This document shows positions 1-64,000 of a DNA stretch of 64,000 nucleotides, piece by piece (position 1 is the first letter of the stretch; each line of letters begins with the position of its first letter). Position numbers and translations under genes: made by a program. Location of the stretch: contig NC_092352.1 in the NCBI RefSeq assembly GCF_963676685.1, positions 19,468,001 to 19,532,000 on the forward strand, in the 5' to 3' direction. A model generated the notes under the pieces. That model did no database searches, had not been told where the DNA came from, and saw only the letters and a list, made by a program, of their open reading frames with translations. This DNA is from Mytilus edulis. Lineage: Eukaryota.

Positions 1-1160
1 CTTAGTTTGATTTTAACAAAAATTGAATCCTTGGGGTTCTTTGATATGCTGAATCTAAAAATGTACTTAGATTTTTTATTATTGGCCCAGTTTTCAAGTT
101 GGTCCAAATCGGGGTCCAAAATTAAACTTTGTTTGATTTCATCAAAAATTGAATAATTGGGGTTCTTTGATATGCCAAATCTAACTGTATATGTAGATTC
201 TTAATTTTTGGTCACGTTTTAAAATTGGTCTACATTAAAGTCCAAAGGGTCCAAAATTAAACTAAGTTTGATTTTAACAAAAATTAAATTCTTGGGCCTC
301 TTTGATATGCTGAATCTAAACATGTACTTAGATTTTTGATTATGGGCCCAGTTTTCAAGTTGGTCCATATCAGGATCCAAAATTATTATATTAAGTATTG
401 TGCAATAGCAAGAAATTTTCAATTGCACAGTATTCAGCAATAGCAAGAAATCTTTAATTGCACAGTATTGTGCAATAGCAAGAAATCTTCAATTGCACAG
501 TATTGTGCAATAGCAAATATTTTCAATTGCACAGTATTGCACAATAGCAAGAAATATCTAATTGCACAATATTGTGCAATAGCAAGAAATTCCAATTGGA
601 TTTCAATTGGAGTTATCTTTCTTTGTCCAGAATAGTAGTTGAATCAACTTAAATCATTGTTTTATACAATATACAATGTATATTCACTTTTACTACCAAC
701 TGATAGATTAAAACAATCTTTACCATTCAGTAATAACAAGCACTTTTTTTACATTTTAATATTTTATGATGTATTTAAATGAGTAGTTATTGTTGCAAAC
801 TTCATTAGAAATTTGAATTGAGATCAGTTTTGAAATAAGGGAAAGGGGGATGTGAAAAAAAAATTGGGGGGTCAATTTTTTTCATTTCAGATTTCATAAA
901 TAAAAAGAAAATTTATTCAAACATTTTTTTGAGAGGATTAATATTCAACAGCATAGTGAATTGCTCAAAGGCAAAACAAAAATTTTAAGTTCATTAGACC
1001 ACATTCATTCTGTGTCAGAAACCTATGCTGTGTCAACTATTTAATCACAATCCAAATTTAGAGCTGAATCCAGCTTGAATGTTGTGTCCATACTTGCCCA
1101 AACCATTCAGGGTTCAACCTCTGCGGTCGTATAAAGCTGCGCCCTGCGGAGCATCTGGTT
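1..1160 (+). mobile_element. 3' part of a Helentron-associated (HINE-like) non-autonomous element with internal tandem arrays
   Basis: Roughly 130-bp related repeats at 1-390, a 35-bp array at 395-600, and a GC-rich terminal stem-loop region (ctgcggtcgtataaagctgcgccctgcggagcatctgg) ending in a T-run. This layout is typical of bivalve HINE/pearl-like elements; the family call is inference. Confidence 0.55.
395..600. repeat. 35-bp tandem repeat, about 6 copies (aattgcacagtattgtgcaatagcaagaaatcttc)
   Basis: aattgcacag recurs at 421, 456 and 491. Each unit holds the imperfect palindrome ttgcacagtattgtgcaa. Confidence 0.9.
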
Positions 1161-2633
1161 TTAAGTTTATGACCTAATAATATTCTAAATCTATGATTCT
1201 TTGAAATTTAAAAGAACTTAAATGTGAAAGGACCAGAAGTAAATCGTAAATGATACTAATCAGATGCCTACAAAGTTCATTTGTAGTATACATGTATAAG
1301 GTTCTTTTACAAAGGATTGGGATACAAAAAATTCAGGAGCTCTTTTTATAGGTCAAAAATAGTTTTCATGTGTGTTATTTAAAGGGATATGAGTGATGTT
1401 GAGATAGCTTAAAAAGATATGTGTGAAATATGTGTGGACTGTTAAGTCTGTATAATTGTTAAATCAGTAAAATGATGGATGCTATGTAAAAAAAATTTCT
1501 AAAATGTGAAAGTTTGACAGATCATTTACCTGAATATGTCCAAGTTTTTTTATCCTAAGATTGTATTTTAACAGGATTGCAGTTGCAGACTAAGAGTGAT
1601 TTTGATGATAGGTTCTCATCTTTCTATTGCTTTTGGTTTACTTATTTGATATTTCCAGTTTTGTTTTTTAAGAGAAATAGTATGTACAAAATGTCTTTGA
1701 ATTGGGCTAGTTATTCTAATAAGGATTTGTGTATAAAGTTTTCTGATCAGGTTAGCTATGTATTGTGTATAGGATCTGCTTGTTTTGTTATGGTCAGTAT
1801 TAGTCACTTGTGATTAAAAGTAAATTTGTTTTGTTAATTAAAGTATTGATTTTATTCCCCAGCAAAAAAGTTGGCAATTTTAAAGTTTCATTTCAATAAT
1901 TATTTTGTCTTAAAAATAAAGATGTGCTTGTCAGCTTAATCTTATGGCATCGATTCCTATTTTATGGTACAATTTCTTTTTTGGTGCATTATGAGAGTGA
2001 ATGCTTTGTTATTGCTATGTATAGGAGTGAAAAAGATGTAAATATTGTTCGAGTTATTTATAGAAAAATGAATCATTCATTTCTATTATAAGTAGGTAAA
2101 GTGATTTATTTAATCTGAAATATTGTAAAATATTGTGAAATATTGTGTAAAAATTGGGAAAAAAGAAGAACAGGTCAACCTTTTATTATCAGTGTGTTGT
2201 TGAAGCCTTAGGAAACAAGTCGGTTTTATAAAAGATCTGAAAATGAAAATGCTGATCTTTAATCAGATAAATAACTTGATCTTTTAAAGTAGTGTAAGCT
2301 ATGTAACAGATTTTGGTATCAGTTTTTTTTTTAACTATTTGAGAACACATGTTTGATGGTATGAATGTAGAATATAGATATCATTTTTAACACTAGGAAT
2401 TCTCAAGATTGATAATCCTAGATTTGATATAGATTGATAAAATTTGTATGGTTAACCTTTTTTGATAGAAATTTTGTATATATATTTGTAAATACTAATG
2501 AATTTGTACAGAATAAATAGTTTAAACTTCATATGATGAAGTTTGTTAAATGTACATTTACAAATACAGATGTTTTGGTGTACATTTGGTAAATCTATTT
2601 AATCATGAGTTACATGTAAAGTATTGTAATAAA

Positions 2634-2841
2634 TACTGCAAATTCATAAATTATTGCGTGCATTCATTATTGTGATTTTGTCGTTTTAGAGTAAAATGCG
2701 ATTTAAATTTTTTTCATATTGAGAAAAATCTAGTTTAATTCATAAAAAAAATTCAAAATGTGAGATAAATTATTGCGATTATAACCCTGTTGCATATTTC
2801 TCAATGATAAAAACTTGGCAATAATTTGTGTATTTACAGTA
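2634..2841. mobile_element. MITE with about 22-bp TIRs, TA-flanked (Tc1/mariner-type)
   Basis: tactgcaaattcataaattattgc ... gcaataatttgtgtatttacagta form imperfect inverted termini. Confidence 0.65.
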
Positions 2842-4354
2842 CAATGTATAGCAGTAATTAGTGATCATTTGGTACCTCTTTTATCATGTTGTAAATAATC
2901 ATTGCTAAGGTATCCAGTTATTCAACTTCAAAGTTAAAATCATGGTATTTCAAAATCATAGATTAGCAAGGGTTTCTTTAAGGGCATTAAGACTTATGTT
3001 TCTGTTTTTTGTTAAGCCATCAATTTTAATGACATGCTGCAAATTTTAATCCACATTTTTATAATTTCAGTCAAAATTTGTGTAAAAAATTATTTGGGTA
3101 TTGATTATTCAGTATTGAAATATATTCTCCATTTTAATGTATAAATGATATGAAAGAGCATGTTTATGAGTAAGTTGTTGCAATAACTTGATACAGGTTA
3201 AACCTTTGTCATTGATTGTGTTCATATTAAATGCAGTGGTGAGCTGTCAATAAAAATGAAAAAGAAAATTGAATTTTTGTTAATATTTGTTTTATTTTGT
3301 CTTTTGGCTTTTGACATTTAGCATTATGGTCCATGTTGAACTTACAAAGCTCAAATGAAAAGACCGGTGTAGGCTATATCTAGCATTTTAATAGCATCCA
3401 TTTGTTCATTATCGTATTACATTTTTATTTAGTCCTGTATTGGAGAAGCTAAAAAGCACAAATGTTTGCCTTCTTGTCAGTTGGTATTCAATCTATCTGT
3501 TAAGTATCTTGGTGTGTCAAACCAAGGACATACACATTAGTATTTGAAGTCCAATGCACTAGCATGTAAGACTAAGAGCAAAGACTAGTTGTCTCAGTGT
3601 TAGAATAATGTGTCTGAGTAGGGTGTCTTCCTCTGGACTGTTTCAATGTGAGCAAGCATTTGCACATCCAGGACAGCTTGTTCCTTCCTGTTTAAAAAAA
3701 AAGCAGGATCCATATTGATATCATATAGACATGGTCCTGCCAAGGAATATACATTTTTAATTTGCCACTGTACAATAAACAGCTGTCATCCTGCAATACT
3801 AGTGTGTGTATAACCATCAATCACTAATCAAATGTGTGATGGAAATAGTCAAAGGAAACTACAAATCAAGTTTTGTTCCAGGAAGTTGTGGTTCTAAGAC
3901 ATAGAAGAAATCTTGAATTACCTATTTTCTGCTCTTTATTATCTAATGCCTGAATCAGATATTTTGTTTATAGTCATTTCATAGGCAGTTCTACATTTTG
4001 TAGTGGCCCTTGGACATGGAAAATCAATTAGTTCATAGACAAAAGAAAACCTTGATCAGAATGAATCCTCAGAAATAGTACATGTAATGGGCTAACAGTT
4101 TTCGAAAATATCAATGTCTTTATAAATATTGTTCCGATGGAAATTTGTTCCGCCTACGCCATTAACAACTATTACTCAATATTAACACAGACCACAGACT
4201 CTATCTTAATCAAATGCTTGATCTTTATAAGTGTTAACCAATGTAACTGCTGATGGGGAACTTTGTATTGAATAATATGCAATATATGTAGCAGAGTTGT
4301 CATGTTTCAACTGGAGATTTTAACATTTTTGTTCTCCAAACGATTTATTTTATT

Positions 4355-4775
4355 GTCTAGCCTAAGATTTCTACTGCAGACGGCTTGACAGGGATTGTGA
4401 TGTGATAGCGGCCGGGTTAACAAACTTCTTAAAAGCTTAATATTTAGATGCTAGAAGATCTAGATCCTTCATACTTTATTTATATATAATATGCATTATC
4501 TTATGAAGTTTCCGTCTGTCATATGTCCTTTGTTCTTGACCTCATTTTCATGGTTCAGTGACTATTTAAAAAAAAAGATGTGTATTATTCTTGCTTTCTT
4601 TCTTATTATGAGTAATATGATAATTATATTATATTGTGCGTACCTTGAAAGGTCCTCATGCCCATGAAACAGTTTTCACTTGACCTCAACCTCATCTCAT
4701 GGATCAGTGAACAAGGTTGATACTTCAAGCAATAGGTTTACTATATTTGGTGTATGGAATAATTGTAATGTGTAT
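4355..4775 (+). mobile_element. Degenerate partial copy of the HINE-like family at 61339-62479
   Basis: Shares cttcatacttt...gaagtttcc.tctgtca, gacctcattttcatggttcagtgact and gacctcatttcatggatc blocks with 61440-61700. Confidence 0.7.
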
Positions 4776-4854
4776 ATTGTATATCCGTGGATTGCGGAAT
4801 ATCGTCCACATTTCTAAAACGTTGAACGTAAATTGATTGCGTCATGTGTTAAAC

Positions 4855-5003
4855 AGTTATTGGCCAATCAAATCGGTATATTGGATTTAATTTGCACGGC
4901 TCGTGTGACCCTTTAACCAGAACTCCTACGTCGTTCGGGTTAATTAGGGTCACACGAGCCATGCAAATTAAATCCCATATACCGACTTGCTTGGTCAATA
5001 ACT
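4855..5003. repeat. Fold-back (palindromic) element, about 60-bp arms
   Basis: agttattggccaatcaaatcggtatattggatttaatttgcacggctcgtgtgaccct versus agggtcacacgagccatgcaaattaaatcccatataccgacttgcttggtcaataact. Confidence 0.85.
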
Positions 5004-5989
5004 ATAACATAATTGATGATTTGAATATTTTTTAATAAAACTACTCTTTATTCCCTAGAATGGCACTACTAAGAGAAAAAGGTTTGAAGTGGATAAAATG
5101 CCAATGAGATAAGCAATCAAACGATAAAATAGCATCTAACAGTCAAAATGTGGTCTTCAAGAACTGAAAATGTGTACATAATTTCAAGCTTTAAATCGCC
5201 GAACGTCTAACAAATATTTAATGAACAGAGACAAACAAAGATCTATCATTAACAAGTATGTCCTAAATATGACAAGATATAATTAAAGACCACCACTTTC
5301 AGGAGGTTAAATTATGATATCATTTTTATCATCTCCACCCTCATCTTAATAGAACAATAAAAGGTTCGTCCATGAACTTACAATAAAAGTTAGTACATGA
5401 AAGGTGCTCAACGATATAAAAGTAAAAAAGTTACACAAAAAAAAACACATGTACAATGAAAACCATATCAAAGAATGTTTATATTTACAGAGAGCAAACA
5501 AAAAGAAAGTTTTGCTTATTCAGCGAAACGACTTCATTTGTTACGTACAAGACGATGAATAAAAAAATGAAACGACAATACAATAATAGCTTGTCATGGT
5601 AAGAGGTCAACTACGACACAAGGAAAGATGCACAATAACCATTCTATTGTGCACACTAACTGTTATTGTCCTTGACTTAATTATAGGGTCAGTTTCTCAG
5701 TTGGTATGAGAAAAAGTCAAAAACACATTTGGCCACCAGATTCGTTATATATGGATTACAAGTCGCATGAAATGATTCACCGAGCGCATTTTTACCCGTT
5801 CCTCTTAAAATTTTCGTGATTAGGTCATGTTGTTTTCATGTCCCTTCTTTTCATTTTTGATAATCAAAAGGTGATCTTTACTTTTTGTGACCTCCTGTTC
5901 AACGGTTAGTTTGAGTGATTAATTAAGATGACTGACAGTTGTTGTTTGGAAGTGAAGCACAGTTGGTCATGAGAATGAATGTTTGTGAA

Positions 5990-8349
5990 ATATTATATTT
6001 GACAGTGGAACTATTCCTGATAATTGGCTTTCCGGAAATATAATACCTTTATTTAAGAATAAAGGTAACAAACATGATCCTAGCAATTTTAGACCTATAA
6101 CAGTTATAAGCTGCTTTGGGAAATTATTTACTTCTATTTTGAATTCACGTTTGAATAAATTTTCTGATGATTTTTGTTTACTATGTCAGAATCAAGCTGG
6201 TTTCAGAGAAGGTTATTCTACTACAGATAATTTATTTGTTATCTACATGCTTATAAGTATCATGAAAAATAAGAAAAAGAAACTATTCTGTGCATTTGTA
6301 GATTTTGCTAAAGCCTTTGATACTGTTAGGAGAAAGGGTCTTTGGCATAAATTACTTGTGAATGATATTAACGGTAAAATGTATAATGTAATTTTTAATA
6401 TGTAAACTGTTATTAAATCTCGTATTATGTATAATGGTGAAATGTCAGAATACTTTTCATGCAATATCGGTGTAAGACAGGGTGAAAATATGTCTCCTTT
6501 TTTATTTTCATTGTATTTGAACGATCTTCAACAGTTTATTGAAGAAAAAAATGTATGTGGTTTAAATTGTATTACTGATGAAATAGAGAATGAGTTTGAT
6601 ATCTACTTAAAACTGTTTGTGTTATTGTACGCAGGTGATACAGTGTTATTTTCGGATAATGCATCCGATCTACAGTTGCAATTAAGAATTGAATGCTTCT
6701 TTTTGTAACTTTATTAAGGTGTAAAAGCGTTGACCGAAGTACATTTTGTATGAAGCGCGGAAGCGCTTCATTCTAAAAATGTACGCACGGTCAACGCTTT
6801 TACAACCCTATAAAGTTACAAAAAGAAGCATTCAATACTTATAATTACATTTTTTAGCTATGATCATGAAAACACGAATTTTATATATTTTATTATTTAA
6901 TTCACCTGTGCACTTAATTTTTGGAGCACGTGTTATCATGAGTGAAAAGTTGTATTGAGCAATGCAACTGCTTACGGAATAACACGTGATGTGCAGTTAG
7001 CCAATCAGAATAAAATATTATAATGAAACATACATCTAATGTAATTATTTAGATATATTCTTTGAATATTGCAGTACCTGGAAATTAAAAGTTAACACAA
7101 GTAAAACTAAGATTATAATTTTTTCTGGTGGTAGATTACCCCAAAATATTAACTTTATATAAGACGGAAATGCATTGGAGATAGTCAATGAATTGACATA
7201 TCTTGGGTTGAATTTTTCAAGAACAGGTAGCTTTATGAGTGCTAAGAAGATTTTAGTTAGAAAAGCAAATAAAGCAATGTATGAAGTATTGAAAAAAGGG
7301 AGGTTGCACAACTTGTCAGTGAAATTGCAATATGATCTTTTTGATAAAATTGTGAAGCCAATTCTCCTGTATGGGTGTGAGATTTGGGGTTTCAGTAATA
7401 CTGATATTATAGAAAAAGTGCATTTAAAATTTTGTAAACTATTATTAAACCTTAAGAAGTCGACACCCAATTTTATGATTTATGGTGAACTTGATATTTA
7501 TTCCATGTCTTTATATATACAGCTGCGTATGGTTAATTTTTGGTCAAAAATGGTAAATGGGGATGATAACAGGATTGCTAAAATACTATACAAATACATG
7601 TTCTTGAAAAATTCTGACAACCAATTTAGGTCAGATTGGTTGAAATACATTAAAGATATATTAGATAAATGTGGATACAGCAATATATGGTTGTCACAAG
7701 GAAATTTTAATTTTAAGTGGTTGGGTATTTAGTTAAAACAAAAGTTATTTGATCAGTTTCAACAGAAATGGAGACCTGATATTGACTGTTCGTCAAAAGG
7801 TTTGGCCTACAAATTGTATAAACAAAATTTTGAATTTGAGGAATATCTGAATATTTTAAGTGATAAAGATAGAATAACATGTTGTAGATTTCGTACGGGT
7901 AAACCATAAGTTACCCATCGAAACTGGTAGATGGAATAAGATTGAGCGAAACCTTAGATATTGTAACTTATGTCATTGTAACGAGATTGGTGGTGAATTT
8001 CATTACACTTTGCAGTGTAGTTCTTTGGCAAATTTTCGAGCACAATATTTGGATACTTTTTTCTTGCACAGATGTAACATCCTAAAATTTGAAAAACTAT
8101 TTCAGTTAAAAATTAAAAATAAGTTGAAAAAGCTGTGCAAATTTATCAGGGTTATAACTTTTCAAGTGAGTCTTTCTGGTTAATCACCACTCTTCTCTAC
8201 TATACTGTTTATTTTATTTTATTTGATATTTTCATCTCATCTTGTCATGTGTGTTTGTGTTATGTTATATGACTTTTGCTGAACTTCTTTGTACCATTGT
8301 ATCTTTATGGTGTTTGAGAAATAAAGAATCTTGAAATCTTGAATCTTGA
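5990..8349 (+). mobile_element. 5'-truncated, decayed non-LTR retrotransposon (CR1/L2 group); reverse transcriptase pseudogene plus 3' UTR
   Basis: RT motifs DPSNFRPITVISCFGKLF, QAGFREGYSTTDN, FVDFAKAFDTV, GVRQGENMSPFLF, LLYAGD (from YADD), LKVNTSKTK and YLG. C-terminal CNLC..IGGEFHYTLQC. Several stops and frameshifts; the ORF ends near 8183. The 3' end has aataaa plus a (tcttgaa)-type tandem tail at 8320-8349. Confidence 0.9.
6685..7048. mobile_element. Non-autonomous element with a long asymmetric hairpin, inserted in the LINE RT domain
   Basis: Removing it restores ...DLQLQL|DIFFEYCSTWKLKVN. tta is duplicated at 6682-84 and 7049-51. A hairpin with about 70-bp arms spans about 6688-6837. 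Confidence 0.8.
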
Positions 8350-9289
8350 GTGAATTCTATGCAATACGATATTATCTATTTGATAACTAAGTTATCAAAA
8401 TCATTGTTAAAAAAACAATTTGCTCTTCGTGAGCCCTTTAATTGGAATAAACATCTTATAAAAGGTTTCAGAAGTGTTAATCTATTTCGTGAACTGTTGA
8501 AAGGTAAACATAAACGGGATGCACCTAAATTAAAATTAAGACTAAAGCTAGATTAGAGGAGAAACTGCACATAAAAATCAAAGCAGTTTCCCATCCCTAT
8601 TAGTACTTTAATTAAATAGTAAAATTGGGTTTTAAAATTATTGTTTTCCCCAGTAACAATAACATAGAAACTGTAAATGGTGTATCATATATTAGCAATT
8701 AGCTTTTAAAGTCACGAATCGGTAAAGTGTAACTTTTATTTATGTACGTATCGTGAGGTCTTTAGGTAGATTTGATGATAAAATTGCCTTCAAAACAAAT
8801 ATGTTGATTGTAATAACTTCCATTCTATTTTTATTAAGATATTAAAATATTGAAACAGGTGTAATATATGAGATGAACTTATGAACTTCAGATAAATTGC
8901 ATCCGACTTTAGTTACAGTTAATAAAGAGAAAATAAACACTGATTCACTAGGCCAGGATGCTAAGTTTGTCCTTGATGGTGTAGTGAGTTGTGCAATGCT
9001 CAAAGTAGGACTGCAAATGCCACATTGGCTTAACGAATAACGCATTGTTTTAATTATCATAACTCCCCTTTTGGTGTTGTGTCTGTTGTGTCTTGCTTTC
9101 CCCAATTATTGAAAGTCTCTCAGCTACCAGCTAAATGCAAATAAGACTGTTGTTTACTGTGATAATATTTATTTTATACACGGTTAATGGTTTCTGGTGG
9201 ATGTTACACAGTAATCGCTTGACCAGTGGTCGTCTTAACCTTTGAGTTTTCAACCACTCCCCAATCAGCTAAACTTGAAGACAACTTGT

Positions 9290-11010
9290 AATATCAGGAG
9301 TGTGACTGTCTATTTCAGTGGTATCATTGGTTTCTTTTCTAGATCAGAAGTGGGCCGCGGGTTGTTTCAATGGTATCATTGGTGTCTGTATCAGTTCGGG
9401 AGTGTGACGAATTATTGCAATTGCATCATTGGTGTCTGTACCAGATCAGGAGTGTGACGGATTGTTGCAATGGTATCATTGGTATCTGTACCAGATCAGG
9501 AGTGTGACGGATTTTTGCAATGGTATCATTGGTATCTGTACCAGATCAGGAGTGTGACGAATAGTTTTTGTGGTTTCATTGATTGCTTTACCCAGTGAGA
9601 AGTGTTACAGATTATTTCAATGGTATCATCCGTGTCTGTACCAGGTCAAGAGTGTAACGGATTGTTTCAATGGTATCGTTGATGTCTGTACCTGGTCCGG
9701 AGCTTGATGGTTTGTTTCAGTTGTTTCATTGGTGGCTTTACTAAGTGAGGAGTAGGACAGATTATTTCAATGGTATCATTGGTGTCTGTACCAGGTCAGA
9801 AGTATAGAAGGATTGTTTCAATGGTTTCATTGATGTATGCACTTGATCGGGAGCGTGACGAATGTTTCAGTGGTTTCATTGTTGCTTTTTCAAATGAGGA
9901 ATGTGACGGATTATTTCAATTGTACCATTGGTGTCTGTACCAGATCATGAGCTTGACAGATTGTTTCAGTTGTTTCATTGGTGGCTTTACTAAATGAGGA
10001 GTGTGACGGATTGTTTCAGTGGTATCATTGATGTTTTTACAAGTTGGGAGCGTGGCATATTATTTCAGTGGTTTCATTGGTGGCTTTACCAAGTGAGGAG
10101 TTTCACTGATTTAAACGGTATCATTTACGTTTGTACCAGACAGGGAGCGTGACGGATTTTTTCAGTGGTTTCGTTGGTGGCTTTACCAAGTCGGAAGTGT
10201 GACGGATTGTTTCAATGGTTTCATTGGTTGCTGCATGTACCAGTCAAGAGTGTGACAGATAGTTTCAATGGGATTATTGATGTCTGTACCAGATCGGGAG
10301 TTTGATGGATTGTTTCAATTGTATCATTGGTGTCTGCACTAGTTCATGCGTATGACGGATTGTTTCAATGGTATAAAGGGTTCTGTACCATGTCAGAAGT
10401 ATGCCGGATTATGTCAATGGTATCATTGATGTTTGTACCAGCTGCGTGACGGATTGTTTCTGTGATTTAATTGGTTGCTTTACCCATGCAGTGAGGACTG
10501 TTACAGAATATTTCAATGGTTGTATTGGTGTCTGTACAAGGTCCGGAGCCTGACGGTTTGTGTCAGTTGTTTAATTGGTGGTTTTACCAAGTGAGTTGTG
10601 TGACGGATTATTTCAATGGTATCATTGGTGTCTGTACTAGGTCACTCACTCAGTATGAAGTATGAAGGATTGTTTCAATTGTAGCATTAATGTTATTGGC
10701 AATATTTTAAGAATGGTTTCATTGGTTGATTTACTTAAGGAGGAGGGTGACGGATTATGTCAATGGTATCATTGATGTCTCTACTAGGTGGTCGGGAGTA
10801 TGACGGATTGTTTCGTAGGTATCATTGAATACTTTACCAAGTGAAGAGTTTGACGGATTGTTTCAATGATATCATTGATGTATGTACAAGATCAGGAGTG
10901 TGAAGTATTATTTCAATGGTATCATTGACGTCTGTGCCGGGTCAGGAGTATGACGGGCTATTTCAATAGTCTCATTGAACTTTGTGCCGGGTCAGGAGCT
11001 TGACGGATTA
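9290..11010. repeat. 50-bp satellite array, about 34 diverged units
   Basis: Unit gagtgtgacggattgtttcaatggtatcattggtgtctgtaccagatcag with period 50 (e.g. 9431 vs 9481). A second variant ends ggtggctttaccaagtgag. Confidence 0.92.
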
Positions 11011-13238
11011 CTTCCACCTGTTCTACCCTGTCTTCCCATTTCGTTTATTGTTTGCGATCTTCAGTTATTTTGTTTGATTTTCCTTCATATTTTTGTGAGG
11101 TTGTTTTTATGTACAAGTATCTGTCCATTATATCATTTTTTCTTTCTAAAAGAGGAGATTAAATTTAACCGAAAAACAAAATTTTGAGAGGAAAAGCGTG
11201 ACGGTTAGCTTTCACATGTTCAAAATGAAGGAAATAGAATGCGTCACAAAGAAATGTTTACAAGTATATCTATTATCAGTTAATGCCTTAGTTTTCAAAT
11301 GCGGTAAATATATCCCTTTGTCAGTATAAGTCAATTATGTTAAATAGCTATTTTACAATTGCAGTCTTCCATTTCGTATTATTTAATGTACTGAAACCAT
11401 TTGAAAAAACGAAATTGATGATCCAAAATTGCGACGGTATACACGCCTTATCCTATATCACAACAATGAGAAATGTGTCGAGTTGAGGCATTTTACATAA
11501 TTTTTAGGTATTGACGGAATTAATTTCGCCACGATTTGATTTAAATGAACATTGAATACCATATAATACCAGAAATTGTAAAGTAATGTTATTTCAATAT
11601 ACGAAACTACCGCATAAGTTTTGTTAATATTCATTTAGGATGATAAACGTAAAGAATAACATGATATTCTTTACACAGTTTAAAATTGGTTGTCATGCAG
11701 TCCATTATCGGATTAGTGGAAACATTTTCATTCTAACCAAAAGATATAGTATACAGATGGGAAGGTTTCATTTATAAATGACAATTAAAATGTATAATAA
11801 TAAAATCCGAAAGAGAAAAGTTAAACTCATTGAAATGATTTTCGTCCGGCCGCCATGGGGTTTAAATTTTCATAAAAACGACGAAGTATTGTCTAGGTGT
11901 CATAGAGTCAACAGATTTGTCTTGGGAATGGACATTAATTACTCAATTCGAAATTTAATTGGGAAAAGACGTTAGCTGCAAACACCAAACATTTTCATTA
12001 GATTTGCTGGTTATCAGATGAACCCTAATTAAAAGCGGTATAAAGATTAACATTTAATAGACGATCCAACAAAAAATATATGAGATGTTACAATATTGAG
12101 TTCAGTGTTTACGGGAAACGTCTTCTCCAAGACTGTTATTATTTCTTCTTAATATTAGTTGGCTGTTTGTCTATTGTAATATTTCAGAATATTGTTCTCT
12201 GTTGTTTATTATGTGTCACAATGTAAATATGTTTGTATTGCTATATAATGTAACCACTGATTAAATGAAAAAAAAATCATTCATTCGTTCATTCTTAATG
12301 AGTATCAACATAATAATAAATAGATATATGTAACTTTGGATAATCAAATTAATGTTCATTGTGAAAATAAATCTTTTGGGACTGTCTGTGTCGTGTAGAT
12401 ATAAATACATTATCGGATTATATATAGTTACCTAAACTTGTCTAACCTCCTCGTTTGGTTTGAACATTTAAGCAATCAGAATTTCATAGTACTGTTAAAC
12501 CGAAACTAATTCTTAAACCAAACATTTAATAATTCAGAAAACGAAACACTAGACTGGTATTGGCCTGAATGCAAAATTGCAACAATTTCACTAAATTCAC
12601 TCAAGGACTATCACCCACGTGACAGTAAACTTCAGATCAACAATATACCAAACCAAAAACTATAAACACATGTAACAAGACGATCAGCATGCACATATAT
12701 ATATGTATATATACTCGCAGAATATACCAAATTACTTATCGCCGAAACAAATATAAAAATTTCAGGTCGAATTAAAAGGTTCAAGTTTTTAAATGTTTGA
12801 GAAAGTCCGGATAAAATGTTGTGTTTTTTTTTCTTCAAATTTATCTTGATAACCTTATTGTTTAAGTGAAATATTGTTTGATTGCATCTTGTCCAGAAAA
12901 TAGTAAAAATTGTAGAGGTGGCCTTTATTGGAATGAATGAATCTTTTGAATGTACCATAATTGTTGATATGATTGTCGTCTTTCATGTTTATGACAAAAT
13001 ACAAAACGATAAATATTTGATTTTGTAATGGCAAAATAATTAATTTAATATAAAAAATGTCGATTTTACGAAATTTCACACGGTCCAATAGACCCTATTT
13101 AAATACCTTATAAATAACAACATCCACCTGTATATATAAATATATCCTGTTTATAACCAACCTAGTGTTAACTTTGTGTTAAAACCCAATAATTTATGTA
13201 TTCGGATTTATAAATGGTTAGAATTTAACAAGAAAACA

Positions 13239-13435
13239 ATGTTAAAAAAAACGTGGAATATTATATCAGCTGTAGCTGTTCGTGTGATTTTAATGGTCCA
13301 TTGCTTTTTAGCAGTATGGAGAGCTGCTGATGTGAGAAATAATGATTTATACTGGCTTATGGCCTTAACCAATGTGTTTATGGTGGCCGAAGGAATATTT
13401 AGAATAGTAAAAAAAGAGTCTCAAGAATCCAAATG
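13239..13435 (+). CDS. TMEM26: Transmembrane protein 26, coding exon 1 of join(13239..13435,26011..26158,26641..27375), 359 aa
   Basis: MLKKTWNIISAVAVRVILMVHCFLAVWRAADVRNNDLYWLMAL...ESKW matches the TMEM26 N-terminus. GT donor gtaagt at 13436, phase 2. Confidence 0.88.
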
Positions 13436-14229
13436 GTAAGTTAGATATCCAGTATATATATCATACAGAAATCCTACTATATTCTTGTTAAAATAATTGC
13501 ATCATTATACAGCAATGAGAAACTTTCACTAAGGACTACGATAGGACATCTTTGTTAATATTATCTTAGGATAACTTTGATGTACAGTCTGAGACAGATC
13601 ATAAGACAGTCCTAAGTATGTACTATAATTTTTCCTAAGACATATTTTAAGATAAATCTTGGGACACTTTCGATGACACGGCCCCAAATTTACATACACT
13701 TCTTTCCTAAGTTTTTATGTTGAACATAAAGTTATATTTAGTGTTATAAGATATACCCAATAAATATGTTCATTCGTCGTAAGTCTAGACATTGTACCTA
13801 AAATGAAAAGAAAACATATGACAAGAAAGGCTAATTATCTTGGTTGTGCTCAACGATTCACTTGTCATCCTTCTTCTTTACCTAAGAACATGGAAAAATT
13901 TCATAACATTATTTTTGATCATATATTAGGAAGTGTTTTCAATTGATACAGATATGATAGGAAACTGATGAATTCACTGACAATAATTATAAGTGATATA
14001 AGTGATAGATATAGTCTTAGACGTTAATTAACTTTTCTTTTGATAATTATTCATGTAACGAAATTTTCAGTTGCATAATTTAGGTACAAGTTGTTCCCGT
14101 TGGCCATTGTTTCGCATTATCGAATGCATACATTAATTTCCAAATTTATACAGCACTTTTTTTCTGCAGTATAATTAGATATTGAATAGACTATTCAATT
14201 GAACACTTTTTGTATTCTCTTCTTTTCTT

Positions 14230-14316
14230 CCGGGAATTCCTTTGTCGTCTTTTTTATCCCGGAATTCCTTTGTCGTCTTTTTTATCCCGGAATTCCTTTG
14301 TCGTCTTTTATTCCCG
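14230..14316. repeat. 28-bp tandem repeat x3 (cccggaattcctttgtcgtcttttttat)
   Basis: Direct repeats visible in the sequence. Confidence 0.85.
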
Positions 14317-14805
14317 GTCTCGCTTTTCTACTTGAAACTTTTTCGCGATGCTTTGTCATCAGATATCTCGGCTCATAAAATAAATAGAGTTGTTATTTGT
14401 TATTTGTTATTCCCCCCCCCCCCCCCCCCCGCTTTTTACAACATTGAGCATATCTTTATATATGTTAAAACGTATCAAAGGTTAGTAATTTTTAATTCTA
14501 CGATGTTTTTTATTCTACCTTTTGATAATTTGATATACGACGTTTTTATTAAATGAAAATGTTATAGAAAACGATTGATTGGTTGAATGATGTTTTTAAA
14601 TCTGATCTGATCAACCTTTACCTTGCAAAAGAACAGTTACACTCGTTTGTTAAAATATACGTGCCGTATACTATAACTCTCATTTCATAGTTTGTTTTAT
14701 TGGATTTAAAGTATAACAAATAATATCAAAACTATATATATAAGAACACCAGCGTGATACAAGTACGCATTTTTATCGAGTTTCCCAGTCAATCCTAATT
14801 TACTG

Positions 14806-15130
14806 AGAAGATGTGGTATGTGTGCCAATGAGAAAACTATCCATCCAAGTCATATTGTTTAAAAAGCTAATAATTATAAGTCAGCGTACGTCCGCCATGA
14901 AAAGCAAGCTCTAAAGGGCCTAAACCAAAGTGACTGTAGTGTAGAACAATTCAAACAGAAAAACCAAAACAACAAAAAAAGAGAAACGAGATACTTTTGA
15001 GAACAACAAACGACAACCACTGAACAACAGACTCCTTAGGAAAGATGCATAAACATGCAGCGGGATTAAACGTTTAAGCAGGCACCAACCTTCACCTTAG
15101 CCTGAGACAGTAGTGTGAAATTACAACTTA
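14806..15130 (-). mobile_element. High-copy SINE-like repeat, family A, with twister-like core
   Basis: Shares gaagatgtggtatg..tgccaatgag and caaacgacaaccactgaa with the copies at 21915, 42345, 52683, 57421 and 60540. Confidence 0.75.
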
Positions 15131-15205
15131 ACACATGACATTGGTAAAATCTCTTTGTTCTTACTGTGCTATAATCTGAATAACGCACAGCTAAGGTGTG
15201 CATTA

Positions 15206-18200
15206 AGCTAGGTTGACACTGCCGATCAGATCAACTCGATGATCCCGATTGTCCAAATTTCCACGACCAAGCTCAACCAAATTCTACCCGACCGCCATCC
15301 GACTGTACACGACTTTAACTCGACCATTCACGACTCCTTAATGACTCCATCACGACTACCTCCCGACAACAAAATGAATACTTATTCGATAACTCCGATC
15401 AATTAACGATCTTTACACGATCTTTGCTCGACTAGCTAGACCAAATTAAATATTCACGATCTCAGCCTGATCTCGACCAGACCAGATCGACCTGATCGTA
15501 TAAGGGTCGTAGGTATAATCGGGAATTGGTCGGGTATGCACATTTTTAGTATAAAAACGTTCGATTTTTATTCCCCGCCGCTTCGGAGTGGAGATAAAGT
15601 GTTTCCCTTGTCCGTCCGTACGCACGTGTACGCCCCAACACGTCATAATGTTATATATGCTAGCTAGGGCATTATCAGTGTCCAATGGACACATAGACCG
15701 TTTATTTGGTTATATTCAGTAGAAGGTCCGAGTAAAATCATACATTTAAAATATCTACATAGAAATATAGCAATTGGATTTGTGGGCAAGGTGCATCTTC
15801 GCTTGGATCGTAGCCATTGGCTAGCGAAGATGAGGGAAGTGGATCGTTCGTTACCCATGACTAGCCAAGATGGGACAAGGTGGTGCTCAGAGAGACAGGT
15901 TAATAGCTGTGACGGAGCTTGAAGAGTGCATAGAAGATGAACAAGATTGTCTAGACAGCAACGGGCGCCAAGAAATCTAGATGAGACACGACGACCATTG
16001 TGTGGGCATGCAGTGTCACAGTGGAAAAATGGACAAAAATTGATTTTGAGACTTTTCGGACATTTTGTAAAAGTTTTGTAAAATCACTGTTTTGTTATAT
16101 TTGCAATATTTCACTAAGAGATTTTGTTATTTTTATTGCGCAAGATTTAAGTCAAGTTTAGAAGATTAAGCTAATCTAATTTCATGTTTTAATTTGTTTC
16201 TCAATTAGCGATATTTTACTTCAAAATGATCTATTATTCGTATATGACAAGCCAAGACTTTAATTCCATAAATAAGTCTGTATGTTCTATTGTTAATTAT
16301 TATCTATGTGTTAATTTTTCTGTAATCCCTTTATTGAATTTTCTCACTCATTTAGAGAAATACTTGTCAAGTCTATTTAAGTTGTTTTTGGTTCGTTATA
16401 TAAACTATGTTGTTATTTTCATGTGGCAGATTGGATTTATATATATAGTATTACACTGAGCAGTTCCAACTCTGTATGCTGAACTTATTAAATTATACAT
16501 CGCGCTAACCAGAGTCGTCTTTTGTTACAAGAGCTAGTCCCAGAGTTAGAGTCCGTGTAGACTTGTCGTTCTGTTTATTGTATGTGTGTGGTTCCAGGCC
16601 AACACATTTCCCATTCACAGATACACCCCAGAATCTATTTGTGACAGCAGTATGAGAGACTTGCACTAACTCAACAAAGAGGAAATCAATGCTTATCAAA
16701 ACTTCCTTATAGTGGACACTGATATATAATGGTAGTTTTATTGCTCTTTTTTTGGAAATGACACCACAAAATGAGATTTGTCACTGGATTAGTACTTATG
16801 TTAGATAGCAATATACATAAACTTTACCATCCCCATTTCCTTGCTTTCTTACAAATAAAGTGTACTGTTTTTCAAATATATGTGCATAAAATATGTAATC
16901 AGTATTTTTCATAGATTACATACCCAGTAGTTTTAATGGTTAAAGATATTGATTTTTTTTTTTGCTGTATGGCAACAACCTGTATGTATTTGCCAAAAAA
17001 TATTGCAAAAAGAGGGCAAAGATGTCACATATTTCCCCCAAATTTGACCCAAAGTAGAATTTCAATCCCCTGGAGTGATACCTTTTCTGAAACAGTTTAC
17101 AACTTTACATATATCTATCAAGAGATCAAGAGTGCATTTCTTTCTAACCAAAGTTTGGTAAAAGTTGTGTGCCGTTTGCTATATATAGTTTGTTAAATGT
17201 TACAAAAATAGAAACAAATGCATCGTTTGGTTAGAGGGGATTGAAATTTTGAGTAATTTTAGACAAAGTTTGGAGTTATGACAAGCAACAACACGTTTAG
17301 ATGATTGATTTAATTTCAAAGTTAGAAAGAAATGCTTCGTTTGAACTAACAAACGACGAACGACAAACTACAGACGCATTTGCAGCGAGTTTAAATTGTC
17401 AAAGTTTATGCATGAAAACTTGCTAAAGTATGTTAGAAACAAATGATCAAAACGTGTGCTCGCTGAACACTTTGTATCGTTACTGTTAGAAAGAAATTCG
17501 CACCAAATAAAAAATATCTGTCTTTCATCTCATTTTTGTGTGAAATTACGTAAAAAAAGTTCGAATAAAAAAAATGACTGTAAGGTGACCTATAGTTGTC
17601 ATTGTGTGTTCTGTGAAGAGGTCTCATTGGCAATTGTACCACATCCTCTTTTTTATGCTACAAACATTTCTAGACAAACGAAAAATACGGACAGATAAAA
17701 CAGAATATAGTCCATAAACAGGTAAAATATAATCTTGATGTTCTTATAAACCAACTTTGAAAGATAACTTAGTCATCAGCAGTCTAACAATGAATATCAT
17801 TGCACAATTACTTTAATATTTGAAAAATCCGCCGGTGCCAACATTGCAGGATTTTCTTCCCTTCCGGAACATCTAAGATCATCCACGGTTGTGTTGGGTT
17901 ACGTGTTGCTAAGTTTTAATTTTTCTATGTTATGTCGACTGCCAGTTGTCTTCTCGTCGGTTTTCGTTATTCGCTATGGCTGTGTCGGTTTGTTTTCGAC
18001 CTTTGCGTTTGATTGTTCCTTTGGTGTCTTTTGCCTCTCTTTTGAAGTGTTACCTCTCCTTGCAAAAGGAAAGACATGTACTGTACATGGTGGAATTTTT
18101 GTAGGGTTAAAAATAATGTTGTCAATATATTTTTGCGGAAGCAGAGTTATGAGAGTTAATCAGATCTGCACACACTTTTAGAGAATCGTGTATGGCCGAG

Positions 18201-18608
18201 TAGAGATCGAAGAGTGATCGAATGTGGTCGCGGAGGGATCGGGTATTTGTCGAGTTAGTCTAGGATCAAATAAATATACAAGTCGCATGCAGTGATCTGG
18301 AAGCGATCGGGCATTGGTCGAGTTGATCTGGAAATGATCGGACATTAGTCGAGCAAAGGTCGAAATGATCGAGTACTGATCGGTAAAATTTTTGTATTCC
18401 GACCAAACTCGATCTCTACACGATCCTTTCCCGATCAATTCGACCGCTACTCGACGAATTCTCGATCTCTCCTCGACATGTCAAAAACTCTCGGGTAGAA
18501 AGTCAGATCGATGACGAGCAAGGTAGAGTATCCCGAACATTCTTGACGATTGAGTCAGACCAGTCTCCCGATCACGTAATTTGGCTTGATCGAGTTGATC
18601 TGATCGGC
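15206..18608. mobile_element. Decayed PIF/Harbinger-like DNA transposon with nested insertions, in TMEM26 intron 1
   Basis: Perfect 20-bp inverted match gccgatcagatcaactcgat (15221-40) / atcgagttgatctgatcggc (18589-608), with mirror-image cga-rich subterminal blocks. The left end (tta)agctaggttgacact is present but the outermost right end is missing. The superfamily call is inference. Confidence 0.6.
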
Positions 18609-18924
18609 CTCAGATATACTGCACAGTTCAAATCTATTTTTACCTTTAGGGGCGTTTCCTGGATTCTGAAAGGGGTGTTACATGTATTCTATAAAATTAA
18701 AAATTATCAACAAATGTAGCGAGACAAAAATGTTACGTTTTTCAATTAGAGGATGATCAACCTATTCGCTCCCCCCCCCCCCAAAAAAAAAAAAAAAAAC
18801 GAATCCGCCATCTGACTCGAAGTTACAAAAAAGTTGATTTATGAAACACCTTGTACAAACATCGCAATTTCAAAATAAGAAAAAAAAATATAAATCGATT
18901 GTTAGTGTTTTGACGTCACTTATT

Positions 18925-19131
18925 TAGTGGTGCCCAGTTTTTATTGGTAGAAGAATCCGGAGTGTCCAGAGAAAACCACACACCTTTGATAGGAAAAACA
19001 ACAGCTTTTAATCAATTATTATTGGAGTCGAAAACCCCCGCACGGGCAGAGTTAGCCTTCAACTCCTCAGTGTTGACAGTCTAGTGATTACAGTAGAAGA
19101 ACTACTTAGACTTCGTGGCAAACGAGGCCCC
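18925..19131 (-). mobile_element. tRNA-derived SINE with V-domain-like core
   Basis: The minus strand starts ggggcctcgtttgccacgaagtctaag (decayed tRNA A-box head) and contains ggttttctctggacactccggattcttc, similar to the V-SINE core gggttttctccgggtactccggtttcc. Confidence 0.6.
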
Positions 19132-21914
19132 TGATGAGAAAAGAAAGGTTTCTCCCTCCTTTTTTATTATCTAAACTTGGACATATATATTTTATTATAT
19201 TTTGTGTAAACAATGTAATTCTTAAATTAGTGTTTTGAAGTTATAACAGATAATAACGTTTTTTTGTAGTTCCTGCCAAAAAAGATATCATGTATTCAGG
19301 ATTATTCAAATAATTGAAATCTGATTTGAATAAGTTTTAGACTCAATGAAATTCATTACGATTTTTGGCATATTTATTCCTAAAAAGGGAATAATTGGGT
19401 ATCGAATATAAATTTTGGGTCCGGGGGAGGGGGGTGGTAAAAGATTGGAAAAAGAATCGTTGTTTCTGTTTATTTAACATTTAAATTTATGTTCTAACAT
19501 CTTCATCGGTTCATCTTCCTCTAAGCATATCATTAAGGAAAGAACAGCAATTAATCTTTACTCAATAACACCGTTTGAAAACTTATGTAATATGTCATTC
19601 CATTTTTACGAGAAAACAAAATTGCATTGCACTGTTAGATATACATATGATTTGTTACTGTACCTAGAATTCAAAGTTTGTCTTTGATTAGTCAACCAGA
19701 AGTTTAATGGACACAACATGTTTTATGATACGAAGCACAGAGATATAAAATGTATTGTGAATATTTATATTTTGCTAGTTTCTCATAATAAAATATCTAC
19801 AAAGAAGTCTTGTTCTAGAATAAAGATAAATATGTAACGACAAATTAAAAGTTTAATAAGTAAGAATATGATTTGGTATTTTTTTCTATACATAACTAAG
19901 CATTTAAACTAACAATTGTCCTTTGCAATACTTACTTTCCCACCACTGCATAAAATAATGATGACTATCAAAAGATGAAATTGCAACATCGGATAGTAAT
20001 TACTTATACTTTAACTTTCGATACACTGTTTACGAATATAAACTCTTTTGTTGGAGTTAACGAAACAAAGAGCAGGGTCGAATTCAGCCATTTTCAAAAG
20101 GGAAAGTTTCATGCCTAGGATAAGGGGGGTGTCCAACTAAAGAATACCGTTCATACCCAAACATGCATGGCCTTTTTATCACCACAATGTTTTAATGTAT
20201 TTCATATGTAACGTCAGTTAGTTCTCAGCTTGGTAACTTTTACGATATCGTAGTGATAAGATACAGTCTATCAGATTTTTTTTAAATCTAATTTAAATGA
20301 TTTTTTCCCTGAAGCTACTCTTGAGTAGAACATTTATGAATATGTCAACGATTTTGTTTGACTTTCGTAGATTATGCAGCTGTCGCTGAGATATAAGAAC
20401 TTAAACTATATATGCCAAAACACCATTTTTGTTTGTTTAGTGAATATATAAAAAAAAATGCATATATATAGGCTATGGATTTGTAATAAATGTTAAAAAA
20501 AACGTGCAAAAAAGACTTAGTTTAGTACATGTGCATACATTGCTAAATAATTTATTTGACATTATGATTACAAGAAGCTCGTTACATATGACTTTATATA
20601 ATAGAGATTAAACCAAAGATCAACTCAACACGGAAAAAAGCAATTTGACCAAGTACAACCACTGCTATTAAAATGAACTAATTGGATCAATCGACTTACT
20701 GTGATGTTTTGTTAATATACCATATCATAATAATTACAAATGATTCTAACATGCCATTTGGTTCTTTGCTATATTATTCGCCCTCTTTTGGACATTTAAC
20801 TTTTTATATTTTGAGAACTGACATGCTTTACCCTATCGGCTGTGAAACAATCTTTTACTATTTAATGGGACTATTTCTATGTAAAGTATTCAAGGTCACT
20901 TAATAACACTCTCAAGCACCAAAACAAATCGAAATAAAGTATTCAGTGAACGGCATGTTTTCGTTTTAACTGCTCTTTAGTATATATTTTTTTAGCAATT
21001 CATGATATAAAGGAATTGTTTTTTTCTAAATGATATAGATCTGCAATTCCTAGATTTGATTTTGCAATAGCGCCATTACAGCTCTTTGGTTGGTTTCTGG
21101 TTAAATCACTATGCATAAACGTTCAAGGTCAAGAGTTCAGAAGTTCATTTATATTGCTGTACTTAGAGGACCCACTCCCTATCTTGTTCTAATACCACTG
21201 TCTGACCGTTTATGTCAAGAAATTAAATTAAACATAACCGTCTCATGACCGCCAGCTATAAGTACAGTATTTTATTGAAAAGATAGTCCATAAAAGTACA
21301 TACATTTTCATTATTTAATTTAAATAGATAAGTTTTATAATGTTCAGCTCAAATAATAAAACTAAAAGTAGGTGATTTAATTATTATTTCTATACCCCCT
21401 TGATAATTTCAATAAATGTGTAAAAACATTTACATTTCTTGTGACAGTCAATGTATGATAATTGATACTGTACCAAATTAAAGTTTAAGTACTTTGATTA
21501 ATTATTGCGTCCTTTTGTCAACATTTGTTTTGCACCAACATAGATTCAATATTATATTAAAGTATCGCCGATCGTAATACATATAATACAAACTTCATTA
21601 GTTTACACATATTGTATTAGCATGCTCAAAGCAAATCAGACACAAGTAAAACATACTTATAAAGTCTTCTCCACAATACAATATATAATTATATATCAAT
21701 AAAAATTTAATTTCCCTTTGATCGGGTTATTGTCTCTTTGACACATTCCTCTTTGACACATTCCCCATTTTAGTTCTCAATTATTTTTTTTACTCTTAAA
21801 ATGTATCAGTGTAATGTCTCAACTTCAAATTTATCTTCTTCAGCTTAATTTTTAGTGCTATTCTCCTTGGCCTCAAACTGGAAATATGGACACCTGAATT
21901 GTTTAAATTGTTAT

Positions 21915-22330
21915 AAGATGTGGTATGAGTGCCAATGAGACACCTCTCCATCCAAGTAACAGTGTATAAAGTAAACCATTATAGGTCAAGGTACGATACG
22001 GCCCTCAACACAAAGTTTTTGCTCACACCGAACGGCAAGCTATAAAGGGCCCCAAAATTACTAGTGAAAAACCATTCAAACGAGAAAACCAACGGTCTAA
22101 TCTATATAAAAACGAAAAACGAGAAACACCTCTGAACCCCATAAACTGACGACAACCACTGAACAACGGATTCCTGACTTAGGACAGGTGCAAACTATTG
22201 CAGCTGGATAACTTGAACGTTTTAATGGTACCATACCTTTTCCCTTTTCTGAAACAATAGTATAACATCACACCATAGAAAGACACACTATAAAATATTA
22301 ATTGGAATGACTTTACTCAATCAAAAAACG
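21915..22330 (-). mobile_element. High-copy SINE-like repeat, family A, with twister-like core
   Basis: Same family motifs. The core cctgtcctaagtcagg is intact on the minus strand at 22173-22188. Confidence 0.8.
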
Positions 22331-24086
22331 TAGTAACACAAATTTACACCCAATGGACAAATAAGGTCGTTCTGTGATACAATGTAAATAAATAGTTAAT
22401 AAAAAAATAAGGGATGATTAAAGTAAAAGTATAAACCGCTCAATGTGTATACTAAGGTTAATGTTCCTATTTTTTTATTCTGGATGTTCAGTGAATCTTA
22501 AGTCAAGTTAGTCAATCTGGCTTTCACAAATGTGTTTAATTTTCTTGTCTTTTGGTTTCGGGCATATCTGTTGCGAATAACCATAGAACAACGGGTTATG
22601 ATTTGGGACTTGAAAATCCGTACGTGTTTCTTATGTACATGAGTACCGAGGATTTTGTACCTAATATTGATTAACTTCTGTCTGATTAAAAAAAAAACAC
22701 ACACACAAAAAAAAAGTCTTTTGTTAGTTTATATACCTTAAATTGATGGATTTACTTTTTGGTAATATTTTACCTTTGAGGAATTCATATTAAATAACGA
22801 CTATTCATTATATGCTGAGTGGAATTCTTTAATTAGAATCATTTGTAAAGTTTCCTTTTTCAACAAATTAATTTTCCTCTATTTTCCTGTCATGGAATCA
22901 CGCTTCGATGGCAGTCCATTTAGATGTAGATATGTAAAGTCTATTTTAAAAGCTATTAAAGTTATTATACTGTAGACGAAAATATATGTTCATCCCATAA
23001 AAACGAGGAAATGGAAATTGAAGTTTTAACCTTTCCTCGTTTAAAGAAAAAGTAGCAACACGCCCCACTTTCCAAAACAAACAGAAGGTAGTCAGGAAAA
23101 GGCCCAAATAATATGCTAATTATTAATTTATATAAATTCTATGAAATATTATCTCGGTGTACCGGTCTACCGGTGGTCATATCTCTCAACACGTTCACTT
23201 GTGGCGTTTTTTATTTTAACGAACGTAATCTATGTTATGCTGGTAAATTATTAAGTTAATGATTTCTGGATTTCAATCGTTAACACAGATTCCTTTAAAC
23301 ATTTATTAGGTTTAGCTTAAATTTTTTATTTCAAACGGGATAGCACATCCACATTTTACAGAGATGTTATTTACCATGCCGGAAACTTAGAAACGATCCT
23401 GGTAAATTATCGATTCTTTAACTTGATAAACGTATTCTGAGATGTTACCAACTCAACACTGGTCACTTTATTAAGCCAAACATCTTGCAATAGTATTAAA
23501 CAGTTGATTTTTCTTCACTTTGTACAAATATTCCCAATTCCAAACTAAAAGAAAAAATAATTGAAAGAGTTGGTCTTGTTTATTTCATAACTTAAATGAG
23601 TAGCTTAGTTATGGCTTAAAGTGACCAACAAGGGAAAATATTACCGCTTATTTTTTTAATATCACGTGATATAAAATAGTACGTACATGCATGTCATGTA
23701 TGTTGTACCCGTATTACTAGTACCGTTATTAATGTAATTTCCCACTATACTAACGAACCCTTGGAAATAAAAATAATCAAGTTAGACAACATATCTCTCA
23801 TCAACAATAACGAAGTGCAGGATAACGCATTCAATTAAAGCTACCTGTTTTACTTAGAACTTTTAATACACAAAGAACTCATATGCTATAATTGTATTTT
23901 GAAGATAAATAATTTGACATTGACAATTGCTACCTGTTGAAATGATATATTTGTCAACACAAGATATATGAGATAAAGCATATATTGTCAGGAGAGGTTA
24001 TACTACAATCAAAAACGTCTGCATCAACAATAGAACGTTTCATGACGTATCGTATTATCAAGTATCGTTGAACAAATCTTTACACT

Positions 24087-24533
24087 TAGAATGAAATTCA
24101 AAACAGTGTGGCTGTGGCCATTGATTGACACATTAAATTCATCCATTGACTGGGACAATTTACGTGAACGTTTGTCTGTAACGACCACTGTTCACGACGT
24201 GCCTACGATAGACATTTAAACTGTGGGGTCACCAAAGGTTTCTTAACGCCTTTAATTATAAAATGATTCGAAAAATTAATCAGGAATAACCTTTATCTTT
24301 TGATTTATATAATTGATATAAATCAAAACATCGTGTTATTTCTGATTAATTTTTCGAATTACTTTATTAAGGTGTTGAGAACCTTTGGTGACCCCATAGT
24401 TTAAGTGTCTTTAAAAAGAACATTGTGAGCAGTGGTCGTTACATACAAACGTTCACCTAAATTGTCCCAGGCAATGGATGAATTTAATGTGTCAATCAAT
24501 GGCCACAGCCACACTGTTTTGAATTTCATTCTA
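24087..24533. mobile_element. 447-bp palindromic MITE, TA-flanked (copy 1)
   Basis: Nearly full-length inverted arms starting tagaatgaaattcaaaacagtgtggctgtggcc. A near-identical inverted copy is at 32673-33119. Confidence 0.92.
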
Positions 24534-24839
24534 TTTACATCCAAAAAGATTCTTTGTTCATAATTTAATTAACATGTTTCAATACTTATAAAAATTATGA
24601 CATTAATTTTGTCCGTGTCAATCTTATTTTTCAAAATGCAATACAATGCCGTATGTTTATACGATGCTATCTTATATAACGTAACAATCGATGGCTGACT
24701 TGCAAGCAAATACTGCATACCTAGTTTTTCTACAGTCACTCCACTGGTACGAAATAATGTTACTATACAAGTACCAGGCCACGTCCACTCTGTTTTTGTT
24801 AGATGTATTGCTATTTGTATCCACCTGGTGATTTGATTC

Positions 24840-25226
24840 TTTTTTAACTGATTCTATAGTTCGTTCTTATGTTTTACTGTTACACCACTGTCATAGAAGG
24901 GAGGGTTGGGATCCCCCTAACATGTTTAACCACTTTACATTCTGTATGTACGTGTCTGTCCTTTGTCAGGAGCTTGCAATTCAGTGGTTGTCGTTTGTTG
25001 ATGTGTTACTTATTTGTTTTTCGTTCATTGTTTTGTACATAAGTTAGGCCGTTAGTTTTTTCGTTTGAATTGTTTTAAATACATTTGTCGTTTCGGGGCC
25101 TTTTATAGCTTACGGGCTGTGCTCATTGTTAAATGCCATACGGTGACCTATAGTTGTCAATTTCTGTATCATTTGGTCTCTTGTGTAAAGGTGTCTCATT
25201 GGCAATCATCCAGCATCTTCTTTTTT
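24840..25226 (+). mobile_element. High-copy SINE-like repeat, family A, with twister-like core
   Basis: Reverse orientation of the 57421 copy. Core gggagggttgggatcc...tttaacc...gtctgtcctttgtcagga. Confidence 0.8.
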
Positions 25227-26010
25227 ATAATCTAAGCCCATCAGTATTAATTCTGCAAATGTGTGTTAACACCTTTCTTTCTTTCTTCGTTGGATCACAC
25301 AATTCTGTGACCCGTTGCAACGCCTCTAAGACTGAACCATATCACCAACTAGGCTATATTAAAGATATCATTCGTTAGTAGAGTGATTCCGTTCCTCGGC
25401 ATCAGCTTTGCCTAGAATTATAACTCAGTCAACGATGTATGGTGGCATGGTGGCATATCTTGCAGATTAAATATTTGTATATCAGTCGTATGCAGTCACA
25501 TCAATATGTGTTTTTATCATACACATGTCTAAATATGTGACAACTTTACTACTGACAAGTTTTTTGAAGTCTTTCAAGATAGTTTAACTTTTAATGTACG
25601 TTTAATTCTAACTTGAACTCACCGGCAATATGATATTAACTTCATAATGTCACAGGACTTCCTAATGGTACCGACCGTGCAAGGGCTGTAAAACCAGTCA
25701 AGGTCATTAAACACTTCCAATCACTATAATTTGAATATACTTGACACATGTGTGTCAAATATAAATATGGACATATGTAAGTGTCGTGTTAAACAGTCAT
25801 CGTGAATTTTACATATAAATTTAAAAATCTAGCATGTCACGTGCAGAACCTGCAAATGATAACAAAAAAACAGGACATGCATACGATTTTTTCGACATCC
25901 GTAAAATAAAATATTTTGAAGGTTGAAAGACGAAGATAACGATTCGACAAAATAAGGCTGATGAAGTAGTCTATATTTGGTTATTTAAAATGTATTTTTT
26001 TTTCATTTAG

Positions 26011-26158
26011 GTTTAGTCCCTGTATATTGTTTTACTTAGCGGGGACAGTTCCAGCTATATGGATACTTGAAATTGACAGACTGGAGAAATTTACAGAAAT
26101 CAGTGAATCAGCCAATATAACAAATGCTCAAAACGAGGCACTATCTGCAATAAGTGGA
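26011..26158 (+). CDS. TMEM26: Transmembrane protein 26, coding exon 2
   Basis: Polypyrimidine tract plus ag at 26009-10. Reads (W)FSPCILFYLAGTVPAIWILE...SAISG, the conserved TMEM26 P..W.LE motif. Donor gtaagt at 26159; phases are compatible with the flanking exons. Confidence 0.9.
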
Positions 26159-26640
26159 GTAAGTGAACAAACACATTAAATACTTGCTGTGGTAATCACT
26201 TATTTGTAATAAAAATCAATCTTCAGGGTATTAAGACATTTAGAGAATTACTACATCTAATAGTCACAGTAGACTGAGTAGTGATTATTAAGACATTTAG
26301 AGAATTACTACATCTAATAGTCACAGTAGTGATTATTTTCAAAAGTCGTAAAAGTACTCAAGGTATGCCGCGAACAGTTAAAAGTAAAATAACAAAATGC
26401 TCCTGAATGGGTTTGACCGACAGACAAACGTCTACATAATATTCATCAGTTTCGATTCAATCAAAATAGCAATTACGAAAACCAAAAATTGAATTGTTCT
26501 GTCAACTCATCAATCGTCCTGAGCATGCCTGAAATATTTGCCACTGGACCTTAAGCAACAAACAACCAATTATATTTCACAAAGTGCAGATTTTACTGTT
26601 GCTAATGATTTAATTAATATTTCCTCTATTATGCTAACAG

Positions 26641-27375
26641 GTATCACTGCCAGTTAAACTTGATGCGGACACTTGGGTATCAGTGCTAGAACAGTCTATG
26701 TTATTCATATTCATTCTGACAAGATGGATGTTGCCTAGAGGACGAATAACACGTGACCAGTTATCTCAACTGCTATTTGTTTATATTGGATCAGCGTCTG
26801 ACGTCATGGAGTTATTTGTTGTGTTTGAAGAACCTGAAATTAGGTCAGACTTATACCTGAGTTATGCTACATTAGGAGTCTGGTCATTGAGTTTGATTCA
26901 GTTTTGTTTGATACTTACTTCAACCAGGGATATCGGTGGTAAAATAGTTGCAAGGGAGACTGACCTTGAAGCTGAGGTGCCAGAAAATACCCCAAAGGGT
27001 GAAGAAAAGGAGAAAATGCCAAGTTGCTGCGATAGAGTATTTGAAGTAGAAATTTGGAGCTTATTTATTTCCATGTTTTTACAAGATGGTCCTTTTTTAG
27101 TTGTCAGACTGTACTCAATAATTGTTAAGGGGGTATTGTCTTACGGAATACTTTTCTTTACGGCCAAAAATGTGCTTGTTCTCTTTTTACAGTTCTATCG
27201 CATAATAGTGATATGTAAGAAAATCAACACCATTGGCTCAGAGGAAGAAGACAAACCGACTCCTTTAAAAGATAGAAAGTCAGTCCCACCTGCAAAGAAA
27301 GCATCAAAGCAATCACTAATATCAAATAAAATTATTGGTTCCACCTCAACTAAAAACAGTTTTCTTGATCCATAG
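26641..27375 (+). CDS. TMEM26: Transmembrane protein 26, coding exon 3 (terminal)
   Basis: ctaacag acceptor. Encodes LEQ...RWMLPRGRITRDQLSQLLFVYIGSASDVME, QDGPFLVVRL and FFTAKN, all TMEM26 hallmarks. TAG at 27373-75. Confidence 0.95.
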   Translation, partial: VSLPVKLDADTWVSVLEQSMLFIFILTRWMLPRGRITRDQLSQLLFVYIGSASDVMELFVVFEEPEIRSDLYLSYATLGVWSLSLIQFCLILTSTRDIGGKIVARETDLEAEVPENTPKGEEKEKMPSCCDRVFEVEIWSLFISMFLQDGPFLVVRLYSIIVKGVLSYGILFFTAKNVLVLFLQFYRIIVICKKINTIGSEEEDKPTPLKDRKSVPPAKKASKQSLISNKIIGSTSTKNSFLDP

Positions 27376-28793
27376 CAGATTGTCATGTCAACATACGTAC
27401 CAAACCAAAAACGATAATCTGGTTTTTAATACAGTCTTAACTAAATGAAACGTTGGTAGATAGTTCCAGACCAACACCCTGATGACATCACATTATTAAA
27501 TATCAATTTGATATTTTAAAATATGTACAATAGAGAAAACAAGCTTACATTACAAATGTATGCTATTCATGTTTGCATGCACACATTTAAAAACATTTTT
27601 TTTTAATATAATATTATGTTCGAGGTCAAATCAAAAGCTGCAGTATAAACAAACTAAGTATTGATGAAAGATATCGTAAGAATTTACTTTGAGGCTTCAA
27701 GACGTACATATGTAAACATTAAACAGTAGTTGATATATCTTGCCATGTTTATAAGAGCCGATCGATGTAATCCGTCCAAATATGTATGGGGTATTTCCAT
27801 GAACTGTGATAATGATCTTGTTATTTTTATTTGCTGTTTCACATATTTAAATAAGCATTGTATATTGTTTTTTTTTATTATCGTTATTATTCATATTTAA
27901 GTAAAATATTTTCAAATACTTTTAATGACTAAATACGTTATACATGACAGCAACCATATTTCGATGATATTTTAGTGATAAAAAGTTAATGCAACTCTTA
28001 TTTTTGGGACTTTCGATATGACAATTTACAAATTAGGACATAGTAATATATTTTTGACAAAAATGATTAATAATTACATTTTTTTTGTTTTCATTTCTGT
28101 ACAGTAGCCTTAATTTCATAAATCTTGAATTGACTTTAAGTATACATTTTAGTAAAAGTTATTTCATTTACTGAATTCATAATGTGAAATCTAAAGAAAA
28201 GTGCAACTAGTTACACGAAAACAGGTAAATCTGTGATAGCTTATGCATGAATAGTGCGATATAATCGTTTCTTCGATTAGAAGCTTCTTGTTATATAAAA
28301 AAAAAATGTATTCTAAAAATGTTAAGCATTTGCTGTATAAATCTTATGTTTATAATATATTTTTTGTTTATTATTGTTCTAATATTGTTAATGTGCCGTC
28401 CAGCTTTTGACGTCCAACTTCACGGCCGACACTCGGCTAACCGAGAGTTTGGTCGGTTAATCTATATTGAGTATGCGGCTATATCGGCGGTTGGTCTGTT
28501 AATCGGGTTGGCTAACCATACTGAAATCATTGTGTGAAAAATCTTCACGAAAATCTGTTTTTTGGTGACATACATCAATCTTTAATTAAAATCTGGTCTG
28601 TTAATGGGTCGGATGTATAAAACCCGGTCTGTTAATTGGTCTGTTAAGAGTTATGAATGGCAATAAAAGTATAATTTTATTGCTATATGGGGTGTTATCG
28701 GATCAAATGGGTAGGCTCAAGACGAGCGGCTAAAATATACGGAAACAACACATGAGCAATGAAACATAAAATATACGGAAACAACACATGAAC

Positions 28794-28949
28794 CAGTGGC
28801 GGATCCAGGGGGGGGGGGGGGTTCCGGGGGTTGGAACCCCCCCTTTTTTTTGCCGATCAATGCATTTGAATGGGAGCATATAGTTGGAACCCCCCTTTTT
28901 ACTCTGGGTTGGGAACCCCCCATTTTTAAAATGGCTGGATCCGCCACTG
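28794..28949. mobile_element. 156-bp MITE nested in the 28421-31234 element
   Basis: TIR cagtggcggatccag / ctggatccgccactg; tgaac is duplicated on both flanks. Confidence 0.85.
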
Positions 28950-29639
28950 TGAACAATGAACAATTTAAACAATGGAAATATAAAATTGATAAAAACGGTT
29001 TCAAAAAGTGTAATATTAAAGTAATGTTCATTTCATCCAAGAATGGTCGCATATTTCATGTGGATTCTGTTTAATTGTCATGCATGACACCAACTTGTCA
29101 TCTACATTGGTAACCAGTATATAAATCAGAGATAAACTTCGTAATGTAACTAAACATCAGTAAGTAAAATATATTGGGATGCTAAAATATAAAGAATAGA
29201 GAAAGAATAATGAGTAAGATAAATAAAAGGTAAAAGGAAAAAACGTCACGGAAGAAACGTGACATAACAATTTAAAGAATACAGAAATACACAACACCCC
29301 CAATCCGAACCCTCATGGTATACACGATAATCTGGATGGAGTAGCAGAATATAGAATAATAGATAAGGACAGTAGAGAGTGATGCATTGCTAAAAAAGAG
29401 AGAAAAAGTAATAATTGTTTAAGAATACACACATGAAACACCCCTGGGTGTTGAAACAGTAACGGATTGCGATGTACTCATATTGGTGACAAATACTAGA
29501 AGTTCACATGCGGACAACTGCCGTTCTCCTCTACACTTATGAAGAAAGGAACTAAACGGAATAAAATGTATTAAAACTTAAGATGACCAAATGTAGCTGC
29601 ATTCGCTCCTTTCCATTTACTTCTTGAGAATGACTAACA

Positions 29640-30098
29640 TTGCTTAGGTAAAATTTTAAAATCGTTTGTATGCACATTGAACGACAAATTTATGTGACGC
29701 ATAAAATTTTCTGATGTCAGACACTGAACTCAATGAATGTGTTCGTAGATAGTAGATGTTTTTGTGTTCTGTTTTAAAATTGTTCCTTTTAAAATTGTTA
29801 TACGATGATGACTGATGTACCCATATTTTGACTATTTTATTTATTGTGTCTGTTTATTTAACGCCATCAATGTAAATATAACAGAATTTTATGAGACTGT
29901 CATTAAAGTGAGAGGGTGAGCGCTATAGAACCAGGTTTAATCCACCATTTTCTACATTTGACTGTTCCAAATCAGGAATATGACAGTTCTTGTCCATTCG
30001 TTTTTGATACGTTTTGTTATTTGATTTTGCCATGTGATTATGGACTTTCCGAATTGATTTTCCTCTAAGTTCAGTATTTTTGTGATTTTACTTTTTTT
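29640..30098 (+). mobile_element. High-copy SINE-like repeat, family B, with twister-like core
   Basis: Shares aatccaccattttc, tatgacagtt and cagtatttttgtgattttactttt with the copies at 46283, 47940 and 49870. Confidence 0.8.
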
Positions 30099-31419
30099 TG
30101 TAAACAACATATGATTAAGTAATAGAAATAAAGAAGCAATTGGAGGATGCTTACGAATTAGGGTTTTTCGTCCAGTGACAAATATCATGTGCATATGAGA
30201 ATGACAACACGTTATATGCACTGGACAGATGTACAGTTTATATTTATTTTACCGGTACCCTGTGTTGTATTAGAAAGACACTTTCAGTCGGATTTGATAA
30301 CGTGCTACTTTGAACAGACACAAAAATTGAGGCTGATTGAAAACATTAATAATAAATTCATGCATATTCCAGCGGCCAATTTATATCACGCTATATTGAA
30401 GTGACACCCTTCAATAAAATGCAAAGAAAGTCAAAATAAAAATGCTCTTACTAGTAAATCACAACCGAAATGAATGACAGACGGACATTTTTTACAAAAC
30501 TTAATGAACAATTGCAATCAAGATATTTGAGGTTTGCGTTATAACGCAAATATATGAAGAAAAATTAAAAAAAAAATGTGTGGCGCTAATTCGCTTCCGT
30601 AGGATACTGTTGCACCGTATTATCATTTTTTTTTATTTATACTTAGGAACATCTCATTCTTAACTTTTTCTATGGGAAAATATAAAGGTAGCGAAAATAA
30701 CTGTGGCTAAATAACTCTTAACTGACACAATTTCAATTGTCCAACCCATTAACAGACTTTATTCCCATAATTTTCACTAAAACGTGGTAATATTCACGTT
30801 ATATTACAATTATGAAATATTTACCAATGCAAATTTATTTTTTGGACCCAAAGTACTATTTTGTGTCCTTTAAATGATATCTAAAATTGTTTGTTTAGAC
30901 TTTTATTAAAAAATTCCTATGCGTATAAGCATAAATACTACATACTTGCGCGACGCCTTTTAATTTTACTGAAAACTGCGTAGACTATGAAATGTTTTTA
31001 CAAGTGGAAAATGTTCTATGATAGATATCATTTTGTCAGACACTTTTCTTTTTTTGATTTGGTTCTTATAATATGCCAAAAAATCTGTATATTTGATACA
31101 GTTTAACATTAAATTGTGCGTTTTACTCTTAACAGACGTATAACCAACCCGATTAACAGACCAATCTCCCATATAGCCGCATACTCAATATAGATTAACC
31201 GACCAATCTCTCGGTTAGCCGAGTGTCGGCCGTGAACTTATGAATTTTGTAAAATTGTGATCCTGTGGGATAGTCATTGAAATAATAATAAAAAAAAGTT
31301 ATTTATTTTCCTCAATGATTATAGTCATACTTTATACCACCTTTACAATTCTTAGATTATACCATTTACAACTTCTTATAGTACTTTTTTCTATTTATGT
31401 TTGTACATCTGAAATATCA

Positions 31420-31446
31420 TACACACACACACACACACACACACAC
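31420..31446. repeat. (CA)n microsatellite
   Basis: About 13 CA units. Confidence 0.9.
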
Positions 31447-31860
31447 GTGAAAACATGGAAAAAAAATATACAACAAACAAAAGCAAAAGCAAAGGCAATG
31501 GAACACACATATAACAAACAAAAGCAAACCGGCTAATCCGTATGAAATATTAATTTCTGGCGAAACTGAGAAATTAATTCTAAATTAATCAAGGAAAGGG
31601 CTTTCTATACAAATGATAGTCAGATTACCACTAAACCATCGTTGAACAATATCGGATCAAAATTGAGCAAAAGATGTATGAACCCCTTTAAAACAAAACA
31701 AGTGGTAACTCAAGTATTTCGGACGGGTAAGTCTTTCCTGCATCAACTTTCTAGTTCCGCAATGCAATTCACACTAATGATAAATAACATTGATAAAATT
31801 GAGAATGGAATTGTATCAAAATATAGGATAGTACATTTGAGATGACCACCAGGAGGATAA

Positions 31861-32143
31861 GGGAGCTACCATTTGATTTTTATGGGGGGGCTAGGATGAA
31901 ATTTGAAAAAAATAGGCAGGACAGGAGTTTTGAGTAAAAAAAAAGGCAGGATGAGACACCTGCAAAAAAAAAAAAGTCAGGATGACAATTTATGTAAAAA
32001 AAGTCAGGATAAACTAAAAAAAAAAGAAAAGCAGGACCGAATAGAGTGAAAAATAAAAAGGCAGGACAGAGATTACAACTAAAAAAAAATGCAGGACAAA
32101 ATTTTTCATCCTAGCCCCCCATAAAAATCAAATGGTAGCTCCC
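31861..32143. mobile_element. Tourist/Harbinger-type MITE, TAA TSD (copy 1)
   Basis: TIR gggagctaccatttgatttttatgggggg-ctaggatgaaa; taa on both flanks; internal gcaggac sub-repeats. Confidence 0.9.
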
Positions 32144-32504
32144 TAACTCGCCATCAAGAAAGCAAATGACGTAGTGATAAACAACTAAATGTAACCGTAC
32201 GGCCTTCATCAATACGCAAAACTCGAACCATATAAAACATGCTAGAAATGGCCCCGAAATGACACATATAAAACAATTCAAACGAGAAAGACTATTTTAT
32301 TGCTAACGAAATATGAATGTGGCAATCTGTGTTGCAGTTCACAAGTGTGTAAAAGATATTTGATGATGGTCAACCAAATCGTAACGGCGTCTGTAAAGAG
32401 TTGGGAGACCATCAAGAAACATTGGCTAAATATGTTCAATAACAAGATGCAAGTTCCGGATTATTATATATCCTGATAAGGACTTATACTGTATGTTCTC
32501 TTAA

Positions 32505-33508
32505 AGTCATATGAAACCAGTGAGTGGTGAAAAATAATGTTTATCCAATTCTTGAACCAATGCATGTATATATCATAAACTTAGAACTCTGTGCACGATT
32601 TTGTCATTTTTTACGCAAATATATCGTATAATCGTCAGTTTTTTTTCTCTCTGTCTGTTATGATTTAACAAATAGAATGAAATTCAAAACAGTGTGGCTG
32701 TGGCCATTGATTGACACATTAAATTCATCCATTGACTGGGACAATTTAGGTGAACGTTTGTATGTAACGACCACTTCTCACTATGTACTTTTTAAAGACA
32801 CTTAAACTATGGGGTCACCAAAGGTTCTCAACACCTTAATAAAGTAATTCGAAAAATTAATCAGAAATAACACGATGTTTTGATTTATATCAATTATATA
32901 AATCAAAACATAAAGGTTATTCCTGATTAATTTTTCGAATTATTTTATAATTAAAGGCGTTAAGAAACTTTTGGTGACCCCACAGTTTAAATGTCTATCG
33001 TAGGTACGTCGTGAACAGTGGTCGTTACAGACGAACGTTCACGTAAATTGTCCCAGTCAATGGATGAATTTAATGTGTCAATCAATGGCCACAGCCACAC
33101 TGTTTTGAATTTCATTCTATGACTGCTCATTAAATGCCGTGTTTTAAAGCCGAAGTTAACCGATTGTCACCTTTATAGTAAATAAATAACAAAAAGCATG
33201 GGTATTGAGCACGTGTTTAACATGTACAATCAGATAATTGTTTATTTTAATGACAGATCCATGCGTATTGCGATCGCCGGATTTTTACGAGGAGGGTTAC
33301 GCTCAGGACACTATGCATACGGAAAATATGTCGACGAATTGCTTCCTGGAAGCAAGCAATTAAAAACAAATAAACTTCTAAATGTGGACAAATTAAAGAA
33401 TTTTCCTCAGAAAAAAGTATATGTACATAAGTTGTATAATGAAAACTATTCATTTAGTTATAAAAACATATGCATGATTTTTTTTTTAATTTGAGGTTTC
33501 TTATGACT
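32505..33508. mobile_element. TTAA-flanked non-autonomous element (Kolobok-like) hosting the palindromic MITE
   Basis: ttaa|agtcatatgaaacc ... ggtttcttatgact|ttaa, a 13/14 inverted match. Confidence 0.7.
32673..33119. mobile_element. 447-bp palindromic MITE (copy 2, inverted relative to copy 1)
   Basis: Same length and near-identical to the reverse complement of 24087-24533. Confidence 0.92.
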
Positions 33509-36225
33509 TTAACAGATATTTTGTACGGTAGATAGTTTCTTAGTGACTGCGGCTCGGTTTCAATTCTTGAAAAAAATAGAAATTAATAATTCGGAAACAT
33601 TTTTAGGAACATTTGGAAGATCCACCAATATACCACAGTGTGTTAATCATCTTTTTTAATACGGGTATACAATAAACAAAATAAATGTATAATTGAAATT
33701 CAAAGGAACATTAAAAGATACCATGATTGTTCATGATTTTCTTTATAGTAAATTTATATGGAGTATTTCATACATACTACAAAAGGATAGAAGGAACTAT
33801 TTAAGAAAAACCTAAGCGTCACAACAATCAACAGCAAACGACATCAACCATCAACATCCTGCACATCACAAAATAAAACAAGCACACAAACAAACAAACA
33901 AATACACAAATACACGAACAAACACACACACAAACAAACATTTTCAAACAAACAAACAAAGAAGTCAATGATCCTGATAGTATTTGTTTGGTTTCCAAAA
34001 TAAATTTTCAATACCTGATTCCCTTATTAATTCCTTTTTGGTTTTAACCCTTACCATGATGTGACCGTCATATGACGGGAGTACCGAAACCACCGTTATA
34101 TGGCTCCAATAGCGTTCCATACCTTTAGGAGTCACTTTTATGATACTCATTTCGAAAGTTATGCATGTTCCGTCAACCTGAGGCTATCTATTGTCATGTT
34201 TCTCGGGTATAAATTGCATTTTGAGCACAAATACGGACTTAGAGAATTGAAATCGGACGAAACTCGGTGTTCTGGAGGGGTTGGCTTCCCTTCTGTGTCT
34301 TACACAGCAAGTTCAGAGACCTAAAACTTGCTAAAATAGTGCAAACCCGCAGGCATATAACTACTGATCGTAATTATTATTAAAATACGCATAGGAAACG
34401 ACTACTTTCGGTTTCGAGTCCATTTGAAGTAAAAATTCGTGAAATTCCGTATTTTTAGTCCAAATGACCTTCTTTACACTGCTAAACCAAGATCTGTTGC
34501 AATCAATTTGTTAACTTGGGTCCACTCTACATACAGGCTACAGTTTGATACCTTTACCAGCATCCCTGGGTCTTCGGGGTCACGATAAAGGACGAAAAAT
34601 CGTCAAAATTGACGCTTTTTGCACCTGATGACCAACTTTGGGGCATATTATTGCAAATAAACGGAAATTAGACTTTTTCTGAAAAAAACAATTCAACATG
34701 GTAAGTGTTAATATACATGAACAGCAGTATATTTGTCATAAAGGTAGGACAGTTGTTTATGATAATTTTAGGTCTTTGAAGATCAATTTAACGCAAATGT
34801 TCCTAGCCTGTCTAAGTTATGTTGTCAATTCTGAATTGTATGGTTTTGCGTTTTATTCATTGTCTGTCATACAGTGTTATACTTTATGTGTATGGATAGA
34901 AACTAAACAGTAAACGGATACGTATTAATACTGTGGCCTGGTATCAGTTCATATTAGTATACCGCGTGGTTCTGGCCTACAACTGAGACACCTTTTATTA
35001 AAATTTAAACTAATACTATACGTAAAACTATATATATGTGGTGGTGTTTAACGACCTTGACTGGCCTTTCAGCCCTCGCACGGTCGGCTCGGTGCCCGAA
35101 GGCGTTTGGTGAGCTTTAAATATTCTGGAGCCATGGGTCAGGAACAAATAGTGGAGGTCGCAATATGGAGGCCGCCATCTTGGTTTTGGTGAGTTGTTTT
35201 TGGTTTTTGACTATTTTGTTGTTTATTCTTCACTAACGGCTGCTTTCAGGGCCAGTTTGGTCAGCTTGGCAGCCCGCTAGCCTCGATGATGGAGTACTGG
35301 TAGATGATCTCGGACGTAGTTCGAAAGATGACAGGAAGCATTATCAGGACCAAAGCCGTGAGGCAGTGAAATGAAGGTCGTATCACCCAACAGCCTAGGA
35401 TACAGCCCTCGGACGTTAATCGGCATAACACTCCCCATAATACAATGGTTTTGGAGTGCATGTTAACGCGGGTACGCCAACCGCTACGTCTATCTGTACG
35501 GCATGGATCGGTTTCTGTCATCTTAAGTAGTAAGTCGTTGATATCTAACTGTAAACCCTCATCGAAGATAGCGGGTAAAGGAGAGCTGGCCCAGCACGTC
35601 CGTTCAGCTGTAATGAATGAGACGTGAATGAAAATGATACGTAAAACTAAAAGTTTGAACATGATTTTATACAAACGGTAATCGAGATACTTTAACAAAA
35701 TTTATTTTGTTCTCAATTTCATTTTATTAAATCAATTTACATTTTTTTTTTCATTATGTGCTGAGATTTCAAATATGATAAAAGTTTATGATTGTAACTT
35801 AAATGAAGGCCATGTATCTATTAAGGATGTGAAAGTCATCTTATAAATATATGTATATTATATTTGTCAGTGTTGCAATAAAAACTTGATAAGCAAGACC
35901 TGTATTGGTGTTATGTTTGGACTTGTACCTTTTTTTTTTTTTTATTATCTATAACACTGTAATGAAACAGTTAGTACTTTGTCCTTTTATATGATTTTTT
36001 ATTACATGGTTTTAATGTGAAATTCGAATTACAAAAATCTAGTTTAACCCTGTACAACTGTTTATGCACATGTCCAGAGTCAGGTACCTTGTTAGCGGGG
36101 AACGACTATATAATTTCAAAAGGGGGGTATGTGTTTTTCCTAAATAAATATTATGATCCTCGTTGTTGATGAAAAAAATATTGTGGTCCAGCAGATGGCA
36201 AAAGAAAAATCTGACTCTAAATTTT

Positions 36226-36585
36226 TATAACCGGGCGTTTTCCGTGTTATAGTGATGCAAAGACGGAATACCAATACTTTAAACTTTATTAGCAAGGTCC
36301 GGACAGTACCAGACCTAAGACCTAAACTGACTACAAAATGACATACACAAGCATATATAAAAAACAGTATCTATAGAAAAGGATTAGTGTCCAACGGATT
36401 AACTTGTCATGGTCAGAGTGATTTCCATCAAGACAAACATATATTTAACAATAGAATTAATTAAACACAAAGAAATATAAAAGGTTAGATAGACGGATTA
36501 ACAAATTGTCACTTTAGCACTTAAAATATAATGTCTGATCTTAATTTATTTGTAATCGCAAATAGTCCAAATCTTCCTGGTTATA
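36226..36585 (-). repeat. 3' LTR
   Basis: Inverted termini tataacc...ggttata; aataaa on the minus strand near 36285-90. Confidence 0.93.
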
Positions 36586-36637
36586 TTCGCCACTACTCCA
36601 CCTAAACTCGGTCTCCGAGTTTGCCGAATGAATTTTG

Positions 36638-37546
36638 TTATCGTCGTGGGTATCCTCCTCCTCGCCGATGACGTTGCTGCGAATTGCCACGCGAGCAAAT
36701 TGCATAGGTCGAAAGCGCACCTCGGTTTGAATGTTTTATATCTAGATGTTGAATCTCGTGTCTACTGTTTACGTTCTCTGCCTTAAGTCTCTGAATTTCG
36801 TCTTCCATATCATTTAAGATGCGATTGTACTGCAAGTCAGTATTTTTAAACTCCATTGTTAAGCGTTGTCTAGAGTTCGTTAAATTTAGGTTTTCCTCTT
36901 TCAGTTGAACTATTACTCTTTCCAAATGCTCAGTTCTACTTCTATGTTCGGCTAACTCATGTTCTATCTTTTGAATTATCCGGCCATGTTCTAAACGTTC
37001 CAAATTTACTTTGTCCAAACTGTTCTTTAAAATAACATTTTCTTTTCTTACGGTATCCAATTTTGAATTTTCACTTTTGAGTACAGCTATTTCTTTCAAC
37101 GAGTTACTGTGAGAAACTTTTAACTTCTTTAGGTTCTGTTTAGCGGATTCGTCTTGTATGGAGCACGTAAAAACGGAGAGTTCCTTGTCCACGAGTCCTT
37201 GAAACGGAAATTGAGACATTTGCTTCTTCTCAATAAACGTTCTCATACGGTCACTGTCTCTCTGAATTTTGGATTTCGACTTTGATTTCTTCTTCGGTTT
37301 TGGGTTTTCATATGACTTCACGTGAAAACTACACATACGGGCAAAATGTCCATGATGCCTGCACTTATAACAATGAGCGTTAGCTGCATAACATCGATGG
37401 TAGGTGAAAACGTTCAATGTCTTACCGCAATATTTACACAGAAAGTCCAAACAGGTATCTTCTTTTCTTATCGGAAACGGCTGTCCATTTCTGCAAGGCT
37501 GGTAATTCCAGGTTCCTTCCATAGTGTTGTTTCTGAAGGTATCCAT
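36638..37546 (-). CDS. 302-aa LTR-element protein: Gypsy/Mag-like zinc knuckles, basic segment and long coiled coil
   Basis: CKYCG...HRCYA...CYKCRHHGHFARMC (CX2CX4HX4C), then KPKKKSKSKSK, then heptad-rich residues about 135-270 and an RG-rich tail. The intact ORF fills 909 of the 1015 internal bp. Confidence 0.85.
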   Translation of the reverse strand: MDTFRNNTMEGTWNYQPCRNGQPFPIRKEDTCLDFLCKYCGKTLNVFTYHRCYAANAHCYKCRHHGHFARMCSFHVKSYENPKPKKKSKSKSKIQRDSDRMRTFIEKKQMSQFPFQGLVDKELSVFTCSIQDESAKQNLKKLKVSHSNSLKEIAVLKSENSKLDTVRKENVILKNSLDKVNLERLEHGRIIQKIEHELAEHRSRTEHLERVIVQLKEENLNLTNSRQRLTMEFKNTDLQYNRILNDMEDEIQRLKAENVNSRHEIQHLDIKHSNRGALSTYAICSRGNSQQRHRRGGGYPRR

Positions 37547-37584
37547 TTACTAGTTTGGGGGAACTAGCTCAAGATCGTGCCGCG

Positions 37585-37598
37585 GGTACCTCCACCAA
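37585..37598 (-). promoter_or_regulatory. Primer-binding site, tRNA-Ala-like
   Basis: The minus strand reads TGGTGGAGGTAC just inside the 5' LTR. This is complementary to the 3' end ...GUACCUCCACCA of eukaryotic tRNA-Ala. Confidence 0.75.
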
Positions 37599-37600
37599 TA

Positions 37601-37960
37601 TATAACCGGGCGTTTTCCGTGTTATAGTGATGCAAAGACGGAATACCAATACTTTAAACTTTATTAGCAAGGTCCGGACAGTACCAGACCTAAGACCTAA
37701 ACTGACTACAAAATGACATACACAAGCATATATAAAAAACAGTATCTATAGAAAAGGATTAGTGTCCAACGGATTAACTTGTCATGGTCAGAGTGATTTC
37801 CATCAAGACAAACATATATTTAACAATAGAATTAATTAAACACAAAGAAATATAAAAGGTTAGATAGACGGATTAACAAATTGTCACTTTAGCACTTAAA
37901 ATATAATGTCTGATCTTAATTTATTTGTAATCGCAAATAGTCCAAATCTTCCTGGTTATA
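37601..37960 (-). repeat. 5' LTR
   Basis: Identical by eye to 36226-36585. Confidence 0.93.
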
Positions 37961-38140
37961 TTTTCACCATACCTCATAGTGTTAAATTTTGAAAAGAAAA
38001 TAGCCTTATTGATAACGTCGAAAAACAAATTAAAATGCTCGTGTTATGCGCAAAAACAAATGCTGACTCAGACCAAAAAAACATACCACTCTAGAAGTTA
38101 ATTGGTTCCCTTTTCATGCTTATAAATCTTTTGTCATATT

Positions 38141-38562
38141 GGTCCGAGACCACAACAAATATAGTCCCTAGTGTTGACAGTGGGTTACTTGCCATTAATT
38201 TTTATACCCCTTCCAAATTTATTTCTCCATGTTTAATGCCTCATATTGCAAGTAGGGGGTGAAATTACACTGTAAAAAAATTTGGGTCCAGAATTTTAAA
38301 GGAAAGTAGTGATTTGGTCCAGGTGAAAAAGGTTGAAAAATAGCACTTCGGAAGCTGTCAAAAGATTTCAAGACGCCCCAAAGATAAAATTGTCCATATT
38401 TTGAGTTAGAGGCGATGAAGTTTTCTATAATTTTGATATAATTTGTCCCAAAAGTAGTACAACACACTGTAAAAGTTTCTTTTAGAAAGCGCAGGTGGGA
38501 TTTTTTTATTTTCATTTATGTTCTAAAAGAAATGCACTACGAAATAATTGTGGTCTCGGACC
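38141..38562. mobile_element. MITE with 15-bp perfect TIR and apparent 5-bp TSD
   Basis: ggtccgagaccacaa / ttgtggtctcggacc; atatt on both flanks. Confidence 0.85.
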
Positions 38563-41500
38563 ATATTGTTAAATGTTTTTGTTATTTTGAGAATTTGGTA
38601 TTAAGGGTAGATCTTTCATGGTATTTATTAATCTTTCTGGCATATTTGATGAGCACGTAAATTGTTGACAAACTCATTTACGTCTTTGGTTGCTTTCTTC
38701 GTTGACTTATATCTTATTTTCTGCTTGGTTCATATCTGTAGCCATGGCCAACAGTTACTGCTTCTGGTAACAAAGGAAAAACAGTGGATATTCAATAAAA
38801 GTGTTGAGATGGCATTAGTAAAATCTAAATTTATTAAAAAGTATATTTAATTTCATACGAATCACCCAACAGGACCACTCAATGCATAAAAAAATAAATA
38901 ATTGAACACAAAAAAACAAAAAAAAACAAAAAAAATGTTCACGTAACATATTTTGATGTAAACCATTGTAAGAAATGCTTAAAAATGACGTCACAGGTGA
39001 CACATGTAGAACAGGATCTACTAACTCTGCCGGAGGTCATGAGTTCACGCCCTGTTTTTAGAGACGTTTTTGTTGATCAGTCATTAGTTTTCTATAATTA
39101 GTGCTTTGTCGACTTGTTCGTCCTTTCGTTGTTTTTCGGGTTTTTTTTTGTCAGATTTTCTTCGACTTTTGAGTTCTGAATGTCCCTTTGTTATCTCTCA
39201 CTTCTTATTAACAACACGCTGCTAACGACAAAAACAATGTTTAAGCATACGCGAATAGTACTAAATACTGACATTTGATATAACGAAATTAATTCCCAAA
39301 TAACTTAACGAAAAGGGTTTCAAGCGTATCCCATAATATCAAACTTTGGTTTATATGATATATAACTATGTTTTTTTTCGAACATTTAGTCAAAAGTTAA
39401 AGGACACTTTAATTGTAGTAATGGGAGAGTGCTTGTTTGTTGTCGTGACATTGTATTTAAAATGTATTTAATGCTAATGCTTTGGTTTAAACAATTATGT
39501 TTTTGTAGACCACATACCCTTATTTCTATTAAATCGACATATTTCGTCTCAAACTGCATACAGCGCAATCGTTCGGGTCATACTTTCTCTTCTCTTCTAA
39601 AGACAAAGAATCGTAGCATTACGTCACAACTGTTTCAACCATTGGGTTTGTATGTCGTGCTGCATGCAACTGCAAGAAAGTCGTAAAAAATACTATGCTT
39701 GAGTTGTCTTCTCTCATATTTTTACAGTTATCGCATATTCAAACCTATGTAAGTTAATTTCTTTTATGTGAATTATTTAACATTTACTCGTTTATCGAAA
39801 TATTTCTGCTATCAAAACCAATTGTTTTCTCTATTCATTCATTTTAGGACCAAGTACGTGTATCTTGATTTGGCCCATAGTTGTTTAATATATATATGTA
39901 TTGTTTCTGTATTTAACAATGATATTGTCAGGTAAATGAAGGAAGCATTTGTTTCTCTCTTCGTTGTAGTCTATAATATCTTGATATTACACTACATCTG
40001 AATTAAGTTTTCATTTGTACTTTATCAACATCTTCAAATAGAAGCTAGGGTCTTGATCTTACAATGAGAAGTGTGTTTTCATTTTTTCTAATACTAATAG
40101 TCATAATAATGTAAAAAAGACAGCTGTAGAAGTTGTTCAACTTGGGGTTTGTTTTTGCATTGATGGTTTTCGATCACAAGCCTTCTTTTCAATTTTATTA
40201 AGGATGCAATGCTGATGTACAACAGGAATTTCTTGAAATGAAATACTTGGAATCTAGATTACATTATCATTGTAGTCTTTTCATCTTACTAGTCTCATAT
40301 TTTATATTTATCCTCTAAATTATCATCGAATAGAGGATAAAATTTGAAAAATAGGAAGGACAGGAGTTTTGATTTTTTTAAAAAGGCAGGATGTGCAACT
40401 TGGCAAGATACAGTTACTGCTTGGCTCTTGTTGTATATGATATCTGTTTATTTTCTTTTTTATGTCGTGAATTTACTCGTTCGTGTACTACATGTTCACT
40501 GAGATCAACCAAGTAGAATGTTAGGTGATGTATATGCATAGCAGGAGATGTTATACCCGGTCGACACACAGTCTAGCTCCTTTATGAGTTCACCCTGATT
40601 TGTCTTTTCTAAATCGATTGAAGAAATTTGAACTTTTTAATTGACTGTTAGTTTTATTACATTTTGCACTTTTTAGTAAAAAAAATACGGCAAAAAAAAA
40701 CTGGTAATGAATAACAAGTCTTGTCTGTTTTAGACCTTTATATCACTCTGAAAATTTTATATGAATGATTCCAGATTAATGGATATACATTCCACCTAAG
40801 TCATCCCGACCAAAATTTCAATTCTTTCATCCGTATTGATATTTTTGTAGTTTGTAGAAAGTTAGAAATAAAACACAATTTTCTAATGACAAGTTGTATA
40901 GCATGTATTGTTAACCACCAGCTCTCTGTTACACTGTATTATAAATTAATGCTGTAATTTCCTTTAAATGTAAATAAATATTGGTTTTTTTTATAAAGAT
41001 TTCAAACTTTGGAAATGTCATTACTAAATTAATTCATTCTCTGATTTCATAGAACTGTACAGTACAATAAAAACATCGTTATCGGGCCGGACAACATATA
41101 TAAATAGGTAGATGAGAAATGTCTTATGACACAGATGACCTTTAGGAACTGACAATAAGAATTCTGATAACTTCAGTTTTGTTTAATTTCAATGTATATG
41201 TCAAAGTTGTGTTTCTATTTGCAGCTCGCTTGCACCAGTACGTCACTAGTAATTTAAACGAATAACCCACACAGAAATATGTTTATGTATAAAAAAAATT
41301 TTTTACATAAAAATGAATAAGGTGTATAAAGGGTACTTGAGCTTAAATGTGAATGTTCTAAATCCTTTTGTGGTTCAAAATTAAATAAATATCACAAAAC
41401 ATTGCACATTGCACAGTACTGATGATTAAATAGTTTGATCAATTTTGAAAATTGGTGCCAGTCTATGCATGTTTAATTTACTATGATTATGCGTCTTTTT

Positions 41501-41747
41501 TTCTCTCCCTGAATGGATTGGACAAAAATAAGTCAACGTTTATAAAAATCTTTTAAAAATTGACCACTACAGACGCAACGTTCAACTTTATTCACTTTTA
41601 AAACCAGTACCAATTTCAGTGAATGAAAATTGTGTTACTTGTTTTAAACGCTAATTCTACTTCATTAGTCAAATCGAAATAAAATAGGCAACAAATCTAA
41701 GTTAAAACAATATCGGAAACACAACTGACTTATTTATGAAAAAAAAA

Positions 41748-42128
41748 TGATTTTTGTTCCCTCAATCTTTACTTTATGTACTGTAAGTGAACGCAAATAC
41801 ATGTTTAAGTGATGCTTACGATATTAAAGGGGACATTGTGGTTTCCGGTTTACGCGTCCATCTTTCTGTCTGTTTGTCCATTCGTTCGTCCGTACTGTTT
41901 AATTTACGATAGTTTATCATGAAATTGCTTAGTTCACTTTTTAACATGACAATCACACAGCCTGTGAAGCGACTGATTTTAGATTAAAGCTAAATGAATA
42001 AAAATCTTTAGGACAAACTCATAGACATGCCAAATTATTGTTTTTACCCAGATTTCACCATTCATTGAATATTGAAATGAAAAAGTGCGAGCCGCGTTGA
42101 TATAGTGTCAAATGGACACAAATTCTTC
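41748..42128 (+). mobile_element. Degenerate HINE/pearl-like element
   Basis: T-rich start, (gtcc/gttc)-type microsatellite, and a terminal hairpin gtgtcaaatggacac. A related short copy is at 15566-15692. Confidence 0.5.
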
Positions 42129-42344
42129 TAATTTATATCATATGGACGTAACAACCAAACAAATTTTTATAGTTATACATTTGAAACAACATCAAGCAAA
42201 CGCAATGGATGTTTACAAATGGCTTCGGCACTATGACCTTCTTCTTTCCAATAAAGGACTGCTATTGATGAATTGGCACTTTCTGCAATAGATCAAATTA
42301 ATTCGTTCATTGTATGTTCATTTGTTTGTGTTGATATGTCTTTT

Positions 42345-42747
42345 GATTGAGCCATTTCAATTGATATTTTATAATGTGTCTTTCTATGTTGTGATGTTAC
42401 ATTATTGTTTCAAGTAAAGGTGAAAGTTGGTACCATTAAAGCGTTTAAACCCGTTGCAATTGTTTGCATCCTTCCCAGTCACTGTTCCCGAAACAGCAAC
42501 CTGATGTTCAGTGGTTGTTGTTTGTTTATGTGGTTTATTATTGTTTCTAGTTTCTCGTTTTTTTATATAGATTAGAGCATTGGTTACCGTTTGAAATGTT
42601 TTCACTTTGGGACCCTTTATAGCTTGCTGTTCGGTGTGAGCCAAGGCTTCGTGTTTACGACCGTACTTTTACCTATAATGGTTTACTTTACAAATTGTGA
42701 CTTGTATGGAGAATTGTCTCATTGGCACTCATACCACATCTTATATC
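42345..42747 (+). mobile_element. High-copy SINE-like repeat, family A, interrupted at its end by the Ginger-like element
   Basis: Reverse complement of the 21915 copy; ends ctcattggcactcataccacatct. Confidence 0.8.
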
Positions 42748-44492
42748 TGTCGTGTACATTTTATTATTTTGTACAGGTTATTACTTGTACAAAATTATCA
42801 TACAAGTAATTATTCGTATGATGCCATCATACAGGTTATTACTTGTATAAATATAATTGTACAAGTAATAACCTATACAAATTTTGTGGAGAAAAAGATA
42901 ATAACTTGTACAACTCACTACCTTTCGTATTTTTTGAAATTTATATTGTGTTTGTTTTTCTGTCCTTATTTTCAAGTGTTTATCAGTATTATTTTTGAAA
43001 TGTTAGAAGTTTACAGATGAACGAAGGACGCAAAGTAATAATATAAGCTAACGTGACACCTTGTGCAAATTTAGCTAAACAGCTAGATTCCACGTAAATA
43101 CGGACTTCTGGTACAAAGTGACATGGTCGTTAAAAGCAAAACTAAATTGGTACCCTCCATTTTTTTTTCAAACATACATCATGACGAAAAATTGCATACA
43201 TAATACATAATATCATACATTGGAAATATAAGTCAAGCCTAATGGATTAAAAAACCTATTTTTTTGCACAAGACAAGGAAGCATGGCATCTAGAATTACA
43301 CAATAAGCTCATTTTTTTGCATTTACATTTGCCTGTTTTACAGCCACCCCGACAGCTGCAGTGAACATGACCTTGACCACCACTTAAAGAAAGCAATTGT
43401 ACTGCTTTCTGACGTCAACCTCTGTGTTCTCTTGTATGTCCAATATTGTCAATTCCTTTCTCTGAATCTTTTCAATTTGATTTCGACTCAAGAAACCGAT
43501 CATGATTCCAACTTTTGTACCTATTCTATATCCATTCTCTGCAATATCAAGCGTAACACCTTTGATGTTTTTACAGTCCATCGGCCCACGGTCTACTCTT
43601 TGTACTGGTATTATGACATTGTCTCCAATTTCTAAATCTTTTAATCTTTTTTTGGAAGAAGACAACATCTCATCGGCCTGTATTTGTTAGCCTGACAGGG
43701 CTCGTTTTCTCGCACGTATTAGTTTGAAATTTGTGTCTGTGTCAACATCAGTTTCAGTGCTCGTACTAGTTAAAACATTAATTTCAGTGTTTTTGTCCAG
43801 ATTAATTTCGGTTTCTGTGTTTGTGTCCAGATTGGTTTCAGTTTCAGTGTTTGTGTCCATATCGGTTTCCATTTCAGTGTTTATCTCCAGATCTGTTTCC
43901 GTTTCAGTGTTTGTGTCAAGATCTGTTTCGTCACCTTTGCGAATGAGTTTTTCAATGCCTGCTACACTCAAAACATCATATTGCCTTAAGAAATATCTTT
44001 GAAGAGCAGTCTTTTTGGAACTTAATTTTGCTTCCTTTACATTTTCAATAGTCTCTCTGTATCTTTCACGTGTAAATATTGAATTATTAGAAGATTTATT
44101 GTCATCACACAATTTAATTATTTCATCATGAAATTTCTTTTCTATACTGTTTTCCATCTTAACACTTTAGTTTTGACTACTTAAATGAACAGTTTTGTTC
44201 ATATATTTGATATATTAAATGTACTCACATATTGAGAGTTTATACCTTTAGGCTAAGTAAAGAATTATATGTTAAAAGGGAAACAATTTGTTTTGAACTT
44301 TAAAAAGGCCAAGGTAAAATAAAGATTTGTACAAGTTATTATCTTTTTCTCCACAAAATTTGTACAGGTTATTACTTGTACAATTATATTTATACAAGTA
44401 ATAACCTGTATGATGGCATCATACGAGTAATTACTTGTATGAACATTTTGTACAAATAATAACCTGTACAAAATAATAACATGTACACGACA
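42748..44492 (-). mobile_element. Internally deleted Ginger2-like (KRBA2/SCAND3-related integrase) DNA transposon
   Basis: About 165-bp TIRs with TGT...ACA ends and a 4-bp TSD tatc (42744-47 and 44493-96). Carries the N- and C-terminal parts of a KRBA2-like transposase. Confidence 0.88.
43256..44157 (-). pseudogene. Ginger/KRBA2-like transposase remnant lacking the DDE core
   Basis: N-terminus ...YFLRQYDVLSVAGIEKLIRK is joined to DTNTETETDL repeats. In-frame stop at 43687-89, then QADEML...GDNVIIPVQRVDRGPMDCKN...YRIGTKVG. After a frameshift comes GQGHVHCSCRGGCKTGKCKC...NSRCH...C. Confidence 0.85.
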
Positions 44493-45434
44493 TATCTATA
44501 GATTATTTCGTCAGTTTGAAATTTTCTTTTTAGCTGTTTAAACTGTCCTTATAGGAGACAGTAGTGGTTCATTTATTTGTCTCAATTGCTGAAGTTTTCG
44601 TTGTACTGCAAACATAAGTGAATGGTGTAACTGTTTATTATAACCCTAGTCATATTACTAGTTTCACATGATGCGAGGTATGAAATATGTTTCCGTAGCA
44701 CCTTTTCTTGATCTTGATAAAAGTTCGTACAGTCAACCATCACAAAGATAACCAATAAAAAAAAATACGTTCGAGAAATGAATATAACATAATGGAGAAA
44801 GAAAGCAAGCCTGAGAGAGATAGCATGCTCAAGTACATAAATTGCACAACAAGCATTCAAATAAACAGGATTACAAATATCTTTATCATTTTTTTTTTAA
44901 ATCTGTACAATTTTCTTATTTCAAATTGACTTGAACAAAATTTCTTTCGATTCTATGTCTGGATAATTTATGCCAGTTTCCTTTTACCTCATATTTATTT
45001 ATCAGAACAGTTATTATTGTATTACACCCATAATTATTATGAATACGGATTCTTGATTCTATAATATTTCAATTCTACATTGTTCTCCAAATCATGGTAT
45101 GCTTGTAGATTACTTGGTTGATAGCCTTTCTTAACGTAGTAAGGAATTCTTCTAACACTAGTGAAACGTTGTTCTGTGTATACTCTGAAAAATGAGCAAA
45201 GGCGGGGTGGGGTTCATGCTAGATTAAAAATTTGAATAGACTTTTAACAATTTACGATTTCAATGTTGCTTTCGGTGTTTATCAAAATGAGAGGCACACA
45301 TTTACAAAGATTTTAATGGCTAGTAATTAAAGAAGATATAATATACTCTACCCTTTCTCCAGATGTTAACTTTTTTACCAATACAAAATAGATCTATCTT
45401 AAAAGTATCCACCGGTCAAATAAAAAAGGAAACA

Positions 45435-45655
45435 TGGAGCAGGATCATGCTAACCCTGTAGGAGCACCAGAGTTCAACCAGGTTGTTTTGGTGGGGTTCG
45501 AGTTGCTCAATATTTACCAATGTTTCTTATGTTGTGTCTTGTAAACTGTTGTTTTTTTTTTTTTTTCAAATTCCGTTTTTTGCTTGACGTTTTCAGCCTA
45601 TAATCGACTTATGAGTATTGAATATTCCTGTTGTATACTCCTGTCTTTTCATTCA
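45435..45655 (+). mobile_element. Dispersed repeat (ggagcacc.gagttca.c...ggggttcg.gttgct family)
   Basis: Related decayed copies near 17845-18045, 39005-39205 and 40540-40600. Class unknown. Confidence 0.55.
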
Positions 45656-46282
45656 CAATTCTCTAGAAAGGATACAAATGCTTATGCTAGTTCATATCTT
45701 ATGCCTTAACCATGTATTGTTTCATTTGGTAATGCTATACTTGTTCCTAGGAGTTGGTATGCTTTACTTAAAATGTCCTGTACCAAGTCAGGGATATAGC
45801 AGTTTTTATCTAATAGTTCGTCTTTACGCATGTTGAATTGGCGTTTTTTGTTCAGTTGTTGCACTTCAGAGATTGTGTTGTTTCGTTGTTTTCGTCTTAT
45901 AGTTGGTGTGTTGCATCCCGTTTTAGCAAGGAAGTCATATAACCTCCTTGGTTTTAGTTTGCAACCCGGATTTGTTTTCTCTCAATCGATATTTATGCCT
46001 TTTGAACAGGGTAAACTACTGTTTCCTTTATTTAATATGTATTAGTTATGCTTCATATAATTCGATGGTATAATATCAACAGTTTCGTCACGGTGTGGCC
46101 AATCATTACAAAATAATCTAAAAATAATAAAAGAAATACCCTGATCTACGCAGCATGAAAATCTCGTTAGATGAAAACAGATAGCTGATGACTGGATACA
46201 ACAATAGAATAAGTATAGGTATACCAACCAACAATAAAAATTTGACCTGGAAATAGAAGACAGAAACTTATACTTTTAAAGC

Positions 46283-46480
46283 GACTGTCGTAGAAGTGAC
46301 AGGTTTAGTGCTGTAAAACCAGGTTCAATCCACCATTTTCTACATTTGAAAATGTCTGTACTAAGTCAGGAATATGACAGTTGTTGTCCATTGGTTTGAT
46401 GTGTTTTGTCCTTTAATTTTGCCATTTGAGTAGGGACTTTCCGTTTTGAATTTTCAGTATTTTTGTGATTTTTACTTTTT
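46283..46480 (+). mobile_element. SINE-like repeat, family B, with twister-like core at 46284-46381
   Basis: Same family as the 29640 and 49870 copies. Confidence 0.8.
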
Positions 46481-46634
46481 ATGTTTGTGTTCTAAAGCAA
46501 TCTGATTAAACATCAAATCTTATGGAACTCGCGTACTCATTCAAGTATAACGATATGATATCTATATTTAAATTAGATTGTATTCTTTTGATAACTTCTC
46601 ATATGTATACTGCTTCGGTTTTTCTCTCACTTTT

Positions 46635-46676
46635 TTAGAAATCATCATACATTTGCCGCCTCATTTTCATTATATC
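46635..46676 (-). CDS. DnaJ/J-domain gene, putative terminal exon
   Basis: tttgcag acceptor; DIMKMRRQMYDDF-stop in phase 0 after a 73-nt intron. Supported by splice signals only. Confidence 0.45.
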   Translation of the reverse strand, partial: DIMKMRRQMYDDF

Positions 46677-46749
46677 CTGCAAACCTAACAAATAGTTTGA
46701 AACATAACGGTATATCATTTTTTTCGTAAATATGCAAAATGATACATAC

Positions 46750-46847
46750 AAAATCTTCGTCCATTCTTTCAAAAAGAGTTTTCGGTCGGACAAACGTGTG
46801 TTGATGATCACAATATGTCTGGTTTTGTGCATTTTGTTCTGCTTCCG
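46750..46847 (-). CDS. DnaJ/J-domain gene, putative exon 3
   Basis: Strong acceptor cattttatctttcag, open phase-1 frame (A)EAEQNAQNQTYCDHQHTFVRPKTLFERMDEDF, donor gtatgt. Confidence 0.5.
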
Positions 46848-47482
46848 CTGAAAGATAAAATGATATCTATAATCCTTTTCAGAAGACTTTCTTTTTTTAT
46901 CATTTTCCATATTTTTTCCCCTCATGCATATTTTAAATGATATAATTGTCATGTTAATAAAAACGCTTGATACGTTTTTCATTACTCACAGCATCTGCCA
47001 TTTTGTTTTCTTTTGAAAAACTCTATCCATATTTGCTCGAGTCCAAAAGCGTTAAATGCCCAAAACAAAAACAAATGTATCATTTATTTTATACCATTAT
47101 TAACAGAAGGGTCAGTTCACACCGAGCCCTGTAGTATAGGTTGGTGTTACGGTACCGAACCAATGGCAATATGAATGTACAAAAACCGATTGCAGTGTTT
47201 GTGGATAACATCGCCCGGCTTACGATTAACTTGACAAATTTTGGGATAAGTGTAAAAATTATCTCTAACAAGCGCGTGATAGGAAATGAAAAAAATGTCT
47301 ACAAAATATGTATGAAGAAAGGTCTACACTAAATGTATTGGAACGCAGGTGGAAAATATTATCTCTGTCCCAGCGAGCTGAAACGTGTGTGTACTCTTAA
47401 TGTCCTTAATGTGTCCACTAACCGTTACCCATTCACCCCTACTTACAATTATTTACCCATTTTGATTACGAGATAACTTTAC

Positions 47483-47602
47483 CTGGATAACTATGTGACC
47501 TGTTCCTCTGTCTTAAGTGTTCTTCTATATTGGGTAGCTCTACTGTGTCATATAGATGTTTACTCTCGGTATCACTGAGTTTGTCGTAAGCGTTGTTTAT
47601 CA
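47483..47602 (-). CDS. DnaJ/J-domain gene, exon 2 (helices III-IV)
   Basis: cattttag acceptor; (V)INNAYDKLSDTESKHLYD completes the J domain; donor gtaaag. Confidence 0.8.
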
Positions 47603-47939
47603 CTAAAATGAATTTACAATAACATGTTATTAATGTCTAAAATGCTTATACTATATTCGAATAGAAGAATGATCTGCTTTAAAGTTCTGATATCAATTTC
47701 CTTAACGAACGATCTTTTAAAACAGACTTCGGATGGCAATGAAAGAAGAAGTTTATCAATCCATGACACACAATTTCAACGTACTTAAAATAAGAGAAGA
47801 GATACATCGCCTTTTTCTGTTTTTCACCTCAAATTGGAACATTGTGGTACTTTGAACACAACAAAATGTATTCAACGTAACATTGAGCAGAGTCGTATTG
47901 CTAAGAATTGAAGGTTAATAAAACTATAAATGAGTCTGA

Positions 47940-48165
47940 AGTAAAATCACAAAAATACTGAACTCGGAGGAAAATTTAAAATGGTAATAAGTCCTTTTAA
48001 TCAAATGGCAAAATCAAATAATAAAACACATCAAATGAATGGACAAAAACTGTCATATGCCTGACTTGGTACAGGCAATTTCAAATGTAAAAAATGGTGG
48101 ATTGAACTGGTTTTATAGCGCTGAACATCTCACTTGTACGACAATCGCATCAATTTATGAGAGAC
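47940..48165 (-). mobile_element. SINE-like repeat, family B, in a DnaJ-gene intron
   Basis: Same family as the 49870 copy; twister-like core at 48049-48145. Confidence 0.8.
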
Positions 48166-48199
48166 ATATACATTAAATAGATTCTGACGGAGACGGTAC

Positions 48200-48351
48200 C
48201 TTTGCATGCTTCCTCGGCTCTTGGTGCTTTGTTTTTATCAGGATGTAGTTGTAAGGACAGCCTCCTGTACGACTTTGATATAACTTCTATAGGTGACCGT
48301 CTCGGAACTTCAAGGATGTCGTAATACATACATTCTTGATAGAATAGTGTC
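48200..48351 (-). CDS. DnaJ/J-domain gene (DNAJB12/14-like J domain), first recognisable exon; possible ATG at 48329
   Basis: YYDILEV...KSYRRLSLQLHPDKNKAPRAEEACK with intact HPD. ttttaatag acceptor and gtaccg donor, in phase with the next exon. Confidence 0.82.
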
Positions 48352-49242
48352 CTATTAAAACGATTCAAAAAACTATTTCAAATTTTATGTATTATGTCAA
48401 ATTGAGATTCAACATTTATTCACACTAAAATTGAAAGAAAAACAAATGATTTCTGAGATTACATACTGGTTAATTGAGTGTGTCTCTCATTGCTGTTAAA
48501 GATTATATCAGAGCAAACTGCTAACAATACTTATTTTTATGGTATAAAAAAAACTTCTGTCTGTTTCATTCAAAACTTATCAAATCGGAGAAGTCAAAGA
48601 AACGTCGAACACACACGATTTTGGTTTCATTCATATTTTGAAGACGTGTAAATGCTATGCCTGTGTATATCTTTAGTGTGGTTATCAATATTACGCGAAT
48701 TTAAATATCAAATTAATAAAAAAAAAAAAAAAAAAAGGTTTTACTATGTTTTAATACTATTTCTGTGAATGCTACATATATTATCAATAAAACAATTCAC
48801 TATACCTGTTCACAAGTACTTGTTGCTCTTCTGTATATGCAGTATTGCTTTCATGGCTATTGTCCTTATCTTTATTTTGTGTCATTATGGAAAATTTCTA
48901 GATGTGTCACTAAAATAATGAAAAATGCATACAATTTAAAAACAAATATTGGTCAATGAGACACAGTTTAACCGAACGTAATGTTCAAACGGCATTTAGA
49001 AGACAAATGACATGTGTCTACAACATATTAACAAGCTCTTAACCGTACCGAATCTATATTTGTGAAAGGATGTTATCCCCCAAAAAAGGATCTGCCATCA
49101 AATTCTCCAAATAAATAAAAACAAACAAAACAGAAAAATACACAAAAAACAAACCCAGGTATGGTCAAACATCCATACAAAATCTTTGTATCTTTGAAAG
49201 AATGTTCTAAAGATTTGTCTTATTAATAAGTTGCTTGTACCA

Positions 49243-49403
49243 TTTGTAAGTTCACTGATTCAAATATTTGTAAGTTCGCTGATCCAAATATTTGGAAGTT
49301 CACTGATCCAAATATTTGGAAGTTCACTGATCCAAATATTTGGAAGTTAACTGATCCAAGTATTTGTAAGTTCACTGAGCCAAATTTTTGTAAGTTCACT
49401 GAT
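49243..49403. repeat. 24-bp tandem repeat, about 7 copies (aagttcactgatccaaatatttgg)
   Basis: Direct repeats visible; they explain ORF 49223..49447. Confidence 0.9.
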
Positions 49404-49435
49404 CGAAATCGAAGAAAAAGAATAATTTGTAGTAA

Positions 49436-49728
49436 GGAAGCTACCATTTGATTTTTATGGGGGGGCTAGGATGAAAAATTTTGTCCTTCCTTTTTTTTAG
49501 TTGTAATCTCTGTCCTGCATTTTTATTTTTCACTCTATTCTGTCCTGCCTTTTTTTTTTTTTTTTAGTTTATCCTGACTTTTTTTTACCTAAATTGCCAT
49601 CCTGACTTTTTTTTTTTGCAAGTGTCTCATCCTGCCTTTTTTTTAATCAAAATTCCTGTCCTGCCTATTTTTTCAAATTTCATCCTAGCCCCCCCCCCCC
49701 CCCCCATAAAAATCAAATGGTAGCTCCC
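49436..49728. mobile_element. Tourist/Harbinger-type MITE, TAA TSD (copy 2, inverted)
   Basis: Same family as 31861-32143; taa on both flanks. Confidence 0.9.
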
Positions 49729-49869
49729 TAACGAACGAAATCTGTTACAGATACGATCATTAGTGAACGAGTTTGGGAATATGCGAACAGTTAGGCGGGA
49801 CGAAGTGAACATCGTCGTCTTAAAAGGAAAACTAAGGAATGGAAAGTCTTCTTCTTTGTCGTTATTCGT

Positions 49870-50112
49870 GTAAAAAGTAAAATCACAAAAACACTGAACT
49901 CCGAGGAAAATTAAAAAAAGAAAGTCCCCAATCAAACGGCAAAATCAAAAGTTCAAACACATCAAACGAATGGATAACAACTGTCATATTTCTGACTTGG
50001 TACAGGCATTTTCTTATGTAGAAAATGGTGGATAGAACCTGGTTTTATAGCTAGCTAAACCTCTCACTTGTATGACAGTCACATCAAATTCCATTATATT
50101 GTCAACGATGCG
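49870..50112 (-). mobile_element. SINE-like repeat, family B
   Basis: Best-preserved family B copy. Confidence 0.8.
49980..50079 (-). ncRNA. Type-P5 twister ribozyme-like motif within a family B repeat
   Basis: ACUGUCAUA(P5) CAA GUGA GAGGU...UUCUA UCC AC C AUUUUCU-ACAUA-AGAAAAU G(P3) CCUG UACCAAGU CAGA(P4) AA UAUGACAGU(P5'). Pseudoknots ACC/GGU and AC/GU are present. This copy has U at the cleavage-site A, so it may be inactive. Confidence 0.65.
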
Positions 50113-52682
50113 TGTAATACGTTTCTTGTTTGAAACTGAATATCGATATCTACAAAAAGGACATATCTTCTTGATATCTATCCTATCATATTTATTAAAT
50201 GTCAGTTTCTAGTTTTCGCATTTTAGAAGCGATTTGTTGGTAATCCAAAGTTAAAATATCAAAATTAATCATCAAGGTAACGATAAGTGTGATATTTTTA
50301 TCAATTGATGAAATTTTTAACCAGATCTTAAATTAGTTCGGTCATAAGCTCTTCATTTTAACCGACAGTAAAAATATCGTTCTAAACGTAGGGTTATGGA
50401 TTCAATTATGACAAAAGAATACTATGTGTGACTCTCTTTCTATAAGCCTTCATTATCACCTTTCAAGCTAGGACTGGCGAAATTCCAGTGTATAAAACAG
50501 AATTAATGGGCACTCACCAGTTTCACTTATAAAACAAAAATAATGGTCACTCACCAGTTTCATTTATAAAGACACTCACAAGTTACATTTTACATTGAAT
50601 GACAGCTGAACGCATGAAGTGTAATGTCCTATACAGCGTAACACTGTTACATTAAGCACAGTGAAAACCAGGAATAAAGTATACTCGCGTATATGGAATT
50701 TGCTATGACAACTTACAATATGTTATGGAAAGTTCATAAGTGGAAGGTTCAAATATTTTGAAAACAAAAAAAGTCCGGTTACACCATGAATACATTTGAA
50801 ATTCAACTTTCTTTTCGTTTTTTACGTGAATGGAACAGTCATGGAACACTTTTCCAAGAAAAATGGAATTATGTTCTCTCGTCATACCCTCTTATATTTC
50901 CGACAACAAAAATAGGATCCTGACTAAACGTTACACATATTTGAAAACCGCTATTTACAATTGTTGGAATAGTTAAAATGATAAACTTTGTACTTACAAA
51001 ATTCTTATCTCATACATTTTACATTGACAAAGCACTATAAATAGATCCTATTCATAGTTATTCTTCCTTGTTATTCTAGTTATGATATATCTATTTATAA
51101 AAAAAACTACTGTAAAGCTGCCAAATTAAGGTTATTTAAACAGTATACAGTTAATGGGTTTATTTCGTTGCACATTATACATTACGCGTTTATTACATTC
51201 GAAATTTCCTACAATGATGATCTATTAAAAAAAAATAGATCAAGTTTCTATTCATTTAGTCGCCCAACTTACCAAATTAAAAAAAAAGAGTTTTGAGGCA
51301 CCGACGTTACTTTGTTTGAAGAAACTCATTTTACTGTTTCAAAATGCAATCAGTCTTTTTTGTCATTTTTTGCTTAAAAAAATCGTGCGGAGGATAAAGG
51401 TTAGGATTTTTCGTAATTTCTTTGAGGTTTTGCATGGGGTTTTGATACAACTTTAAGTTTTTTTCAAAGAAGTATTATGGCTATAAAATAATGAAAGTTT
51501 TATTTTTGTGTTTGTCTTAAAAATGTGTTTTAGAAATTATAAACTTACACGTTTCATTTAAAACAAATATAACATAAAAATGGGCCTTTACTATTCAGAT
51601 TGTCCGTCCGTCCGCACCGAATCGTGTCCGCTCTATAAAACCACTATACACTTCAGTGATAAAACATGGCATGGTTATTTTAAACTGTTCACTAAAAGAC
51701 ATGGGCAATAAGCTTATTTCATCTTTATAGTCACCAATGTGCATGCGCACAAAATCATTAAAAGACCTTTAAGTTCCAGTATGAATCTTTGTATGATTAT
51801 TTAGTTACCACTGCTAGAAAATGTGCCGCTTATATAGAAGAAATATTATGTTGATGATTAAGATTACTGAAGATAATGATGTCAAGATTTGAAAAATAAA
51901 GAATATAGTTAAAGACGGTCCGTGTAACACATATCAATTCAAAATATCAAAAAGTTTTCTAATTTAAAATTTTTGGAATTTTGAGCAAAGTTTAAAAATA
52001 TCAAAATTCCAAAGTGTATATGCTGCAAGGACCTCTGTCAATGCTCCCATCAATATCCTCTAGTCATGAACCAGGATTTTATGTTAATTGCGACGCCATG
52101 TTTTCTTTTGCGTCTTGTGCTCTTATAACAACAAAACTTCAACGACCACAGTAAGTCTTTGCAACGTACATGTATTATTATTTTTAGCCAGGAAGTCTGC
52201 TTAAATCGGTGATAAAAACTTGAAAAAGGTATATACCCTCGCCACATTCCTAATTCAAAAACCGTGGTTTTCTTGATGATTGTTTTGTTATAAATCAGGC
52301 AATTCGGTTTTTTTTCAAATTAAAGTCACAAATCGACTGTTAACGCTAAAGCAAAAAACTGAAATCGACCAAAAGACAAAGTTATGAGATCCCATATCTG
52401 ATTCCTGTTAGGGACGACATCAAAAGATCGATGTAGAATAAAAATCTTAAATCTAATAGTTTGGGGGTGGGTGGTTAAAATTCTACAAGTTTTGTATATC
52501 TTAAATCGATTTTTACATATAATATCCCTATTGGTAAATATTTTTTTCCCCAAATTAAGTTAAGAGGGGGGTCGGGGTGTCAGTGAAAAAACTATGTGAA
52601 TTAAGTTTTTATCCTACATTGAATATTGAAGTCGTCCCTTATTCAGTGGTTGTCGTTGGTTGCTGTTTAACATATAAACAAG

Positions 52683-52890
52683 CAGATGTGGTATGATTGC
52701 AAATGAGACAACTCTTCACAAGAGATCAAATGACACAGAAATCAACAGCTATAGTTCATCGTACGACTTTTACCAATGAGTAAAGACCATACCGCATAGT
52801 CAGCTATAAAAAAACCCGAAATCACAATGTATTTAACAATTCAAACTAGAAAACTAACGACCTTATTAATGTTAATAATTAACGGGGAAA
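52683..52890 (-). mobile_element. SINE-like repeat, family A, partial
   Basis: agatgtggtatgattgcaaatgagacaact...ataccgcatagtcagctataaa. Confidence 0.75.
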
Positions 52891-53217
52891 AAATCTGTAA
52901 AAAAAGATTGATTTTTGCTAACCTCCAGTTTCAGTTAATTTTCGATACGGTCCAGTGAATGAAGAACAATCAGTGGTCATTGTTCAATAACATTCCGGTA
53001 CACTTGATCACATTTGCATTTTCAAATAAATATCGATTGTTAAAACATATGTAGTAGCAGATTTTTTTATATGTTTAAATGGATTAGTTTCTTACACAAG
53101 ATGTAGAAATGAATAAAAAAAAATACATACTAATGAATACAGCACTTTATATATGATATAATAGGATATGTACAAATTACGTAACTGGTACCACAAAATA
53201 GTACAATAATAAACAGT

Positions 53218-53539
53218 TTATAATAAAGTCAACTGCTGATTGGTCACTTGCGTTTGTGGAAAGAATGGATAGTTAGAAAACATGCATGATCGGACAGGTG
53301 CTGGTTGAATAGAACTTGTAACGTACGGTGACCAGAAACCAGGTGGAGTCACATGGCCGCGGTACTGTATATCGATTGGATAGTCTGGTCTTGTCGTTGC
53401 TGGGTTCACACTGCAGTCTTTCAAAATGTCATTTGCACAAGACGAATAGTCAAACGGTGGTGATGGTGTCGTATATCCAAAGTTATGCTCCCATGGTAAA
53501 GGTGTGGACAGTACGTCGGCATAAGGCTTGTAGTGTAAG
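53218..53539 (-). CDS. PRD-class homeobox gene, terminal exon
   Basis: T-run plus ag acceptor. Phase-2-compatible open frame (N)LHYKPYADVLSTPLPWEHNFGY...QQLTLL-stop, Pro/Ser/Tyr-rich. Confidence 0.72.
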
Positions 53540-54278
53540 CTAAAAAAAAAATGTGCAATGTAGAAAAAAAGGCAAGCAGTTTAAATAAAACATACATTAA
53601 AACAAAGATTATATCGTTCAATTCATGTATTACTGTTTCTATATTATGAGTAGGTTGAATGATAAAGAGACGAACCTTTGTGATTTTTTTTCTGTTTTTT
53701 TTTAAATGATGACTTTAACTTGGTCTCCGCTACCATTCGTTTTCTTTTTTTTCGTGTTTCATTTTTATTAAATTATTGTGTTGTGCATATGCGTTTCACC
53801 TCTGTTTTTAACATTTCATTAACGAATCGTTTTCTTTGTTTTCCAAATATGTCTGCAAGATATTGTTATCTTATCAGAAAAGCAATTTCCGTCGGTTTTA
53901 CATAACGAACCAGTTACTTTATATTCCAAATATGTTTGCAAAATATTGTTATCTTATCTGAAAAGCAATTTCCTTCGGTTTTACGTACGGTATAATAGAA
54001 TTTGGGAATGTATCAAAGGCATAACAACCCGAAAAAAGGACAGAAAACAGCCGAAGTCCGCCAATAGGTCTTCAACTAAGGGAGAAAAATCCCACACCCG
54101 GAGTCGAGCTTCAGCTGGCCCCTAAACAAAATGTGTACTAGTTCAATGAAAATTGATGCTTTTATCGCACTGAGGTCAATTATTGCCTAAGCTGTATAAG
54201 CTGAAGATTTATCATGTCTTTCTTGCATTTCCAGCAGATGACTGCGTTCGTTGGGATTTTACTAAGAGCTAAACTTAC

Positions 54279-54511
54279 TTGGAAACTGGTTTCTTATTAT
54301 CGATGGTGTTTTGGAGATTCGCTGTTGAAACTGTTAAAACATGTGGTCTTCCTAAAATATCTGATGTTGGCTTCATTGGTCGTCTCGGTTCACTTGGGAT
54401 GGTTAGTACTGGCGGTCTGTTTTCTTGGTCATACACTTGATTTCTCATCCATGTAACTTGTGAATCCTTGTATTGTCTTTTAAACTTAGATCTTCTGTTT
54501 TGAAACCAGAT
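54279..54511 (-). CDS. PRD-class homeobox gene, exon with helix 3
   Basis: ctttttcag acceptor; IWFQNRRSKFKRQY; donor gtaagt at 54278. Confidence 0.9.
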
Positions 54512-55096
54512 CTGAAAAAGACATGACCTCTGTAACCGATTGTCTTCCTGATTTTTATGTTTTAGTGACAATTCACATTTTGTCAGACTCGAATTTGAAC
54601 AGAGATGCTTTTCAATCAATATAGTATTTCCTGTCATTTGGAGGTTAATCTTTTTAAACACGTATTTTTTTAAGCCATCGGTTACAAAATAACAAGAATA
54701 AATCTTTCAAGTAATCCTATTTTTTAAAGTTATGTACGCATCATATAACATGTAAATTATATGTATTGCTAGTGATTGATTAAATGATTTTTGTTTACTT
54801 AAAGTCCAGCGGCAAATATTACATATTAAAAAGTGGGAGAAGTGGTATGATTGCTAATGACACATCTATCCATCGGAGTTGAAATAAAGTGGTAATAAAT
54901 AATTATAGGCCACTCAGTGTCGATACATATTCTGGCGCGAAAAAATAACAATGTATACAATAAGTCGATTTTGCAAGGTGAAATATTCCAAAGTTTTTCA
55001 CAATACCTAGTTTTTAGAATTGGAAAATCTATTTAATATTTCAGACCCGGAAATCATCTGCTTTTAAAAAATCTAAAAATTAATAAGCATACTTAC

Positions 55097-55198
55097 AGAA
55101 ACCTTTTCATTTGAGATTTCTAACTGATCGGCTAATTCGTCTGTAGTGAGAGAATCTGGGTACTGGTTAGAGATAAACACTCTCTCCAAAGCTTCAAG
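55097..55198 (-). CDS. PRD-class homeobox gene, exon for homeodomain residues 13-46
   Basis: ttttgctag acceptor; LEALERVFISNQYPDSLTTDELADQLEISNEKVS; donor gtaagt; phase 0 on both sides. Confidence 0.9.
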
Positions 55199-55625
55199 CT
55201 AGCAAAATAAAGAAAATCCGTTTTATTTTCATTTCCTACATTTATATTATGAAAGGAAAACGATAAGAATCATGTTTTAATCTTTAAATGAATAAAAATC
55301 GATAATAATTTGCCAAATATGGACATAAGGAATAACCTGTTTTTCATCCAGAATTTAAATTGTATTTAGAAATTATTTGTTTAATAAAAACGTCAAAACA
55401 AAGGCAACTGCTTAAAATTACAAGTAAATAAACTTATAAGAAAAGTTTGATTTCCGTAAATGCATAGTTTGTTATTTTTAGATTGAGACTTAAAATTACC
55501 TTAACATTCAATTACTGGTACCACAAATAAAAAAAAAGAAAATCACCCTTTACAGAATTTTGAGAGACTGCGACAGAGTACAATGCAACACAATCTAAAT
55601 AATATCAAATATATCAAACTCCTAC

Positions 55626-55688
55626 CTGTTCCTTGGTATATTTAGTTCTTTGGCGCTTTGATTTGGCTGTCATTGTTCCACTACCCAT
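55626..55688 (-). CDS. PRD-class homeobox gene, first recognisable coding exon (N-terminal arm)
   Basis: ttattttcag acceptor at 55691, then MGSGTMTAKSKRQRTKYTKEQ and donor gtagga. An upstream exon must exist but was not located. Confidence 0.85.
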
Positions 55689-57420
55689 GTCTGAAAATAA
55701 TTAAACAAATTAAAAACAGAAAATATAACGCCAATTACACTGACAGCTTTCACTTGACGGCTATTCCTCAAAACGAGATATTAGACAATTGTCGCCTATA
55801 TTTAAAGATTCTGTAAATGTTATAACTCAGTTAGTTATATATATGCTGAATATGACATTTGTTTAATACACTACATTTCAGTGGATATATTTTTTATTTT
55901 ATTGCGAAATCTTCCTTTAAATTTTTTGTTACTATACCTTTGTCTAGTTTTTTTAAATCGGAAACATCTAAATTTCCCATTGCAAAATCAAAAGTTATCC
56001 ACTATAAAGATATAAAGGCTTCATTACAATATACAGTGTATAAATGCCGTATATTGCATACAATTATTAGTAACATGATATTTTCTAAAATATACTTACT
56101 TAAGTTTTAAAATGTATTCTCTATGACAAGAAAGCAAAATGAAATATGAAAATCTATTTTGGAAATTTAGTTTATAAAGATTTTTGAGTGAACTTTGTAA
56201 TACATATTTTCTTTGATATTGCCGACGTATAGGATAATATCGTACCAATCTGTTTATTGATTTCTTTAATTAAGATAATTGCAAACAAAAGTTTTGTCAA
56301 ACCCAAGCCCAGTCAGTGCTTCCTTCACACAGAAGATTTCAGGTAAAGCACACGGAACCTAATCAAAACATTGAGAAACCACCATATGTGAACTCTGTTT
56401 AGCAATCACTAATGACTTTGATCTTGCACAACCCAAGCCCTAATCGCAGAATTTTATGGTATTTTTTTTTATTTTATTTATTTTAATATTCAAAAGTCTG
56501 GAACAAAAAACCTTCAAAATAGATGAACATTAAAGATTTTGAGTTAAAGCATGAATTTATTGGTATATTGAACCATATTGAATTTCATCAGACTCTTTAA
56601 TTCGAACAAGATCCCTTAATCAAAACTGTATATTTATTATAAGAACATAGGTACTCTATGTGTTTAAACGAAATTCGTTTTTTGTTTGGTCGTTTTGGTC
56701 AATGAAAAAAAAAAATCGATAAATAAGAATTAAGCTCTATAATAAGGAAATTAATTTAAAAAAAATCAATATATATCTGCTAAAAGAAAGGATCCAATAA
56801 CCATTCAGCATACGTTTAGAACTATGAGGCGACCGTTCTAAAGCAGTGAGAATGTAATCGATATGTCTTGTATTTGTTATTATAAGAGTAAGGAGAAAAC
56901 CATTTTGATATTCTGTTGTTGGGAGGCAGATAAATTTTTTTGGCAGAAAGAAAAAAGATGTCTCATTTTGCCGGATGTGTATTTTTTTTTTCTTTTTTCG
57001 CGGGGAAACATTTATTTTCACTTTTGAACATGATTATATAACATTTCAGTTATAGAATATCCCTTTTCTTTGGCAAAATTATTTATTTTCTGTTCTTACC
57101 AGGCCATAATATTTATTTTCAAAATCCTCCTTATACCTAAAAAAAATGGTTGTCGACCAGATAACTTTTATTAAAATCTTTTTTTCTGTTATGAAATTGA
57201 TGTGGAAACGTGTACCAAACAAAGAAGATATAAAGTTTAGCACTGTTTCCATGTCAATTTTTATATTTTTGTATATCTTTACTTGCTTGCTAGTTCTGAT
57301 GTTTTCCTTTTGTTTTTATATTTTTAGTTTTATGCATACATTGCTAACCCTTTCTTACATATCAAATGTTTAAGTTTAAAATTTGCTGCATAAATAAAGG
57401 TACTTTAAGTTAATATAAAA

Positions 57421-57712
57421 AAGAAGATGTGGTATGATTGCCAATGAGACAACTGTCTACAAGAGACCAAAATGACACAGACATTAACAACTATAGGTCA
57501 CCGTACGGCCTTCAACAATGAGCAAAGCCCATACCGCATAGTCAGCTATAAAGGCCCCGATATGACAATGTAAAACAATTCAAACGAGAAAACTAACGGC
57601 CTTATTTATTTAAAAAAAAAATGAACGAAAAACAAATATGTAACACATAAACAAACGACAACCACTGAATTACAGGCTCCTGACTTGGTACACGCACATA
57701 AATATATAATGT
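57421..57712 (-). mobile_element. SINE-like repeat, family A, well preserved and truncated within the core
   Basis: aagaagatgtggtatgattgccaatgagacaact...accactgaattacaggctcctgacttgg. Confidence 0.85.
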
Positions 57713-58759
57713 GAAAGCAGGATTGCATTTTCTTATCAAGCTTCTTTTCACATCTCTTAGAAAATGTTCAGTTTAATATGTGGTATATGGTACGAAATGA
57801 CGAAATGATGAAATGAATAGACATGATATCATAGCAGATATCTAGACATGAAATAATCATATAATTGGTATTTTTCAAAGAAAAGTGAATAAACTTATCA
57901 AAAGTTTTTCAATCGTTTTTACATAAAGTAGGTATGACAAATGTAAAACAAGCCATCCATTTACATTTAATCGGTGGATTCAACAGTTACCAGGTACAGT
58001 ATATATATAAAAAAAACTAAATATAAATAAACAATTTATATTTAGTTTTGTCTTAATTTCACAATGCTATACTTGCTACAGGGAAACAATATATGAAACT
58101 CATCTCCTATTATGTTGACAACACAATGTACACAATCCAAGTTAGTTTGCTATAGTATTCCTTCTACCAGTATCTATTTAAACTTTTAAGTTTAAAAGTT
58201 CTAATAACATTAACTGTACCGATCTTAATGTACTAATTTTGCATTTCGACAATTGCATGATGTCAATTCAGTGATGCTATAATTTAAAATAGTTTAAAGT
58301 CCAATACATGGTACAAAAGTTGTATTTAAGTGTAGAACTATGGATTCTGTCTTTTTCTTGCTTTTTAAAATGAACCATTATAATGTCCAGTCCTTTCGTA
58401 GGAAATAAATTGAAAGAAATTTTGTTACTCTTAATTTCGGTATCTCTTGATTGAGATTTAGAGAATAGCTTCCCACTGAAATCAGGCGACGTGTGATAGT
58501 CTTGACCAACGTGACGGCAATACTGATCAATGGACACATTATATGATATTGAAGTGAGTTATTTCAACACACGGGAATTTTGAATTGGTTTCTAAATTTT
58601 CAATAGATTTAACAATGTAAGGAATATTTCTCCTTATGGTAGATATGGTGTCTTCTGTCATCTTTGATTATAAAATAGTAGAAAACAATTTGTCTCAACC
58701 TTTGATACTTAATGTACACATTTTGAGAGACAAATATACTTCATTTGTTGAAGACTTCA

Positions 58760-59038
58760 TTTACAGCCGATTTCATTGAGTGTGTAGGCAAAGGTAATAT
58801 CTTTGGTTAGCTTGCTTAATTGTTAGCTGAACCATGAAGTCATTATAAGATCAGGTATACTACCCTCCTTTTGAAGTAGCCTTGTCCAACAGACAGAGAG
58901 ATTGGTTATCTGTCGGACTAGTCTACTCTCAAAGGAGGGTAGTTTACCTTACCTGATAATGACTTCACAGTTCAGCTACCAAGCAAGCTAACCAAAGATA
59001 TTACCTTTGCATACACACTCAATGAAATCGAATGTAAA
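58760..59038. repeat. About 280-bp fold-back element
   Basis: cgatttcattgagtgtgtaggcaaaggtaatatctttggttagcttgctt is mirrored by aagcaagctaaccaaagatattacctttgcatacacactcaatgaaatcg; pairing continues to a small central loop. Confidence 0.88.
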
Positions 59039-59210
59039 CGACGAACATTTTACCCAGTCACATTCTGTATGCTTGTCCAAAGTCAGGAGCCTGTACTTCA
59101 GTGGTTATCGTTTGTTTTGTTGGTGTATATAATATTTGTTTTTTCAGTATTATTGTTTCAACTTCGTACTTTATTTGGCTCTTTTTTTTTAAAAACTTTT
59201 ATGGATTCGA

Positions 59211-59254
59211 GCGTCACTGATGAGTCTTTTGTAGACGAAACGCGCGTCTGGCGT
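59211..59254 (+). ncRNA. Minimal type I hammerhead ribozyme (Penelope/retrozyme type)
   Basis: GCGUCA CUGAUGA GUCU-UUUGU-AGAC GAAA CGCGCG UC^UGGCGU. Full catalytic core, stem I GCGUCA/UGGCGU, palindromic stem III. Confidence 0.88.
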
Positions 59255-59782
59255 ATTTATAAAATTTAGTCCTGGTATCTATGATGAGTTTATTTGTACA
59301 TAATCATGCTGTTAGTTTTCTCGTTTGAATTGTTTTACTTTTGGTGTCAGCAGTTACTTCCAAGCGAATTAAAGGAAGAAGAATGACAGTAAAAAAACCA
59401 AATATATTTTTATTTTCAATTGATGTACATCGACTAGTTATAAATAATGTGTTTTATTACGTATCAATCTTTTGAAAACATTAGAGCAAACAAATTATAT
59501 TACTTTGCCATGATATTTTTGGAGTAGAATACAATGGACAATGCACATTGTCATGTTCTGTACTCTTTATACATTGTTAAGTCAGAAAAGAAATCGAATC
59601 ACTGTGTTATAGAACAAAACTGCATGATTTTTGAATCCGTGCATACAGTTTTTTAAGTGTTCTTTTCCTTTTTCTGCCTTTCAGTAGCTGCGACCAATCC
59701 TTAATATCGTAGCATTACCTTAGATTATATTTGAATTACGTTTTTTGTTGCGTTTGTAATCAGCAGTGATTTGTTTTCTTAA

Positions 59783-60055
59783 GGTGATACCTAACACTAC
59801 AGGGAGATAACTCTGTAAAGTCAGCTAAACGTTTTAATTACGTTGTGTAGTAAAAGGAATATTAAGCTTCTCAATGTTTAAAATTGGTTTTTGTCAAATT
59901 GCTATATAACCAGTGTAATTTTTCTGACAAAACAGTTGGTTCAAAATTTTTAAATTTTTATATTTTAATTTAAAGTCTCATGGTTAATACTTTGACAAAA
60001 TTTTATGAAAATTAAACGAGCCAAATTAATGTTAGTGAAAGTGTTGGGTACCACC
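59783..60055. mobile_element. TTAA-flanked MITE (Kolobok-like)
   Basis: ttaa|ggtgatacctaacact ... agtgttgggtaccacc|ttaa, a 14/16 inverted match. Confidence 0.8.
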
Positions 60056-60539
60056 TTAAACGATTTGATTTTGTGCCCTCATCTCATTATACAACTTCCT
60101 CAGTAACTTCAAGGCAATCTTGAGCTAGGATAATCTAGTCTGTTAAGTCCCTTTCCGGTTTTATGCGGTCTTGAACTTTTGTGTTTTTAGCTTTCCATTC
60201 CTTTGATTTGGATTTGGGGCTCCGTCGTGTGCGCTGTTATCAAACTAGTTTAACAGTCCGCATGTTATGTGCTTGTCCTAATTCAGGAACATTATGTCAT
60301 ATTTTCCATCCATTACACATTTTTTTGGTTAGATTTTCGATTTTGTTCGTCAAATTCCTTCACACCTTGTTAAGAGTTAGACTGATTTACAACATAAGGT
60401 ATGAAATGAAAAGTGAATAATAAATGATCCGAACTACAAGGTAAAAATGTCGATATCTAAATACGATATACATGGGTGATTATTACTGTTTCTTGTATGT
60501 GAAATGCTATTTTCGTCGACCTTTTATAGAACAATAAGG

Positions 60540-61100
60540 CGATGTGGTACGATTACCAATGAAACAACTATCCACCAAAGTTCAAATAAAGTAGATGTAA
60601 GCATTTAAAGACAACCGTACAGCTTAAACAACGAGAAGAAATACATACTGTATAATTGACTACAAATGGCCCCGAAATAAAAAATATGGAACATCAATTG
60701 AGAAAACAAACCGGCGCCTAATTTATTAGAAAACAATTTACGAAAAAACAAATATGACTGACATGAACCAACACTAACCACTGAACTACAGGCTTGTGAC
60801 TTGTAACAGACACATATATAATGTGGCGGGGTAAAGCATGTTTGTGAGCGCTAAATCCTCCCCTAAACTGGAACATTGGTGTATAACAGCACAACATAAG
60901 AACAAACTATAAATATCAGTTGAAAAAAGCTTCAAATCAGATCGATACAAAACAGAAAAATCTTCGAACAAAACTACAGAAGGGTATTTATTCATCCCTC
61001 ATTCCTAACAAAAAGAAAAGACTCTGATTACCAATCTGAAAGTACTCGAAGTTACTGACAGCTAGTTCAAAGCCAATAACAAGTAATAACAAAATCATGT
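60540..61100 (-). mobile_element. SINE-like repeat, family A, longer diverged copy
   Basis: gatgtggtacgattaccaatga...accactgaactacagg...atgtggcggggtaaa...ctcccctaa. Confidence 0.7.
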
Positions 61101-61338
61101 ATCTCGGACATATATATCATTCAGTATACATATAGTTTACATGTTTATCTATAGATTAATATTTTGGTTTCCTTGAGGTGTTGGGATGTTTTTTTAGATG
61201 CAGCTTGCCTACTATCGCCTTTTCAGTAATTTCAGCATATGAACCAATCTCATCGATGTTGTTTTTAATAGACGATAGAACGTTGATAAAACATTGTGAC
61301 AGCTTTATTTACTTAAAAAAATACGAATGGAATTATCA

Positions 61339-62479
61339 TTTTTGTCGAGTCTGCGGCTTTTGTCGCAGAAAACTCGACATAAAGATAGTGATCCGTCGGC
61401 GGCGTTAGCCTACTTCTCATAAGCTTTATATTTTAGAAGTTGGAAGACCTGGATGCTTCATACTTTGTATATAGATGCCTCATGTTACGAAGTTTCCTTC
61501 TGTCACATGTCAATTGTCCTTGACCTCATTTTCACGGTTCAGTGACTGCTTGTTAAGCCTTTTGTAATGTTAATTTCTGTCTGTTTATGAGTAATAGGAT
61601 AACTATATGTGGTGTGTGCGTACCTTACAAGGTCCTCATGCCCGCCGGACAGTTTTTACTTGACCTCGACCTCATTTCATGGATGATTGAACAAGGGTAA
61701 GTTTAATGGTCAAGTCCATATCTCAGATACTGTAATCAATAGGTCTAGTATATTCGGTGTATGGAAGGACTGTAAGGTGTTCATGTCCAACTGGCAGGTA
61801 TCATCTGACCTTGAACTCATTTTCATGGTTTAGTGGTTATAGTTAATTTTATGTTTTTGTCTGTTTTTCTTGAATGATTGTAAGGTAACTAGCTGATCGG
61901 TGTCCTCTGACCTTGACCTCATTTTTATGGTTCAGTGGTCAAAGTTAAGTTTTAGAGTTTTGGTCTTTTTTTCTAATACTATATGCAATATGCCAACTAT
62001 TGTATGTACTGGTGTATGGAAATATTTTTTGATGTTTGTTCATATCAGTCTTGTTTTATTTGACCTTGAACTCATTTTTACGGTTCGTTGCTCATTGTTA
62101 ACGTTTTTGTGTTTTGTTCTGTTTTTCTTAATCTATATGCTGTAGGTCAACTAAATTTATTGTATAGAAGAATTATATGCTTTACATGTCTGCCTGGCAT
62201 GGTTCATCTTATCTTGACCATTAATGGTTCATTGGCAATGTTTAGTTTTCTTGTTTACTAGTAAGTCTGTTTTAGACAATGTTAGAAACTATAACCAATA
62301 GGTCAACTATATTTAGTTAATTGAATGATTGTAAGGTGTACATGTATTTCTGGTTTAGTTTATATGACCTTGACCTTATGTTTATGTGATAGCTGTAGTA
62401 AAGCTTTATATTCAGAACTATCAACATAATATCAATGATTAGTAAAGAAGGCGAGACATTTCAGCGTGTGCACTCTTGT
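61339..62479 (+). mobile_element. HINE/Helentron-like element with internal (tgaccttgacctcattttcatggttca) repeats
   Basis: 5' hairpin tgtcgag...ctcgaca, a short cgg run, repeated core blocks, and the 3' end ggcgagacatttcagcgtgtgcactcttgt. Confidence 0.7.
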
Positions 62480-64000
62480 ATATAAGTATTACGAATTGTC
62501 TTAATTGTCAATTAGCTATAATCTGTCTCCTTTTGTGGCGTTTGTGTCAAAGATAATAATCCTAGATGTTTACTTCAAATATAAGAGATAAATGCATACA
62601 TTCTTTTTTCAATTTTCAGTAATAGTGCAATGAGCCAAAATTATATGCAGAATTTCACCAAATCTGCTTTCCCTTCAAGCAGTTTCATATTGACTGTTAA
62701 ATCAGTTGTCAAAACCAATATTTTCTTTTTTTTTTGTGTTTTTCTTGAGAACAGTTTCAAACATTTTTGTTTAATCTGACCAATTTTTGGTGAGTGATTG
62801 AAGCATTTAACTGGTTCTCCTCGTCCAACTTGAGAGCAAAGCGAGTGATTTTGTGATTAAATGTTATGCATGTTAGATAAGCCTAAGAGTAATTATTTTA
62901 AGGCGAGAATTAATGACAATAATTATTAACCCATTTGGGAAAAGAGAAAACGTAACAAGGTCACTTTTATTCGAATTAAAAATTTAAATGCAATTAACAT
63001 ATCTTGAATCGTGTCTTAAGTTATTGGTAAAAAAACCATCAAGTTGAGATCTTGTAATTGATAATTAGATATGAAAACCGACAACTTAACCCCACTAATA
63101 TTTTGCAACAAAATGTATTTTACAAAGATGTAAAATTAATGTGTGGTAATTTATTTTGTTGTGTAAAGTTGTTGCTCATATTAGTTTTGGCCAAAAACTA
63201 TGCGTGAAATTGACATTTTGAGTCATATGCGTAAATTTCGATATGTTTTTGAAGCCATTTTAACATAGAAAGTAATCTTTCTCTACTGAAGAATTCAGAT
63301 ATTATAAACCTGTTAAATTATCAATAGAATAATACGAAAGGCTTGAACAGGATTACTACTTCTGAAATTTCAGGGGTCAAACAATTGCTCTTATCATAGC
63401 GCCTCCGTCTGCAGTTATAAAGCTTATAGAGAAGACAGACAAATAAAAAAACAAAAAACAAAAAACAAAAGACCCCAAAAGATATTCTCACCATGTTATG
63501 GTTTTTAACTAACTTTTTACAGATCTATATGTGAACAAAATAATCTATCAGAAGATCAAAAGTATTGTGTAAAGGTTAATGTAATGATGTAAAATCAATC
63601 TTAGATGCATGTGGTAGGAGTTTTATATATTGAATGATCAATTACATGTCAAATTCAAGTATTGAAGTCACCAGGCTGAAGCAAGCGAACAATAAGGCGA
63701 TATATCTAAAATCAGAAAAAATCGAAAAAGACAACAACGGCCGATTATAAAAAATATTTTAAAGGCAGGCAATCCGTCCATAAAATGAATTTTACATCTC
63801 CATCATGAAAAGGTGTTTATAAAACAAGCCACATGCCTTCCATTCGGAGCCAATAGTAAAAACAACGGTTCGGTGATCAGTATGAAGACTTTTTTTTTAT
63901 TTTTTTTTATTTTTTTTTTTTTTTAAATATAAGCAATGTCGCGCATTGATTTTTCTCTCTAAAAATACATCGCCGGGGAATAATTTGTGCAAATGTAGAT

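Follow-up and report, generated by a model that had tools for sequence, protein, structure and literature searches.

The window, a stretch of 64,000 nt of Mytilus edulis DNA, carries on its minus strand an LTR retroelement of 1,735 bp (36226..37960) with a single ORF. Its 5′ LTR (37601..37960), which has a TATA-like box at 37729-37734, and its 3′ LTR (36226..36585), which has AATAAA at 36285-36290, are both 360 bp long and, as the original prediction had it, identical, with 0 mismatches. Each begins TATAACC and ends GGTTATA; these ends had been put forward as a special trait and, though present, they are common to the helper families G6, P3, P4, G1 and G3 considered below. The predicted 4-bp target site duplication (TSD) is represented by TTTT on either side (36222..36225 and 37961..37964), and while in the local T-run this could be due to chance alone, a 4-bp TSD borders 22 of 25 insertions of the family to which the element belongs, here termed F1 (23 when the compound locus L022 is resolved). 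The interior of 1,015 bp opens with a 3-nt spacer (37598-37600), a primer binding site (PBS) for tRNA-Ala(AGC) which on sequence comparison is two bases longer than the complement of the tRNA (37578..37597), and a second box (37557..37571) complementary to the 5′ end of the same tRNA, where a small hairpin is predicted. The ORF follows (36638..37546; 302 aa), its ATG 54 nt past the LTR, and it was measured to fill 89.6% of the interior, in keeping with the anticipated 90%. A polypurine tract (36586..36602) leads into the 3′ LTR by a junction nearly identical to that of G6. With one ORF occupying nearly all of the interior, the element has no reverse transcriptase (RT) or integrase of its own, and its paired LTRs, PBS, polypurine tract, TSD, dispersed copies and pol-bearing partner are those of a non-autonomous LTR retrotransposon.

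The neighborhood is itself rich in repeats. Two of very high copy number flank the insertion (35300-35660 and 38155-38563, the right one with inverted ends of about 32 bp), LINE fragments lie at 5989-7732, and 16014-16646 is a solo LTR of a sister family, F9 (90% identical, TG...CA, with GCAG on both sides). To either side of the element there is, judged by eye, a membrane-protein-like exon (26638-27375) and a homeobox-like exon (54275-54706).

A search of the 1.37-Gb genome, in which the best 40 of 145 candidates were scored (at least 49 matches), yielded 27 full-length F1 units that represent at least 25 dispersed insertions, two of them tandem pairs, which disposes of a single-copy locus or an assembly duplication. 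LTRs are identical in nine of the 27 units and differ at no more than 10 positions in any. An ORF of at least 280 aa is kept in 21, and over these (the 6 broken units being omitted) dN/dS is 0.34; the ORF is under purifying selection and is not evolving neutrally across copies. Near-identical LTRs, TSDs and the fusions with G6 described below sustain the proposal of a young, recently active satellite retroelement mobilized by a Gypsy helper. Among the matches listed, a contig in one of four DNA runs joins 36210 to 37960 with 11 other letters between, a putative empty allele. The element is covered by contigs in four further runs, one registered as RNA-seq and three presumed to be of RNA, its unique flank having no cover in two of these and little in the other two; expression at this locus is only suggested, because contigs show neither level nor strand. 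That F1 is real, active and selected, with its likely helper identified, can be said with high confidence.

In four of the 27 units the PBS is exactly complementary to the host tRNA-Ala(AGC) gene with CCA added; the remainder have a bulge, and in the window the predicted tRNA-Ala PBS takes an imperfect 20-nt form of the 18-nt complement. At the level of sequence this establishes tRNA-Ala(AGC) as the primer for reverse transcription of F1. In a tree of 25 rows, constructed with the PBS excluded from the alignment and second tandem units omitted, the four copies with the exact 18-nt site occupy four separate positions, each with bulged relatives beside it. Copying of the tRNA during plus-strand synthesis, an established mechanism, would leave such a pattern of exact sites. 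Because the exact copies are scattered, each next to bulged relatives, the bulged PBS is suggested to be the form that propagates. Possibly, and this is speculation, an imperfect site is kept, despite tRNA copying restoring the exact one, as an escape from silencing by tRNA fragments. The duplex of the second box with the tRNA 5′ end has a calculated energy of −27.6 kcal/mol, which 0 of 200 shuffles reached, and similar boxes are present in most satellite leaders and helper U5 regions and across the helper clade. An imperfect, family-specific tRNA-Ala(AGC) site, like that at 37578-37597, is kept in nearly all of the families F2-F9, P1-P4, G1-G3 and G6. The same primer is used by five LTR elements that measure 1.7-3.5 kb and have no long ORF (L089, L138, L142, L188 and L191), three of which share LTRs with the gag-pol family G2. 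Genome-wide there are 263 pattern matches to tRNA-Ala genes, with large tandem arrays at C2:86.17-86.21 Mb and C11:65.26-65.33 Mb.

What does the single ORF encode? A nucleocapsid-type double zinc knuckle (aa 37-72; 37331..37438) is followed by a basic stretch with 13 K/R in the 37 residues of aa 74-110, a basic helix with the motif KS-x6-RD-xx-R and then PF (aa 84-115; 37202..37297), and a predicted continuous helix or coiled coil (aa 133-287; 36686..37150) whose heptad a/d hydrophobicity in the best phase is 0.51, so that the foreseen basic patch and coiled coil are both in evidence. The two structure models agree in having the knuckles, one helix at 91-111 and a single long one. Constraint among the 21 long-ORF copies is strongest in the knuckles (dN/dS 0.15) and the basic helix region (0.17 for aa 74-125), weaker in the coil (0.36) and gone in the tail (about 1). 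The absence of a capsid, asserted earlier with the proviso of a hidden fold, has stood up: neither model has a capsid fold, a capsid profile made from 11 local gags without G6 gave no match to the protein (E 5.4), and no Pfam family, capsid included, was above its cut-off. The knuckles had been termed Mag-like. A double knuckle is indeed present, but its type is that of the nucleocapsid of gag-bearing Gypsy relatives with the same primer in this genome: profile A2 matches the knuckles of all 11 knuckle-bearing local gags (E 5e-13 to 3e-4), and six Cys and one His are invariant in an alignment of 67 sequences. By this comparison the knuckle is derived from the Gag of the local Gypsy clade. Foldseek with the model gave no match at E<=0.001, the best hit of a VIA fold search (Z 5.7) was to generic helices, and an Atlas search provided knuckle leads only, all under 0.9. 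The protein is best described as a nucleocapsid-type knuckle, a conserved basic helix and a predicted coiled coil, with RNA binding putative. Stops or frameshifts occur in 14 of 37 F1 records scanned and are mostly private to one record, three lesion positions being shared by two records each (one of these pairs is a tandem pair). Mostly private lesions are to be expected if each RNA requires its own protein, and they lend indirect support to the earlier suggestion of action on its own RNA, which is likely.

F1 is not alone. Nine mini-LTR families, F1 among them, were found in the genome, and the other eight are also LTR-bounded and encode homologs, those aligned being 20-32% identical to the F1 protein; F4 and F8 are 71% alike in DNA. 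Their LTR ends vary (TA...TA, TA...CA, TG...TA or TG...CA), and in F1 and the three sisters measured dN/dS is 0.22-0.55. Of the best 150 profile hits, about 80 by hand count have the whole module near the protein start, and these proteins are no longer than 376 aa. No RT or integrase domain was listed among 39 hits to proteins of 238-2000 aa, two long Mytilus gene models among them being taken as listed. Of 22 hits to protein relatives, 21 are named as from Mytilus species, and two of 20 homolog clusters looked up are multi-copy Pinctada genes. In six distant homologs (P0082, P0103, P0126, P0128, P0129 and P0165) the far end of the coil bears another double knuckle, a putative two-headed RNA-binding design; a query with P0128 found no match in metagenome contigs.

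Candidate helpers came from a list of Gypsy families using the primer, compiled from 34 hits to the exact PBS and 150 matches to a protease query. The foreseen Gypsy partner with the same LTR ends and primer is probably G6, the copies of which (L306-L311 and L314) are 7.2-8.6 kb, with ends TATAACCGG...GGGGTTATA and so the TATAACC...GGTTATA termini of F1, and a Pol in the order PR-RT-RH-IN. The LTR junction of F1 matches that of G6 at 31 of 41 positions, the best of 15 other families, P3 being next with 26; beyond a 34-nt junction the two have no DNA similarity. At four of 43 distinct F1 loci read, F1 is joined to G6, and in three the join lies within one TSD. At L276 an F1 LTR and interior are continuous with a G6 interior and LTR, the whole bounded by a TTAA duplication, at L022 a G6 LTR is between F1 sequences inside AAAG, and at L275 an inverted join is inside TATA, this TSD lying in a TA-rich flank; the fourth (L271) is complex and was read at its near end. 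No join of F1 was found with any of 23 further elements bearing pol that were tested (4 pol-only and 19 knuckle-bearing, with flanks mostly of 1.5 kb), including G1, G2 and G3, which have the same primer. One apparent join, L012, was rejected, the match being to a repeat inside one query. Template switching, or integration of one cDNA into another, within a shared particle best accounts for the composites, which are evidence of co-packaging, not of dependence. G6 is the likely helper that copies F1.

The Gag of G6 matches the capsid profile made without it (E 2e-20 to 2e-24), but a CCHC knuckle is absent from all six gag regions read, and Pfam found no knuckle in the three searched. In three copies dN/dS is 0.14 in the capsid versus 0.83 where relatives carry knuckles. 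G6 has lost its knuckles, and an Arg/Lys-rich stretch that it retains after the capsid could bind RNA in their stead. None of the seven copies read is unbroken. The LTR pairs of G6 are 98.9-100% alike, so that F1 and G6 have both been active recently. Since the G6 Gag lacks knuckles, its relation with F1 may be mutual rather than parasitic. A complex prediction of aa 30-160 of the F1 protein with the G6 capsid, made without alignments, scored 0.00 and 0.00 and is counted for neither side.

Other families go further. P1-P4 are four Gypsy families of 7.4-8.3 kb with young LTRs in which a short leader without coding capacity precedes a Pol ORF that opens with the protease, at least 14 copies of P1 and 10 of P3 being colinear across it. 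Six frames of 13 pol-only loci gave no capsid or knuckle signal, and Pol is constrained in the three P families measured (dN/dS 0.09-0.14). In an RT tree of elements of the M. edulis genome, with 11 loci lacking a usable RT left out, P1-P4 form one clade (support 100/98) and G6 is on a separate branch; since G6 and the pol-only clade are not sisters, the losses of gag parts would be independent. Intact Pols of 1,560-1,650 aa are found at L197-L206 and L214 (C14:34.52 Mb, C9:63.70 Mb, C6:20.71 Mb and others). The P1-P4 Pol has an extra C-terminal extension, which by eye may hold extra chromo-like repeats; a protein search with the P3 tail matched one Mytilus protein, and a query of viral contigs with the Pol tail found no match.

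This clade too is fused to satellites. F3 is joined to P3 at four of ten loci, three joins being inside one TSD (GTAC, CTAT and GATT), a ratio that is not unbiased because two of the joins came from searching P3; F4 is joined to P1 once, without a TSD assigned. F5 and the L211 family, in which knuckles and a third, env ORF are present, begin their LTRs alike, have the same PBS and are joined to each other once, so that satellites can be said to ride also on helpers that have kept a nucleocapsid. Pieces of F5 and F6 abut pieces of L207 in an old cluster, L265. Several relatives of the helpers have a gag-pol-third ORF layout; gag, pol and an envelope-like third ORF are present at L190, L207, L211, L215, L216 and L299-L301, several with tRNA-Ala-type primer sites. 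A partner with capsid only was looked for by two queries with capsid, which gave 96 and 77 matches among the best candidates. Of twelve capsid loci taken up because no protease match was adjacent, one, L290, is an LTR element, the rest appearing to be broken or complete gag-pol copies; the absence of a capsid-only partner is not thereby established, because searches that score best candidates only overlooked G6 itself. The L290 element (852-2941), seen once, is 2.1 kb with one capsid-like ORF of 368 aa resembling the start of the L190 gag.

The reading to which we incline, by no wide measure of confidence, is that F1 is a satellite that supplies the nucleocapsid function missing from G6, serving both RNAs. 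Its protein would bind its own RNA first, a cis preference, would oligomerize via the coil, anneal the tRNA to both parts of the imperfect primer site and bring satellite and helper RNA into one particle of G6 capsid, where G6 Pol would copy both. The sister satellites appear to serve the gag-less, pol-only clade likewise. The simplest history would have satellites arising as parasites from a Gag knuckle, with some helpers then losing the part provided.

A less generous interpretation of the satellite, possible if rather unlikely, is that the protein tags only satellite RNA for loading into helper particles, with G6 relying on its basic post-capsid stretch instead. The retention of that stretch, the private ORF lesions, which fit cis action, and the pairing of F5 with a complete, knuckle-bearing helper are all what this would lead one to expect. 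It does less well with the partner of F1 being without exactly the domain that F1 encodes, with the near-neutral evolution of the knuckle-equivalent region of G6, and with two more satellite families fused to helpers that have no gag at all. That the protein is instead a dominant-negative Gag fragment damping the helper, whether as interference or as host restriction, is improbable. A capsid-less knuckle could sequester helper RNA, and restriction of the Ty1 p22 type is a precedent for interference by a Gag fragment. Set against this, the ORF is in elements that still transpose with those very helpers, it is conserved across nine mobile families, and no LTR-less host copy was found among the loci read; the interference with the helper mooted in the original prediction has drawn no evidence. 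Pol-only P3 was at first taken as the helper of F1, with which it has the same 7-nt termini and a 20-nt motif in common, but it was dropped and is now a very improbable candidate: there are no F1-P3 joins at the 43 loci versus four with G6, the motif amounts for the most part to the tRNA 5′ box present across the clade, and the junction match is weaker. Least credible of all is that F1 arose simply by deletion from a gag-pol element and carries its ORF as a passenger, for though the knuckle derives from the Gag of the clade, the DNA similarity to G6 ends with the junction, the module recurs in small proteins and it is under purifying selection in four families; the earlier caveat of a simple deletion product can be set aside.

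If the satellite does supply the nucleocapsid, F1 and G6 are likely halves of one split retrotransposon, because G6 has lost exactly the part that F1 encodes. A bolder extension, unlikely enough to be offered tentatively, is that one Gypsy lineage of bivalves has divided into retrotransposons of two obligate parts, with the satellites carrying the nucleocapsid half on a coiled-coil scaffold and the partners deprived first of the knuckles (G6) or of gag altogether (P1-P4). In the pol-only pairs the satellite protein would possibly replace the capsid, with an ORF1p-like particle and LTR retrotransposition without capsid. Were Gag split between two mobile elements there would be a segmented retrotransposon, and with it a natural test of the cis and trans roles of nucleocapsid, while the pol-only clade allows one to test if an LTR element survives with no capsid of its own. 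Many bivalve gene models labeled ‘CCHC-domain’ or ‘PPL’ and attributed to the host can be re-annotated as likely transposon ORFs, and TSD-bounded chimeras provide a means of assigning helpers to satellites.

Non-autonomous retroelements are usually regarded as parasites, and in the cooperative cases known to us a whole Gag is donated to a complete helper. Several systems invite comparison as analogies only: LINE-1 ORF1p, in which a coiled coil and RNA binding are combined in a cis-acting RNP protein; MaLR and BHIKHARI, with an LTR-ORF-LTR layout and a single ORF; and the knuckle-less foamy virus Gag, with its basic boxes, a model for G6 managing on its own. Our literature search, with Repbase and most subscription journals outside its scope, found no report of a nucleocapsid-only satellite with a nucleocapsid-less helper; F1-type families may be catalogued in Repbase or in supplements. 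Such elements are absent from the accessible text of two mollusc surveys (PMC6238403, PMC10294476) and an errantivirus survey (PMC13524379). Of the small elements, the biv-TRIMs of bivalves are, in the accessible part of PMC6934838, non-coding and under about 1 kb, and the animal Helenus elements, in that of PMC10886601, are up to 1,263 bp and non-coding, with TSDs of 4 bp, and are believed to rely on Gypsy. On these descriptions F1, with 1,735 bp and a selected ORF of 302 aa, is unlike a TRIM. An ARAGORN scan for tRNA genes called none at this locus (L001), a tRNA-like sequence inside the LTR being the Helenus trait.

The closest parallels are from plants. The elements called TR-GAG are small, with LTRs, a PBS, a polypurine tract and one ORF, for a Gag with capsid, and have no RT or integrase (PMC4350172, in the portion available), and the wheat elements RLG_Quinta, RLG_Sabrina and RLG_WHAM bear a capsid and are Gag-only, with complete helpers (PMC11302176 and PMC9744471, likewise in part; the same portions mention Sabrina variants with unrelated short ORFs, a partial parallel to F1). 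As far as those portions go, F1 resembles all of these in having termini and primer in common with its helper and in its proposed protein contribution to a cooperative system, and it stays below 4 kb, has a single ORF and lacks pol. It departs from them in that its ORF has no capsid domain and in that the helper itself is without the part supplied. On the helper side the precedent is BARE-2 of barley, which has pol without gag and borrows Gag in trans from the complete BARE-1 (PMC4350172, same portion). P1-P4 are like it, so far described, in having pol and lacking gag, and unlike it in being fused to satellites that carry the nucleocapsid half only and in constituting a clade that is old and diversified.

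Follow-up and report, generated by a model that had tools for sequence, protein, structure and literature searches.

The window analysed here, a stretch of 64,000 nt of Mytilus edulis DNA, contains abundant repeats that share a core, and the question raised by this locus is whether that core is a twister ribozyme in its circularly permuted form, type P5. A sequence-only reading had proposed this for four copies. When the sequence was re-read, the four copies were found at the coordinates named, were homologous to each other and read as described. The copy of primary interest lies at 49980-50079 on the minus strand. The cores in the window, and the single parts of this copy, are as follows.

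49980-50079, minus strand: family B core, the copy of primary interest (127.5 bits with the covariance model R1, described below)
50079-50071, minus strand: its P5'
50067-50064, minus strand: its P2'
50063-50062, minus strand: its GA
50061-50059, minus strand: its T1'
50058-50036, minus strand: its palindrome region
50035/50034, minus strand: its predicted cut
50032-50030, minus strand: its P2
50029-50028, minus strand: its T2'
50027-50007, minus strand: its P3
50006-49991, minus strand: its P4/L4/P4'
49988-49980, minus strand: its P5
49871-50114, minus strand: the whole family B element holding this core, 5'-truncated, 244 bp, with the family's constant 3' end
48049-48145, minus strand: older family B core, predicted cut 48104/48103
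46284-46381, plus strand: older family B core, predicted cut 46326/46327
29896-29987, plus strand: older family B core, predicted cut 29938/29939
22165-22253, minus strand: decayed family A core (P2 ACCC/GGGU and T1 CCU/AGG in the family A consensus)
24878-25010, plus strand: decayed family E/F core of the same layout, with the palindrome GGGAUCCC
60757-60889, minus strand: decayed family E/F core
57627-57790, minus strand: family E copy, P4/L4 hairpin intact, 5' half diverged
45729-45805, plus strand: partial core, 3' half only, with the exact P4/L4 16-mer at 45777-45792

Both helices that had been claimed for the 49980-50079 core were present. The closing stem comprises 9 bp (50079-50071 with 49988-49980), and P3 comprises 8 bp, formed by pairing of CAUUUUCU with AGAAAAUG. 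GUGA-GAGGU is located toward the 5' side of the core, and the P4/L4 16-mer (CCUGUACCAAGUCAGA, 50006-49991) forms the hairpin CCUG-UACCAAGU-CAGA. As had been stated, each of the window copies carries at least one core mutation (4/4). In the 49980-50079 copy, position +1 (50034), just 3' of the predicted cut, is U and not A, and P4' is CAGA and not CAGG; this copy reads UUCUAUCC where other copies have UUCAAUCC. In the 48049-48145 copy, T1' is UGU and a deletion of 1 nt lies upstream of the cut. CA replaces GA in the 46284-46381 copy, which places a C at the position of the catalytic G; the cut site proposed for this copy, 46326/46327, agreed with an independent parse. The 29896-29987 copy has lost the 3' strand of P3 and has AU as T2, and its T1 is UCC/GGG, changed on both sides yet still paired. 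The four window copies are decayed and most likely inactive. Allowing up to three mismatches, the P4/L4 16-mer occurs 15 times in the window, compared with 0.16 occurrences expected from shuffles.

The sequence scanned amounted to 354 kb and consisted of the window, 29 loci around young family B copies and 200 kb at arbitrary round coordinates. A core of about 100 nt was common to at least five repeat families (B, C, D, A and E/F) that differ in their flanks; the consensi of families C, G and E/F rest on few copies. The order of parts was the same in all families: P5', P2', GA, T1', N/AA (the slash marks the predicted cut), P2, T2', P3, P4/L4 and P5. All consensi have a short A-rich joint after P5', about 20-25 nt between T1' and N/AA, and a T2' of two nucleotides; P4 is CCUG, followed by the loop U-xxx-AA-GU, by CAGG, by A, AG or AA, and then by P5. 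As read from the consensi, this common layout is that of the twister consensus in its type-P5 permutation (PMC5408937; Weinberg group). As in the type-P5 twister (RF02684, clan CL00120; PMC5408937), the parts follow each other in the same order with the opening at P5, the P4 loop pairs with the strand that follows GA (T1) and with the dinucleotide that follows P2 (T2), N/AA directly precedes P2, and P3 is optional. The nucleotides that were invariant across the family consensi, namely AA at the cut, GA, and AA and G in L4, are those listed as conserved in a review of twister ribozymes (PMC5408937).

The families differ in the sequences of the helices and retain the pairing. T1 is CCC/GGG in family D, ACC/GGU in families B and C, and CCU/AGG in family A; single divergent copies have UCC/GGA (locus L043) or UCC/GGG (window, 29896). 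These changes affect both sides and occur at either end of the pseudoknot, which has 3 bp and joins strands 50-60 nt apart. T2 combines GC with GU in D and A, and AC with GU in B and C. The compensatory pairs described for family B, T1 ACC/GGU and T2 AC/GU, are indeed present in the family consensus. P2 is CCCC/GGGG in D, ACCC/GGGU in A, UCC/G-U-GA in B and CCC/G-A-GG in C. P5 is wholly different between families with pairing always kept, and a comparison of B with C shows three double compensating changes plus a wobble there. The sequence of P3 varies among families too, and it pairs. The short motifs around the helices vary as well: family D has GAGGG, U/AA, GC and the loop UCCCAAGU, family A has GAAGG and the loop UCCUAAGU, and families B and C have GAGGU, the loop UACCAAGU and AC in place of GC.

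The agreement with the twister consensus was not uniform across families. The canonical P4/L4 16-mer, as given in the sequence-only reading, matched the published Schistosoma twister domains, in which P4 is CCG, L4 GUCCCAAGC, P4' CCGG, L2 GC and L1 UAA, together with GAGGG (PMC8501958). Family D is identical to this 16-mer at 14 of 16 letters, and the differences include a compensating change of a G-C to a U-A pair. In the family D core (e.g. L041:8953-9039), P2 has four Watson-Crick pairs (CCCC/GGGG) and lies directly after AA and before GA; the P4 loop UCCCAAGU forms a T1 of 3 bp (CCC/GGG) and a T2 of GC with GU, which contains one wobble. In the family B consensus, T1 ACC/GGU, T2 AC/GU, GA, C/AA and the AA of L4 were all found, but P2 does not reach four pairs: UCC opposite GUGA gives three pairs and a bulged U. 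Between B and C the outer P2 pair covaries from U-A to C-G (CCC opposite GAGG in C), and both families lack one nucleotide in the 5' strand of P2. An altered length of P2 may disturb the twister active site (PMC5408937).

Several differences from the type-P5 twister were observed. First, T2 is G.U/C-G or A-U/C-G in the repeats and GC/GC in the canonical ribozyme. Second, T1 is ACC/GGU or CCU/AGG in some families, and P2 is reduced to 3 bp with a bulge in B and C. Third, a canonical P1, formed by the strand after T1' and the strand before the cut, was absent from every family, and its place is taken by a segment of about 20-25 nt that contains one perfect palindrome or two; in family D, the 21 nt between GAGGG and U/AA lack end-to-end pairing and contain two palindromes of 10 nt. 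P1 is dispensable for twister cleavage in vitro (PMC5408937), and therefore its lack does not rule out activity of the repeat cores. Minimum-free-energy folding recovered P5, P3 and P4 in all families; in these folds, a local alternative pairing is open to T1', in B between GGUUU and AAACC.

Next, the fold was examined with a strict type-P5 descriptor, which was taken from the published consensus but composed after the sequences had been seen. It comprised a P2 of 4 bp and a T1 of 3 bp, both Watson-Crick, a T2 of 2 bp, a P4 of 4 bp, GA, AA after the cut, AA in L4 and a P5 of 5 bp. Three family D copies matched in the 354 kb, compared with none in 30 dinucleotide shuffles. When a one-nucleotide bulge was allowed in P2, the matches numbered 20 versus about 0.4 per shuffle; 17 of them were young B copies. 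This relaxed descriptor was passed by 17 of the 29 young B copies and by none of the four window copies.

A covariance model (R1) was built from B and C copies only, with P5, P2, P3 and P4 and without pseudoknots. Family D was recovered over its full length with 34 bits and E 2e-6, and family A likewise with 31 bits; this links families B and D, as the model had been derived from B and C alone. In a cross-family alignment by MAFFT, P2' and P5' were shifted by at least one column, and a model-based alignment (A4) was used instead. In A4, 88.5% of the cells of all helices were paired versus 72.8% after shuffling (0 of 500 shuffles reached this value) and 30-46% with a slid partner, the nested helices being counted on an alignment that had been fitted to them. 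For T1 and T2, which lie outside the model, 82.7% were paired versus 72.8 +/- 2.0% in shuffles (0/500) and 15-39% with a slid partner; 13 cells were changed on both sides, versus 4.5 +/- 1.5 in shuffles. Common ancestry of the copies inflates these shuffle statistics, and the independent covariation events are the changes between families described above.

The comparison with the Rfam models, a check that had been suggested, had a mixed outcome. In a search of 97 nt, Twister-P5 (RF02684) gave a family D match (L041:8964-9030) that spans the whole model, positions 1-58, with 23.4 bits and E 0.002; P2', GAGGG, UAA, P2, GC and P4/L4 were aligned in the register that had been parsed by hand, whereas P1 was skipped by a local end. 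The score stayed below the gathering score of 37.6 bits. Family B gave only partial twister-P1 matches, with 18.5 bits and E 0.07 for a copy at locus L003 and 15.0 bits and E 0.7 for the window copy (gathering score 67.2). No twister match was obtained for the family C core in a search of about 100 nt, for the whole window at the gathering threshold, or for stretches of 400-2000 nt (E up to 10 for those of 500-2000 nt), including family D in a 401-nt search. A genome-wide search with Twister-P5 gave no match among the 79 of 31,236 candidates scored. All Rfam twister scores, in every family, were under the gathering score. With default covariance-model filters, the family was missed until the search space had been reduced to about 100 nt. 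With regard to the proposed type-P5 identity, the fold, the order of parts and the covariation of T1, T2, P2, P3 and P5 between families speak for it, while family B, with its bulged three-pair P2, its lack of a canonical P1 and its weak, partial Rfam match, is the less certain part.

The designation of the repeats as SINE-like did not hold. The young B subfamily, to which the 49980 copy belongs, has at least 40 copies that are 95-98% identical over the core. Alignment of 29 of them revealed a single constant 3' end and 5' ends spread over at least 645 bp, the hallmark of target-primed reverse transcription accompanied by 5' truncation. The family B core is located on the sense strand of the element, about 135 nt from the 3' end and more than 430 nt from the 5' end; relatives of the 49871-50114 element elsewhere extend at least 400 bp further on the 5' side. 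The family D element has 616 bp and its core occupies 291-377, 290 nt from the 5' end. The core is thus internal in B and D and is not a SINE head. On the alignment of the copies, the element with the B core is a longer non-autonomous, 5'-truncating repeat of the non-LTR type. ARAGORN found no tRNA in the window, and a tRNA-derived SINE head was discarded as an origin of the core on this ground, on its internal position and on the restriction of a B-box-like motif to B and C. Tandem duplications of about 170-250 bp were observed in the 5' region of a long B element (L007:817-1314) and just downstream of a B element (L004:1754-2250).

The copies of family C are 98-99% identical and those of family A 89-93%; judged from such identities, B and C are recently active families. 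R1 gave 13 matches at E < 0.005 in the 200 kb of arbitrary sequence, two of which pass the strict descriptor, and scaling to the genome of 1.37 Gb yields about 9 x 10^4 cores. The words of family D are so common that a DNA search of the genome masks them. At one locus (L030:600-2500; G000:C10:41077718-41080828), four cores of three families, i.e., C, old B, young B and a 5'-truncated D, lie in one orientation within 1.9 kb, and similar clusters were found at L037 and L041. They recall the tandem-like arrangements of SINEs in bivalves (PMC11481361).

Taken together, in at least five families the master copies have kept the twister architecture by compensating changes, which indicates that the fold was selected while the families spread. 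The parts retained are the P5 closing stem, P2, the P3 hairpin, the P4 hairpin with the loop U-xxx-AA-GU, T1 and T2, and, among the unpaired parts, GA before T1' and AA after the cut. Descent of the core from a twister, with the fold under selection, is very probable. On these features of the consensi, the core is not a chance feature but a P5-permuted twister variant without P1 in an abundant retroelement superfamily, with B as a divergent member. The explanation that we favour overall, and consider likely, is a divergent P5-permuted domain of the twister class on the sense strand of a superfamily of the non-LTR type, with predicted cleavage. In an element-containing transcript, L4 would pair with T1' and T2' and thereby form a double pseudoknot. 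Transesterification between N-1 and A+1 would then be catalysed by the G of GA together with the A on the 3' side of the scissile bond, and would leave a 2',3'-cyclic phosphate and a 5'-OH. The predicted scissile bonds in the window are the four listed above. Self-cleavage is a reasonable expectation for at least the canonical-looking families D and A, whereas for the family B consensus the prediction is somewhat doubtful.

The retrotransposed copies do not carry a footprint of cleavage. Among about 14 5'-truncated copies, none had its 5' end at the predicted cut, and full-length young copies contain both halves around it, and thus the RNA that was reverse transcribed had been uncleaved. Long B copies have a single core each, and no second ribozyme was found upstream, so that a pair of the retrozyme kind is lacking. 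As no copy starts at A+1 and both halves are kept, cleavage, if any, is partial or conditional, or takes place off the productive template. Probably it would act on part of the transcripts only, such as read-through or host-embedded RNA, or under certain conditions.

The best surviving alternative is that the core descends from a twister but has lost cleavage, and that the fold was kept for another role in the element RNA. The core could let the partner reverse transcriptase recognise or package the RNA, contribute to RNA stability, mediate dimerisation or, in B and C, serve as an internal polymerase III promoter. The retention of both sides of the cut in retrotransposed copies, none of which begins at it, would be in agreement with this explanation, and so would the absence of a canonical P1 and the shortened P2 of B and C. 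In these two families, the motif GGTTCAAYCC resembles the B box of polymerase III promoters; it is found at 50038-50029 in the window and recurs at the equivalent position of all B and C copies. Furthermore, 7 of the 29 young B copies start 2-17 nt upstream of P5', and a short, internally promoted form of the B element is possible. However, the B-box resemblance is missing in D and A, and P1 is dispensable for catalysis. In addition, a purely structural role would not need the unpaired catalytic GA and the A after the cut, which are invariant between the consensi, and family D has every feature of the catalytic core of the twister consensus. We therefore regard a fossil or exapted domain as unlikely, although it is the foremost competitor of a domain with predicted cleavage.

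The palindromes at the place of P1 lead to another possibility. In every family, a perfect palindrome of 6-10 nt begins 1-3 nt after T1', and its sequence is different in each family. Its length is 10 nt in D, C and young B (50056-50047 in the 49980-50079 copy), 8 nt in old B and one E/F copy, and 6 nt in A; a second palindrome abuts the cut in D, A and one E/F copy. By comparison, palindromes of at least 8 nt occur in 9.5% of genomic 23-mers. The palindromes of young and old B differ by a central insertion of 2 nt that keeps the symmetry. This pattern suggests a tiny hairpin or RNA-RNA dimerisation. Dimeric action has been reported for the minimal hammerheads of Penelope-like elements. By analogy, the repeats might form an undescribed twister subclass in which palindromes replace P1 and two RNAs or neighbouring copies pair in trans to complete the ribozyme, an idea that we consider rather improbable. 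If it were true, cleavage would depend on concentration, which would explain the uncleaved templates of retrotransposition, and a genome with about 10^5 cores would be by far the largest known reservoir of twisters.

The weakest alternative, a chance resemblance in which an ordinary SINE central domain or a degenerate tRNA-derived head forms generic hairpins without any relation to twister, can draw on known SINE superfamilies of molluscs whose central domains are conserved and which have stem-loops (such as MESC, Vhc and Nin-DC), on the Rfam scores under the gathering score and on the B-box-like motif of B and C, but it is very improbable in view of the lack of an ARAGORN tRNA in the window, the unpaired would-be T stem, the distance of the core from the element 5' end in D and B, the Twister-P5 match in the hand-parsed register, the covariation of two pseudoknots about 50-60 nt apart in register only and the strict descriptor without matches in shuffles.

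To our knowledge, 5' processing of Perere-3 in Schistosoma is the one biological role of twister that has been demonstrated so far. Twister variants at the 5' end of this element have been published (PMC8501958), and similar variants in RTE elements have been mentioned as unpublished work (PMC7761336). The repeats described here share with them the twister fold, the large number of copies, the sense strand and the occurrence in invertebrate non-LTR retrotransposons. [quoted passage not shown] An internal, P5-permuted ribozyme cannot simply define the 5' end of its element. This position raises the question of which effect cleavage would have on the element and on host pre-mRNAs that contain sense copies. 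If activity were confirmed in several young families, the repeats would be a second and much larger natural twister system. Moreover, nature has supplied a ready mutational series for the fold, with variants of T1, T2 and P2 and with palindromes in place of P1.

Two further groups of elements are similar in part. Like the hammerheads of Penelope-like elements, of animal retrozymes and of the Schistosoma Sm-alpha SINE, the core is a small motif of the self-cleaving type in abundant non-autonomous retroelements of invertebrates, including mussels (PMC7229834, PMC7761336), and it has a palindrome where the closing helix is expected. It differs from the hammerhead retrozymes in the ribozyme class and in the lack of a tandem arrangement in long B copies. 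Like the central domains MESC, Vhc, Nin-DC and Meta of mollusc SINEs, it is a domain of about 100 nt that is common to families with different flanks and tails (PMC4758252, PMC4824008, PMC11481361). A stem-loop structure has likewise been predicted for those domains. In the portions of the mollusc SINE domain literature that were available, no domain is tied to a ribozyme. Literature searches for twister, ribozyme and Mytilus returned only work on hammerhead retrozymes, those for twister in animal retroelements returned nothing on mussel repeats, and those with sequence words of the core returned unrelated work only.

Two additional observations were made in the window. Just upstream of the 49871-50114 element, at 50184-50279 on the minus strand, weak matches resembling C/D-box snoRNAs were found, namely snR54 (23.6 bits, E 0.57) and snR51; they are far under the gathering score and are probably due to chance. 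The region 9294-11009 contains a satellite of about 34 units of 50 bp. Each unit includes a copy of the P4/L4 hairpin (UCUGUACCAGGUCAGG-like) and about 34 nt that resemble the family E sequence downstream of the hairpin, and the satellite looks like a descendant of the 3' half of the core.
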